Source: Octopus vulgaris (taxonomy: Eukaryota). Taken from it: DNA of 64,000 nt. The translations under genes and the position numbers were made by a program. The DNA lies in assembly GCA_951406725.2 (NCBI GenBank), contig OX597817.1:137950001-138014000 (forward strand), read 5' to 3'. This document shows, piece after piece, positions 1 through 64,000 of the stretch; positions within the stretch are counted from its first letter, which is position 1; every line of letters begins with the position of its first letter. The notes under the pieces were generated by a model. That model was not told the DNA's origin. It saw nothing but the letters and a program-made list of their open reading frames with translations, and did no database searches.

Positions 1-13
1 TACAGGGTGGTAT

Positions 14-1145
14 TCATGTAAAGAGTTCAGACCACTTGAGGTCAAGGGAGGCTTTGAACAAAGCGGTCGTCGGCATCTTCACCATCTCGTCTGGCAGCTT
101 GTTCCACGGATCCGCAACCCGGACGGAGAAAGCTACTCTCCTTCGATTGAGATGAAATCGTCGCAGGTAGAGCTTTTCGGAATGACCTCGCAGCCGAAGC
201 TCTGGAGCTGGAGTGAAGAACAGCTCTTTCGAGAGGTTACACTTTCCGCTTATGATGTTGTGAGCGAGAATGAGATCACCACGGCGGCGAAGTTTTTCTA
301 GAGAATAAAGGTCGAGCGTCTTCAGCCTTTCTTCATAAGACAAATTCTTGAGACCATGAACCATGCGGGTAGCCAGCTTCTGGACTCTTTCGAGATGCTG
401 TATGTCTTTGGGGAGATAAGGAGAAGAGGCTTGAATCCCGTACTCCAATATGGGTCTCACCAGCGTTACATAGAGCGGTAGGAATATGGCTGCTGTGAGC
501 ATTCCGAATGACTGTCGAATCAAGAACAGAATTCCGCGTGCTTTGTTGGCAGCATGGACACACTGGGCCGAAGGCGAAAAGGAGGAATCCACTAAGATAC
601 CCAGGTCCTTTACCTGATCGGTCCTCTCCAGCAGCAGACGACCCGGCTCGAAATCAAGTTGAGTTGCAGGAGGAGAGCCAACAGGCAGATGACAGCACTT
701 TGACACGTTCAGACACAGGTCCCATTCGTTAGACCACCTCCAAATTTGGTGGAGGCATCGACGAAGATCCTCTATATCACCGCGAGGAGTTTGACATCGT
801 CGGCAAATAGAAGGGTGTGTTGCGTGAGGTCGTCGGGCAAGTCATTTATGAAGACTAGGAACAATAAGGGCCCAAGCACTGAATCTTGAGGCACGCCAAT
901 GCTCGCATTGGAGACGTCGGACCGCGAACCATTAACTTGGACTTGGAAGGAGCGATCTGAGAGGAAGGCACCAACCCATCGTACAATATCCGGATGGAAA
1001 CTATATGCTTGAAGCTTGACAAGTAATAGGCGGTGGTTTACCGAGTCAAAAGCTTTGGCAAAGTCCAATAAAACGATGTCAACAGCATCACTATCATCGA
1101 GGATGCGCGTCACCAATTCTTCCATTACCAGTAAGTTGTTCAAGC
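14..1145 (-). mobile_element. CR1/L2-group LINE, RT C-terminal half, frameshifted
   Basis: ORF 772-1143 has LDFAKAFDSV, GVPQDSVLGPLLF and LLFADDVKL. ORF 14-706 has KDLGILVD, LYVTLVRPILEY, LERVQKLATR and RLRGH. Confidence 0.9.
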
Positions 1146-1896
1146 ATGATCTCTATCAGTTTCACTTCTATATCACACCAAGTCAGTCTTGTGCTGTCCT
1201 CCTTATAGATTCCACTCTATCTCAAGCCTTGTGGATATCAACTCTTCATATCCATCCACACAATTCTTGTTTCTTCCTCCCTTCCCCCCTCTCTCTCTCT
1301 CCATTAATTCTTGCCTTCTGTTAACAAACTCTGTAATACATTTTTTCCTAATTAAGTCTCCGAAATATTTTTACTTTTCTCTCTTTGATGCTGTCAAATA
1401 AAATTCTTTCAGTTTTTGCCATTCTTAATTCTTCCTCATTGGTTTTGTGTTGTGTCCATGATATTCTCAAACCTTTTCTCTATACCGACATCTCAAAGAC
1501 TTCCAATCATTTGTTAATATCCATTTTTCTGCTCCATACAATTCACTCGGCAATACATAACACTTTAATAATCCGGGGTTTTTTTCTAGATTTCAGGATT
1601 ATGTCTCACAATTTTTTCACATCTCTCTCTCTCTCTCTCTCACCCTCTCTCTCTCTCACTCACTCTCTCTCACTCACTCACTCTCTCTTCCACTCACTCA
1701 CTCTCTATCTCTGTCTGTATATACATATATATATATATATGTGTATATATATGTGTGTGTGTGTACATAAACACGCACATATATTCTATTCTATCTTTCT
1801 TTCTCTCTCTCTCACTCACTCTCTCTCTCACTCACTCTCTCTCTCACTCACTCACTCTCTCTCTCTCTCTCACTTTCTATCTCTCTCTGTATATAC

Positions 1897-1945
<49 letters not shown>

Positions 1946-2444
1946 CACACACATATATTCTATTCTATCTTTCTATCTCTCTCAGTCTTCCTTTTGATTT
2001 CAATTTCCTTCTTTCTATCTTTTTTATTCCAATTATCTCAGGTAAATTATTATCTTTGATCTCCTATTAATTAACTTCCCCTCAGTTGTAATATTCCCTT
2101 CTGATGGCCCTTGTTTCCTGCTGATTCCATTGATTTTGTTTCCTTGGACATTACTTTGTCATTTACTTTTTCCTGTTCCCCCAAATATTTTTGGCCAAAA
2201 ACTAGTTTAACTTTCTGAATTAATTTGCTTCTGTTTCAGCTCCTTTTCTTGGTACCTCAGCATCTATTGTGTCCTTTATCGAAATTCAACGCTGCTTCTT
2301 GGTACCAATGCAGCTTGGTAGATCTTACGCAAAGACACTTCTTTCGTCACATGGCACCGAAATACACGATTCAAATGGCATTCGTCCAGCACATGGGTCA
2401 AAGATATGCATTGATACACTGCGATAGTACATACGTACATACAT

Positions 2445-3402
2445 TGTTACGACCTGGTGGCCATAACCCGAATTTACACAACCAACAATGATGAGGTGAA
2501 TCCAAAACAACACACCATGAAATTTTTTTTAAATACTATTAACAATTAAGCGTAAACATACACAAATAACCTACATACAAAATAAATATATACGAACTAA
2601 ATAAATTAATGCTACACTAGACGTGCAGTCGAAATATTTACAAAAGAAAAATATATACAGTTTAGAAATTTCGACTCAAAAACCTGGCTTCGCAAACTTG
2701 ATTTCTCAAACTTGGATTCGTAAATCTGGCTTCATTAGATTTATGAATTTGGCTTCGTTGGATTCATAAATTTGGATTCACAAATTTGGTTTCACAATTG
2801 TCAAAACAACCATTTAAACTAAAAGTCCATGACAAAAAATGGCTGCCAGACTACATCAATAATTACAGTTAAACTTTTTTAAATAGTCAAACAAAAAATC
2901 TAGTTTGCTTTAAATTCACACAAAACTGCTTCAAACACGAATGCTGAGTAACGATTAGACAAAATTTACAGTTTAGTTGTCTAATACAAAAAATTGGCTA
3001 CATGAAAAATTAAATTCATACACCCTCTAGCTATTTATACAAATATTTTAACACCTATCTTAACAGAAAATAGCTAGCAAAATTACTACACAACCTGCCA
3101 CAAATTAGGTATTCAAAATTGAGATCTTTGCACTCACCCAAATGACACAGAAATTATTTAAATCTGACAAGCAAAAGTTCTGGCGAATTCCTGGAGCATA
3201 AAATAAATCCACAAATGCCTAGCACAAAGAGCATGAACTAAACAGGCAATGATAGCTTCCAGAATCCAATTGAACAACTTTGTCACACAGAAAAACTTTA
3301 ACTATCACAAAAAACTGGGTGTACAATTATCTCTGCTTATAAATGTTTGCCAATTTGTTAGAGTTTTACAGTTTTGGCTAATAACACCTAACTTCCCCCA
3401 TT
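2445..3402 (-). mobile_element. Probable 3' LTR (about 940 bp) of an LTR retrotransposon with polypurine tract
   Basis: Termini TGTTA...TAACA at 2445 and 3386. On the minus strand a purine-rich TGGGGGAAGTTAGG lies immediately before the TG. Internal ~15-bp tandem repeats at 2680-2796. No TSD or internal ORF seen. Confidence 0.5.
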
Positions 3403-3607
3403 TTGACGATGGACTTCATCCTGACCTTACAGTGCAGCATGAAAAACTGTCTGTTTATCTGTTTACCTGTTAATATTATACGATAAAACGTTTTTATCGT
3501 TTTTATAATTTCCTAACAGCATATATAGATACATACGTACATACGTACATGCATGCATACATGTGCATTTACATACATACTTTCATACATATATACATAT
3601 ACAGAAT

Positions 3608-3678
3608 GGCGGCGAGCTGGCAGAATCGTTAACATGCCGGGCGAAATGCTTAGCAGTATTTCGTCTGCCGTTACGTTC
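3608..3678 (+). mobile_element. 5' head of tRNA-derived SINE (family A), truncated at the hAT insertion
   Basis: GGCGGCGAGCTGGCAGAATCGTTAAC..., matching the heads at 51013 and 55330. Confidence 0.75.
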
Positions 3679-3686
3679 CTATATAC

Positions 3687-4192
3687 CAGGGGTCACCAAA
3701 CGTTTTTAACGGCGGGCCACATAACTGAGAGAAGGACAATGGCGGGCCGCATAATCATTTTGTTTAATACAATACAGTGAACGCACAATAAAATAAAGAC
3801 AACCAATATATTTATTTTCCAAAATGTTATCAAAGATAACATTGCAGTATGATGGTTATATCACACCCAGTGCCACACATGCCCGCATCTCACAAACTAA
3901 ACAGCGAGAAAAAAGGTTGGTGTGATTTGTGGAACTGGTGTTTAGCTTTTAAGACAGTATCATTATTTCCTTTGGAATTGCTGCATCCAACCAAGAGAAT
4001 TGCTTTCAAATGTTCATCAGTCGACCTCGTTCAATGTGCTGACTTCACATTCTTCATTTTTGAAAAATGTTTGCTCACAGACGTAAGTTGTTCCAGCTAT
4101 ACCAGAGGCTAATGCGGGTACTTACAGAAAAGGTACAGAGCGGCGGCGGGCAAGATGAACTGACCTCGCAGGCCGTAGTACGGTGACCCCTG
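3687..4192 (-). mobile_element. Non-autonomous hAT (Charlie/SPIN-like) DNA transposon
   Basis: TIRs CAGGGGTCACC/GGTGACCCCTG. 8-bp TSD CTATATAC (3679-3686) / GTATATAC (4193-4200). Minus-strand remnant resembling GTTYVCEQ.FSKMK of the hAT dimerisation domain. Confidence 0.85.
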
Positions 4193-4344
4193 GTATATAC
4201 TGACAGCCGCTTCTCTATCGTCTACTTGCTACGTTCTGTCTACCGACCTAACAACCTGTCTACCTAATCTTCAACCTATGGACCAAGGTACCAGCACATT
4301 GACCTAAATTCTACATTCCCACCAACCTTATGAAGGCTTATTGC

Positions 4345-4570
4345 TTACGGCTTAGGTTGTTGCACTCACGATTGCAAGGCCATGGTTTCGATTCCCGGAC
4401 CTAACGATGCGGCGTGTTCTAGAGCGAATCACTTCGTTTTCCACTATTGTTCCAGTCCACCCGGCTGGCAAAAATGAGTGCCGCCCCACCCCGCAATGAA
4501 CTGGCGTCTCATCCAGGGATGGGATGTTGTGATCGCGGTCACTTATAGGCCATAGAAACTGGTTACCCAA
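4345..4570 (+). mobile_element. Degraded tRNA-derived SINE
   Basis: B-box-like GTTTCGATTCCC followed by TTGTTCCAGTCCAC...AAATGAGT, as in the copies at 46250 and 57745. Confidence 0.55.
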
Positions 4571-5289
4571 TGAGTCCAAGGGCTGGAGACAGTAATAGCC
4601 AATGGTTGAGGAGGGGGAGAAGGAGGAGGAGGATGGTGGTGGTGGTGGTGGTGGTGGTGTCGACGACGACGACGATGATGACGACAAAGACAATGATGAT
4701 GATGATGATAATGGTGATGATGACGATGATGGTAATGATTATGATGATGACAACATTGACGATGATGAGGAGGAAGAGGAAGAGGAGGATGATAATGATG
4801 ATGACAGTGATGATGAAAAACGTCCACACCTATCTCTACACACGTACATTTCCAAGCCTATCCACATATTTACCAAGCTAGCTAACAAACATAGCTACCC
4901 CTAAGCACCTGTTTATTTACCTAGCTTACTTCTTACCTGTATACAAACTCAGGATAACTTGGTCAATTATCTGCCTGCCTGCCTGCCTACCTACTTCACT
5001 GCCTATCAAGAAACAAAACTACTAAACTACTTACACACAAAATCAACCAATTTCTATACACGCACACATTTTAAGTCACCCCTTAGAAGAGAGACCATCT
5101 AAACACTGCAATATATTTAGTCCTATGTTCAATTGTTATTTCTGCCAACATTTGGTCGTATAAACACGAAATGCCACAGGACTACCAAAAGCTGCAGATA
5201 ATGTCTTTTGAGACTTTCATTAGATTTGCGAACCTTCTGGCATACATTGAATTGAAAAGTGTGCGCAGATATACAGACAGAGTAGATGG

Positions 5290-5640
5290 TAGAGGTTCAT
5301 TTTCCATGGGTTCGCAAATGAGATTTGAGCCCAGCAAAAGAAGGGCATGGTCTGTTACAAACTGTGCACACAAAAGGATCATTGTCATTCACCTTCTCGA
5401 TCGTAACATTCTTCTTTAAATCTCTCTTGAGTTTTGCATGCGTTATCATTGGCTCTTCAAACGCTTTCACTCCGCTCCACACTTTTGTTCGCCATCCAAC
5501 TCGACCTGAATCAAGGGTTTCTATGTTCTCTGGCTCCGTTCCAAGTGATTTCATTATAGTCCTTATTGCCGTCCTTAAACCTTTTTTTAAGTTTATACCG
5601 GTAGCGTTTCCCCTCTTCAAAGGCATTTTTCGTGGATTTG
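5290..5640 (-). mobile_element. RTE-clade LINE 3' end with terminal C2H2 finger
   Basis: ORF 5297-5626: RVGWRTKVWSGVKAFE...FVCTVCNRPCPSFAGLKSHLRTH, a typical RTE ORF C-terminus. Confidence 0.8.
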
Positions 5641-5766
5641 TTCTAACAATTCAAAATGTCTTTCATAACATGTCCATGTTTCACAAGAATACAACAGGGA
5701 TGGTAAGACAAATGATTTGTAAAGAGCCAGCTTTGTATTGTTATTCATATACATACACACACACAC

Positions 5767-5867
<101 letters not shown>

Positions 5868-6942
5868 TAAATACTATCAGCCTGACTTGTATTGTTGACC
5901 CAGAACTTATTCAAACTTCCTTACTTATTTCAGCAACAAAAGAAAATATTTAAATAGAAATAAAACTGTAATTTTTCTTGCAGTCATTTTTGGATTTAAT
6001 GCTGTTAAATTTGCGCTAATCACATTCAGATTAATTAAGATTAACATGAACTGTTAAACATAATCTTCGTGTGATTATATATTGCATATGTAGACTTAAC
6101 ATTGAACATAATAATTAGTTTGACAAAGTTTTGGTATTGCAGTCTGTCAGAGAATGCTAAACGACAAAATAATTACTTGTCTACAATTTGAGATCGTTGT
6201 TTAGTATTGGCAATTTTCTTCTCTGAAACTACAAAAGTCTACTTGAAAACCAACTATGATTTATATCCCTGGTACAAGGTTACCAGTTTTTATGAGTTAC
6301 TGGCGTTATTGTCGAATGATGTAACGCCATTATGGTAATGGTACTTACTTTATCGAAGCTGGGAGGATAAAAGGCAATAACGAGACCAACATCAATTTGT
6401 GGATTCAAAATATAAAACTGGAAATCAAACGTAAGCTCAATTGACCTGACATCGTTAGCTGAACCTGAAAGTAAACTCGTTTATCAAACTAGCTTCTGTT
6501 TACATAATGTGTTGCTGAAACAGCAAAACAACGAATACAGCAGATAATATTTATAGAGCTTTCAGAAAAAAAAAAACACAAACCATACATAATAATGTCT
6601 AAAATATGTGTCCATATTTTTGTCGATTGTTATCAACGGGATATGGTGAGTAGGAAGAACAAGTTTATAGCAGCAAAACCAAACATTGAAACAGTAAGAA
6701 GCCAAGCATTTCATACACCATAAAGTGCAAATAGCCATCATATTGTGATCGATAAATAGAAACATACTTGAATTTTAGTAAAATAATTGAAAATACGAGC
6801 ATTTATGGAGCAACGGGAACTTTTATTATACGTTTTCTCAATGGAGCTTGTCGTTTATATATACATGCGAGAGAGAGGGAGAGAGAGAATGTGTGTGTGT
6901 GAGAGAGAGAGAAAGAGAATGTGTGTGTGTGTCTTTGTGTGT

Positions 6943-6978
<36 letters not shown>

Positions 6979-7126
6979 ATGTACATGCGCATGTGTATAT
7001 ATGTAAGCATATATATATATATAGAGAGAGAGAGAGTCAGACAGAGATATAGAGACAGAGAGAGAGACAGAGAGAGAGAGATAGAGGTAGGTAGGCAGGT
7101 AGGTAGGTAGGTAGACAGAGAGATAA

Positions 7127-7157
<31 letters not shown>

Positions 7158-7196
7158 CATACATACATACATACATACATACATACATACATACAT

Positions 7197-7372
<176 letters not shown>

Positions 7373-8454
7373 TGGGAGAGATGCGAGTATATGTGTGTGT
7401 ATTATTCCTACTGATCTGAAGACCTTGGCCTCCTCCTTATGAAATTTGGTCTGGATTTTAGGAAGACAATAAATGTTAAGAAGTATTTGCATTGTTTGCA
7501 TATCATGGATTGCTGCGATTTCTTGATTGAATTATACACATGCATACACGCGCACACATACACACACATTAACACACTCGAACGAACACACACATATATG
7601 TATATATGTATGCATGTATGAATGCATTTATGTAAGGAGGGATGGCTGTATATGTGTGTATCTAGCGTGAAAGAGCTCTTTCACTCGACGAAAATGACAC
7701 AGAAGCTGCTACCTTTATTTATTAACCATATATATTTCATGGAATAACATCTCGTTGCAGAACTGCCATCTGGTCAGTGTTGTGGAACTTGGTCAGTAAC
7801 CATGATGCAATTGTGCAATGAAGGTGTTGATGCCGAAACAAGCAAGTGAAAAAGTGAATTTAACAGAGGTCTTTTTTTTATATATTTTGTGAGACATTGG
7901 TTCTTCTAGGATATGGTTCCTTCACTTTCAACACTCGCATCTCAGGTGACTTGCTAAATAGTGAGAGCTACGAAATACATACATGCATACATACACAAGC
8001 ATACACACATGCACACATACATACATACATACACACATACATACATACACGCATACATACATACACACATACATACATATATACACACATATATACATAC
8101 ATACATACACACACACATGCACACATACATACATACATACATACATACATACATGCATACATACACAAACATACACACATGCACACACACATACATATGC
8201 ATACACACATATATGCATGCATACATACATACATACATACATACACACATACATACATGCACACATACATACATATATACCCACATACATACATACATAC
8301 ATACATATATACACACATACACACATACATACATACATACATACATACATACATACATACATACATACATACATACATACATACATACATACGCGCACAC
8401 ACACATATATTTATATAATCACATCCATCCCCAGTTAAAGCAGTTAAATCTGTC

Positions 8455-9630
8455 AACGTAGACAGACAATTTATATCCAAAACTCACCCAGTCGTATCTC
8501 TGCAGTTACATTCAGGTTCTGCTGTTTCTGTAGAATTTACAGAATTGTGGCTATGGTTATAGAATCGGAATTCTATTATATCCACACAGCTCTAACTTTT
8601 ATAGGTGAAGATTTTTATACAAATACGTTGCTATCGCTTAGTGCCAGTTGTTCTATGTATTTCCTCTTCATATTATAAGCCTTCCAGTTAGAATTTTATT
8701 ATGATACGAGTTAATATAGGGAAATATTTCTCTGTTCCATAATAAATTAGTTATTTGTCTGCTAATGTCGTGTATAATAAGTTGTATTGTGGTGACCAGG
8801 TGACAGGAGATTTTATTAGGTTTGTTTCTGTGTGGGGTTAAATGTTGCAACAGTTGATGCCAGTGTTTCGGTTTCGTGGTACATCGAGTAAATGTGCTAT
8901 CTTCAAATTAATATTCATCGAAATTTTAAATTCAATTCTTTAATGATGCAAACCATTTTCATCTTAAGTCTGTCTATTTCGTGTCCGTTTATGTTGTGGA
9001 ATACAATTTCGTTGTCTCTGTAAAGATCTATGTTGAATGATCTCGTTCTGTTTTTTTTTTTTTTGTGTGTGTGTATGATGTATAACTCAAGCGTATCCGA
9101 AATATCTGTTCCACTGTAGCTAATATTGAAAACAAATTCATTTTTGTGTTTTTTAAACCAGAAGAAACTGTCATAAAATAACATCTTCCTCGCATTCGCT
9201 ATAATATTGATATCGGTGCTATCTATGTTGGTGCATACTTTCCCAATTCTAGAGCTTTGAAAAGAAACTTTAGAAATAGATGAACAGCATTCTATGATAT
9301 CCACCTGAATGAATTCGTGTTAAGATTTATCTTCGATATCGCTAAATCGCTGAACACTGACACTGCTCTGTTTTCATTCTGTGAAATGTCTTTTATTTAT
9401 GTTTATAGTATTTAAAAAACGTTTGTTTAACCCCATCCTCCCCGCTTGTCCACTTTTCAGTGCGTTGACAAGGCCACATCTGGCGTTACCCGTTAAACTG
9501 TCATTGTTTTCCTTTAATGTTATATAAGAGCAACGCAAGATGATGCCCTTCAACCTGATTCGCTTATTTAATTGCGTTGCCAGAATCTTCGTCGCTGATA
9601 AAATTGCGTGAATTTACGTATACTTTAGTA
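8455..9630 (-). mobile_element. Penelope-like element RT remnant running into the Cys-rich linker (heavily decayed)
   Basis: Ordered minus-strand motifs: YITLKEN..CGLVNALKS, FIQVDIIECCSSIS, IIANARKMLFY, IDLYRDNE (GLYRDDG-like), NLKIAHLLDV, NREIF, ECNCR...LDINCLS. Confidence 0.75.
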
Positions 9631-9649
9631 CTTTTAGTTATGCTTCTAA

Positions 9650-9865
9650 TATTGGTTTCAAATTTTGGCACAAGACCAGCTATTTCGGGGGAGGGGATGA
9701 GTCGCTTACATCGACCCCAGTGTTCAACTGGTACTTATTGTACCGACCCCGAGAAAATGAATGGCAAAGTCGACCTCAGCAGAATCTAAAATCACAATTT
9801 AAACACGATCGAAATGTCGCCGAACATTTTGTCCGGTATGCTAACGATTTAGGCAGCTCGCTGCA
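9650..9865 (-). mobile_element. tRNA-derived SINE (family A), diverged
   Basis: ATCGACCCCAGTG..ACTGGTACTT..CGACCCCGA..TGAATGGCAAAGTCGACCTC core shared with other copies. Confidence 0.75.
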
Positions 9866-10239
9866 TTATATATTCCTAATATGAATCCTAGAAAGAGTAA
9901 TACTCACATTGTTTGGCATCGTCTCTATTTCGAATAATTTTTTGGCTTTGGTGGGTTGCACGGATGTACTCTTTTGAATTTGAGAAAAGTGATAAATGGT
10001 TGCTTCGTATATTCTAGAAGATGTTGGCTACATTTTTTCATACGTTGTTACAAGTTGGTTTTATTTCACTTTGAATATTTTGTAGTTGTTACTATGATCG
10101 ACATTTCGGTTTGTTTTGGAGACAGATTTCTTCTCGCAGAATTCGTTGCAAGCGTTTTTGCCAAGGAAGCATGGTTTCCATTTGGCACTTTTTATTGGCA
10201 TCGTCAAGTGTTTGTGGAGAAAGATTGTCGGCTGTCTCA

Positions 10240-10545
10240 TCGGTAGATAATACCGTGATGATGTTTTCGGACAATCGCTTATGATGTGGGTGATATCTTC
10301 AGTGTGAACTCCGCAAAATCTGCATCGGTTGTCATACTTTACTGCTTTTCCTGCATATCTATCCCTTTTGTGCATCAGGTATTTGGTTGATATTTCCTGT
10401 TACTGGATTGCAAATACATACCCCCACAAAGTTGGAGGTAGTAACCCGGTTATTCGTCCATGATAAACTGCTTTGATGATCGATGTTACTATCATCACGG
10501 AGCTTTCTTCTAACATATCAATACATAGTCTTCTGCTCATATAGG
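10240..10545 (-). mobile_element. R4/NeSL-like restriction-endonuclease non-LTR retrotransposon fragment (CCHC finger)
   Basis: YVFAIQ.QEISTKYL...CRFCGVHTEDITHIISDCPK...YYLPMR. Confidence 0.7.
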
Positions 10546-11636
10546 CGTGTATGTATGTATGTATGTATGTATGTATGTATGTATGTATGTATGTATGTGC
10601 TCTTGCATGTGTGTGTGTAAATTTAAAAGAACTGAAATGAAAAACTCAATGAATAATTGTTGGTAATTCTTCGGAAAAGTTTCCCATCGTTTATAAAGAA
10701 ACAAATTTACAAACAGTTTGGGCCACTTGAATAGCCACTGATTTTATTTGTTGATTCGGTTGTTTTGGGTTTTTTATTTTTTGTGGAAATTACACAAATA
10801 AATAGAAAAGATAAAGTGAATCATAAATATTAATATCTACTTGTGAAGTAGATTCCGCTTAGCCAGTTCCTTCCTGAATCTCTTTAAATTGGCGCTTATT
10901 TTGCAAATGTTAAGATGACTTCAATAAATAACAGGAAAGGTCACTAAGAAAATCAATTACTCAAGAATTGAAGGAAATTCCTTGATTAATCATACTTTCA
11001 AAGGATAAAAAAAAATGTTGGTCATATTTTTTTCTTTACTTTTTTCTTTCTGTTATTTAGTTCTGTTGGAATCTGGATCGCTCGGGATTTTAGCTGGCCG
11101 AAATGCTTCCTCAAAGACAGGAATTTTGTATTCTTTAAATTTGAATTTATCTGCAAATTCTAAAGTTTGTAGTTTACAACAGTTACCACTCATAATTATG
11201 AATATTACAATAAATACAAATATAAATTTTGTTTCAAACAAAAATCTATTCTAGCAGATTAGAGTCGACTGAATCGGCCTAGTGTATCACCAGTTGTAAT
11301 ATATTCAAGCAAATATTTCATAAAAGGTCTTACTCTATATATGCCTGCTACAATTTTAAAACAGAAAAATGTTATTAAGTGAGATTTGATTGTTAATTTT
11401 AGCAAGTTAAAAAGGATCGTTTAGAAGCCTTCTCGTTGGCAATGAAAGGCAACTCAAGTGAACTTTAGATTTGTAGAGGCCTAAACTAAATATCAGGATA
11501 TTTAGCAAGGAAGTCTGATGCATTGGTGTTTGAAATGAAAGAAATATTATATTTTCGTACAGTTCTATATTTAAGAGATGAGGAATTATGTACATTATTT
11601 ACATTATTTACATTTGTCCTCATCTTATTTGTTGTT

Positions 11637-11682
11637 AACACAACGTTTCGCTGAATATACCCTCCGGCCTTCATCAGGTGTC
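11637..11682 (-). ncRNA. Minimal type-I hammerhead ribozyme
   Basis: GACAC CTGATGA AG GCCG..CAGC GAAAC GTT GTGTT; stem II imperfect. Confidence 0.7.
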
Positions 11683-11709
11683 TTGGGGAAATTTCGAACC
11701 AGGGTTCCC

Positions 11710-11772
<63 letters not shown>

Positions 11773-11798
11773 GGAACCCAGGTTCGAATTTTCCCCAA

Positions 11799-11844
11799 GA
11801 CACCTGATGAAGGCCGGGAGGTATATCAGCCGAAATGTTGTGTT
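11799..11844 (+). ncRNA. Minimal type-I hammerhead ribozyme
   Basis: GACAC CTGATGA A GGCCG..CAGCC GAAAT GTT GTGTT; C>T in stem III. Confidence 0.7.
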
Positions 11845-12224
11845 AACAACAAACAAGATGAGAACAAATATCCGTCAAATGTAAATAATGTATTATATTT
11901 TGGGTAGATATTATTTAATATATTACATATAATATTTCATATTTGTACAAATATAGGAAGCCGTAGAGAGAAAAAAACTGTCACATTTTAGAGGGTCATT
12001 GGGGTAGCGGTAGGGGAGCTAGATGGATGGTAATGGTGTCTTCATGTACCCAATATTCCATTGCAATATTCCATAAAGTTACCATCGTGTTTCAGCCGGT
12101 GTGTTTGCTGAACTATTTGTCAACCTCTAAAGCGCGTGAGAGATCTTTTTGTTTCACTCTGTATTACAATTATTTTGTTTTGTGCGAGGAATACTAAAAC
12201 AGTCACAAATAACCTTTTCTTTTT

Positions 12225-12604
12225 TACTCTAGGTACAAAGCCCGAAATTTGGGGGGAGGGGGACAGTAGATTATATCTACCCCAGTACGCAACTGGTACT
12301 TAATTTATCGATCCCGAAAGGATGCCAATGCAGAGTCAACCTCGGCGGAATTTGAACTCAGAACGTAGCGGCAGGCGAAATACCTATTTATTTACTATCC
12401 ACAAGGGGCTAAACACAGAGAGGACAAACAAGGACAGACAAAGTGATTAAGTCGATCACATCGACCCCAGTGCGTAACTGGTACTTATTTAATCGACCCC
12501 GAAAGGATGAAAGGCAAAGTCGACCTCGGCGGAATTTGAACTCAGAACGTAGCGGCAGACGAAATACTGCTAAGCATTTCGCCCGGCCTGCTAACGTTTC
12601 TGCC
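12225..12604 (-). mobile_element. Dimeric tRNA-derived SINE (family A)
   Basis: Two tandem cores ATCGACCCCGAAAGGATG...CGGAATTTGAACTCAGAACG; head complement at 12560-12604. Confidence 0.85.
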
Positions 12605-13240
12605 TAAAACCGTCACAAATAATATTTCATTTTTGTGCTGATAATGCCCAACATATAATCATATTTTCCCTGTGGACGATGTTTCAAATATTACAAATAT
12701 AACATTTTTGTCTGAGCAATGAAGAAAACTAAACAAAGGAATAATATTATTTTGGTTCTACAGTTGACAATTCCATATAGATTGAGAATGAGATTTACTG
12801 TAGAACTAGAAAACTTGTGTTGGAATTTCTAGGTTTTGGAATTTCTAGGTGTTGGAATTTCTATATTTTCTCCGAAATATCTTTTAATGGAAATGATGAA
12901 CCGACAAAATTCAAAACCAATCAGTCGCCACTTTCATAAGAAAAAGAGACGCTAGTTTTTCTGTGGCTGGCACCATGTACAATGTAAGAATTAGGTGAGA
13001 GAACTAATGAGGAAATGAAGTGAAATAGTGGTGTACTTCTATAACAAATATCTGAGATGCTGTTAACGAGATAAAAACTGAGAATCTGTGGAACTGTGAC
13101 AAACATTACCATATTCAATGATGAAATTCTTGATTGGGTAGTTTTCAACGAAAATCAAATAAATTGAGAGGAATTTGAATCGAAATTAGTTGAGAAATGG
13201 AAAACTTTCCAATTTAATGGAATCTTTGATGTGCGCAGGC

Positions 13241-13272
<32 letters not shown>

Positions 13273-13602
13273 ATGTATGTGTGTGTGTGTGTGTGCGTGT
13301 GTGTGTGTGTATACATATACATATACATACAAACTTATATGCATGCATATGTGCAAATATACATATATATATACTGTGTTTGTGTGTGTGTCTGTGTGTG
13401 CGTTTGTGTGTGTGTCTGTGTGTGTGTGTGTGTGTGTGTGAGTTTGTAATTTTATACGTAATAATATATGTGCACACGGATATGTAAATATGCATACACC
13501 CTATATACAAATACACATGCATATGAATGCATGTATACATACAAATATATACAAATACACGCCGACAAACACACTCACGCATACATATATTTGTGTGAGA
13601 GC

Positions 13603-13641
<39 letters not shown>

Positions 13642-14011
13642 GGACGCGGAACTATAGTATCATGTGATTTTAGCGTGTTTAGTGCGTCACAGCAGGCATT
13701 CATTTTATGTGTGCGTGTGTGTGAGTGTGAGTATGTGTGCGTGTGTGCATGCGTGCGCGTGTATGTCCTGAATCGTTGATATAACCATGATGTTCTGCTG
13801 ATCTGATGAGTTAGCTCTCTTTATTTGCATTGGTCTGTGAATCTAGGACTGTATTGTATAGGGCATAGCATACATATTGATGCAAGCATGTAAACATAAT
13901 TTCTTATACACTGGAATTATTATTACAGGAAGAAGGCTGCGAAACGGCCGTAATCCTAAGGATATCAACTAGTTAAATATATTCACCTCTAATACTTCCT
14001 GACTTTTTGTG

Positions 14012-14049
<38 letters not shown>

Positions 14050-14137
14050 ATAACTCCTATACATACACACACACACATACATATATATATACACATACAC
14101 ATACATATAAGATGACATAGCTAAATAGATAGACAGG

Positions 14138-14229
<92 letters not shown>

Positions 14230-15776
14230 CAGACGAGAAAATTGCTTCAGTATACGTAGATATATAACGTGTCTACCTGGATTCAGATTCGATCGCAGAA
14301 CGATATATCATAGGGAGGTACGAGATACGCAAACACACATGCACGCACACACACACACACAAAACCCATGTCTATATAGATGTGTGTGCGTGTTCGTGTG
14401 TGTATATATGTGTGTATATATATACACACGCACACACATATACACACACGTACCTTTATGCAAAAATAAGAATTGCATATATATATATCTTACATGTGTG
14501 TATGTATGTACGTATTTATATTCGATGATTTCCTTGAAGTAATTGCTGTCTAATAGATGTTGTAATAACTTAGATATAAGCCATCTAAAAACAAAGCCTT
14601 CAATCCCAACACCACAACCACCACCACCACCAAGAACAAAACCACCAACACCACGACCACCGCGTAGCACTCTTTTCCGTACACAGTTTTACTATTCTGA
14701 TATGAATTTCACTTACTTATTACCTGACATATCGCAATTATATCAAACAAGTATCATTTCCTCTTTCAGTCAATTAGAATGTCATAAAATTCTCCAGCTT
14801 AAAAATCATTCCATAATAACTATTTACTTATTTATTAGATTTTGTTCGTTTTTTGTTGGTTTTTTTTTTACTGTATTTTTCTATTCTTCTACTTTGTTTT
14901 TTATGCATGCTTCTCTTGTTTTGCATACGATTGCTATTTCTAACCTATGGATACAAATTAGAACCTATATCCGAAGCTAACTTGGTGAAAATATATGTTG
15001 CCACAGAGTCTATGTAATAAGCTTGACGGTGAGTCTTAAAATGAAAAAGAAAACAGACGATAACTCGGAAAAAAAATGTTATGAACAAGTCTTGCCATCG
15101 TTTCAGAACAGCGGCTCTCAATAAAGCAAAAACAAATTTCAACGAGGAATAAAATAAAGCGTTTCCCCTGGAGAAAAGTCAGTGTTAATTTTTTTGTAAT
15201 AGAGAAGTCATTTGCAAAGAATAAAACAGAGATTAAAAGTTCAAGCAAAACAAAAAGCATTTTTGTAGGTAAATAGAAGTCAATCTCACATAAAATTGAA
15301 GTTATTTCGAGATTTAAAAAGAAAACCCGATGAACATAAAATATAAAACAATATCGCTTTTGTATTTCACTAAACAAACACCTTATAGAAACCAATCAGG
15401 CGTGTAGATTGATATATATGTGGAGGGGTATGTAAATTTATGTATGCATGAATAAATAAATACATATATATATATATATATACTCATACATAAAAACTCA
15501 TATATTACATATATTTGCTGCAATAGCTACCACAGTTGTACAGTTTACAACGGATGCAGATTTCGAATCCCGTGGTCGTTGTTACAGGCTATATTCTTCT
15601 CCCGCGATAGTAAAACCATTATTTTAGAGGTTACAGTAAAACTTTAACCGAATCTCGTGTTCATTTTGTCTTCGTATACATAACTATATATATATAATAT
15701 ATTCGGTTTATATGAATATATGAAACTCATGATTCACAGTACCAATGTGTGTATATCTATAATTATATTTTGATGT

Positions 15777-15852
15777 ACTCTACTGACGATTCGAAAATAC
15801 TTATGTAAATAAAATTACATAATTTATTAACGATGAAACAATTGTATAGAGT
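15777..15852 (+). ncRNA. Type-I hammerhead ribozyme with extended stem II
   Basis: Stem I ACTCTA/TAGAGT (6 bp perfect), core CTGACGA, stem II TCG..TTATGTAA/TTACATAA..CGA, then GAAA CAATTG TA. Predicted cut after A15846. Confidence 0.8.
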
Positions 15853-16106
15853 TAATCTATTTTTTCGTAATTTTTCATTTGTCCTGCTCGCTTACGTTCT
15901 TGGCGTGTTGAATTAATTCTTGAGAACAATTCCTTGGTGATGGATTCCCTTTTCGGATCTATATCTAGCGTTAGAGCGTCCACATGGTGGATTCTCTCTT
16001 ATTGTTTTGTATTAATATTTACTGTATCCCAGTCTTTTATACGCTAGGCCACTTGGTGTTTAAATTGATGTTATTAATTAATATTCAATTTTTTTACCCT
16101 TATTTT

Positions 16107-16142
<36 letters not shown>

Positions 16143-16143
16143 G

Positions 16144-16179
<36 letters not shown>

Positions 16180-16227
16180 TGTGTGTGTGTTGTATGTCTG
16201 TGTACGCGCACGCGCACAAAGTGTGAT

Positions 16228-17950
16228 AAACTTATCTATGTTTGGACCAAAGAGTGGTCCAAGCCATATCTAACTTAATAACACCACCCGATAGGATTTG
16301 CTAAATTCTTTTTAAGTCAAGTTTTGTGATATCATGGCCCATTGAAGTAAGGAGCTCTTGTTGAGTGAACTGTACCCCGGTATAGGTGGCCTATCTGGTA
16401 TCCCTTAAAGAAATTTGTCTAGATTTCGTTTTGAAGGTGAAGGGATCTTTTTCTTCTTTGATGTGTTTTGGGATGTTGTTAAATAGGACAGGGCCTGTTG
16501 AGGAAAAGAAATTGCGTTGTAGTGTATTTATGTGTTGTGATCCTGATTTGGCTCGGAGACGTATGGCCCGTGGTCCTAGCCTTGGATGAATTTTGAAGCT
16601 AATGTTGAAATCGTTTGGGCAATGCTGGCGGTATATTCTCCACAATGTGCAAATAATGTATCGCTCACGGCGGCGCTGGAAAGAATAGAGTTTCAATGCT
16701 TTAAGGTGGTCCCAATAATCGAGATCAGTCATGCCCTTAATTCTGGGATGATTCAATTTCGAAATGTTTTGTTTTATATGGGGAGCCCACATGGCGCACC
16801 AGTATTCTAGGTGTGGCCGTACAAAGGAGGAGAAAAGTGGAATGATGACACCTTGTTCTCTGGACCGGAAAGTTTTTAGGATCCAGGAACTCATCCAAGG
16901 AGCTATATCGACCTTATTGTTGATGTGGGTACTCCAACTGAAATTGTTTGTCAACAGTTACTCCTAGGTTTCTGATATCATTAGATGCTGTGAGTGGTTC
17001 CTCTGAAGAAAGAGAATATGGTTGTTTTAGCATAGTCTTTTTTCCAGAATGCATCAGTTCAAACTTTCCCTCCTTTAGTCGCATTTTATTTTTCTCTCCA
17101 CATTAACTCACAGCATATATATCAGACTGGAGTTCAGTTCAGTCTTCTCCGTTGATAATTTTTATGGAACTTAGAAGTCATCGGCGAATATTTTCCCTTT
17201 GCCGTGTTTGATGACGCTTGAAATGTTGTTCATATAAACTATAAAGAGAAGCGGGCCCAAGATACCACTGGTGACTTTTGCTGGACTTGAGTGGATTCCA
17301 CTGGTCTCAACATGTTGTATTCTATTCTCCAAGAAATACTCAATCCTGTGTAGTAGTTTTCCACGGATTCCAGTATTTGACAAATGTTTGACAAATGCTG
17401 AAATCAAGATATATGACATCACAGTTCGAACCTTTAAAGACAACATCGATGTGATGTAGGAGCTATGTTAGGCAGTCCCTGCCGCATCGAAGGCCATGCT
17501 GGTTGGAATTTAGAAGATTGTAGCTCTCCAGGAAGCCAGCTATCCTTGATCTCACCACCCTTTCAAACACTTTGTAGATCTGGGAGGTGAGTGAGATTGG
17601 GTGATAGTTGACTGCGAGGGATCTGTTTCCCTGTTTGAAAACCCGGATAACAGACTAAGATAAGAGCTGTTTCGGTATATAGCCTGAGTCAAAAGAATTT
17701 CTGCAGAGGCTAGTTAGAGAGACTGCAAGTTGATGTCTACATTCCTTCAGGACTCTAACGAGGAATTTGTCAGGGCCTACTGCAGAATAGTACCTGATCT
17801 CATTTATTGCTGCTATGATGTCTGAAGTAGTAAAAGTTATGACCGAGATTATATGTTAAGGATCGACTTCGTTCACATCCCTTGCATCAATATCAGTGGA
17901 ACCACTAAAGACAGAGCAGTATTGTTTCTACAGTACTTCTGCCATTAAAT
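16228..17950 (-). mobile_element. CR1-group LINE, 3' 1.7 kb, decayed
   Basis: ILGPLLFIVYMN...KIFADD (17171-17446) and FVRPHLEYWCAMWAPH...LKLYSFQRRRERY (16391-16954). 3' stem-loop GGACCA/TGGTCC. Confidence 0.9.
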
Positions 17951-18039
17951 TGACAATGTTCATTTTTATACTTATTCTATTTGCCATTACAAAGAGGGTA
18001 GATAAAATAGACAGAGTGGTGACTTTCATCAGTAAGCCA

Positions 18040-18904
18040 ACTAACTTTAGCTAAAATACATTCAAATGTGCCAAAGTTAGATTCCTCATAAAAAGGTTGG
18101 ATTTATGGTTCTGACGGTCCCAAAACAGACTACAATCGGAATACACAGGACAAGGGGTAGTGCAATCCCAGAGTTATAATAGGTGCGGGACCCGAGAATC
18201 CACATGAGTAGTGATGCGGCATTCCATGGGCATATTGCCAGGATGGCATCACTGTATAGGCGAGTAGATGGATGGATCCTTAGATCGTTCAGAACCAATA
18301 ATAAAGATACCTTGTTACTCCTATGGAGGACATTTGTCCTCGGCTATCTGGAATACTGCTCCCAACTGTGGTTGTCACAGAGCGTTAAACTGGTGGCAAG
18401 AACTTAAGGCAATCGAGCACCACTACCCAAAGACGACTGACTCAGTGAAACAGATGAGTTACTGGGAAAGGCTACAAAACTGAAGCTCTACTCTTTGGAG
18501 AGAAGGCGACAAAGGTATGTAGTGATATATATATGGAAGATCCTGGAAGGTCTATCTTCCAACTTTGGAATGAAAAGCAATACCAAACACCAAACTGGAT
18601 GGCACAGTATAATACCAAAGAATACCATTTACTTCATCTCGGACAAGAACCTAGTAATGCAACAACTTGGGATTCAGTGGACCATAACTGTTTAACATCG
18701 TGCCAAGGAACCAAAGAGATCTGCAAGGTGTAGCTGTGGAAATGTTCAAAAAGCACCTGGACAAATATCTATCTGAAATCCCAGATGAGCCCACATCACG
18801 GCAGGGGGCAGAAAGAGGGGCAGCTTCGTAGAACTCGCTTCTTCACCAAAAACAGTACTGAAAGGAGAAGTGTTGCTCAGGCATGGGTTTCAGGGAACCA
18901 CAAC

Positions 18905-18905
<1 letters not shown>
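18040..18905 (+). mobile_element. CR1-group LINE 3' fragment ending in (TA)n
   Basis: GWILRSFRT..TFVLGYLEYCSQLW, MSYWERL, ERRRQRYVVIYIWKILEGL and FKKHLDKYLSEIPDEP across frames. Confidence 0.85.
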
Positions 18906-18981
<76 letters not shown>

Positions 18982-19049
18982 ACATATAAATATAAATATA
19001 TTTATATAACATACTAGCTGAAGGTGACCCGCTCTACGCGCGGGTAAGA

Positions 19050-19390
19050 GTGTGGTTGTTACTTTCTGTTGCTTCCTTTCAGCACGTAAAAAGCACCATC
19101 CGAACGTGGCGGATTGCAGCGCCGCCTTGACTGACTTCTATGCTGGTGGCACGTAAAAAGCACCAACCGATCGTGGCCGCTGCCAGCCCCCCTGGCACCT
19201 GTGCAGGTGGCACGAAAAAAGCACCCACTACGCTCACAGAGTGGTTGGCGTTAGGAAGGGCATCCACCTGTCGAAACACTGCCAGATCAGACTGGAGCCT
19301 GGTGCAGCCTCCTGGCTTCCCAGACCCCTGTCAAACTGTCCAACCCGTGCTAGCACGGAAAACGGACGTTAAACGATGATGATGATGATG
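19050..19390 (+). mobile_element. SINE-like repeat ending in (GAT)n
   Basis: Internal GCACGTAAAAAGCACC repeats, GGTTGGCGTTAGGAAGGGCATCCA core and GGACGTTAAACGATGATGAT tail. Confidence 0.7.
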
Positions 19391-20066
19391 ATTCTCCCTC
19401 TTTGTTTCTTTCTCCTTTCTCTCTCACTTTCCCACTCTCTTACTCTTCCTTTCTCTCGGACTCTCCCTCGCTTTCTCTTACTCTCTATCTTTATGTATCT
19501 CTCTCCCATTTATAAACAACAAAAGATCTTGAGTAAGTTGAGAAATAAAATATTTAGAAAGATCAATCATAAATATCAGGCAGTAACAACGGAAAGGTCT
19601 GCTTCAAGACAGACAGCAAAACACTAACATTTAAAAGGGACAGACGAACTTGCGAGCTGAATAAAAATAATAAAATTTTGGAAACCAAAGTTTGAAGGGA
19701 TAGAATTTGAGGATAGTAGAGTCACCATGGCTGGCATTTCTTAACGACGGACAGCAACGTATTGACAGTTCAACGGCTGGCGTAAAATTTTGAACTTGAT
19801 GTAAAAGAAAATCCCTAAAAACCAAGTTTTGAATTGATTCTTCCTCACGATGGCAAGCATTCAAAACTTCTTCATCATGGACGGCAACACATTGACGATT
19901 ATAAGGCTGGCGCAAATTTTTTAGCTTGACGTAACAGAGAATTGCTAAACACCCGCTCCTTTAAATTTTAATCCCCTTCCAGCCCCATTTAGACCCCTTT
20001 TCACATTTTGGTTAATATAACCCGATTTCATTTGGGTCTACTGGGGCCACATTTTATAAGATGAGG

Positions 20067-20263
20067 ACTCAACCAAGTTTCCCAAGTTCTGGTCATAGAC
20101 CATAGAACACTCAACCAAGTTTCCCGAGTTCTGGTCATAGACCATAGAACAGTCAAGCAAGTTTCCCGAGTTCTGGTCATAGACCATAGAACACTCAACC
20201 AAGTTTCCCGAGTTCTGGTCATAGACCATAGAACACTCAACCAAGTTTCCCGAGTTCTGGTCA
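20067..20263. repeat. 42-bp tandem repeat, about 4.7 copies
   Basis: Unit ACTCAACCAAGTTTCCCGAGTTCTGGTCATAGACCATAGAAC. Confidence 0.95.
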
Positions 20264-20685
20264 TTTGCAGAATAAATAGAGACGGCGGAGGTGGCAGACG
20301 TCGTTGCAATGTAAACATGATTTGTTATAAGAGAAAGATTGTCCAGATTGTGTGTTGGTGGTGGTGGTGGCGATGATAATTATCTTTAAGAATGGAGATA
20401 AAGAGAAATTGAATGGGAGTTAGAGGTAGAAAGAGAAGTTGTAAATTTTGGAGTGAATCCGACGGGATGTAGTGGGCTTTAACCCCGGCAAAAAAAAATA
20501 ATATCTGTTGCGTTTCTGAAAGAGGTGAAGTAGGAATATTGAAACTTTTGCGAATCGGACGGGATGTAGTGGCATTGAAAGCGATCCAAGCGGTAAAAAC
20601 GCAATTCAGTTTTATATATATATATATATATACATAAATATATATATATACATACATACATATATGTGTGTGTGTGTATGTATAC

Positions 20686-20720
<35 letters not shown>

Positions 20721-20740
20721 CTCAAAATAAGCACCCAATA

Positions 20741-20833
<93 letters not shown>

Positions 20834-20999
20834 CTACATCTATCTGTCTATATATATGTATGTATATGTGTATGCAAATATATTTAAATATATATGTGTG
20901 TGTATGTGTATGTATGTATGTATATATAATTATATTATAGTTATGAGCAGCAGCAGCAGCAGCCGCAGCAGCAGCATCGTTCTCTATACTGGTAAGAAT

Positions 21000-21700
21000 C
21001 TTTCTGTTTAACACGTATTTTTAATGCATTTTGTTTTAACTTTTAAGAATTTCTCATATTATTTTCTTGCTCTTTAGATTTTGTTTGAATCCATGAATTT
21101 CCAAAGTCTGTTGGCGGTTCCAGACATTCCCGATTTGATGTTCTCTATGAAATTAATTGAGTGTTAGCTGTTATTGTTGTAAAAGAATCGAAGAATCTTT
21201 ATGTTTGGTTTAATTGTTATGATCAAGAGTTTGGCCTTGGATAAATTACCAGTCTTTTGAGCTTTCTCTTGTTTTTATTTTCTATCCATAAAGCTTCTTT
21301 TAGGAGAATTCTTTATAACATAGTTTTATAACCAAATGATGTGTTTTGTGTAAGAGTTTGTGTTGTGTAATGTCTCCTTGTTGTAGATGCATAAGAAGTT
21401 GATGTGAAATATATTAGTTGTTTGTCCAACCTAACAGCCAATCGGAGAGTTTGCATCTTTCATGTTTACATCAGAATTCATAATTTATATTAGTCATTTG
21501 ATATTTATTGACGATGAAGAGATGATTCATTTTTGTGTCATTGCAGTAAATTATAAATGCTAATTTATGACTGGGTCGAATTTAAGATGGCGCTTGGGGA
21601 TTTCATGTTTTCATAATTCCTGGTATATTTAGTTTATATAATACATATTATGTGTATTCTGCTATATTTATTGTGTTGAATTTCGTTCTTCATAATTGTA
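21000..21700 (-). mobile_element. Penelope-like element C-terminal GIY-YIG endonuclease remnant
   Basis: Minus strand: KLAFIIYCNDTKMNHLFIVNK..TNINYEF*CKHERC...VGQTTN...LMHLQQGDITQH...AKLLIITIKPNI, i.e. the GIY/YIG halves with a CCHH pattern, interrupted by stops and frameshifts. Confidence 0.7.
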
Positions 21701-22180
21701 CACTTTGGTCCATTAAATTCATTGAAAATTCATTAGAGATTTCTCTACAGAAAAAAAATGTCGTTTAAAAAGAAATAAAATTCCTCCGTTCAGAAGCAAC
21801 CAACCCAATCCTCTCCTGAACTCTTTGAAAATATTCCGTCACTTTCCTGTGCTTTGCTCTGTCCTTTATATCAGCCTCAAATACTGAGCTGTTGGCGGGG
21901 AATTCTTTCTCACTGATATCTTTATAAATCTCTCTTCGTGAAGCGAGCAGAATCTATAGAAACGTCTCGTAGTGAGACCAATCCAGTCACTTTTAAACTG
22001 ACCAATCGCTTTCGCTTCCAACGTATCAAACATTATAGAAATAATAGTAAAGGATGACGATTTCCCTTTCACTTCTCTCGTTCTGCTAATTATGGCTTCC
22101 GTCAGCCCACTGTCTAACGATACCACCAGATCTTCGGCAGAATCAATGATGTTTTTTTACTTCATTAAGGCTTTCTGACA

Positions 22181-23445
22181 TACAGGATGTTCGGACTAAA
22201 TTTTACGATATTTTGTCTCCTTTTTTCAAAAGCAGTTTGATGTATTAGTGAACAGTCAACGACATCGGGAAGTAATTGAGAAAATGTCAACTGACATGAA
22301 GGACTGGAATCCCTCTGAATATAGCAAAAAGTGTTACCTTCATCCTATGATTCGAGCCGAATATCAAAATGTCGGCATCATGGGTGCTGCACATTGCTTT
22401 GTGACCATTATAAGGGCTTAAGTTGTGACATGAACAGCTACAGCGGAGACTATGAAACCGTGGCCAACACGAAGGGACACGCAGACATTCTGGCTGTGTC
22501 TACACGCCGGAATTCACGCAACAACTAGAGGACAAGGTGATGGAAGATCCGAACGTAGGAGTCCGGGTTTTGGCGAGAGAAATGAGTACTAGAGTCACCA
22601 TCATAAAGCTAGCCCTGAATGAGGACCTTCGCTACCACTCGTACAAGAGGTGCAAGGGACGAATTCCCCTAGCCAAGGCAGAGGTGAACCCATTGACGGA
22701 GGTAAAGAATTTCCTGAACAAGCTGAGGCAATCTATTGAGCCAGGGATGATCTGGTTTTTCTCATATGAAAAGAACTTCTGTCGGAACCAGTTGCACAAC
22801 AAACAGAGGAACAGGTGACCTGCCTGCAATCCATGTGATGTCTCATGTAGCATTTGGAAAACCATGTTGCCCCAAATTGTAATGGTCTTTGGTTTGTCTC
22901 TACAGTGAGGGTGACGTCATGCCATCTTTGAACAGGGCTTTAGGCTCAATTCAGAGGGTTATGTGCTGGAGATTGTGGTTAATCTCCGGCTGGAGAAAGT
23001 TGCTGCTGGAAGGCCATCTGTATGGGAATATGATTCGTTTCCTTACCATACCTCTAGAAAGAGTCAGAACTGATTATCGGAGAATTTCTACGATTTCTGG
23101 CTTACTGATTCCTCCGATTGTGAATCCATGAACTAATATGTGTGGGGTGTTGATGAAAGAGACACCAACCACTCTGCCGAGCTGGTGGCCAACATTAAGG
23201 CTGTGTTCGAAGATCTTCCCAGGGACACAATGAGGAACTCGTGTGCCAGGTTTTAGAACTGATGTGCCAGGCTCTTTGAGGCTGTGTTTGAAGCTGAGGG
23301 CGGCTACTCTGACTAAAATGTTATCTCTCAACCATAATCTACTTGTGCTTTTTTTAAATTTTAAACTACTTCTTTTTGGATTGAATATTGTGTTTTCTTT
23401 CCCTTTGATGCAGACTGTCTCTAATTAAGGACAGAAATCCCAGAG
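22181..23445 (+). mobile_element. Tc1/mariner (DD37D/maT-like) transposon relic
   Basis: LNEDLRYHSYKR...LNKLR...WFFSYEKNF (SDEK motif), MVFG..SEGDVMP, SSDCESMN.YVWG. Starts TACAGGATG. Confidence 0.75.
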
Positions 23446-23459
23446 TAAACGGTTTCAGT

Positions 23460-23960
23460 CAATAGGCTAGAGCATCTATAATTCCGTCAAAAAAGCTTTG
23501 TCACAGAATGAGGCAAATCGGCAAACTATGTTCATTATTCATCCCTCATCTGCTACTCTAGAGAAGAGCCTTAAAAATATCCCCATTTAATGATATAGGA
23601 TCAAACGCCCTTTAAAAGCATAACGACAAAACTGCTATAGATCTATCAAGGCAGTTACAACAGCGACATTTCATCTCATAATCAGCCTTTAAATTAAATT
23701 GGTAGATCTCACAACCACAAATGCTTACTCTTAGCAACCTTAAGCATAAAAGAGGAGAAGGATCCTATCACCTTTAAACGGAGGCTGGACAGATTTCTTC
23801 AAGGAATACTAGACAAGCCACCCATACCTGGATACAACTCAGTCAACAAGTACTCCCTACTTGAATGTACCATAAACAAAACTTGACTTAAAAGGGATTT
23901 AGATAATCCTATCAGGTGGTGCTATTACCTGAACCAATCTTTGGTCGAAACATATCTAAG
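23460..23960 (+). mobile_element. CR1-group LINE 3' end (same family as 16228)
   Basis: IKEEKDPITFKRRLDRFLQGILDKPPIPGY and 3' UTR ATCCTATCAGGTGGTGCTATTA shared with the 16228 copy. Confidence 0.75.
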
Positions 23961-25224
23961 TTTTATCGTCATCTCAAATGCAGTATCTTTATTAAGAGTC
24001 AGAACACTCTTCTCCTCTGAACAGCTGTAGACCCCATAAGAAACATTTATGGGCGCCCATTCACCACTCTGCTTCTCGCATGTCAAGAACTTCGTTGCGG
24101 TCACAGATAACATATATTATCCTTAGAGGAAGCTCATTCGATTAATGTACAAATCTTTATTCTTTAAAGCATTACAACCCAAATTGCACAGAGGACTTGA
24201 TACCTTCTGCTGCTTTTTAATACCGTGATAACAGCGATTCCAGCTTCTGATTCCAAGAACATTGGGCATATTCCGCACCACGCACTACTTCGTCTTCTTT
24301 TGCTCCATGTTGTTCTTACTGCGAAAAATGTCTGCTCTTTAGGTAAAGGTTAAAAGAGCAGACAGGTGCTAGAGGGGGGGAGTAGGAGAGAGAGACGGGG
24401 GAATGCGTGTAGTAATGGTGGTGGTGGTGGTGGTGGTGGTGGTGGTGAGAAACGAGGATCATTATGATCGTCGTCATCGTTTTCCTGATGAAAAGGAAGT
24501 TATGGCCGTTTGGAAGAAAAGAACGGAGACGAGAAGGAAGGAGGGAGAGGATGGAAAGATTCATAATGAATTGGCGAAAATATTGTGTTTAAAGAAATTT
24601 GTTTATATACCAAATGTAAACAGATCTGAATGTATTTTAACTGCAGCCGCTATGTAATTCATTGCGCATGGTATGTACGCACGCAGACACACATGCACAC
24701 AGATACGTACAAGTATAACACATACTATACATACACATTTACATACACACATACATACATACACGCATACATACACACAATACATACACACATACATGCA
24801 ATACATACAGACACACATACATACATACAATACATACACACAATACATACATACATACATACAATACATACATACACACTTATATACATACACGCATACA
24901 TACACACATACACACATACATACACACATACATACAATACATAAACATATACATACATATAGACAATACATACATACATACAATACAATACATATATACA
25001 TACACACATACATATATACACACATACATATATACACACTCATATACACACGCACATACAAACACGCACACACAATGATTTTGATATAATTATACATAGA
25101 TACAATGCATACATATATGTGTGTGTGTATGTGTGTATAGATGCTGCATATATGTATATATATACATATATATAAATATATATATATATATGTACATATA
25201 TATATATATATATATATTTAATAA

Positions 25225-25309
<85 letters not shown>

Positions 25310-26120
25310 CATATGTACATATATGCTATTCAAATGAAGCAAACAGTCTGTCGTATACTTTAGTCCAGTCTAACAAAATAAAGCAGACGAAAGAATCGGC
25401 CATGTTTGAGTAGCGTGAAATGACTGCACTTTGGACGAATGATGCCGCAAATTCTCTATGACTGTTATATAAGTAGATTTACTAGCGATGCCACTTTCTG
25501 CTATAAGCCATCTTTAGATTAAAGGTAAAGAAAACAAAATTAAACACATAAACTTATATGAACGACCATGTTTTATTGCATTACTTCCCGTAAGTCTCAG
25601 TATAAAGTTATTATATAAAACAAAGCTCCATGTTGTTTCTCTTTCTCTACTCATCATTCCATAAGTTATGAGTTCCCCTTACCAAAAGCTTTACGGCCAA
25701 GCGGTAGATAATTAAATACAGAACCACAAGCAAGATGGTCACGTGTCCTAACATATATTTCCTCTGACTGATACGCTTCTATAAGTGCCGTCTTCCATCA
25801 CAAGACCAGGACATCTTCCTGATATATACAATGCCAGAGTATCTACGGGATCAGTCGACCTTCTAGAAATAGTAGTGAAATCTTTTACTGTCTTTAAAAG
25901 GGTCATACTGGACGATGTGGCCCTGAATATACTGTTGAGAGAATATATGGGATAGTCACGCCAAGAATGTCATACACCTCGCACTAAACATTCTCATTAA
26001 CAACAAAATACATATATCAGACAAAACCTCTGACGTCATTAATTACCGTGACTCCACTACAAATAAAGTGCACCACTAATTAAATGTACAAACATATTTC
26101 AGTGATAGAGCAAATGTGTG

Positions 26121-26175
<55 letters not shown>

Positions 26176-26569
26176 ACATATATATTTGCACACACACACA
26201 CACACACACAGGTTGTCTAGAGGTGGGAGGGTGCGTGTTGGTGTCACAGTAGGAGGTGTAGTTGGTGTATCACTGAATATTGTTTGAACATTAAATTAGT
26301 GTCACACTTTATCGGTAGCAGAATCATGGCAATTAGTGACGTCATAGGTTTTGTCTGCCAAACCAATTCTTCTTTTTCTATTTTCCAGTTCTGCTCCATA
26401 ATCCAGTTTTGCTCATCGTTGGCCTAAATTCTTACAAAATTAATGAATATCTGAAATTAGGAATAGTTATTCTAATATTGAAAGAATTAGTATAAAAGAA
26501 TATAGAATCACAGAACTCTTACCCTAAAAATGAAATAGAGAAACGAAAGGAACATTGCACTCATATTAA

Positions 26570-26629
26570 GTCAAATGTAAATAATGTAAATAATGTACAT
26601 AATTCCTCATCTCTTAAATACAGAACTGT
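26570..26629 (+). mobile_element. Isolated 3' tail of the hammerhead-SINE
   Basis: GTCAAATGTAAATAATGTAAATAATGTACATAATTCCTCATCTCTTAAATACAGAACTGT, the reverse complement of 11559-11616 and 58678-58744. Confidence 0.85.
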
Positions 26630-26792
26630 GAATGTATGCAGTCATGAAATATATTTTATGAATAAATATATTTCCTGTTACACGCACGTAACATCTTTAA
26701 TAGATATAATATAAATGATGTAATGCTGCATATAAGCGCTTTCTGTCTTTTCTCTCTTTATCAACTGCTCGAGTTATAAATGTCTTAGAGCA

Positions 26793-27456
<664 letters not shown>

Positions 27457-27613
27457 GTATATATGTATGTATGTATGTATGTATACACCTGAATATGACT
27501 TCTACTGGTGACTCATCTGGTACTGGCTACTCTTTATAGCATCATCAGGAGCACAATGCAAATATAAGTAACGTGGTTTATGAATCACCCATTGAGCAAA
27601 CTTCACACACACA

Positions 27614-27681
<68 letters not shown>

Positions 27682-27942
27682 CATGAACGTGCACATATAT
27701 ATCGGTATATATTATACATCACATACATAAATATATATATACACACACACACACATACACACATATATATATAATGTATATGCACGCGTGCGTGTGTGTA
27801 CAGGGGGGGGGAGAAGGGAGCAAGTAAAGTGAGGCTGTTAAGTAATAAGGTTTCAAATCACATACCTTCGCTGGTTTTAAACCTTCTTTCACCAGTGTTG
27901 AATGGTGTTTATGATCATTCTTTTGATAGAATGCCCTGACTA

Positions 27943-27978
<36 letters not shown>

Positions 27979-28049
27979 GCGTGTGCGTGTGCGTGTGCGT
28001 GTGTATGTGTGTATCTTTAAGTATGTGTGTGTGTATATATACACATATG

Positions 28050-28117
<68 letters not shown>

Positions 28118-28181
28118 AATGTCTGTATGTATATATATATATGCAGACGCTCAGCCGCGCACACGTACGCGGCGCGTGCAT

Positions 28182-28215
<34 letters not shown>

Positions 28216-28488
28216 CCCCACACACTGATGCACATGTCAGTGCATGGTGATAACGCTACATTAGTATCATCAGGTTTCCAACAGCTAATTATAGCCGTCC
28301 GTCGCCGTGCATCATAAATCCGACATTGAGCACACTACACCCATATTTATTACAGTCAGGTGTACATGAAATGGGGAAACAGTCCATACCAGCCAACTAC
28401 GCACGTACGGAAACAGACACACACAACACTCTATCACATACCGATGCATACGCACATACATACATACATACATACATACATACATACA

Positions 28489-28570
<82 letters not shown>

Positions 28571-28843
28571 TACATATATACATATATACATATATGTGTG
28601 TGTGCGCGTGTGTGTATGTGCATGTATGTATATATGTATGTATAGACATGTGTGTGTGTGCGCGCGCACATGATGTATGTATGCATACACATATATACAC
28701 GATAAGGTATTTGCATTAGTATGCGCACACAGACAAATCTCGAATGAGAAATTATACGAAAATGTCAATGTATTCACGCCGAAAGCCAATGGGTTCATGT
28801 GTATACATGAATAAAGAAACACATAATTAAATGAATAAGGGTG

Positions 28844-28877
<34 letters not shown>

Positions 28878-29124
28878 TTTATATACACACACAGATACAC
28901 GTGAATCGACCCCGTTACTTATTTCTTTTTAAAGCGTGGTACTTTTTCTGCCAGTGACTTTTGTCGAACCGCAACATTAGGCTTTATCCTACTACATACA
29001 TGCGCAAAAATCATTGGCCACCTTCACACAATGTCACAGACATAAACACTTCGTCGTTCATGCACCCTCATCAAGAAGTCATTTCGGACAGTTTCCTGAT
29101 ATATATAAGGGAACTGTTATTGTA

Positions 29125-29182
<58 letters not shown>

Positions 29183-29354
29183 GAAATGTATATGAGTCAA
29201 AACAATTTATTGGCTTTTAGGTTTTATTAAATGCTTGTGTAATATTATGTTATATCATATTCATAGTGTATTATGTAATATTGCGGTATAAATACATTAT
29301 TTATATATATATAAATGTACGTACTTGTGTATGTACCTCTCTCTCTCTCTCTCT

Positions 29355-29419
<65 letters not shown>

Positions 29420-29505
29420 CAAAAAAAAACACAAGAAAAAACAACAAGGCGACAACGTGGTGCATGCAAAGTGTTAAAAGACGCTCAGGGAAGGAAAGAA
29501 AAGTA

Positions 29506-29540
29506 GTTTAACGTTTCGAGCAAAGCTCTTCTTCAGAAAC
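29506..29540 (-). ncRNA. Minimal type-I hammerhead ribozyme
   Basis: GTTT CTGAAGA A GAGC TTT GCTC GAAAC GTT AAAC. Confidence 0.85.
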
Positions 29541-29808
29541 AGGAGGCAGAGGAATGTCCAAGAGAAGAAGAAGACGGACGAAAAAATTCACCAACAATCC
29601 ACATGTAGTTACATTTTGGAATATATATATATATGAAGGTATGTATACGTATATTTATACATCTGTGTGAGTATAGATATATGAACACACAGTCAAACAC
29701 ACACACACAACTAAATACATAGTTACAAAACTAGATGGAAAATTAGTACTCAATACCAAAAGTAGAGTGAAATATTATTTTATTGAAGTCGAAAAAAAGC
29801 TACCTAAT

Positions 29809-29846
29809 CTGTTACTTAGAGTTTCACGAAAGCTTTCATCAAACAG
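29809..29846 (-). ncRNA. Type-I hammerhead ribozyme, partly decayed
   Basis: CTGT TTGATGA AAG CTTT CGT GAAAC TCTAA GTA ACAG; C3U change and a mismatch in stem II. Confidence 0.6.
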
Positions 29847-30044
29847 TTGTGATGCTACAGACTCTTATTACAACCAGTCTTATGAGTCAATGACTCGGGA
29901 AGGACCTTCGATATATGTTTTTAGTATATGGTAATAGACAGATAGATTAAATACAGAGGTAATACTGACACTTAGGTGTGTGTACGTGTGTGTGAATAGA
30001 TAGATATATATAACATATAGATATATATACCATAATATTCAGTA

Positions 30045-30095
<51 letters not shown>

Positions 30096-30186
30096 TTATA
30101 TTTAATGTGTAAGTATGACTGATTTTAATCGTTTTCATTAAAGATTTCTCCTTTGACCATAATATTTGTTTTCGTTTACATTTTAG

Positions 30187-30281
30187 ACAAATTGAATAAA
30201 ATGGAGTCGATTAATGCACCACTGCTTTCCAGTCATCGTTTTATGAAGACATTCACGTCGAAAACAACAGAGAAAGATACT
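30187..30281 (+). CDS. Candidate internal coding exon of an unidentified host gene
   Basis: Acceptor TTTGTTTTCGTTTACATTTTAG, donor GTAAGT, and only one open frame: (D)KLNKMESINAPLLSSHRFMKTFTSKTTEKDT. Confidence 0.5.
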
Positions 30282-30753
30282 GTAAGTGATGTAATAGCTA
30301 TCAGCAGTTAACTGCAGCCGATGTTGATTTTTTTCGCTTTCGAAACGATTTCAATAATCATTTACTGCCTACTGCAAAACGCTGCAGCTTCCTACCTGAC
30401 ACAAGACTTCGAAATGTTATTGCTTCACATTTAACAGCAACGATTGATAAGGAAATAAAAGCGTTAAAATATAAGAAAATAAGCGGTTACCGTTCAGGCA
30501 GATCCGTCTTCATTACAATAGTTTACAAGAAAGCTATTGCACATAGATGCATGTACATACATATACATACATACATACATACATACATACATACATACAT
30601 ACATACATACATACATACATACATACAATCATACATACATACATACATACATATATATATATAGGGAGAGTTTACGAAAAAAACAAAAGACGAAGACAGG
30701 TGGTGTACGAAACAAACAGATGTAATAGTATAACGCTCAGGAATAGAAAAAGT

Positions 30754-30789
30754 CTTTTACGTTTCGAGCCTACGCTCATCTACAGAAAG
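30754..30789 (-). ncRNA. Minimal hammerhead motif (core variant CTGTAGA)
   Basis: CTTT CTGTAGA T GAGC GTAG GCTC GAAAC GTA AAAG. Confidence 0.7.
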
Positions 30790-30879
30790 GGACACAGAAA
30801 AAAACAAGGAGAGAAAAAATGTGTGTAGTGGCTAATGATCTATATACAGGTAAAGACCATTGAATTACACCTAGAAAGT

Positions 30880-31164
30880 TCCCCTCCACGGTTCTAGTCC
30901 AGGCAAAGTTGCTTATGGAAGACCAGCAGGCACCCATGCATACTAGACTCCCCTCTCTTCACTACTGATGTTATCCAAGGGAAAGGGAAAGGCAAAGGGG
31001 CTGATACAGCTTGGTACCAGTGATGCCGCAACTCATTTCTACACCTGAGTGAACTGGAGCAACATGAAATAAAGTGTCTTGCTCAAGAACACGACACACA
31101 GCCCGGTCCGGGAAGCAAACTCACTACCTCATAATTGTGTACCCAGCGCTCTAGCCACTGAGAT

Positions 31165-31165
<1 letters not shown>
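30880..31165 (-). mobile_element. tRNA-derived SINE
   Basis: Minus head CTCAGTGGCTAGAGCGCTGG...GAGTTTGCTTCCCGGACCGGGCTGTG followed by CTTGAGCAAGACACTTTATTTCATGTTGCTCCAGTTCACTCAG. Confidence 0.75.
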
Positions 31166-31235
<70 letters not shown>

Positions 31236-31239
<4 letters not shown>

Positions 31240-31788
31240 GTGTCGGTGAAGTTACTATACAGTGAGGCTGAAAACGCCACTATGGTACGGTTACTGAGGC
31301 AAATGTAAGAAGTGCAACGAAATCAATTCGCTCTGGAAGTTGGGAAATTGATATCAAACCAACCTCACGACACAAAATACTTACTGACCTCAATATGAAA
31401 CCTTACATTCCGCGTCTACTTCACGGACTTTACGGACCTAATCGCAGGTCTTAATTTTGCAAACAGTTTGTAAGTCAAGGAAGTCTGTAAATCAGAGGAA
31501 GCTAAGAAGTATTGGAAACCTTCGGCTGTTTTTTATTGATGCATTTGCTAACCCTGATCCAGACTTGTGTACCAAAGTTTGTCACAAGGTGTTTGGCGTT
31601 GTCGAAGATGCACGGAAGCTAATGGCTTACAATTTGAACATTTCTCATAAATGTAGTAAATGAAATTCATTGTCTATATTGTTAAAATATTTTCTAATGT
31701 AACACGTCTATTTTCTGAAAATACTTTTAGTCTATCCAGGATATTTCTTTATTACAAATAACAGTGTAGTAACTTTACGGACACCCTA
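31236..31788 (+). mobile_element. Internally deleted Tc1/mariner element (MITE-like)
   Basis: Imperfect TIRs TAGAGTGTCGGTGAAGTTACTATACAGT / ACAGTGTAGTAACTTTACGGACACCCTA with TA ends. Confidence 0.75.
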
Positions 31789-31870
31789 TATGCATATACA
31801 TATATCTATATATATTTATATGTGTGTGTCTATGTATACATGTATCTTTATATATTTTACGTGTGTATGT

Positions 31871-31921
<51 letters not shown>

Positions 31922-31986
31922 GAGAGAGAGAGAGAGATACGTAGATAGATACATAGATATATAAGTATATATAAATATATATATAT

Positions 31987-32026
<40 letters not shown>

Positions 32027-32027
32027 G

Positions 32028-32061
<34 letters not shown>

Positions 32062-32151
32062 TACTTTGCTGAGGATTTACTAGTGTAAATTGGTGCAAAT
32101 ATCTATGCTTGTATATATATATATATACATGTTATTATATGCAAACTTATA

Positions 32152-32198
<47 letters not shown>

Positions 32199-32403
32199 CA
32201 GATAGACAGAGAGATAGATAGCTATATCAGGAAATGTATATAAGTCGAAACAATTTATTGGCCTTCTATGTTTTTTTAATGTTTGTGTAATATTATGTTA
32301 TATCATATTCAATGCGTATTATGTAATATCTCGATATAAATACATTATTCGATTGTCAATAGTATCTCTCTGTTTAATGTATATATATATATATGTATAT
32401 ATA

Positions 32404-32452
<49 letters not shown>

Positions 32453-32480
32453 GTACGTACGTATGTATGTACCTCTCTCT

Positions 32481-32519
<39 letters not shown>

Positions 32520-32526
32520 TTTAGAC

Positions 32527-32584
<58 letters not shown>

Positions 32585-32701
32585 GAAGAGGGAGAGAGAG
32601 AGAGGCATAATGTTTTTCTACAAACGCACAAACACGTCTTCCTATATTACGTGCCTTATCAGAAGACACAACAGGTTTATTCATTAAATAGGTGTATATA
32701 C

Positions 32702-32737
<36 letters not shown>

Positions 32738-32883
32738 AGATATGTATATGCTTTCATATATGAACGTAGGCACATATATATGCATATACAAGTATGTACA
32801 CACACTCATGCACACATACAGTAAACAATATGTGCGCGCGTATGAGTGTGTATTTCTCTACATCTCCCAGCATTTTTCCATAT

Positions 32884-32920
<37 letters not shown>

Positions 32921-32926
32921 TATCTA

Positions 32927-33022
<96 letters not shown>

Positions 33023-33503
33023 CTCTCCTCTCTTTCTCTTTCCTCTCATATTATATATATATATTTGTATTTGAGCATATATAGACGTATATATATATAC
33101 ATATACATACATACATATATCATATATATATGTATATATTATATATGTATATGTGTATATATCTATATATATGTCTCTCCTTTCTTTCTTTCTCCTCTCT
33201 CTCTCTCTCTCTCTCGCTCTTGTTCTCTCTCTCTTTTACACACACATTTACATATATATGTACGTGCGTATATATTTTTACTACTTACACACAATAATCA
33301 AACTCCATTTGAAAGATTTTTTTTCTTCGAAAAATAAGCAAATTCTCCGAGATTTTTGCATATATGTATATTCATAACATGTATACGCAGATATATTAAT
33401 ACTCACATATACAACAGATAAACTATTAGCGGCAGAGAATACGGAGGGGGGGGGGGAACACACACGCTCACAAACGCGCGCAACAAACGTGTGTAGGTAG
33501 ATG

Positions 33504-33560
<57 letters not shown>

Positions 33561-33699
33561 GTAGGTAGGTAGGTAGGTAGGTAGGTAGGTAGGTGGGTAG
33601 GTAGGTAGGTAGGTGGGTAGGTAGGGAGATGGATAGGTAGATAGATATTACATACATATATATTATAGATATACGTATATTCTCTTTCTCTCTTTCTCT

Positions 33700-34090
33700 T
33701 TTCTCTTTTACTTGTTTCAGTCATTTGACTGCGGCCATGCTGGAGCACCGCCTTTAATCGAGCAACTCGACCCCGGGACTTATTCTTTGTAAGCCCAGTA
33801 CTTATTCTATCGGTCTCTTTTTTGCCGAACCGCTAAGTGACGGGGACGTAAACACACCAGCATCGGTTGTCAAGCGATGCTAGGGGGTCAAACACAGACA
33901 CACAAACACACACATACATATATATATACATATATACGACAGGCTTCTTTCAGTTTCCGTCTACCAAATCCACTCACAAGGCATTGGTCGGCCCGGGGCT
34001 ATAGCAGAAGACACTTGCCCAAGATGCCACGCAGTGGGACTGAACCCGGAACCATGTGGTTGGTTAGCAAGCTACTTACCACACAGCCAC
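33700..34090 (-). mobile_element. tRNA-derived SINE (family B), near full length
   Basis: Minus head TGGCTGTGTGGTAAG...GGGTTCAGTCCC; highly similar to 35710-36090. Confidence 0.9.
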
Positions 34091-34166
34091 TATATATGTA
34101 TATATATGTATGTGTATATATATATATATACGTGTGTGTGTCTGTATATATATGTGTGTGCGTCTG

Positions 34167-34205
<39 letters not shown>

Positions 34206-34240
34206 CTATATAATATATGTATGTGTATATATATGTGTGC

Positions 34241-34298
<58 letters not shown>

Positions 34299-34648
34299 CC
34301 GTATCATTCTCCCCCCTCTCGTCTTGCCATCCTTTTCACTCACACCCGCTCTCACATACACCCATTTAAATACATCCACATACATAAAATGTGCCTTATA
34401 TCCCTCTTTTTCTGCCGCTTCTGTCCCTTCGTTTTTTCCTGTCTCTCCATCCATTCTATCCTTCTTTCTCTCTCTCTCTCTCTCTTTCTCCCTCTTTCAT
34501 TCTCTCTAACTCTCTCTCTCTCCCATTCATCACACTCCCACTATCACTCTTACACTCCTTTACCCATTTCTTTTCACAAGACGTTCTTTCCATAAATTCA
34601 CCATTCTCAGACCTTCCCCTACATCTCTATATTGACTCCCTAAAATAG

Positions 34649-34694
34649 ATCCTGCAGTTTCCATGGTTACACCGACCAGTCCGTCAGCGTTTAT
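34649..34694 (+). CDS. Candidate 46-nt alternative exon
   Basis: Pyrimidine-rich region with TAG acceptor and GTGAGC donor. Readable as DPAVSMVTPTSPSAF or ILQFPWLHRPVRQRL. Confidence 0.3.
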
Positions 34695-34915
34695 GTGAGC
34701 CCTTATGAAATTTTCATAAACCTCCCACCATCACCCCCATCCTCCCCACCACCACCACCACCACTGCTGCCACTGCCTCCGCTGCAGCTCCGCAACCGCC
34801 ACCACGACCACCACCACACTATGCACTTTCTCAATCTTGAAATGTTTAATATTTGCGATGACGTCATTTTCCGTTAACACTCAGCTCAGAGGGTGCCGAG
34901 AGCTGCTCGCACACA

Positions 34916-34958
<43 letters not shown>

Positions 34959-35216
34959 CTAAAATATTTACACACACACACACCAACATATGCATACATA
35001 TACATCTGCGCATGTATGTGCGCGTGTCTGTGTGTCTGTGTGTCTGTGTGCGTGTGTGTGTGTTTGTGTGTCTGTGTGTCTGTGTGCTACGTATACACAC
35101 ACGCGTACACACGCGCACACACACACGTACACACACATACATACATATATACATATATATACATATATGCTTACAAATTACGAGTAGTACAAACGTATAT
35201 ATATATATATATACAT

Positions 35217-35267
<51 letters not shown>

Positions 35268-35288
35268 ATATATATAGATATATAGATA

Positions 35289-35339
<51 letters not shown>

Positions 35340-35654
35340 ATATACATGCATGAATACATATGCATATAAGTATATAGATATGTTTTGTATGTGTGTATGC
35401 ACGTGTGTGTGTCTATGTGTGCGTGTATGTGCATGTGTGTGTGCGTATGTGTGTGAATGTCTGTGTGTGCACTATCATCTTGGCTACTGTAATATCTAGT
35501 GAGATAAAGAGATTCATGAAAATCCATGGAAAGGACTCACCGCCTGTGTGCGGTGTAGATTACATAACGCCGTATATGCGTTATACACTAGTAAACCTAT
35601 ATAGTAGTATGTAAGAGCTTATTCATACATACATGCGTATGTGTATGTATAATG

Positions 35655-35691
<37 letters not shown>

Positions 35692-35709
35692 GTGTAAATA
35701 TATCTCTTT

Positions 35710-36087
35710 TACTCTTTTACTTGTTTCAGTCATTTGACTGCGGCCATGCTGGAGCACCGCCTTTAATCGAGCAACTCAACCCCGGGACTTATTCTTTTGT
35801 AAGCCCGGTACTTATTCTATCGGTCTCTTTTGCCGAACCGCTAAGTAACGGGGGCATAAACACACCAGCATCAGTTGTCAAGCAATGCTAGGGGGACAAA
35901 CACAGACGCACAAACACACACACGCATATATATATACATATATACGACGGGCTTCTTCCAGTTTCCGTCTATCAAATCCACTCACAAGGCTTTGGTCCGC
36001 CCGAGACTATAGTAGAAGACACTTGCCCAAGGTGCCACGCAGTGGGACTGAACCCGGAACCATGTGGTTAGTAAACAAGCTACTTAC

Positions 36088-36090
<3 letters not shown>
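35710..36090 (-). mobile_element. tRNA-derived SINE (family B)
   Basis: Near-copy of 33700-34090. Confidence 0.9.
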
Positions 36091-36143
<53 letters not shown>

Positions 36144-36231
36144 TAATCCAAACGGGAAAACAAAAAAACAACAACAATGGAACAATTACAGTATTATTAT
36201 TAATAGGCGCTCAGGAAATGGAAGCAGGAAG

Positions 36232-36266
36232 GTATGACGTTTCGAGCGGAGCTCTTCGTCGGAAAC
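36232..36266 (-). ncRNA. Minimal hammerhead motif (core variant CCGACGA)
   Basis: GTTT CCGACGA A GAGC TCC GCTC GAAAC GTC ATAC. Confidence 0.7.
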
Positions 36267-36989
36267 ATAAAGAAGGAAGAGAGAGGAAAGAAAGATCCCA
36301 AAGCGGGCAACAGGGATAGAGAAAAAAACGACTGGTGTTTACGAGTTACACATGGTGAAAGGCGGAAGTTTACGATAACAAGAGCAAAGTAGGTTTTTAA
36401 AGCCAAAAGAGTGGAGACAAGGTTGGTAACGCAACAGATGTGTGTGTATGTGTGAGTGTGTGCGTGTGCGTGTGTGTATGTGTGTGTGTGAGGCGAGATA
36501 AAAAAACAAAAAATATATGTATGTGTTAGTGTGTGCGTCTGTGTGTAGGCGTGTGAGGTAGGGCGAGACAGTGGTAGGCATAGCAGACAATGGTCAGTAG
36601 TAAGAAAAAGAAGGAAGGAGGAAGGGAGGGAGGGGAAGGGGTGGGGGCGTATGTAGCGTGCCAGCGTGTGTTGAGTAGTAGTGTGTGTGTGTGTGTCCAG
36701 TGTCGTGGTAGTATTAATGGCGAGTAGATTGAATGTGTGTAAGAGTAATGTATATATTTAAGCAATGTGTGTATATGTGTGCGCGTGTGTGTAACAAAAA
36801 AGGGGGGGTAAGGAAAAAGGACTCCAGCTGAGGGGAAGATGGAAGAGTGGTCCCGCGGAGACGGGCGTGGGAAAACCCAACGACAAGCGACGGTCCCAGG
36901 AACGAGCGGGAGGTCTCGTCGGGTCCAAGAGCGAGGTGCATGCGGCGCGTATGCGTGCGCGAACCGGCGCAAGCGCGTGTGTGCGCGCG

Positions 36990-37537
36990 CCTGCGAGTAT
37001 GCGCGTAAGTATGTATGTGTGTGGATGTGTGAGTGTGTCTGTGTGTATGTCTGGGTGGCAGTGTGTCCGATGAATGTATGTGAGTATGTGTGTATATATG
37101 TGTGTGCATAGATGTATGTCCGTGTGTGTGTGTGTGTGTATGTGTATGAGTGTGTATGTATGTACGTGTGGGTGTGTGGAAGTGTGTGTATGTGCATGTG
37201 TGTGCGCGTACATACAGGTGTGTGAGTGAGTGTGTGTGTGTATGTATGTGTGAGTGTGTATGTATGTGTGTGTAGGATGCATGTATGTGTATGGGTGTAT
37301 GTATGCGTGTGTGTATGTATGTATGTGTACGTGCGTGTGTGTGTGTGTATGCGTGTAGGTGTGCGCGTGTGCATGCATGCATGCATGTGCGTATGTGTGT
37401 GTGTGTGCATGTGTGTGGGTATATATGTATGTGCGTATATGTGTGTGTATGTGCGTACATGTGTGTGTGTGTGTGTGTATGCATGTGTGTGTATGTAGGT
37501 GTGTAGGCGTGTGTGTATAGGTGTATGTATGTAAGTA

Positions 37538-37586
<49 letters not shown>

Positions 37587-38244
37587 GTGTGTATGTAGGT
37601 GTGTGGGCGTGTGTATATGTGTGTGTATGTAGGTGTGTGGGCGTGTGTATATAGGTGTATGTATGTATGTCTGGGTGTGTCCGTGCATGTTTGTGTGTGT
37701 GTGTGTATGCATGTGTATGTAGGTGTGTGTGTACGTGTGTAATGTATGTGTGAATGCGTGTGTGTGCGTGTGTATGCGTGCGTGTGTGTATGTAGGTGCG
37801 TGTGTATGTGTGTGGGAGTGTAGGTGTGTGTGTGCGTGTGCGTGTTTATGTTGGTGTGTGCGTATGTGAGTGTGAGTGTATGGGTGTTTGTCATGCATGT
37901 GTGTGCGCGTGCAGGTGAGTGTGTGTGTAAGTATGTGTGTGTGTATGTTTGTGTGAGTGTGTATGTGTGTATGTCTGTGTGTATGTATGTGCGTATAGGA
38001 GTATGTAGGTATGTGTGTGTGTATGTGTATGGGTGTATGTATGTATGTGTGTGTGTGCATGTGTATAAGTATATGTGTGTGTGCGTATGTGTGTGTATGT
38101 GTATGTGTGTGTGTTTATGTATGTGTGCATGTATGTGTGTAGGCGTGTGTGTGTAGATGTATGTATGTATGGGTGTGTGTCTGTGTGTGTTTGTGTGTGT
38201 GTGTAGGTAGGTGTGTGTGTCTGAGTGAGGGTATGGCTGTGTAG

Positions 38245-38290
<46 letters not shown>
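36990..38290. repeat. Long imperfect (GT)n/(GTAT)n tract
   Basis: Seen directly; source of the spurious 294-547 aa His/Thr ORFs. Confidence 0.95.
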
Positions 38291-38292
<2 letters not shown>

Positions 38293-38545
38293 TGAATGTG
38301 CTACTGCACACGTAGTTGTTTCCTTGCAAACATAGCAAGTTGCATATCATATAAAACGCGTGTGCGCGCACGCACACACACACACACACACACACATGCA
38401 AAACATACGCATGTTACCATCTTGCACACGCATATACACATTATACTATATATATATGCTAAAATATACGTATGTATGTGTGTGTATGTATACATGTATG
38501 TACATATCTATGTATGAATGTATGCGTGTAGATAGAGATAGATAG

Positions 38546-39820
<1,275 letters not shown>

Positions 39821-39841
39821 AGATAGATAGATAGATAGATT

Positions 39842-39925
<84 letters not shown>

Positions 39926-40455
39926 CATTTTATGAACGACAGGAACAGTAATAGTACAATACAGATATCTGTATACCATAATTAAAGGACATTCATCATT
40001 GTAAGGCTCATAAACTGCGGCATTCGTCTTGAGAAAGCATCTCTGAGACAGTTATGTTGTTAAAAATCCACAGAAGTATATAAATGGCCGATAGAAATCC
40101 CCTTGCCGCGGTGGTGCCATTGTATTTTTGCCCTTTTGAGTTTCGTCAGTGAAACGTATCGACCACCAATCGATATATCAATATGTTCTTTCACCAATTT
40201 CAGTGTTTTTAGGGTGAACAAACATGGACACCAACTGCAAAGGCATTTGGTCACCAATATTTCAAACTGTTACTTATTTTATCGATTGCTGGCTATCCTG
40301 TTCTATGTAGAGATGTAACACACATACATACATACATACATACATACATACATACATACATACATACATACATACATACATACATACATACATACATACA
40401 TACATACATTCATACATATATATATATATATATATGTGTATGCATGTATGTATAT

Positions 40456-40538
<83 letters not shown>

Positions 40539-40687
40539 TGATTTATAAGTAAGGGCAAAAGAAAAACTTTCTAATGCCAAAATATGCCGAAAATAGACAT
40601 AACGTCAATAACCATGTAATTTATCACTACATGCACGCGTCTCGAAGAAAGCCGACAGAAATTTCTTTAAAAATCCCTTTATTACCA

Positions 40688-40741
40688 TATCGGACCCGAT
40701 TTCAGAGTTAGTTCACAAGAACCTTCCCTTCATCAGTGATA
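40688..40741 (-). ncRNA. Type-I hammerhead ribozyme
   Basis: TATCA CTGATGA AGGG AA GGTTC TTGT GAACT AA CTCT GAAA TCGG GTC CGATA. Confidence 0.75.
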
Positions 40742-41167
40742 ATTGCGGCAAAGAAATAAGTGAAATACTTACTTATCCCCATGGAGGAAGCGAACACTAA
40801 GTCATGAGCACAATTAAGTACCCCAAATATATCCAAAATAAAAACTCTATAGCCCATCTCAAGACACGTGCGCTTCAAACTAAAAAAAACTCTCGTAAAG
40901 TGAGAGAGTCCGGAAGTGAACACTATAAAATTAACATCTAATGTAGGATAAAATCTTTCGAAAAAATTCTATCAATGGCCAGCATATTAAAAAATAACTT
41001 TAAAAGTTAAATTTATAAACAATTTATAAGTAAAGGCAAAAGAAATCTTTCTAATGCCAAAATGTGCCGAAAATAGATATAACGTCAATAACCATGTAAT
41101 TTATCACTACAAGCACGCGTCTCGAAGAAAGCCGACAGAAATTTCTTTAATAATCCCGTTATTACCA

Positions 41168-41221
41168 TATCAGACCCGATTTCAGAGTTAGTTCACAAGA
41201 ACCTTCCCTTCATCAGTGATA
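41168..41221 (-). ncRNA. Type-I hammerhead ribozyme (perfect stem I)
   Basis: Same as 40688-40741 but with GTC TGATA pairing to TATCA. Confidence 0.8.
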
Positions 41222-41387
41222 AATGAGGCAAAGAAATAAGTGAAATACTTACTTATACCCATGGAAGAAGCGAACACTAGAGAGTTTCTATTTTGGATAT
41301 ATTTGGGGTACTTAATTGTGCTCATGACTTAGTGTTCGCTTCTTCCATGGGTATAAGTAAGTATTTCATTTATTTCTTTGCCGCATT

Positions 41388-41441
41388 TATCACTGATGAA
41401 GGGAAGGTTCTTATGAACTAACTCTGAAATCGGGTCCGATA
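41388..41441 (+). ncRNA. Type-I hammerhead ribozyme
   Basis: TATCA CTGATGA AGGG..CTCT GAAA TCGG GTC CGATA; predicted cut after C41436. Confidence 0.75.
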
Positions 41442-42125
41442 TGGTAATAACGGGATTTTTAAAGAAATTTCTGTCGTCTTTCTTCGAGACGCGTGCTTGT
41501 AGTGATGAATTACATGGTTGTTAACGTTATGTCTATTTTCGGCATATTTTGGCATTAGAAAGTTTTTCTTTTGCCTTTACTTATAAATTGTTTATAAATT
41601 TAAACTTTAAAGGTATTTTTTAATATGCTGGCCATTGATAGAATTTTTTCGAAAAAATTTATCCTACATTAGATGTTATATATATACAAATATATATATA
41701 TGAGAGGAAAATCTCAAAAATATTATAATCTATATAGTTTATTGAAACTGAATTCCTTTTTTTACGATTCGAGTTTCACGCTACAGCGATCTTTAGTTGA
41801 GGACTATTATTAGTATTGTAGCTATTCATGTATATATACAAATTCACACACACACACACACAGACACGGATGAGTGAATCTGATGTTGCTCAAATGGGTA
41901 CGGAACCAGCATGACGCGGCGAAGGTAAACCAGCATATGCTGTCGGGTCCCGCTGTTGATATTGGCGGTTGTTTTCTATGCCTTGACCTGAGCATTGGAC
42001 GGGGCTCGCTTCTTTGAGCTGGGAAATGAATGGAATGCCTGGTGTGTGTCTTGCTGTGGCTACCCCTCCTAAAAAATGGAAAATAGGCCTGGGTATATGT
42101 ATGTATGTACATGTATATATATATG

Positions 42126-42213
<88 letters not shown>

Positions 42214-44272
42214 GCTGGTATTTCTGTATTGTTTATGCCTCTTCTCCAGTATTCTTACTCTTGTTTTATCGGGATGTTTTTATAGTTGTGTATTTCATTG
42301 TTTGCTTTCTAATTTTGTCCGGTTATTCTGATCAGTTAGAGAATTTTGTCACGTTTGTGTGATTCCTGAAACTCTGACTAGGGCTTTAGGTACGGTCGCT
42401 CATAACATTCTAGCAGATGTTCCCTCTGAACCCGGAACCAAAGCAGTAGCGATACATTCTAAACTGAATCCTTTACATGTCGCAAGGATAGTGTTCGGCT
42501 TCAGTTTCTAAACCTGTGTTATTGATTATTTATCGATATTCAATATTAATCACAAGAACATTGATTTGAAAGAAAATTCAGTGCATTGGCGTCATTCCAT
42601 TGTGGGATCGAATCTTGGTGCGGTTGCTTCCGCTTCGTTCTTCCTTGGTTAACAAAGCAAGAAGCGAACGAATTTGGATTGTCAAGTCAGATAACTAAAA
42701 CACCACACGCTAAAATGCCTCGTCGCAATTAATCTTATCTAATTAAAAAAGAAAAAAATTACTAGTGAAACCCATGGAAATTCCAGAGAACGTAAAAGCT
42801 TAAGAGAAGCTATTTAAGAAAGAAAGGATGACTTTTATTTTTATTTGGCTCAGTTATTTCACTTCCGGTCACAATAGTATATCTCATATGACTTTAAACT
42901 TTCCCTCTGCTAATCACTTTATATTTCTCTCTTTCTCTCTACCTTTTCCACAAACTTTTTAACCATCTAATTCCCTCTTTATGTCTTTAATATTCTCTCT
43001 TTCTCTTCACCTTTCCCTCTCCACCCTATATTAACACTTCTCTCTCCCACTTTTTTCTCACCGCTCTTCGCCTCTCCGTTCAACTAACCACGTGATGCAT
43101 TTGGCCTTAAAGTATTATTATACTCTTCTTTCTTCTCTACTCACATTTCTCCTCTCTCTCTTTCTCTCTCTCACACGCACACACTTTTACTCCACCTCGC
43201 ATTCACTCCACCTCCACCTCCCTAACTAGAGTATAACAGGCGAACTAACAAGCTTATGGATAACTTTTCAATAATATTGTGATTGCTTCATCCTTATCTC
43301 CCCTGACATTTTCTTTGTTAATTATTTCCTTTATATCATAGATATTGAACACATCCAATATAGAATGTCCACGCTAATTAAGTTTATATATATTTCGTTT
43401 ATATTTTCGTTGACAACATTCCGAATGTCCATTCTTCCATTATGTTCAAGGCCTCCATCTAACCGTAAACATCAGGTTTGATCTCAGAACCTCAATATTC
43501 GCCGTAGGTTTCAAACACTGACTATGTGCCACACAAATCAATGCAGTAATTATTGTTTTAATTTAGGATATTTATTATATTGGTCTATAATGGGTTTTCT
43601 GATTAGCTTATTATTAATCGGTGCCAAATATATTGGCTCTTTGATTTTACAAGATTCTACCATCATTAATTACTTATAATGGTAATTTCATTCAACTCCG
43701 AAGAATGGTTTCTCTCCTTGCAGTCTTCGTAGTCTGAGATTCTTGATTTTGATAATTTTCCCCCTAATCAGAGACTTTAATTTTATCCCTTTCATCTGAT
43801 TCTGGTTTTTAAGGTTTATTCTACATCCTATATTCAAGACCTGCTCTAAATACGTGGGATTTTTAAATTGTAACATTATTATTATGATTATTGTTGTTGC
43901 TGTTGTTATCATTGCCTTTGAAGAGCTTCTAACGATGGACATGTACTACGGTGTCAGCTTTTCACTACCAGTGAACTAAGGTAACACCTCTTATTTTTCG
44001 AGCACCTTCCGAAGTATTCGAGAGGTTCCAAGAAGTGCTGTTTTCTGCAAGTGCTCCACCTTTATTGCAGCCCCTATTTGTTCCACGTACTTCTCGAGAT
44101 GTTTGCTCGCTATTCCCAGGGCTCCGACAATTATTGGTACTACTATCACCTTTTTCATCGACCACAACTGCTTTACTTCCCAAGCTAACTTGTCATATCT
44201 ATCGATTTTTCTTTTTTCCTTATCGCATACCTTGTTGTCAGCCGGGTATGCTACTATATCTATGATCCAGCA

Positions 44273-44325
<53 letters not shown>

Positions 44326-44339
44326 TAGTAGTAGTATCA

Positions 44340-46240
44340 TCATCTCTCCAATTTCTTCCACCGACTGGGCAGGGAATTCTCTACGGCCAACCTCGATTGG
44401 GAATAGCCATGCCTACCATCTCTTTTGCCCTGTAAGCCTGAACGAGGTTCTTGTACTTGTCGTGCTTGGCCACACCCTTCTTCCCACTAGACTGTAAGGT
44501 CGATCAGAATCACTTTCTTTGTCACAAAACTACATCCGGCCTCATAATTGTCGGAACGAATTAAATCAGCTGCAGTCTTTCCTCCGTGTCTACGTTTATA
44601 TTTCGTGTTTTGCCATCTTATAATAAACGGATTGTTTTTCTTGTCGTTGCCAATGACTTTTCTCCTTCTCCCACGACCTTGATTAATTGTGTTCTCATCT
44701 CCTGCAGTTGGTATTTCTTGTGTCTTTCTTGACAAAGCACCACATCTCCCGAAGTTAAATGATATTTTACACTGTGATAAGCTGTGCGCCAAAATGCCTT
44801 TCTCTCCACAAAGCCTACATAGCGTGTTCTCCCTTCACTTGTGCAGATTTGTTATAGTTGTTATGTTATACACCAGCGGCAGAAGCAAGGAGATACGGCT
44901 TGGTTTCGCTTCGTGCTCTTACTTGATGTTGCTGGGGTCATTCCGAGTTAGTCCCAGAGGTGTCATCATGCAGAGAACTGCGATACGGAAGGTGTTCATC
45001 TTCACAGGTCTGAACACGTTAGCTTCCTCTTCAAGAGATTTCATTTTGGCCCAGGCTTCCTGGGATAGTAACTCCACTGCTCTTGGTTTTCTTACTTTTC
45101 CTGGAGCCGTACATCAGCAAGGATCATGACTTTCTTTCCCTTAATATCCACTTTACCACATTGCAGAAAATGAGAAGAGTCGAGACCCTCACGTCCTGTG
45201 TATGTCATTCCAGTAATGCCACATGCGTTGAACATATTTTCAGCTTGTGCAACTATAATGTTAGGTGACCACTGCATATCTTGACGACTTTACACAATGC
45301 TGCCTTGATTTTCTCATCATGGACGACACGGATATAGATCCGTTATGATCTTATATACAGGTTCACTGATCTGAAACTTGATGGGATCCCTAACCTCCTA
45401 CGGAAGTGTTTGCTGATCTTCCCCTCCACTCCTTCCATCCTTACCATTGAAACCTCATATGTGCCATATGAATCTCAGGAGTAGTCCATGCTGGTAGAGC
45501 CTTGCTTTGGATTTTCTTTGAATCCTCGACCTTTCACTCCTCCCCAAACATTCTTTTATCAGCTTCTCTTCTCATCTGGGAATGTTGCCCCTGTCGATGA
45601 GTGACTCATTAAACCACTCTGTGAGATATTTAATCAGGTTTTCCTCTATCGATGGAATAACCGATCCCTACACTTACAACTCAAGCTCACTTCTCACCTT
45701 GTTTTCCAGATCACCATACTCCAAGATTTCTTCAGCTTAAACCTCAATCAGTTGCCATATATTTAAATGATAATGGCATCCGTTTCGACTCCACATGGGT
45801 TATGCTCATCACTGTGAGATCTTCTATGGACACCACTTATTGGATGCTGATGGCTTCCAATCTCAATTCTTAGTGTTTGGACTTCTTTATCAGCAATGTC
45901 TGTAAGGCGGTAAATTCTCACGAAGAAGAGAAATGTATGATGGAGAAATCCTGCAACCAGTTACAATTTCTTTCTCCGGTTTTGTCTCCCGAGTTGTAAA
46001 CTGGACCGTTTTGAAACACAGATACCTCCAAAGTAGCTGGTGATCATCTCAATGAGTGAAAGGATATAGCCATAGACTAGGGCTGCATATGTGAGTACAC
46101 AAGCGATCGACTCGTACGCACAGGGCAGGTTACTTTTGCATTCTGAGGCTTCCAAGATCATTTGACTGAGAATTGTGGTGTACTCTAGATATCCAGAGAA
46201 GCCCGAGAAGCCAGTTTTCTGGATAGAGATATCTATGTAG
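44340..46240 (-). mobile_element. HERO-like (R2/NeSL group) non-LTR retrotransposon, decayed RT plus restriction-like endonuclease
   Basis: IVTGCRISP, LYQHGLLLRFIW..YEVSM..VEGKISKHFRRRLGIP, CRLCGEKGILAHSLSQC, ILIDLTV*WEE and FPIEVGRREF across frames. Confidence 0.8.
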
Positions 46241-46249
46241 TCCGTTGTG

Positions 46250-46560
46250 AAGGCGCGTTGCCCTGTGGTTAGGGCCTTACACTCACGATCGCTAGATCGT
46301 GAGTTCGATCCCCCGTGTCAGCGGAGCGTTTTCTTTAGCAAAATATTTCCTTTTTCGTTGTTCCAGTCCGCTTGGCCGTAAATGGGACACTCTGCGATAG
46401 AACAGCTTCTCGTTTAAGGGCTAGGGTGGGGGGGGAATGCTGGCTCCCGCCAACTTGCCACTTGCTGAGTAGCATCATTCGAAAGCTAAAACGATGCTGC
46501 AAAGTGCACTGTGACCAGTGATGCATAACAGCATCCGATTGCATGGTCGATCAAGTGATC
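46250..46560 (+). mobile_element. tRNA-derived SINE
   Basis: GGCGCGTTGCCCTGTGGTTAGGG...GAGTTCGATCCCC A/B-box-like head. Confidence 0.7.
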
Positions 46561-46849
46561 ATAAGATGCAATCCATTGTCAGTCTTTTACAAGGTTATTT
46601 CTGGACAATAATATAAAGAAGCTTTTAACGCCAACACTTAGAAATGAAATGGTGGAATTGGTTGATAGCTGAGGAGTTTTCTGCTTTAGGCACAAAACAA
46701 AGCTCTGCTTTCTTCCAGGCTATAAAATGGTACCATTCTTCCAGATTTGGTAAATGCGAATCTGAGTCCTAAATGCGAACCTGGGTGATAAATGCGAACC
46801 CTCGCATCAAATCAGAAATTTCTAAGTCATCGCTATTTCAGACACAAAA

Positions 46850-47000
46850 TATTCTTTTCTACTCTAGGCCCGAAATTTGGTGGGAGTGGGGCCAGTCGAT
46901 TAGATCGACCCCACTTCGCAACTGGTACTTAATTTATCGACCCCGAAAGGATGAAAAGCAAAGTCGATCTCGGCGGAATTTGAACTCAGAATGTAAAGAC
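46850..47000 (-). mobile_element. SINE family A 3' part
   Basis: CTGGTACTTAATTTATCGACCCCGAAAGGATGAAAAGCAAAGTCGA core. Confidence 0.8.
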
Positions 47001-47333
47001 AGTGTGCTCAGCACACTTGACTCATTGGCGCAATGGATTCGCTGTCGAATACACAGTCGTCATTCTATGACGTACACAAGAGCGACTAGTATGTTCTGCG
47101 TCTGATCGTGCCAAGAGGTATTAAGAATAAATAGGCTCATAACCGTGCCAGTGAATTCGAACACTCAACATGTTATTCAAATTGAACAATGAATAATTAT
47201 CCCGGCCCTCAACAGATAAATAAAAACTACTCTTACGAGAGGTGGAGAAAAGAAATTGCTTAACATGTAACTAATAAGAAAATATATTCCAAGGAGAGAC
47301 TGTATAACATGCTAATAAAGAATTAATGAATAT

Positions 47334-47407
<74 letters not shown>

Positions 47408-47410
<3 letters not shown>

Positions 47411-48690
47411 GCCACTTTGACACCTTAATAGGTTTCGAGCAGTATTGGTCCAGGCCATGTCTAGCTTAATTGCATCACCTGGCAAAGTCATTCAAATCAG
47501 GAATTGGACAACACGGCCCACTCCAGGAGAGATTTATTGTTTATGGAGACATATCTGGACATAGGAGGTTTATCCGAGATTTTTTGAAAGAATTTGTCCA
47601 AAGGCTTCTTGAACTTTATGGGGTGTTTCTGTTTTAATGTGTTTTGGTGTAATGTTAAAGAGAGCCGGGTCAAATGAGGCGAAATAATTGTGCCGTATTG
47701 TTGTTATGTGAAGTGAGTATGATTTATGTTGTGGGCGGAATAAAGCTTGAGCTTTTCTAGTCGACCCCAATAGTCAAGGCCTGTCATGTCATCTATCTTT
47801 TTTGTGATTGACCTTTGAGGTGCTTCAATATTCATGATACTTTGTTTCGTGTGGGGAGACCACAGTGGACAACAGTATTCAAGGTGGGATCGAGCAAAAG
47901 TAGAGAAGAGAAGGATAATGGAGTGGATATCTCTCGACTGGAAATTTCTGAGAATGGAGGGACACATACTCTGCGGGCCATGTCAACTTTGCTGTTTATA
48001 TGAGCAGCCCAGCTTATGTTGTTGTCCACAATTACTCCCAAGTCTCTGATGTTGTTGGATGCCATGAGGGTTTCGCCTGAAGGAAGGGAGTACGGGGGTT
48101 TCAGGATATCCTCTTTTCCGAAGTGGATTAATTCGAATTTGTCCTCCTTCAGCAGTATATTGTTCTTTTCCGCCCATTGGATGACAGCCAGTAGATCTGA
48201 CTGAATGTATGTCCGGTCACCCACTTCATTGATTACCTTCTGGATCTTGTAATCAACTGCAAAGATTCTTATGTTACTGTGCTTGATGATGTCAGTAATG
48301 TCATTGAAGTAGATGATGAAAAAAAGTGGGTCCAAAACAGTGCCTTGTGGAACACCATTACTGACTTTGGCTGGGCTTCATTTTACTCCTTCGACTACGA
48401 TGTGTTGGGTTCTGCCTGTCAGGAAATACTTGATCCATTGTAGTAACTTTCCAGAGACACCAATGTCGGATAGTTTTTTTCAAGCAGATCTTATGATCCA
48501 CCCAGTCAAAGGCCTTGCTGAAGTCAAGGTAGATGACTTCAGTATTCGAGCACTCTCCAAAAGCTCTCAAAATGCCATCAAGGTGATGCAGGAGCTGCGT
48601 TAGGAACCCATGTTGGTTGGGATTCAGCAATCAGTTGCTTTCAAGAAAGAGGATTATCCGTGATCTCACCACCTTCTCAAATATATTGAG
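47408..48690 (-). mobile_element. CR1-group LINE 3' 1.3 kb between (TA)n tracts
   Basis: NQHGF, IYLDFSKAFD, GVPQGTV, IRIFAVD, IRDLGVIVD and RSHLEYCCPLWSPH. Confidence 0.9.
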
Positions 48691-48692
48691 AG

Positions 48693-48743
<51 letters not shown>

Positions 48744-48749
48744 CAGTGT

Positions 48750-49007
48750 ACATTTATACACACAAGAGGAATCCACTCGTCATCACGCTAGAAAGAACAG
48801 CTAGGTTCTAAAACCTCAAAATTAAGGATAAAATTCCGAAAGGAACGAAATGTAAAATAAAAACTTTTACTATCTAGATGGTAAAAGGTTTTAGTTTTCA
48901 TTTCGTTCCTTACGGAATTTTATCCTTAATTTTGAAGTTTTAGAACCTAGCTGTTCTTTCTAGCGTGATGAATCCCATGAGTGGACTCCTCTTATGTGTA
49001 TAAATGT
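48750..49007. repeat. Spacer-less palindrome with arms of about 125 bp
   Basis: Centre ACTATCT|AGATGGT at 48875/48876; arm CATCACGCTAGAAAGAACAGCTAGGTTCTAAAAC and its reverse complement. Confidence 0.95.
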
Positions 49008-49085
49008 GTATAAATGGACTAAATTTTTACACGCTAGGCCACTGGAAGTTAAAATTTCTATTAATTTCTATTTCCCTGCGATATG

Positions 49086-49147
<62 letters not shown>

Positions 49148-49352
49148 CTTATATATTCACATGCATATGTATATATTTATTTATATTATATATATTCATG
49201 CATATATCCATGCATGTATTCATACATACATAATCTGCATACGAAATTCTAAATATGTAAATGTACTGGAATACTTCAATGCATAAATGCATATTTCGAG
49301 GTACGATAGACAGACAGAAGTGAATTCACATTCAAAAGACGATAGACAGACA

Positions 49353-49394
<42 letters not shown>

Positions 49395-49421
49395 GGCAGA
49401 CAGACAGACAGACAGGCAGGC

Positions 49422-49588
<167 letters not shown>

Positions 49589-49748
49589 CATTCGCTGTGG
49601 TCACATCTATAATTGTGCTAAGCTAAAGTAACAGGTTCTGCAGTAATTAAAGTATTTTTGTCAACAAAGACGCAGGAAGACATACGTTCGCTCCGACTAT
49701 ACACCACATAGACTCCTACACGCACACACACACTTATGCTACATTCAT

Positions 49749-49782
<34 letters not shown>

Positions 49783-49899
49783 GCATAGACAGAAACAACA
49801 CCTCACAGTTATTTACTTAAGTGTTTTATACAAATATAAGTACGCAAAATATAGAAAATACTCATACATACATAACTATATATATATATTTATATGTCT

Positions 49900-49938
<39 letters not shown>

Positions 49939-50190
49939 ATATAAGAATGCTTATATATATATATATATATAACTATGCGCGCACACGCACACACACGCAT
50001 ACACACGCATACACACACACGCGTAGGTTTTTACGCATACACACCGCAGAAACCCATTTGTATGTATATACAGCACAGTGTCTGCGCGCGCACGCACACC
50101 CAATTAAACATTTTCACAAATTAGTTGTACGCTGACATAAAGACATCTTTTTTTATGGTTTCTTTGTCTTCCTTCCTGCCATACATACTC

Positions 50191-50258
<68 letters not shown>

Positions 50259-50691
50259 TGTCTGTGTGTGTCTGTGTGTGTGTCTGTGTGTGCCTAATCA
50301 TATGTTTTTAGTAGTGAGATTTCTGAAGCAGACAGTAGTAGAATCTACGCGATCGCAAGCAAAAGATATACATCTCCACGCACACACCATACTAACCCCC
50401 CCACACACACACACGCACGCACATTCACACACATAAACGCACACACACGCTCACGCATACACACTCACATTCGGGCATTCAGATACGCTTACACACACAC
50501 TACAATGCAAACGCATCCACGCACTCTAAATTTGGAGAGAGAAGAATAAAAGGAATCCCAATCTTGTGGTTGTTATTTCCAGCACTCTTGCACTCCTACT
50601 CACACACACACACACACATTTACTGAAAGGCAGCTGTATATTTTTGAAGATGATAGTGATTTCGAAGTTACCCCTCATTAGTGGTTTATGA

Positions 50692-50889
50692 ACAGGCGCA
50701 GGCGTGACTGCGTGGTAAAAAGCTTGCTTCTCAACCACATAGTTCTCAGAGGGTTCAATCCCACTGCATGGCACCTTGGACAAGTATCTTCAGTCTCACT
50801 AAACCCCTGTAAGTAGATCTGGAACATGAAAACTGAGCGAGACCCATCGCAGATATATGTGTGTGAGTATGTGTGTATGTCTTTGTGTA

Positions 50890-50941
<52 letters not shown>

Positions 50942-51415
50942 TGTGTCTATTTGTGTGTGTGTCTCTCTGTATCTGTGTTCTTCTCCCTACCACCGCTTGA
51001 CAAACGGTATCATGGCGGCGAGCTGGCAGAATCGTTAGCACGCCGGGCGTAGCCGTATTTCGTCTCCCGTTACGTTCTGAGTTCAAATTCCGCCGAGGTC
51101 AACTTTGCCTTTCATCCTTTCGGGGTCGATAAATTAAGTGCCAGTTATGCCCTGGGGTCAATGTAATCGACTTAATCCGTTTGTCTGTCCTTGCTTGTCC
51201 CCTCTGTGTTTAGCCCTTTGTGAGTAGTAAAGAAATAGGTATCGGTAGGTTAACATCTACGTGACGTAGCGTTTCTGAAAAAGCGACTGATAGAATAAGT
51301 ACCAGTCTTTTAAAAAAAAAGGTATTGGGTTTCGATTCATTCGACAAAAAATTCTTCCATGCGGTGCTTCAGTACAGCCGCAATCTAATGACTGAAGCAG
51401 GTAAAAGATAAAAGA
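50692..51415 (+). mobile_element. Family B SINE with a family A SINE nested at about 51013-51240
   Basis: Family B head GGCGTGACTGCGTGGTAA...GGGTTCAATCCC and tail GATAGAATAAGTACC...CCGCAATCTAATGACTGAA, interrupted by a GGCGGCGAGCTGGCAGAA copy. Confidence 0.8.
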
Positions 51416-51743
51416 TATTTACTCCCAGTCTGAATCCTAATGGTGACCCAAAGTGAATTTCGACTTCCATACATGCGTAAATGTTTTGTTTTTCGGAAAG
51501 GCAAACAAGCAACAAGATGTGTAAAGCTAAATAATTCCTTACTATCTCGAAGACACCCTCAACCATTTCCAAAGAAAGACCACCGATTGTCATTAAGTCA
51601 CTACCAGACACAACCACTCCACTCTCTTCTCCACACATATATCTTCAGTACATAAATACATACATACATACATACATACATACAAACATACATACATACA
51701 TACATACATACATACATACATACATACATACATACATACATAC

Positions 51744-51809
<66 letters not shown>

Positions 51810-52257
51810 ATGGATGGATGGATGGATCTTAATAATACTGAAACTCTAGACTTGTTTGTGTGTACCCGAAATGAGTCAGAAATAGTATATTTTATCCTAA
51901 TTCTTTTTGCATATTTATTTTCATATTTACCTTCGGCAGTGCAGTACAAACTTTTGTGATATTTGGACCTCTATTTATAAATGAAAACGATTAAATACAT
52001 TTTTGGGGTTGTTATTTCTTAACGAAAAATAAACTTGGCTTCCTTGACATCAACATACATACACACATATAGAATAGACACACATGTAAAGAATGTCATG
52101 GTTTTCAATCAACACAAACACACGTACGCTATCTGTGACATACACACACACATAGTCTTCGGCTTTCTAAGAAAAAAAGAACGTCGAATTTTTGACGTAC
52201 ACAATATTTCAATCATTTAGAAATATTTTTAACTGAATGTGATTCCATCATCCGGAG

Positions 52258-52594
52258 TTCGTTAATATCCGTATTTTTTTTTATTTATTTACTTTTGTTT
52301 TAAAGTGAAAGTTAGGAAAAAGTAAAAGATGTATGTACGTGAATATGAAATGGACGTGTGTATGTATGTGTGAAAGAATGAGAGAGAGAGAGAGAGATGA
52401 AGAGAGAGTGAAAAAGAGAGAGAAAGAAAGAGAGATAGAGAGTAAGTGAAGGCATGTGTTGTAATGTATACTTATATACATCAATACATATGCGTACATC
52501 TTTTTTGTGTATACGTGTGTGTGAGAGAGAGACAGACAGACAGAGAGTGAGTGAGTGAGCGAACGTGAGTGTTCTCATGTATGTCTAAGTGGTG

Positions 52595-52635
<41 letters not shown>

Positions 52636-52733
52636 GTCCATTTGATATACACATACATACATCTTTTACTTTCTCCTCACTTTCACTTTAAAATAAAAGT
52701 AAATAAATAATAAATTTTACGGAAATTAATGAA
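52258..52733. mobile_element. Fold-back/MITE-like element with ~135-bp imperfect inverted arms
   Basis: TTATTTATTTACTTTTGTTTTAAAGTGAAAGT..AAAGTAAAAGATGTATGTA..AAATGGACGTGTGT against its reverse complement at 52595-52733. Confidence 0.75.
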
Positions 52734-52849
52734 GAAAACCAGCTGATTCAGATGACAGTTCTGAGAGTCAAATCGAAAGATCACCCCAAGGGAATACCAT
52801 TACAGAAGTTTTTCCGAGTGCATTCAACGTATCTCAGCTCCAAAGATTT

Positions 52850-52990
52850 GGTTGCTATTGTTTCGGCATGCGTTCATCTGCCATTCGAATAATATGGCCA
52901 CACCATCTCATTTGGCTCCAAACAATTTAATAATTTTACTAAGATTTGGAGTACAGGAAGTACCTGTGCAGACGAATAATTTTTCAGTGG
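52850..52990 (-). mobile_element. RTE LINE fragment
   Basis: SQMRWCGHIIRMADERMPKQ. Confidence 0.75.
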
Positions 52991-53690
52991 GTGTAGCTTG
53001 CACTGCACTACCGTCACCTATTGGCCCAAGAAGACTTTCGCCAGTGTGACATGAAAATTGACAAAACCGGGAACTTCCAAGGCCTCAGGTTTTATTTCAG
53101 AGATTTCCTTCTCGTAGGTAGATCACCAACTAAGGTCAAAAAGCTTCTACCTGCCCATGAGGTAAGCTATCCCATTTCAGACACCAAATCGACATTCAAC
53201 CATTCTATAAAGTGATAAAATATCACTCTGGTGACCAACACGGAGTAGTTCATTCATAAAAGAATAAAAAAAGAGAGAAAAGAAAAGTACGATATGTGAT
53301 TTGCAAAGAATTATATAGAAATATAAAAAAAGTAAAAGATATGCAATAAATATGAATTTGTATATAAAAGTAAAAATATACATGTATATAGATATAAAAA
53401 AAATAAAAAGATATGATGTGTGAATAAAAATTAAATAAGAATTGAATATAAATAATATTTATAAATAAATATAAAGAACAGTAAAAGAAAAGAAAAAGTT
53501 ATTTTTTTCTTATATGTATATATATGTATATTTTCCTTTTATATATATATTATTTTGTCTTTCAGTTGCATATCTTTTTACATATATATAGACATATATA
53601 TACATGTATATATATGTGTGTGTGTGCATGTATATGTATATGTGTGTATATACACACGCACACACATATATACATACATATATATATACA

Positions 53691-53767
<77 letters not shown>

Positions 53768-53989
53768 TCCGTCGACTTGTAATAGTTTAATGAGAACTTT
53801 AACAGCATCTGGGTTACTGGTTTTGACGGGAGGGGCTTGCTCAGACCATGGGCTCTGTCCCTTTCTTCTAGGAACATTTTGAAAATACAAAGAAATAAAA
53901 AGAAATAAAGCTAAAGAGAAAAGCCCACAAACAACATCAAAATGTGAAATCCTTTGATTAATATAAAGAGAGACACAGTGAGAGAGTGC

Positions 53990-54146
<157 letters not shown>

Positions 54147-54183
54147 ATCAACCGACAATAATCGTGACACATTTTTGTTCCAG

Positions 54184-54239
54184 ACACCGATGGAGCCTGG
54201 GAGGGTGACAGAAAGTTCGAACGTTTGATCTGCTGCTGA
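54184..54239 (+). CDS. Candidate terminal exon
   Basis: Acceptor ATTTTTGTTCCAG. Phase 0 gives [14 protein letters not shown] (stop 54228, class-I PDZ-like end); phase 1 gives [17 protein letters not shown] (stop 54239). Confidence 0.35.
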
Positions 54240-54775
54240 TACAACGAATTTTCTAAAACATTAAAGAACATCAACAAGAGAACAGAAGCAAAAGAAAAAG
54301 CAAAAAAAAAAGAAACATCATTATCTTCTCAAAGAACATTTTTTTCTCTCTCTCTCGACTTTAGATCTCAAAATGTTTTCCAAGCATTTTTCTACAACGA
54401 TCTTTCTTTACATAAATTACTTTTGATAAAATTGCTGACTAGTTTTAATCAGTATTATGTCACAGACACCAACATTACATATCTTCATAGGCTTCGATTT
54501 CTCTCCTATGTCCGCACTTCAATCAATCATAAATATTATTTTAATATGCAAACCTCAACATATTGTCGTTGATGAGTCTAAAGTTTTCAGAAATTTTACA
54601 ACCTCAGAAATTAATTCTTCAAAAATATTTTGTTCATTCACCTGTGCAAAGATTTAAAGTACAACTTGATTCGATTCAAGGAATATTTGCATTTTATTAT
54701 TGTTTTTATTTCCTCATTCCCCCTCCCCTTCGTGTTTGAAAAGAATTGATATCACGTAACTTTGCACTCCCCTCC

Positions 54776-54850
54776 TTTGCGACACCCACGTAACTCGTGG
54801 CACCCATGTAGTTCGTGGCACCCACATTTCTTTTGGCACCCCATACTCCA
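54776..54850. repeat. About four degenerate 18-bp repeats (CGTGGCACCCAYGTARYT)
   Basis: Seen directly. Confidence 0.6.
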
Positions 54851-55319
54851 TGGCGTTCCGGCCAACTCAACGAGTTGTCGTTGCTTTCAGTCAGTCGTAA
54901 AGCCACATCATAAGGAAACTTTGAAATGAAATATTTTCTACACATTGTATTCAGCACTCTCGGCAGTTAATGTTTTACGTTTTCATATATGCCTAAAATT
55001 ATTTATTATATGTATACATACAGACACGTACCTACATAGAAGTATATACATATATACATTTACACACATACACATACATACATACATGCATGCATACATA
55101 CATATATATATATACATACATACATACATACATACACACATACATACATACATACATACATAGGAGGAGGAGGAGGAGGAGGAGGAGGAGGCGGTGGGGG
55201 TGGCGGAGGTGGGGTGGTGGAGGTGGGGGTGGTGGTGGTAGTCGTGGTCGTGGTCGTGTAGGAGGAGGAGGAGGAGGATTAAGAAAAGTGAATTGCTAGT
55301 AGTATACTTACTTCTCTTA

Positions 55320-55725
55320 ACCGTGAGCTTGCCGGACAGAATGCTTAGCGGCAGAACCGTTAGCACGCCGGGCGAAATGCTTTGCGGTATTTCGTCTGCT
55401 GCTACGTTCTGAGTTCAAATTCTGCCGAGGTCCACTTTGCCTTTCATCCTTTCGGGGTCGATTAAATAAGTACCAGTTACGTACTGGGGTCGATATAACC
55501 GATTTAATCCGTTTGTCTGTCCTTCTTTGTCCTCTCTTTGTCCCCTTGTGGGTAGTAAAGAAATAAGCATTGTCCGTCTTTACGTTCCGCGTTTAAATTC
55601 TGCTGAGGTCCACTTTGCCTTGCATCCTTTCGGGGTCGACAAAATAAAAACTAGTCAGGCACTGCGGTAGTTGTAATCGACATAACCCTGCGCTCCGAAC
55701 TTGCTGGCCTCGTGCCAAAATTTTA
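55320..55725 (+). mobile_element. Dimeric family A SINE ending in (ATT)n
   Basis: Two CACTTTGCCTT..CATCCTTTCGGGGTCGA cores. Confidence 0.85.
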
Positions 55726-55771
<46 letters not shown>

Positions 55772-55776
55772 TAGTA

Positions 55777-55834
<58 letters not shown>

Positions 55835-56699
55835 CTGTTACTATTGTTCTTGTTGTTGGTGGTGGTGTTGTTGGTATTGGTGGTGGTGGTGGTGGTGTTG
55901 GAATTGGTGGTGGAATTGGTGGTGGTGGTGGTGGTGGTGGTGGTGATGGTGGTGGTAGTAGTGGTGTTGTTGTTGGGGGGGGGGGGGGGTGAAACTCTTA
56001 CCCCTGCCTCTGTTACTTTTGTTCTCGTTACAACTATTATATATTTCCCTTAGATCAGTGTCAAACCTTTAAAGACGTATTCTAAAGTTCAAATCCCACT
56101 GAAATCGACTTTGTTATTCCATTGTCCCGGGGCAATAACTCGCAACAAAAGCTTCACTATGTCACCCTTCCATAAAAAAATTTTATTTTCTTCCAAAGTA
56201 AGAAATTAATATTGTGAGGAATAAGGAATTATCGAACAGTTAGAGTTCGTAGATACCCTGGTGATAAGTTCGATCTCGCAGAGGGGTTAAAATACTGACG
56301 TTTCGGAGTTTTGTATTTCATGACAGAACAGAGAAATACAGCGATATTTTTGGCCTGGCTGTAGGTAATCAGAGGTCACCTGACCAATCCTTAGCTAGAT
56401 CAACAAAACTAGTCTTCATAGCTGACCTGGCTACATCAAACGCAAACAAGGAGCCTTGCCCTCCACTGTGCAAGACAATCACAATCAACAGACATGGGAT
56501 GGCCTCCCCTTACACCTGCACAGTAGTCACGCCAATGTTGGTGTGTTGTTGTTGTTGTTGGCGGTGGTGGTGGTGGTGGTGGTTGTGGTGGTGGTGGTTT
56601 TGGTGGTGGTGGTGGTGTTGCCTTTGCTGCTGTTGCTGTTGCTGTTGAGCGAAGCGGTCTTCGTCCCAGTGGGAGAAGTCCGAAACGTGGTCTTTTGCT

Positions 56700-56990
56700 A
56701 TTCGTAAGACCCGCAGAAGAGAAACACTGAGAGCATCGACGGATGGACGAACGCGCATCCAGGCTCAGCGGTTGCGTAGGAAGTCGGGGACAAGAAACAG
56801 GAAGAAAGAGCGAGAGAAAGTTGGAGCGAAAGAGTACAACAGGGGTCGCCACCATCCCCTGCCGGAGCATCGTGGAGCTTTGGGTTTTTTCGCTCAATAA
56901 ACACACACAACGCCCGATCTGGGAATCGAAACCGCGATCCTCCGACGGCGAATCTGCTGCCCTAACCACTGGGCCATTGCGCCTCCACTG
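56700..56990 (-). mobile_element. tRNA-derived SINE
   Basis: Minus strand TGGCCCAGTGG (A box) and GGTTTCGATTCCC (B box). Confidence 0.75.
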
Positions 56991-57104
56991 CTGGTGCTGC
57001 TGCTGCTGCTGCTGTTGTCGCCGTTGAACGGGCCTTGTCCTTCAAATTATTGGACTCTCACAATTATCGGAGCATTGCGTAAATGAGAAAGAAGATAATA
57101 GAAA

Positions 57105-57638
57105 CAAGGGAATTTCTTGACAGAGCGGCGTCCAGGATAGATTTGATCGGAGATCTTCCGAGTCATTTTTGTGATCCATCTTAGAAGCTGCCAATAATAA
57201 AACACAAATGTAATTGATACGATCGAACATCCCAGGTACGGCCGAGTCCGATCTGTGCATCAGCTAAGTAAGTCCTGGGACCGAGAGCTAGAAGTAAAGT
57301 CCTGCTTTGGCCACCAAGATCACCTGGCTTTTTTTTCTGGGGAGCAAGTAAAGGATCAGTGTACGAGAATCGCCTGAAAACCATTAATGAGCTAAAAGAC
57401 GCAATCATAACCTTCACACGGTCCATACCGCGTCAGACTCTCCAAGATGTAGTTCAAAACATGTGTAGAAGAGTCAACTTGTGTACTGAAAATGAAGGAC
57501 AACACTTTCAACACTTCTTGTAAAGTGTTTTAATGTCTGGTAAATTTTAATGTATTTTTTTGTAGTCTTATACCATCTTAGAAATATTCATTTTGCAATA
57601 AAACACTTACTGCGGAGAGACTTTTCCAAGACCCTGTA
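57105..57638 (+). mobile_element. Tc1/mariner transposase 3' fragment with right terminus
   Basis: WPPRSP..FFWG..VYENRLKTINELKDAI...GQHFQHFL*; ends GACCCTGTA. Confidence 0.8.
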
Positions 57639-57744
57639 TAAGAAGAGAAATTCGATCTGGTGGAATATGAGTTCAAAACTGAGAGGTAAGTAGACAATAT
57701 TATAAAAACTGTCGTTCCTACTTTTTATGTGAATTATGTAAAGG

Positions 57745-58020
57745 TACGTGGGTGAGTGGTTAAGGATATTTGTCTCGCGGTCGGAATGTTGTGAGTTCAA
57801 TTCTCGGCGTGTGTTGTCTCCTTCAGCAATACACTTTATTTCACGTTCCTACAGTCCATTCAGCTGACAAAAATGAGTAGTACCTTTAATTCACAAGGGC
57901 CAGCCTTGTTGCATTTTGTATCACACTGAATCTCCTTAAAGACTGTTTAAGAATACGTCCGTACAGTGCTCGGCCTCTTGCACATTAACTGGAACACTGG
58001 TCGTCGTAACCGACGGAGGA
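57745..58020 (+). mobile_element. Degraded tRNA-derived SINE
   Basis: GAGTGGTTAAGG..GAGTTCAATTC..ACACTTTATTTCACGTT. Confidence 0.65.
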
Positions 58021-58677
58021 CCAGTCGGCTAATCAGTCTGTCAATTTATTTGTATCATCTCCCTTCACTCCACCTTCCTTTTAATCTTAAAAGTTTCTTT
58101 TGAGCACAAGACCAAGTTTTTTTCAAAATATGGAACATAATCCAGCAGAACTAAATAGCTTTTATTCTGAAACTAGAATCGATTTATCAATCATAACGGT
58201 ATTGATTGATCCGACTCTAATTTCGTTTTCTCATTAGGTTCGCCTTTTGTCTTAAGGACAAATTAAACTTCACATACGTCACTGATATCCTTCCTCAAAT
58301 ATTTTCCCACAAGAATCCGAGATCTTTTGTTCTTTCATTGGTTGTTTGGACAGAAGGAAGATGGCGGTCTTTTGAAAGACATCAAAGTTGACTGCATCAC
58401 TTGAAACAGTTTCGGTTCTTCTCAGAACTGTCTGTAAATTTAGTTCAATGTCACCAGTGGCGCATTTCCAGTCGAGGAAGCTAAGCGATGAAAGACAGTA
58501 CTAAGTAAAGTTTCTGTGGCCCTTTCCATCATTTATAGAGACCGAGGAAGTTAACAATGATGAAATTACTTTAGAAACGGTAAGGGAAACAGTTCTACAG
58601 ATTGTCTTGGAGAGTGGGGGACAGGTTGTTCGCTAATAACGCTTAAAAAATAAGTATTTCATAGCAACAGCAATAAT

Positions 58678-58806
58678 ACAGTTCTATATTTAAAAGATGA
58701 GGAATTATGCACATTATTTACACTATTTACATTATTTACATTTGGCGTAGTGGTTAAGAGCGTGAGCTACTAACCCCAAGATTCTGAGTTCGATTCTAGG
58801 CAGTGA

Positions 58807-58853
<47 letters not shown>

Positions 58854-58995
58854 GTAATAATAATAATAACATCGAAAAATACCTTTGGAATCAAGACACC
58901 TGATGAAGGCTGGAGGGTATATCAGCCGAAACGTTGTGTTAACAACAAACAAGATGAGGACAAATATCCGTCAAATGTAAATAATGTAAATAATG
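58678..58995 (+). mobile_element. tRNA-headed SINE carrying a hammerhead ribozyme, preceded by an inverted copy of its own 3' end
   Basis: Inverted tail 58678-58744, A box TGGCGTAGTGG 58743-58753, B box GAGTTCGATTC 58786-58796, (AAT)n, HHR, then (GTAAATAAT)n tail. Imperfect TSD CAGCAATAAT / CAACAATAAT. Confidence 0.85.
58895..58940 (+). ncRNA. Minimal type-I hammerhead ribozyme (intact)
   Basis: GACAC CTGATGA A GGCTG gagggtatat CAGCC GAAAC GTT GTGTT; predicted cut after 58935. Confidence 0.85.
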
Positions 58996-59574
58996 ATCAA
59001 CAATAATATCAACAGCAGCGACACCAACAACAACAACAACAAAATAAAATCATCAATTTTAACATTTAAATTAGTGGTTCACAGTGCTGGCCTAGCTGTT
59101 AGGGGTACTTGTCTCCCCTTCGCAAATATAAGGACACAGGAAATGTGTCAAAGCCGACAGGAAGCATCGATGCTTCCTAGGGCTAAATAGCGGTGATGTG
59201 ATTCCCTTTACGGGACTGTCACGTTAAGTTGACAGTATACCAGCGCTCTATCGTTCGACCGCCGCTCATATCTCTCTGAGGTATTTAGAAATTTAATATT
59301 TCTAATCACAACTTTTTGTTTTTTTACCTATTATGATTTTGATTTTCTTCCGCTGGACCTTAAGAAAAACATTTCTATTATTTTTTTGTTTTATTTTTGT
59401 TTTTTTGTTTTTTTATATTAGGAATTGTATTTAAAAATGGGTTTAAAATATTTGGTGTATTGTAAAAGTAGGAGCAATTTATGGCTCGTAAATATTAAGA
59501 TAACATCTTATATGGACACCCCCGAGGGTGATGTAGACGCTGGTTGAGAAGCAGTGGACTAAATGAATAAAACA

Positions 59575-59853
59575 TCAACAGCAATAACTACTACAACAAC
59601 AACAACAACCACATCACCAGTAACCTGGTCAATCACAGCACCAACAACAGAAGTAACATCGACAACATCGAAAATAACAATAATAACAACATCAATCAAT
59701 ATCAACAACAACAACAACGACAACAGTAAACACAGAAAGAAGAAGGAGGAGGAGGAGGAGGAGGAGGAAGAGGAGGAGGTGATGGTGATGATGGTGGTGG
59801 TGGTGGTGGTGGTAGTGGTGGCGTCGGTGGTGGTGGTGGTGGTGGTGATGATG

Positions 59854-59885
<32 letters not shown>

Positions 59886-60065
59886 GATGATGGTGATGAT
59901 GATGCTGAAGAAAAAGAAGAAGAAGAAGAAGAAAAAGAAGAAGAAGACGAAGACGAAGAAGAAGAAGAAGAAGAAGAAGAAGAAGAAGAAGAAAAAGAAG
60001 AAGAAGGAGGAGAAGAAGAAGAAGATGAAGAAGAACAACTGCAACAACCAAAACAACAACCACAT
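59575..60065. repeat. Compound trinucleotide microsatellite (CAA, GAG, GGT, GAT, AAG)
   Basis: Seen directly; similar compound tracts at 4620-4815 and 55730-55990. Confidence 0.95.
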
Positions 60066-60524
60066 TAATGGCAAAAGTCTTTCTTTCTCTCTTTCTTTCT
60101 CTCTCCCTCTCCCTCTCTCTTTCTCTCTCTCACTCTCAAACAATATTTGCCATTATTATGAATCTGTTTTGGTTACAGTTTTTGTTGTTGTTGTTGTTGT
60201 TAATTATGTCAGTGTTTGTTATCGATATTTATTACTTGGATTTATATTACAAATAATATCAAAATCAATAAATGTTGTTTATTTATTGCATGTCATATTA
60301 TAATACCTTTTATGAAGATATCACATCGCTTTTTGTTTCTTTCACTTTCACTTTCCGTTTTATTTTCGTCCTTATATCTGCTGCACTTGATATATTTATT
60401 ACTCTTGTTGCTGTTGTTGTTGCTGTCGTTCTTGTTGTTGTTGTTGTTGTTTTGTTTTGTTGTTGCCACTGATGTTTTTATTTGCTATTAGCCTTATCAA
60501 ACGGATCCGTTTTTCATTTTCCAG

Positions 60525-60611
60525 CACGGCTTCCATAAATCGAGACACTGCAACAAGCCAGTCAGAGAGAAGGGACTCATCCATCACGGCAACTATATGA
60601 AACCCATTTAA
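60525..60611 (+). CDS. Candidate terminal exon
   Basis: Strong acceptor GTTTTTCATTTTCCAG. Phase 2 gives [24 protein letters not shown] (60600); phase 0 gives [28 protein letters not shown] (60611). Unique island between microsatellites. Confidence 0.4.
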
Positions 60612-60770
60612 ACATCAGATGTCTGCTGCTAAACACACACGACAAAACGACCGCAGTAAAAACCGCGCATACTTTGGACAACATCATTATTTATGCATTT
60701 ATGTGTATACTTGTGTGTATGAGTGGTTGTGTGTTTGTGTGTTTGTGTATCCATATATATATATATATAC

Positions 60771-60820
<50 letters not shown>

Positions 60821-60883
60821 ATATATATATATATACATATACATATATATGGATATTCCATATATATATGGATATATATATAT

Positions 60884-60931
<48 letters not shown>

Positions 60932-61992
60932 GTATGTTATATTTTTATATTTTTCTAGTTTATACAATTCTATTTGAGTATATTTCTTTCTTTTTTTCAT
61001 ATTTTAGCTGTGATTGATGTTTATAACCAATGAGAAGAATCGCTTCCAATATTCGTTGGTATCTTTCATAATACTTTATATATGGAAATGGTTCTTCCGC
61101 TTGGTTGGTTCCTCTAAGACCAATGTAGAAACTGGAGACTTAGGGGTCTCTGTGTTTGTACATTGGTATCGAGGAGGTCCAAAGACAATGAGAAGGGAAT
61201 CGATTTATAAAGTAATCTTAATTGGGATTAATGTGAGTGAGTGAGGGACGGACGGAGGGACGGATGGAGGGAGAGAGTGAGAGAAAAAGAAGAAGGATAG
61301 AACGAGGAAGAAAGAAAGAGAGAGAAAAAGAGAGCTTGAGAGAGAGAGAGAGGGGGTGGGAACGTGAAGCAACAGAAACAAAGAGATAGATAAGGGCTTG
61401 AAAGAAGGGAAACATGCATTAAATGAAAGGGAAATTGTGTAAATAAATGAAAGTGAAGCTGGTTGGACGGGGGGAGTGGGCGGAATACGCGCACACACAC
61501 ACACACACACACACAATGGTGGTTATTTAAATGTACTTATATGAATGATCGTATATGTGTGCGCGTGTTTGTGTGTGTGTGTGCGTGTGAATGTGTCTCC
61601 ATGTGTACGTGCGTCAATAAGTGTATGTCTATATTTCTCAATAAGTGTGTGTGTGTGTCTCTGTGTATGTGTAAATGTCTCTATACGAGTGTATGAATAT
61701 GTATGCATGATGTGTATGCATGTGTTTCAGGATATATACATGTTCCTCTTTATGTGTATGTATATGTGTGTGTGTCTTCCTAAGTGTGTATGCATTTCGT
61801 ATACATGGATGCTTCTCATTATGCTTTGAGCCTTAATGTGTGTGCAAGTACTTCAGTATATGTCTATATACCTCGCCAGGTATGTGTTTCGGTATATGAG
61901 TGTGTGTGTGTCATTGTGTGTCTATCTTTCTTACAGTGTGTGTGCATGTGTGTGTGTGCGTGCGTGTGTGTGCGTATGTGTGCGTGCGTGTG

Positions 61993-62039
<47 letters not shown>

Positions 62040-62371
62040 ACCTGCCACTATATGCAGTCTTGTGTGATCCTGTTTGATATTCAAATACAGAATTTTTCCA
62101 ACATAACAACGAACACTTAAACATTCCTAATCTTGAGACGAATAAAGATTACAAATCGCTCCTTATCTCCTTATCTCTCCTTCTCTCCTTCTCTCCCCTC
62201 TCTCTCAATTTATGTATGTATATGCATTCACACACGCACATACATACGTACATACATATATATATATACATAAGTAATTATTTATTTATCTACTACGTAC
62301 CTATATATGCATCTACCTGCGTATTTATATATGTCTCTATGTATCAACTTGCCTACTATCAATATATACAG

Positions 62372-62561
62372 AATAATTATTATTAAAATTATAACTTAGA
62401 ATATCTAAGGGATTCTAAGACGCTGGAAATAGCAGCCAAAACGTGACTCTAAAACCACATTAAATGAACATTTAAAGTGGCTTTAGCGTCAAGTTTTGGC
62501 TGCTATTTCCAGCGCGGGTATCTCTTAGATACCCTAAATTATAATTTTAATAATAATTATT
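62372..62561. repeat. Palindrome with arms of about 93 bp
   Basis: CGCTGGAAATAGCAGCCAAAAC / GTTTTGGCTGCTATTTCCAGCG; centre TAAATG AA CATTTA. Confidence 0.9.
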
Positions 62562-62627
62562 ACCTTTGAAGGTTTTTATTCCCATGCTGACCATCTGATA
62601 AGATCGGTATTTAAGTAACGATCTTAT

Positions 62628-62685
<58 letters not shown>

Positions 62686-62770
62686 ATAAAAGTTTTGGCT
62701 GCTATTTCTAAAAAGTTCGGTGTGTGGTAAAGTAAATTATTTTACTGAACCCTATTTTTATAACATATAT

Positions 62771-62813
<43 letters not shown>

Positions 62814-62850
62814 GAGACACACACACATATATATATATATATGTACACAG

Positions 62851-62917
<67 letters not shown>

Positions 62918-62921
<4 letters not shown>

Positions 62922-63015
62922 TAATCCAAACAAGAAAACAAAAAAAAACACAACAACGCAAGGACGTGGAACAAATAAAGTATTATTGGACGCTCAGGAA
63001 AGAAGGGAAGAAGGA

Positions 63016-63021
<6 letters not shown>
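62918..63021 (-). mobile_element. Short copy of the ACGCTCAGG hammerhead family, within (TA)n
   Basis: TTAATCCAAAC..AAAACAAAAAAAA..ACAACAA..GTATTATT.GGACGCTCAGGAAA, shared with 36140-36235 and 29417-29509. Confidence 0.75.
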
Positions 63022-63062
<41 letters not shown>

Positions 63063-63299
63063 CACGCGCACACATTGTGTGTATATTAAGTGTATATTGT
63101 AATTATATGGATAAATATTTCTCAATTATATCAAACACAGTCTATTTGTGTAAAGTGATTAGCGATTAGCGAGAGGGATTAATGAAAGTGAAAGAAAATA
63201 GATCTACAGCGATAAGATATTAAATTAGAAGCTGGGGGATTAAGAATCAAATCAAATTGCATATATATGGATATGTACACACACACAACACACACACAT

Positions 63300-63359
<60 letters not shown>

Positions 63360-63957
63360 ACACACAGAAGGATTGCTATGTTTTAGGATTTGTGTATGTG
63401 AGAGAGTTGCGTGTTTAAATACCTATAAATGTCTATCGCAACTTCAAACTATTAGGATTCCGTCACCTTCGTCAGAAGTAGGGTCACTTGCTCACCTATC
63501 AGATCGCAATTTCATTTATATGTTTTGTTGTTGTTGTTTTTTTAATGATAATCCGGCCATCTTAACTGCCGGTTCGTGCTGCGCTATCCGCTTTATACGA
63601 CAATGGAAAATATCGCAGAACTTTTCAGAATGTCACCCCGGTATCCATGGACACGCCGATGTATATAGGGGTGAAATATTTCAACAACTATTGATCAAAA
63701 ACTATAAGTGTTGTGCTTGTGGTTGTTGTAGGTGCTATATGTCCCAATATATTTAATATTGTCACGTGGTACATGATATCCGAGAAGTAAACAATGGATA
63801 AAGATAGGCATCTCCTCAATAAACAACAATATTTGTGAACCATTAGCAATTAAATTGTCCAGCATATTATAGTCCAAGTGCTTATGTGCGTGGCCATGTG
63901 TGTATAGTATACATAATCAAATATAATTATTTATACATATTTATGCATATACATATG

Positions 63958-63988
<31 letters not shown>

Positions 63989-64000
63989 TTATATGTGCAT

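What the first reader, a model, noticed from the sequence alone, without database searches (positions are those of the whole stretch)
29417..36400. Microsatellite-anchored family of 35-nt mini-hammerheads with covarying stems
Three diverged ~200-bp repeats (29417-29620, 30663-30845, 36140-36400), all minus-sense, each with its 3' end on a TA-rich microsatellite. All keep stem II GAGC/GCTC while loops vary (TTT, GTAG, TCC). Stem I covaries (GTTT/AAAC versus CTTT/AAAG) and the cleavage triplet varies within GUH (GUU, GUA, GUC). Stem III is only the palindrome ACGU, so activity would need dimerisation. A conserved CCTGAGCG motif lies shortly 3' of the cut. Structure is conserved over sequence, which suggests selection.
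Basis: partly seen in the sequence, partly recalled or inferred. Interest (0 to 1): 0.75.

Follow-up and report, generated by a model that had tools for sequence, protein, structure and literature searches.

The report
Penelope retrotransposon ends with altered hammerheads
The three repeats are tail ends of a known kind of jumping gene (Penelope-like retrotransposons) carrying a known small hammerhead RNA motif; what looks new is that one young, intact lineage with about 19,000 copies has changed a core catalytic letter, and that the conserved motif after the hammerhead is predicted to pair with the start of the next tandem copy, likely marking where copying into DNA begins.

Summary
The three repeats are 3' ends (pseudo-LTRs) of Neptune-type Penelope-like retrotransposons. 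Copy 3 is the last 2.15 kb of a 6.15-kb element with an intact RT + GIY-YIG frame elsewhere in the genome. One exact pattern finds 23,890 copies. Minimal dimer-type hammerheads in these elements and their microsatellite bias are published.

Corrections: stem II is invariant, not covarying. Stem I covaries at one pair, once. Copy 3 has a stem I mismatch.

Not found in my searches: (1) A6U is fixed in a lineage of 18,984 exact matches that includes a young, intact family; position 7 varies while the rest of the core stays. (2) The TGAGCGY motif is complementary to RCGCTCA just past the element's end at tandem junctions. This 7-bp helix is the only long-range structure RNAalifold predicts, and its variable pair changed on both sides twice independently. 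(3) Most copies span the predicted cut uncut, and their 5' ends pile up 60-89 nt upstream of the core.

Likely reading: reverse transcription starts inside this helix's loop on mostly uncleaved RNA. Cleavage, the start site and the helix are untested at the bench.

The parts
29417..29620 (-). Copy 1: short pLTR copy of an older family (family A; canonical core CUGAAGA)
   Evidence: (best relatives 84-89% identical)
29506..29540 (-). Minimal hammerhead motif, stem I GUUU/AAAC, predicted cut 3' of 29510
29481..29487 (-). TGAGCGT, 5' arm of the predicted junction helix (partner absent in this terminal copy)
29357..29416 (.). (TA)n at the 3' end of copy 1, likely the insertion target
30663..30843 (-). 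Copy 2: short pLTR copy of family B (A6U lineage, core CUGUAGA); 5' end about 58 nt upstream of the core
30754..30789 (-). Minimal hammerhead motif with A6U core, stem I CUUU/AAAG, predicted cut 3' of 30758; the U at position 9.1 is private to this copy (family has A)
30733..30739 (-). TGAGCGT, 5' arm of the predicted junction helix
36136..38258 (-). Copy 3: 5'-truncated 3' 2.15 kb (CA-rich 3' UTR plus pLTR) of the young 6.15-kb family C element
36232..36266 (-). Minimal hammerhead motif with U4C core, stem I GUUU/AUAC (one U-U mismatch), predicted cut 3' of 36236
36207..36213 (-). TGAGCGC, 5' arm of the predicted junction helix (C-G version of the variable pair)
62919..63021 (-). Fourth member (family C9): tail only, between two (TA)n runs, beginning at the predicted cut site

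Best explanation
The three repeats are 5'-truncated 3' ends of Neptune-type Penelope-like retrotransposons, likely copied by the element's own reverse transcriptase from read-through RNA that its minimal hammerhead had mostly not cut, starting at a fixed internal site that is predicted to lie in the loop of a 7-bp helix formed by the TGAGCGY motif and the start of the next tandem unit. Shown: the link to intact RT + GIY-YIG frames, tandem pLTRs, a fixed 3' end on (TA)n-type repeats, the complementary arm at junctions, fixed core variants. Inferred: the endonuclease nicks (TA)n; the UAUA(UAU) stretch between the element's end and the 3' arm is held single-stranded and could pair with the nicked target; a promoter about 85 nt upstream of the core gives transcripts whose first junction yields the many 200-bp copies, while starts at later junctions or on a circle yield long copies. 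The hammerhead is likely weak and dependent on a dimer or on protein, so it tolerates A6U and U4C and cuts only a minority of templates.
For: Copy 3 matches two tandem pLTR-ORF-pLTR loci at 95.6-97.5% over 2.16 kb; 949-aa ORF (from the first Met) with DKG, YIDD, CSRSRCNTC linker and C-terminal GIY-YIG-like domain, up to 4 pLTRs in tandem; 150 of 150 scored endonuclease matches 97-100% identical. A6U family: 150 of 150 scored at 99-100%, CUGUUGA in both pLTRs at 6 of 6 loci, 5 with frames of 1179-1214 aa. Junctions of copy 2's own subfamily are followed by a related ORF (L289, L295). Microsatellite 45-130 nt after the motif in 89 of 96 copies. Helix: RNAalifold on 18 junction copies predicts only stem II and this helix; 98.4% of cells paired, U-A 13 and C-G 5 at the variable pair; a tree built without the arms needs 2 changes, each on both sides, forced by starred branches; an arm-free search returned 30 loci, all junctions: 17 non-C with the arm or a one-base variant, 13 family C or C-like with GCGCCTA. 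5' ends 60-89 nt upstream of the core in 54 of 96 copies, only 3 at 90-149. 28 of 31 copies found without using the hammerhead span the cut. Internal RT start, hammerhead dispensable for insertion in vitro and protein-assisted: shown for a Poseidon element (PMC11167929).
Against: No cleavage, RT start or transcription start was measured; no raw RNA reads were available. The helix rests on one covarying pair and two events; in family C (copy 3's family, young and successful) it carries an A-C mismatch and a G-U pair and the duplex is weaker (-7.3 against -10.8 to -15.4 kcal/mol). Single-sequence folds gave helix probability 0.95-1.0 in 5 of 10 representatives, 0.41-0.53 in 3 and under 0.05 in 2. 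Most non-C junctions first came from a pattern that demanded CGCTCA. In the 31 hammerhead-independent copies the 5' edge is blurrier: 12 at -130 to -90 from the cut, 10 between -90 and -20. In the Poseidon study the RT start is not homologous to the cut DNA, which goes against my priming step. Copy 1's family was tied to junctions (L272, L290) but to no ORF. Neptune versus Nematis was not tested by phylogeny.
Confidence: 0.6

Rival explanations
1. The hammerheads are fully used: cleavage at successive pLTRs releases a unit-length RNA that is ligated into a circle, and RT copies round the circle. The helix then sits at the start site on the circle, and short copies are just early stops.
For: Proposed for these elements in PMC4209133. 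The core stays conserved across lineages 68% identical in protein (20 of 26 hammerhead columns invariant against 15 of 160 outside, partly by selection of the rows). A ligated circle also gives copies that span the cut. 2 of 31 unbiased copies start within 3 nt of the cut and one more.
Against: A circle has no 5' end, so it does not explain the edge about 85 nt upstream of the core. A6 changes lower activity strongly in magnesium for A6C (PMC3088659, PMC7151607). 2 of 31 is not significant (about 0.6 expected by my rough estimate).
Confidence: 0.25
2. TGAGCGY and RCGCTCA are not an RNA helix but two inverted copies of one DNA site, bound by the element's endonuclease or a host transcription factor.
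For: An inverted DNA site gives the same sequence pattern; the tail region is needed for endonuclease recognition in D. virilis Penelope (as cited in PMC11167929); both sites lie downstream of the presumed promoter.
Against: Family C's change keeps a G-U pair, which suits RNA; spacing varies from 79 to 95 nt; both sites changed together twice.
Confidence: 0.15
3. The hammerhead is a dead or dying passenger, and its letters are kept for another reason, such as promoter elements or a protein-binding hairpin; stem II may swap partners with the GAGCG motif as a switch.
For: Non-canonical cores dominate (18,984 A6U matches; most of the first 100 listed of 14,528 A6 matches are U4C). Stem II never covaries and has the same letters as the junction helix. 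Family C has a stem I mismatch.
Against: Position 7, the one free core position, takes all four bases in the A6U lineage while C3, U4, G5, G8, A9 and GAAAC stay; stem I kept pairing through a double change. Folding with and without the junction arm gave no consistent switch in 10 representatives.
Confidence: 0.2
4. An independent non-coding family (retrozyme or SINE-like) of microsatellite-anchored ribozymes.
For: Most copies are about 200 bp with a shared 5' edge.
Against: The same sequences are the pLTRs of coding elements; no tandem arrays of short units were seen in the loci examined.
Confidence: 0.05

Closest known systems
Minimal type I hammerheads of metazoan Penelope-like elements (Cervera and de la Pena 2014, PMC4209133; read parts 1-2 of 4 and passages of one supplement)
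   Same: Location in pLTRs, extra base between A9 and G10.1, G10.1-C11.1 pair, palindromic 15.2-16.2 with no stem III loop, U-rich 5' flank, thousands of mostly single copies, several families per genome.
   Different: Their consensus core is CUGANGAH; here A6U and U4C cores are the majority. Their stems vary between families; here stem II is fixed at 4 bp GAGC/GCUC. No downstream motif or junction helix is mentioned in the parts read; no hit for octopus in the 2 supplement files searched (file 1 not searchable).
Neptune clade of EN+ Penelope-like elements (as described in Craig et al. 2021, PMC8557442; passages read)
   Same: RT with DKG motif, CX2-5CxxC linker, C-terminal GIY-YIG, partial tandems forming pLTRs, microsatellite bias, hammerhead near the 3' end.
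   Different: Clade not confirmed by tree (Nematis shares the linker). Very long microsatellite-like 3' UTR (about 2.9 kb in family C). The paper mentions cephalopods only for Naiad remnants in the passages found.
PAc Poseidon element of Anolis (Frangieh et al. 2024, PMC11167929; passages and second half of main text read)
   Same: Fixed 3' end downstream of the hammerhead, AT-rich targets, uncut RNA as template.
   Different: There RT starts in an AC-rich stem loop inside the ORF with two start sites; here the end lies upstream of the ORF, at a TATA run between two complementary arms, shown by covariation rather than by assay.
Natural hammerhead core variants A6C and U4C (PMC3088659 section 8 and passages; PMC7151607 passages)
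   Same: Changes at positions 4 and 6 occur in nature with reduced but measurable activity.
   Different: A6U has 0 occurrences in the main text of either paper; here it is fixed in a multi-subfamily lineage. Lunse, Weinberg and Breaker (PMC5785218), which reports small variants in these elements, was not held, so A6U may be described there.

Membership tests
EN+ Penelope-like element | Single ORF with RT (DKG, YIDD) and C-terminal GIY-YIG endonuclease | tested here: met
   Pfam RVT_1 E 1.3e-7 for family B' and 0.0018 for C, GIY-YIG E 0.0065 and 0.013, the latter three below curated cut-offs
EN+ Penelope-like element | Partial tandems forming pLTRs | tested here: met
   2-4 pLTRs, 6.15-kb period; 4.5-kb period
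EN+ Penelope-like element | Hammerhead motif in each pLTR | tested here: met
EN+ Penelope-like element | Retained spliceosomal intron | not tested
   No RNA reads available
Neptune clade | CX2-5CxxC linker between RT and endonuclease | tested here: met
   CSRSRCNTC in family C, CSRPRCRTC in family B'; shared with Nematis
Neptune clade | Insertion bias for microsatellites | tested here: met
   89 of 96 copies; no background rate computed in this microsatellite-rich genome
Neptune clade | RT phylogeny groups with reference Neptune elements | not tested
   No reference PLE proteins were fetched
Metazoan minimal hammerhead (min-HHR) | Core CUGANGA ... GAAA, GUH | tested here: inconclusive
   Met by copy 1; copy 2 has A6U and copy 3 U4C, both family-fixed
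Metazoan minimal hammerhead (min-HHR) | Extra base at 9.1, G10.1-C11.1 pair, palindromic minimal helix III | tested here: met
   compared with PMC4209133
Metazoan minimal hammerhead (min-HHR) | Self-cleavage as a dimer | not testable with these tools
   Cofolding two copies did not give the active dimer as minimum-energy structure in 3 of 3; needs an assay
Animal non-LTR retrozyme | Non-coding tandem repeats of short units, each with a hammerhead | tested here: not met
   Tandem units are 4.5-6.2 kb and coding; short copies are single

The most novel reading that the evidence does not exclude
Neptune-type retrotransposons mark their internal reverse-transcription start with a long-range helix that exists only in read-through or circular RNA, holding a UAUA stretch ready to pair with nicked (TA)n. 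Starting at the first junction after the pLTR promoter mass-produces 200-bp solo copies, and an A6U hammerhead, still under selection, throttles cleavage so that most templates stay whole.
Probability: 0.4. Interest if true: 0.68.

Novelty: new variant of a known kind. Interest (0 to 1): 0.48.

Why it matters
How Penelope-like elements choose their internal RT start, and what their hammerheads do, are open questions. This genome offers young intact elements, a covarying 7-bp helix around the insertion end that can be broken and rescued, and three natural cores (canonical, U4C, A6U) in otherwise equivalent elements. A naturally fixed A6U core would extend the known hammerhead core variants and is missed by CUGANGA descriptors, so published counts of these motifs may be low. 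The basic finding, a hammerhead in a Penelope-like pLTR, is not new.

Tried and rejected
Rfam: nothing at gathering score; at E<=10 only microsatellite noise in the 150 rows shown. Searches used a pattern that fixed a rare stem I base, so their counts (712, 223) are mutant subsets and are not used as family sizes. First 5'-end analysis was inflated by microsatellite flanks and redone; there 4 long C9 copies aligned to themselves and sit in the top bin (194-335 nt). In one search copy 1 itself is overcalled at -171 by a microsatellite match. Switch between stem II and the motif: inconsistent in 10 folds. Selection on scattered copies: core divergence 0.028 against 0.050 elsewhere in 29 copies found by upstream DNA; 0.007 against 0.076 in 29 copies found by whole-copy similarity, which is biased; not taken as evidence. 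RNA: no RNA holder listed, contigs only; contigs of 4 other runs show family C's junction unchanged at the arm and no depth step upstream of the core, but depth is no copy number. The same view for the A6U family was not obtained. Metagenome scan with free stem II and fixed TGAGCG: 42 loci, 16 with stem II of 3 bp or more, only 1 with CGCTCA within 260 nt and that in unrelated GC-rich DNA; terminal copies would lack the arm, so this neither supports nor refutes. Literature searches; none returned A6U in a hammerhead or this helix. Lunse et al. was not held. Earlier scan notes: none by sequence or words; CCTGAGCG in no note.
Full report
Observation. The three motifs are in the window as described: cores at minus-strand 29536, 30785 and 36262, stem II GAGC/GCTC, GAAACGT plus T, A or C, and CCTGAGCG 15-21 nt after the triplet. 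None of 30 shuffles gave such a motif. Each ends on a TA-rich microsatellite. Rfam has no match at gathering score. The window lies in a 2.8-Gb animal genome whose repeats look octopus-like to me (recalled; earlier scan notes say the same).

What they are. The exact pattern GAGC N3-6 GCTCGAAACGT N12-35 CCTGAGCG has 11,930 + 11,960 matches genome-wide and its reversed control none. A search with DNA upstream of copy 3 gave pairs of hits 6.15 kb apart. These are pLTR-ORF-pLTR tandems, and window 36115-38258 matches them at 95.6-97.5%. [quoted passage not shown] The 150 scored endonuclease matches were 97-100% identical. This is the layout given for Neptune and Nematis Penelope-like elements, with microsatellite bias noted for Neptune (PMC8557442, passages). 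Minimal hammerheads with an extra base at 9.1 and a palindromic helix III, weak and dimer-dependent in vitro, are published for such pLTRs (PMC4209133, parts 1-2). So the class is known.

Subfamilies and cores. 208 distinct copies fell into a G-C stem I lineage (families A, C9, C) and a C-G lineage (B, B'). CTGTNGA cores (A6U) have 18,984 exact matches, CNGANGA cores 14,528, most of the first 100 listed being CCGACGA. In the A6U lineage position 7 takes all four bases while the other core letters stay. The lineage is not decayed: family B' has 150 of 150 scored endonuclease matches at 99-100% and CUGUUGA in both pLTRs at 6 of 6 fetched loci, 5 with frames of 1179-1214 aa. B' and C proteins are 68% identical over 731 aa. 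Copy 2's own subfamily has junctions followed by a related ORF. Natural U4C and A6C variants are known and slower (PMC3088659 section 8; PMC7151607 passages). A6U had no occurrence in those texts and no relevant hit in two searches, but the most relevant paper (Lunse et al., seen only as a reference and through a review) was not held.

Covariation in the hammerhead. On 18 junction copies, stem I has one pair changed on both sides (C-G 8, G-C 7, G-U 2, unpaired 1) and stem II none. The stem I change follows the split between the two lineages. With stem II left free, 145 of 155 motifs were GAGC/GCTC.

The CCTGAGCG motif. In tandem B' copies the element's end is followed by TATATATTAT GCGCTCA, complementary to TGAGCGC. 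A search requiring CGCTCA 65-95 nt after the motif gave 225 matches; of 25 non-B' loci inspected, 23 were junctions by their downstream sequence, in families A, B, C9 and others, and 7 showed an ORF match downstream in the same orientation. Because that search demanded the arm, I repeated it with a 5'-UTR hallmark instead: 302 matches; all 30 loci delivered were junctions, 17 non-C with the arm or a one-base variant and 13 family C or C-like with GCGCCTA. Of 51 junction copies counted earlier, the 43 non-C ones had C-G 22, U-A 20 and one mismatch at the free pair. RNAalifold on 18 representatives predicts only stem II and this 7-bp helix; 98.4% of its cells pair. A tree built without the arms needs two changes of that pair, each on both sides. 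Against: one pair, two events; family C has an A-C mismatch and a weaker duplex; single-sequence folds support the helix strongly in only 5 of 10.

Where copies begin and end. 89 of 96 copies, taken in order from the start of contig C1 by the 3' half and the motif only, have a microsatellite shortly after the tail. Their 5' ends lie 60-89 nt upstream of the core in 54, 90-149 nt in 3, 150 or more in 21 and under 60 in 18. The edge falls near TCATTC or TCAGTC-like sequence (Inr-like by recall); a promoter inside the pLTR is shown for D. virilis Penelope (PMC2377424, passages). All 4 family C copies were long. In 31 copies found without using the hammerhead (20 in 464 kb around the window, 11 incidental), 28 span the cut, 2 start within 3 nt of it and 1 at +6. 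One of the two is in this window at 63021. That is a hint of cleavage in vivo, not proof.

Mechanism. Most likely the element is transcribed from its pLTR through the junction into the next unit. The helix closes a loop of about 80-95 nt whose 3' side holds the TATA run where insertions end, and RT starts there on a nicked (TA)n target. Starts at the first junction give 200-bp copies; later junctions or a circle give long ones. The hammerhead is weak enough that most templates are whole. This agrees with the Poseidon element, where RT starts internally at a stem loop, hammerhead mutants still insert and cleavage needs protein (PMC11167929), though there the start is not homologous to the target. 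The circle model, a DNA-site reading of the two arms and a dead-passenger reading remain open. No raw RNA reads were available.

Verdict. A real feature of a known class. The fixed A6U core in a young autonomous lineage and the covarying junction helix were not found in nine literature searches and are directly testable. New variant of a known kind; interest 0.48.

Noticed in passing
window 62919-63021 (-): Tail-only copy of family C9 between two (TA)n runs, starting at the predicted hammerhead cut site; two similar cases in L030 and L248.
   Followed up: partly
window 58896-58939 (+): Minimal hammerhead of another family: stem I ACAC/GTGT, core CTGATGAA, 6-bp stem II with 8-nt loop, beside an (AAT)n run; 4 copies in the loci held. 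No CCTGAGCG motif.
   Followed up: no
window 33695-34091 and 35642-36093: Two copies of a dispersed repeat with an internal microsatellite, 90-96% identical to copies on C8; SINE-like by recall. The second lies directly after copy 3's microsatellite.
   Followed up: no
window about 31250-31790: Sequence that looks by eye like a DNA-transposon remnant; not tested.
   Followed up: no
L100 and other family C elements: 3' UTR of about 2.9 kb made largely of degenerate (CA)n interrupted by unique GC-rich blocks, carried with the element; such 'microsatellites' in this genome are partly element-derived.
   Followed up: partly
L115/L116, L257, L399, L406: Head-to-head or tail-to-tail inverted pairs of short pLTR copies, as described for Penelope-like insertions.
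   Followed up: no
L184, L186, L190-L192: In family B' the reading frame runs on past the endonuclease into a low-complexity pyrimidine-rich stretch of variable length before a stop.
   Followed up: no
family C copies (L001, L324, L344, L357, window copy 3): The family with the weakest junction helix and a stem I mismatch showed no short copies (0 of 4 sampled), against 25 of 27 in B and 34 of 38 in C9.
   Followed up: partly
L452, L459, L468, L471, L479, L487: A recurring minimal hammerhead family in metagenome contigs with TGAGCG about 22 nt after the cut, one followed by (ATT)n; possibly an equivalent motif in another animal.
   Followed up: no

Follow-up and report, generated by a model that had tools for sequence, protein, structure and literature searches.

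Junctions at a predicted ribozyme cut

A 104-base repeat copy in the Octopus vulgaris genome, set within a (TA)n repeat, starts at the base that would follow the cleavage site of a hammerhead ribozyme, which raises the question of whether it was reverse transcribed from RNA that had already been cut there. We analyzed this copy in the window (the whole stretch of 64,000 nucleotides taken from contig OX597817.1) and its relatives across the genome; the features of the window are collected in Table 1. In the numbering used here, the first base 3' of the predicted cut is +1.

Table 1. Repeat copies, hammerhead motifs, and neighboring features in the window
Feature	Position	Strand	Details
5'-truncated stub of Penelope-like terminal repeat	62918..63021	-	Predicted hammerhead cut (+1) to fixed 3' end (...GGATTAACTT)
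(TA)n target repeat, 5' junction	63022..63056	.	First base ambiguous with U17 of the ribozyme
(TA)n target repeat, 3' junction	62862..62917	.	
Longer copy, second (youngest) subfamily	36140..36400	-	Minimal hammerhead; 5' end not mapped
Stem I 5' strand of the 36140 copy	36266-36263	-	Core CCGACGA from 36262; predicted cut GUC^AUAC at 36236/36235
More distant copy	29417..29620	-	Minimal hammerhead; 5' end not mapped
Stem I of the 29417 copy	29540-29537 with 29509-29506	-	Core CUGAAGA from 29536; predicted cut GUU^AAAC at 29510/29509
Family 3 copy (related family)	30662..30830	-	Bounds approximate; core CUGUAGA, predicted cut GUA^AAAG at 30758/30757
Family 4 hammerhead (unrelated repeat)	58896..58939	+	Canonical CUGAUGA core, GUU^GUGU
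Unrelated hammerhead-bearing repeat	11637-11677; 11804-11844; 58900-58940	-; +; +	Long stem II
Further hammerhead-like motif (CUGAUGA...GAAAUCGGGUC)	40693-40736; 41173-41216; 41393-41436	-; -; +	Longer stem III; two copies in tandem, one inverted
Tandem array	20067-20264		42-bp unit, 4.7 copies, 96% alike

The stub covers the final ~104 bp of a terminal repeat; it starts with AAACCCTCC on the minus strand, and on the plus strand it closes with ...GGGTTT at 63021. The initial annotation had aligned it up to this point with the copies at 29417 and 36140, beyond which the sequence turns into (AT)n. We recovered both alignments, with 74% identity over 81 aligned columns for the 29417 copy and 71% identity over 105 aligned columns for the 36140 copy, and in each case the region matched by the stub is the part 3' of the hammerhead cut. 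The best 40 genomic matches to the stub have 97-100% identity. Among the 29 closest relatives that we examined (97-99% identical), 28 carry a hammerhead immediately 5' of AAACCC, with the upstream continuation GUUU-CCGACGA-A-GAGC-UCC-GCUC-GAAACGUU, and the remaining one is cut short at about +3. Because the hammerhead lies upstream in 28 of 29 relatives, the register of the stub's predicted cut is fixed by its own subfamily, and the proposed start at the predicted cleavage site holds.

The ambiguity with the TA repeat, previously given as one base, extends to two: the minus-strand T at 63022 fits U17 of the ribozyme and the A at 63021 fits (TA)n, placing the breakpoint at -1, +1, or +2. Because of this ambiguity the single copy proves nothing, and the stub alone is weak evidence of cleavage; a background origin of this particular copy is possible, at roughly 10-35% based on the ratio of +1 to upstream counts. 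The junction is not the single case that it had been taken for, as an exact 26-base match to it was found at 11 loci (reversed control: 0) and the +1 junction class of its own subfamily comprises 22 loci.

The element and its hammerhead

Judged by its sequence, the family is a Penelope-like retrotransposon that encodes a reverse transcriptase (RT) and a GIY-YIG endonuclease, with a Neptune-type linker. A protein search of the genome identified open frames of 800-930 aa. Pfam reported RVT_1 (E 0.0006-0.002) and GIY-YIG (E about 0.008) on the long frames, both under the Pfam cut-offs, and no matches on four broken fragments; the motifs RYIDD, CSRSRCNTC, and IY-C..C-YIG were read directly in the long frames. 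RT is followed by GIY-YIG in one frame, as in Penelope-like (EN+) elements. At 12 of the 20 long-frame loci examined, two repeats (pLTRs) lie 5.9-6.2 kb apart and are 91-100% identical, in the order repeat with hammerhead, frame, an untranslated stretch of about 3 kb, and second repeat; direct terminal repeats in partial tandem, each with a hammerhead, likewise agree with Penelope-like (EN+) elements. The CSRSRCNTC linker and the (TA)n flank found at 76 of the 89 stubs counted below are of Neptune/Nematis type, an assignment that does not separate Neptune from Nematis. In the available text of PMC8557442, linkers of this type are tied to Neptune-type microsatellite targeting. Copies are solo 5'-truncated pieces or the ends of 6-kb coding elements, unlike non-LTR retrozymes, whose non-coding tandem units of a few hundred bases each carry a hammerhead.

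A 20-base anchor of the stub's own subfamily (+8..+27) occurs in 2575 copies, and 21 of the first 100 extend past -155. Five long copies traced for 10 kb all run through a CA-rich tract, with broken RT or endonuclease frames in three. Every copy has its 3' end ~100 bases beyond the cut. Since the sequence in tandem junctions runs on into the element, this end is read as an internal start of reverse transcription; by analogy with the anole element, for which such a start has been shown (PMC11167929, available text), the fixed 3' end would mark the internal RT start. In full copies, the 5' repeat reaches 37 to 1593 bases past the cut and shares 91-100% identity with the 3' end of its own element; among the 12 two-repeat elements, not one has its start at the cut of the 5' repeat.

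Several other observations concern the structure of the family. Near-identical full-length elements (loci L180-L197) carry open frames of 800-930 aa, and their 5' repeats vary widely in length; in the youngest subfamily each 5' repeat is 96-100% identical to its own 3' end (L180-L197); the near-identical full-length copies apparently reflect recent activity and more-than-unit-length copies. Nests have formed where copies inserted into the (TA)n tails left by earlier insertions of their own family or a related one (L184, 2138-2430; L025; L177, 6675-7181), and a broken RTE-like LINE with endonuclease and RT fragments lies upstream of one Penelope copy (L173, 1093-4400). The largest 5'-end cluster of the own subfamily (51 of 100 copies at -86..-115) falls at TTTCA(G/A)TATGTGACC (L072-L171), where it may mark a transcription start yielding ~210-bp solo insertions. 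A splice acceptor at this cluster was considered and dropped, as the AG is not conserved across subfamilies. Of 30 copies from the youngest subfamily, only 2 have their ends in this region.

The motif upstream of the cut has the layout of a minimal type I hammerhead: stems I and II with covariation, a palindromic ACGU at stem III, and a UH cut triplet. Stem I pairs covary across families (GUUU/AAAC, CUUU/AAAG, ACAC/GUGU), and stem II is GAGC/GCUC. The predicted cut of the own subfamily is GUU^AAAC, with GUU in most copies; in the second subfamily, stem I contains a U-U mismatch. Both subfamilies have the core CCGACGA (67 of 76 copies), which departs from the canonical CUGANGA by a C at position 4; this U4C change is known from nature and lowers in vitro activity, yet the variant suffices in a viroid (PMC3088659, available text). 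An Rfam scan of the window returned no match. The predicted hammerhead would cleave itself as a dimer. Loss of both CpGs in CCGACGA (window 36262-36256, minus strand, and most relatives) would give the canonical CUGAUGA; such copies are rare.

Junction map of the own subfamily

We mapped junctions with a search pattern of four TA units, one repeat-breaking base, a gap, and then the anchor. Rows taken numbered 98, 84, 28, and 100 of 101, from which distinct loci were counted by hand by their leftmost element base. Near-duplicate neighbors were counted once; we left out repeat rows of one locus, one ambiguous G-AAAC junction, one junction beyond -55, and the +7/+8 bin (about 35, incomplete by design). 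A script re-count on fetched loci gave 22 junctions at +1, 5 at +2, 33 at +3, and 29 at +4..+6, a sum of 89 at +1..+6; the hand count upstream of the cut gave 4 at -1..-6, 19 at -1..-23, and 66 at -24..-55. The rate at +1..+6 thus exceeds that at -1..-6 by a factor of 22, that in the core (-1..-23) by 18 (95% interval 11-31), and that far upstream (-24..-55) by 7.2 (5.2-10). With directly abutting repeats alone, the counts are 68 over 6 positions, 12 over 23, and 56 over 32 (ratios 22 and 6.5). In an unfiltered sample of 100 copies, 7 start at +1..+6 and 1 at -1..-27; three +1 copies in this sample had been labeled -1 by the script owing to the shared T.

That the stub reflects one random 5' truncation that happened to fall at the cut would accord with the scatter of 5' ends over the whole repeat and with the two-base ambiguity of this copy. 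For the population, this is refuted by rate ratios of 7 to 22 (p below 1e-30), and we regard chance as extremely improbable. Because the 89 stubs fall into at least four lineages, 80 of them with a recognized 3' end and 76 with a TA repeat behind that end, we treat them as independent insertions.

We dropped the reading of +3 as the true mode, as 16 of the 33 +3 copies belong to the GUC^AUA lineage, in which +1 to +3 are indistinguishable from the repeat; in AAAC lineages alone, +1 has 16 junctions and +3 has 14. GUC lineages are weakly enriched among the stubs (39/80 vs. 23/73, p=0.03; p=0.26 without the +3 class), and the GUC^AAA lineage shows no enrichment among them. A strong GUC enrichment obtained with a nearest-neighbor classifier (53/80 vs. 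18/59, p=4e-5) was rejected because the classifier misassigned the own GUU lineage; stricter lineage marks gave the weak effect, which is confounded by age and ATA microhomology.

Youngest subfamily

In the youngest subfamily (GUC^AUAC, the type of the 36140 copy), 64 junctions lie at +1..+6 vs. 11 at -1..-23. A single anchor at +45..+64 (1036 copies; rows 13, 57, 49, and 100 of 104, with one ambiguous and one duplicate row left out) gave 8 junctions at -17..-1, 93 at +1..+10, 54 at +11..+20, 13 at +21..+30, and 12 at the AT-rich +31..+44 (25 at +21..+44). Because counts rise at the cut and then fall towards +44, we interpret this profile as a decaying peak and not as a general excess of short copies; its left edge is sharp at the cut and its tail is about 20 bases long. 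Three junctions start at +1 sharing no base with the repeat. At least 147 of the 1036 copies (14%) are in the peak, with which 4 of 30 unfiltered copies agree.

Across both subfamilies, >200 fragments in the genome begin at or shortly after the predicted cut. The initial annotation had named a genome-wide peak of truncation points at the cut as its check: two subfamilies have the enrichment from the cut onwards and the sharp left edge, albeit spread from +1 to about +20 instead of confined to a single base. Taken across the population, the junctions argue strongly that an RNA or cDNA ended at the cut.

Such a pile-up could also arise after insertion, by deletion between the upstream (TA)n and the TA/ATA at the cut, or through an effect, at the DNA level, of the pyrimidine tract downstream of the cut. 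The cut context does share 2-3 bases of microhomology with (TA)n, and microhomology sites elsewhere are hot spots (15 junctions at -34, 9 at -30, 8 at -48); +1, with 22, is not significantly above the TAT site at -34 (p=0.16). However, enrichment is 15-fold among junctions starting with C/G and 8-fold among those starting with A/T; in the youngest subfamily, ATA at +1..+3 has 22 junctions vs. 5 for TAT at -34, while +31..+44, although AT-rich, has only 12; and few junctions fall in the upstream pyrimidine tract. In a sequence-matched control, AAA at +1..+3 has 60 junctions and the AAA of GAAAC at -7..-5 has 5. Post-insertion deletion is very improbable.

Comparison families

Family 3 has the same predicted fold as the own subfamily and a CUGUNGA core, with U at core position 6. 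Its junctions number 37 at +1..+6 and 46 at -3..-21, with 10 unresolved (four ambiguous rows and one inverted duplicate left out). The matched control (26 vs. 16, p=0.08) gives a weak step that differs from that of the own subfamily (p=3e-4).

Family 4, a repeat with mostly short solo copies, had no step in a small sample, underpowered as a discriminating test (24 rows, 6 of them set aside as internal deletions or ambiguous), with 5 junctions at +1..+6 vs. 10 at -1..-20. One of 30 loci was at the cut, an inverted pair ending at +1 and +3. After the fact, the absent step also fits a need for two ribozymes. By one anchor, the unrelated hammerhead-bearing repeat has at least 3337 copies, which often occur as inverted pairs and begin, ~85 bases before the cut, in (AAT)n/(AAC)n.

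These comparisons bear on two further explanations. Reverse transcription of uncut RNA might stall at the folded ribozyme, which may be paired or protein-bound; because stems I and III meet at the cut, a stall would place cDNA ends nearby. Consistent with this, the core is depleted of junctions (0.8 per position vs. 2.1 further upstream) and the fold predicted for the isolated motif has its 3' foot at +4. That fold is weak (-7.2 kcal/mol), however, and the fold predicted in context leaves +1..+17 unpaired and ends its stable stem at -4..-9, where only 5 junctions lie. Dimer energies computed for the motif did not represent hammerhead folds and were set aside. The peak is strong in the second subfamily even though its stem I is weaker. 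A stall is disfavored because of the unpaired +1..+17, the stem ending at -4..-9, and the weak step of family 3 despite its identical fold, and we consider it unlikely.

Alternatively, transcription might start at the same A and thereby supply the RNA 5' end. The loose initiator consensus is YYANWYY. Both cut contexts (TTAAACC and TCATACC) fit it; those of families 3 and 4 do not, and there the step is weak or absent. Internal promoters within Penelope repeats are described in the available text of PMC6765202. Nevertheless, a start site would have to fall by chance on the very base of a cut that had been predicted in advance, and the separate, larger 5'-end cluster at about -100..-113 resembles the start of the own subfamily. 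An extra G is expected opposite a cap, yet just 1 of 7 unambiguous +1 junctions has one. In the D. virilis and anole elements, moreover, the cut is preceded by an intron end or the start codon (PMC4209133, PMC11167929, available text). A start site at the cut is accordingly a doubtful explanation, and an improbable one.

Proposed origin of the stubs

We consider it likely, on sequence grounds, that the stub derives from RNA that the element's own hammerhead had cut beforehand, with reverse transcription running off the cut end after about 100 bases. The initial annotation had described a fossil of the reverse-transcribed cleaved product; the pile-up of junctions from the cut partly supports this, with self-cleavage as the best explanation of an end there. 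Four sets of RNA contigs showed coverage and no RNA ends.

The element protein would nick (TA)n and prime reverse transcription inside the RNA at about +100; internal priming has been shown in vitro for the anole element (PMC11167929, available text). Cutting would require two ribozymes paired through the palindromic ACGU and perhaps the element protein. On hammerhead-cut RNA the cDNA would terminate at +1 and be joined to the repeat via microhomologies of 0-3 bases, often losing bases, up to about 20; microhomology joining of cDNA has been proposed for R2 (PMC3774820, available text). The product would be a stub of about 80-104 bases without a ribozyme, and such stubs are likely dead ends. 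On uncut or re-joined RNA the enzyme would pass the site, with full copies passing it twice. For most copies (93 of 100 sampled in the own subfamily), the template RNA would have been uncut or re-joined at the cut site. The 5' repeats past the cut, near-identical to their own 3' ends, fit the circular or multimeric templates proposed in PMC4209133, so far as its available text describes them.

Relation to known ribozyme-bearing retroelements

Already known, in the available text of the sources, are the element type, the minimal hammerhead (PMC4209133), and ribozyme-defined 5' junctions in R2. Minimal type I hammerheads in Penelope-like repeats were described by Cervera and de la Pena 2014 (PMC4209133). 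As in those hammerheads, stem I is short, an unpaired base precedes stem II, the 15.2-16.2 positions are palindromic, and there is no loop III; as in those elements, both terminal repeats carry a hammerhead and many copies are solo and truncated. The core differs in its C at position 4. The available text of that paper states that in vivo evidence was absent and in vitro activity low, and we found no mapping of genomic 5' junctions in it.

The Poseidon element of Anolis carolinensis (Frangieh et al. 2024, PMC11167929, available text) shares an internal RT start, located 85-92 nt downstream of the hammerhead cut in its RNA (~100 nt here), and an AT-rich target, and its cleavage is protein-assisted, as proposed here. 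The octopus element differs in clade type, having a Neptune-type linker. For Poseidon, that text reports that no RNA-seq reads started or ended at the cut and that uncut RNA was the main in vitro template, whereas here genomic junctions pile up from the cut.

R2 retrotransposons with an HDV-like ribozyme (Eickbush et al. 2013, PMC3774820, available text) are alike in that the ribozyme cut sets the 5' junction and junctions vary through microhomology priming. Their cut makes the template of full-length copies, whereas here a cut 100 nt from the RT start would lead to short stubs; the ribozyme class and the retroelement class also differ. Animal non-LTR retrozymes (Cervera and de la Pena 2020, PMC7229834; Li et al. 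2026, bioRxiv 10.64898/2026.07.22.740005; available text) share the type I hammerhead, a link to Penelope-like elements, and proposed circular templates, but they are short non-coding tandem repeats with canonical hammerheads, whereas the hammerhead here lies in the terminal repeat of a coding element of about 6 kb.

In the literature covered, which was incomplete and in part partial text, we found no published report of genomic junctions piling up at a Penelope hammerhead cut and nothing relevant on hammerheads in octopus. The gap stated in the available text of PMC4209133, PMC8557442, PMC11167929, and the review PMC6765202 is the opposite of a junction pile-up at the cut.

Implications

Taken jointly, and held tentatively at somewhat short of an even balance, these observations could mean that minimal Penelope hammerheads, the C4 core included, cleave in vivo and that the junction maps preserve a fossil record of it. 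At least 7% (own subfamily) to 14% (youngest subfamily) of insertions would then have come from cut RNA as dead-end stubs, and the ribozyme would partly abort transposition except where the cut RNA is closed into a circle again; such re-joining would account for the more-than-unit-length full copies with 5' repeats 37 to 1593 bases past the cut.

Junction mapping is a test that needs a genome alone, is usable on any family, and allows core variants to be compared. A sharp germ-line junction pile-up at a predicted cut would be evidence that these weak ribozymes cut during transposition, and the copying of cut RNA would explain how one class of very short repeats arises.
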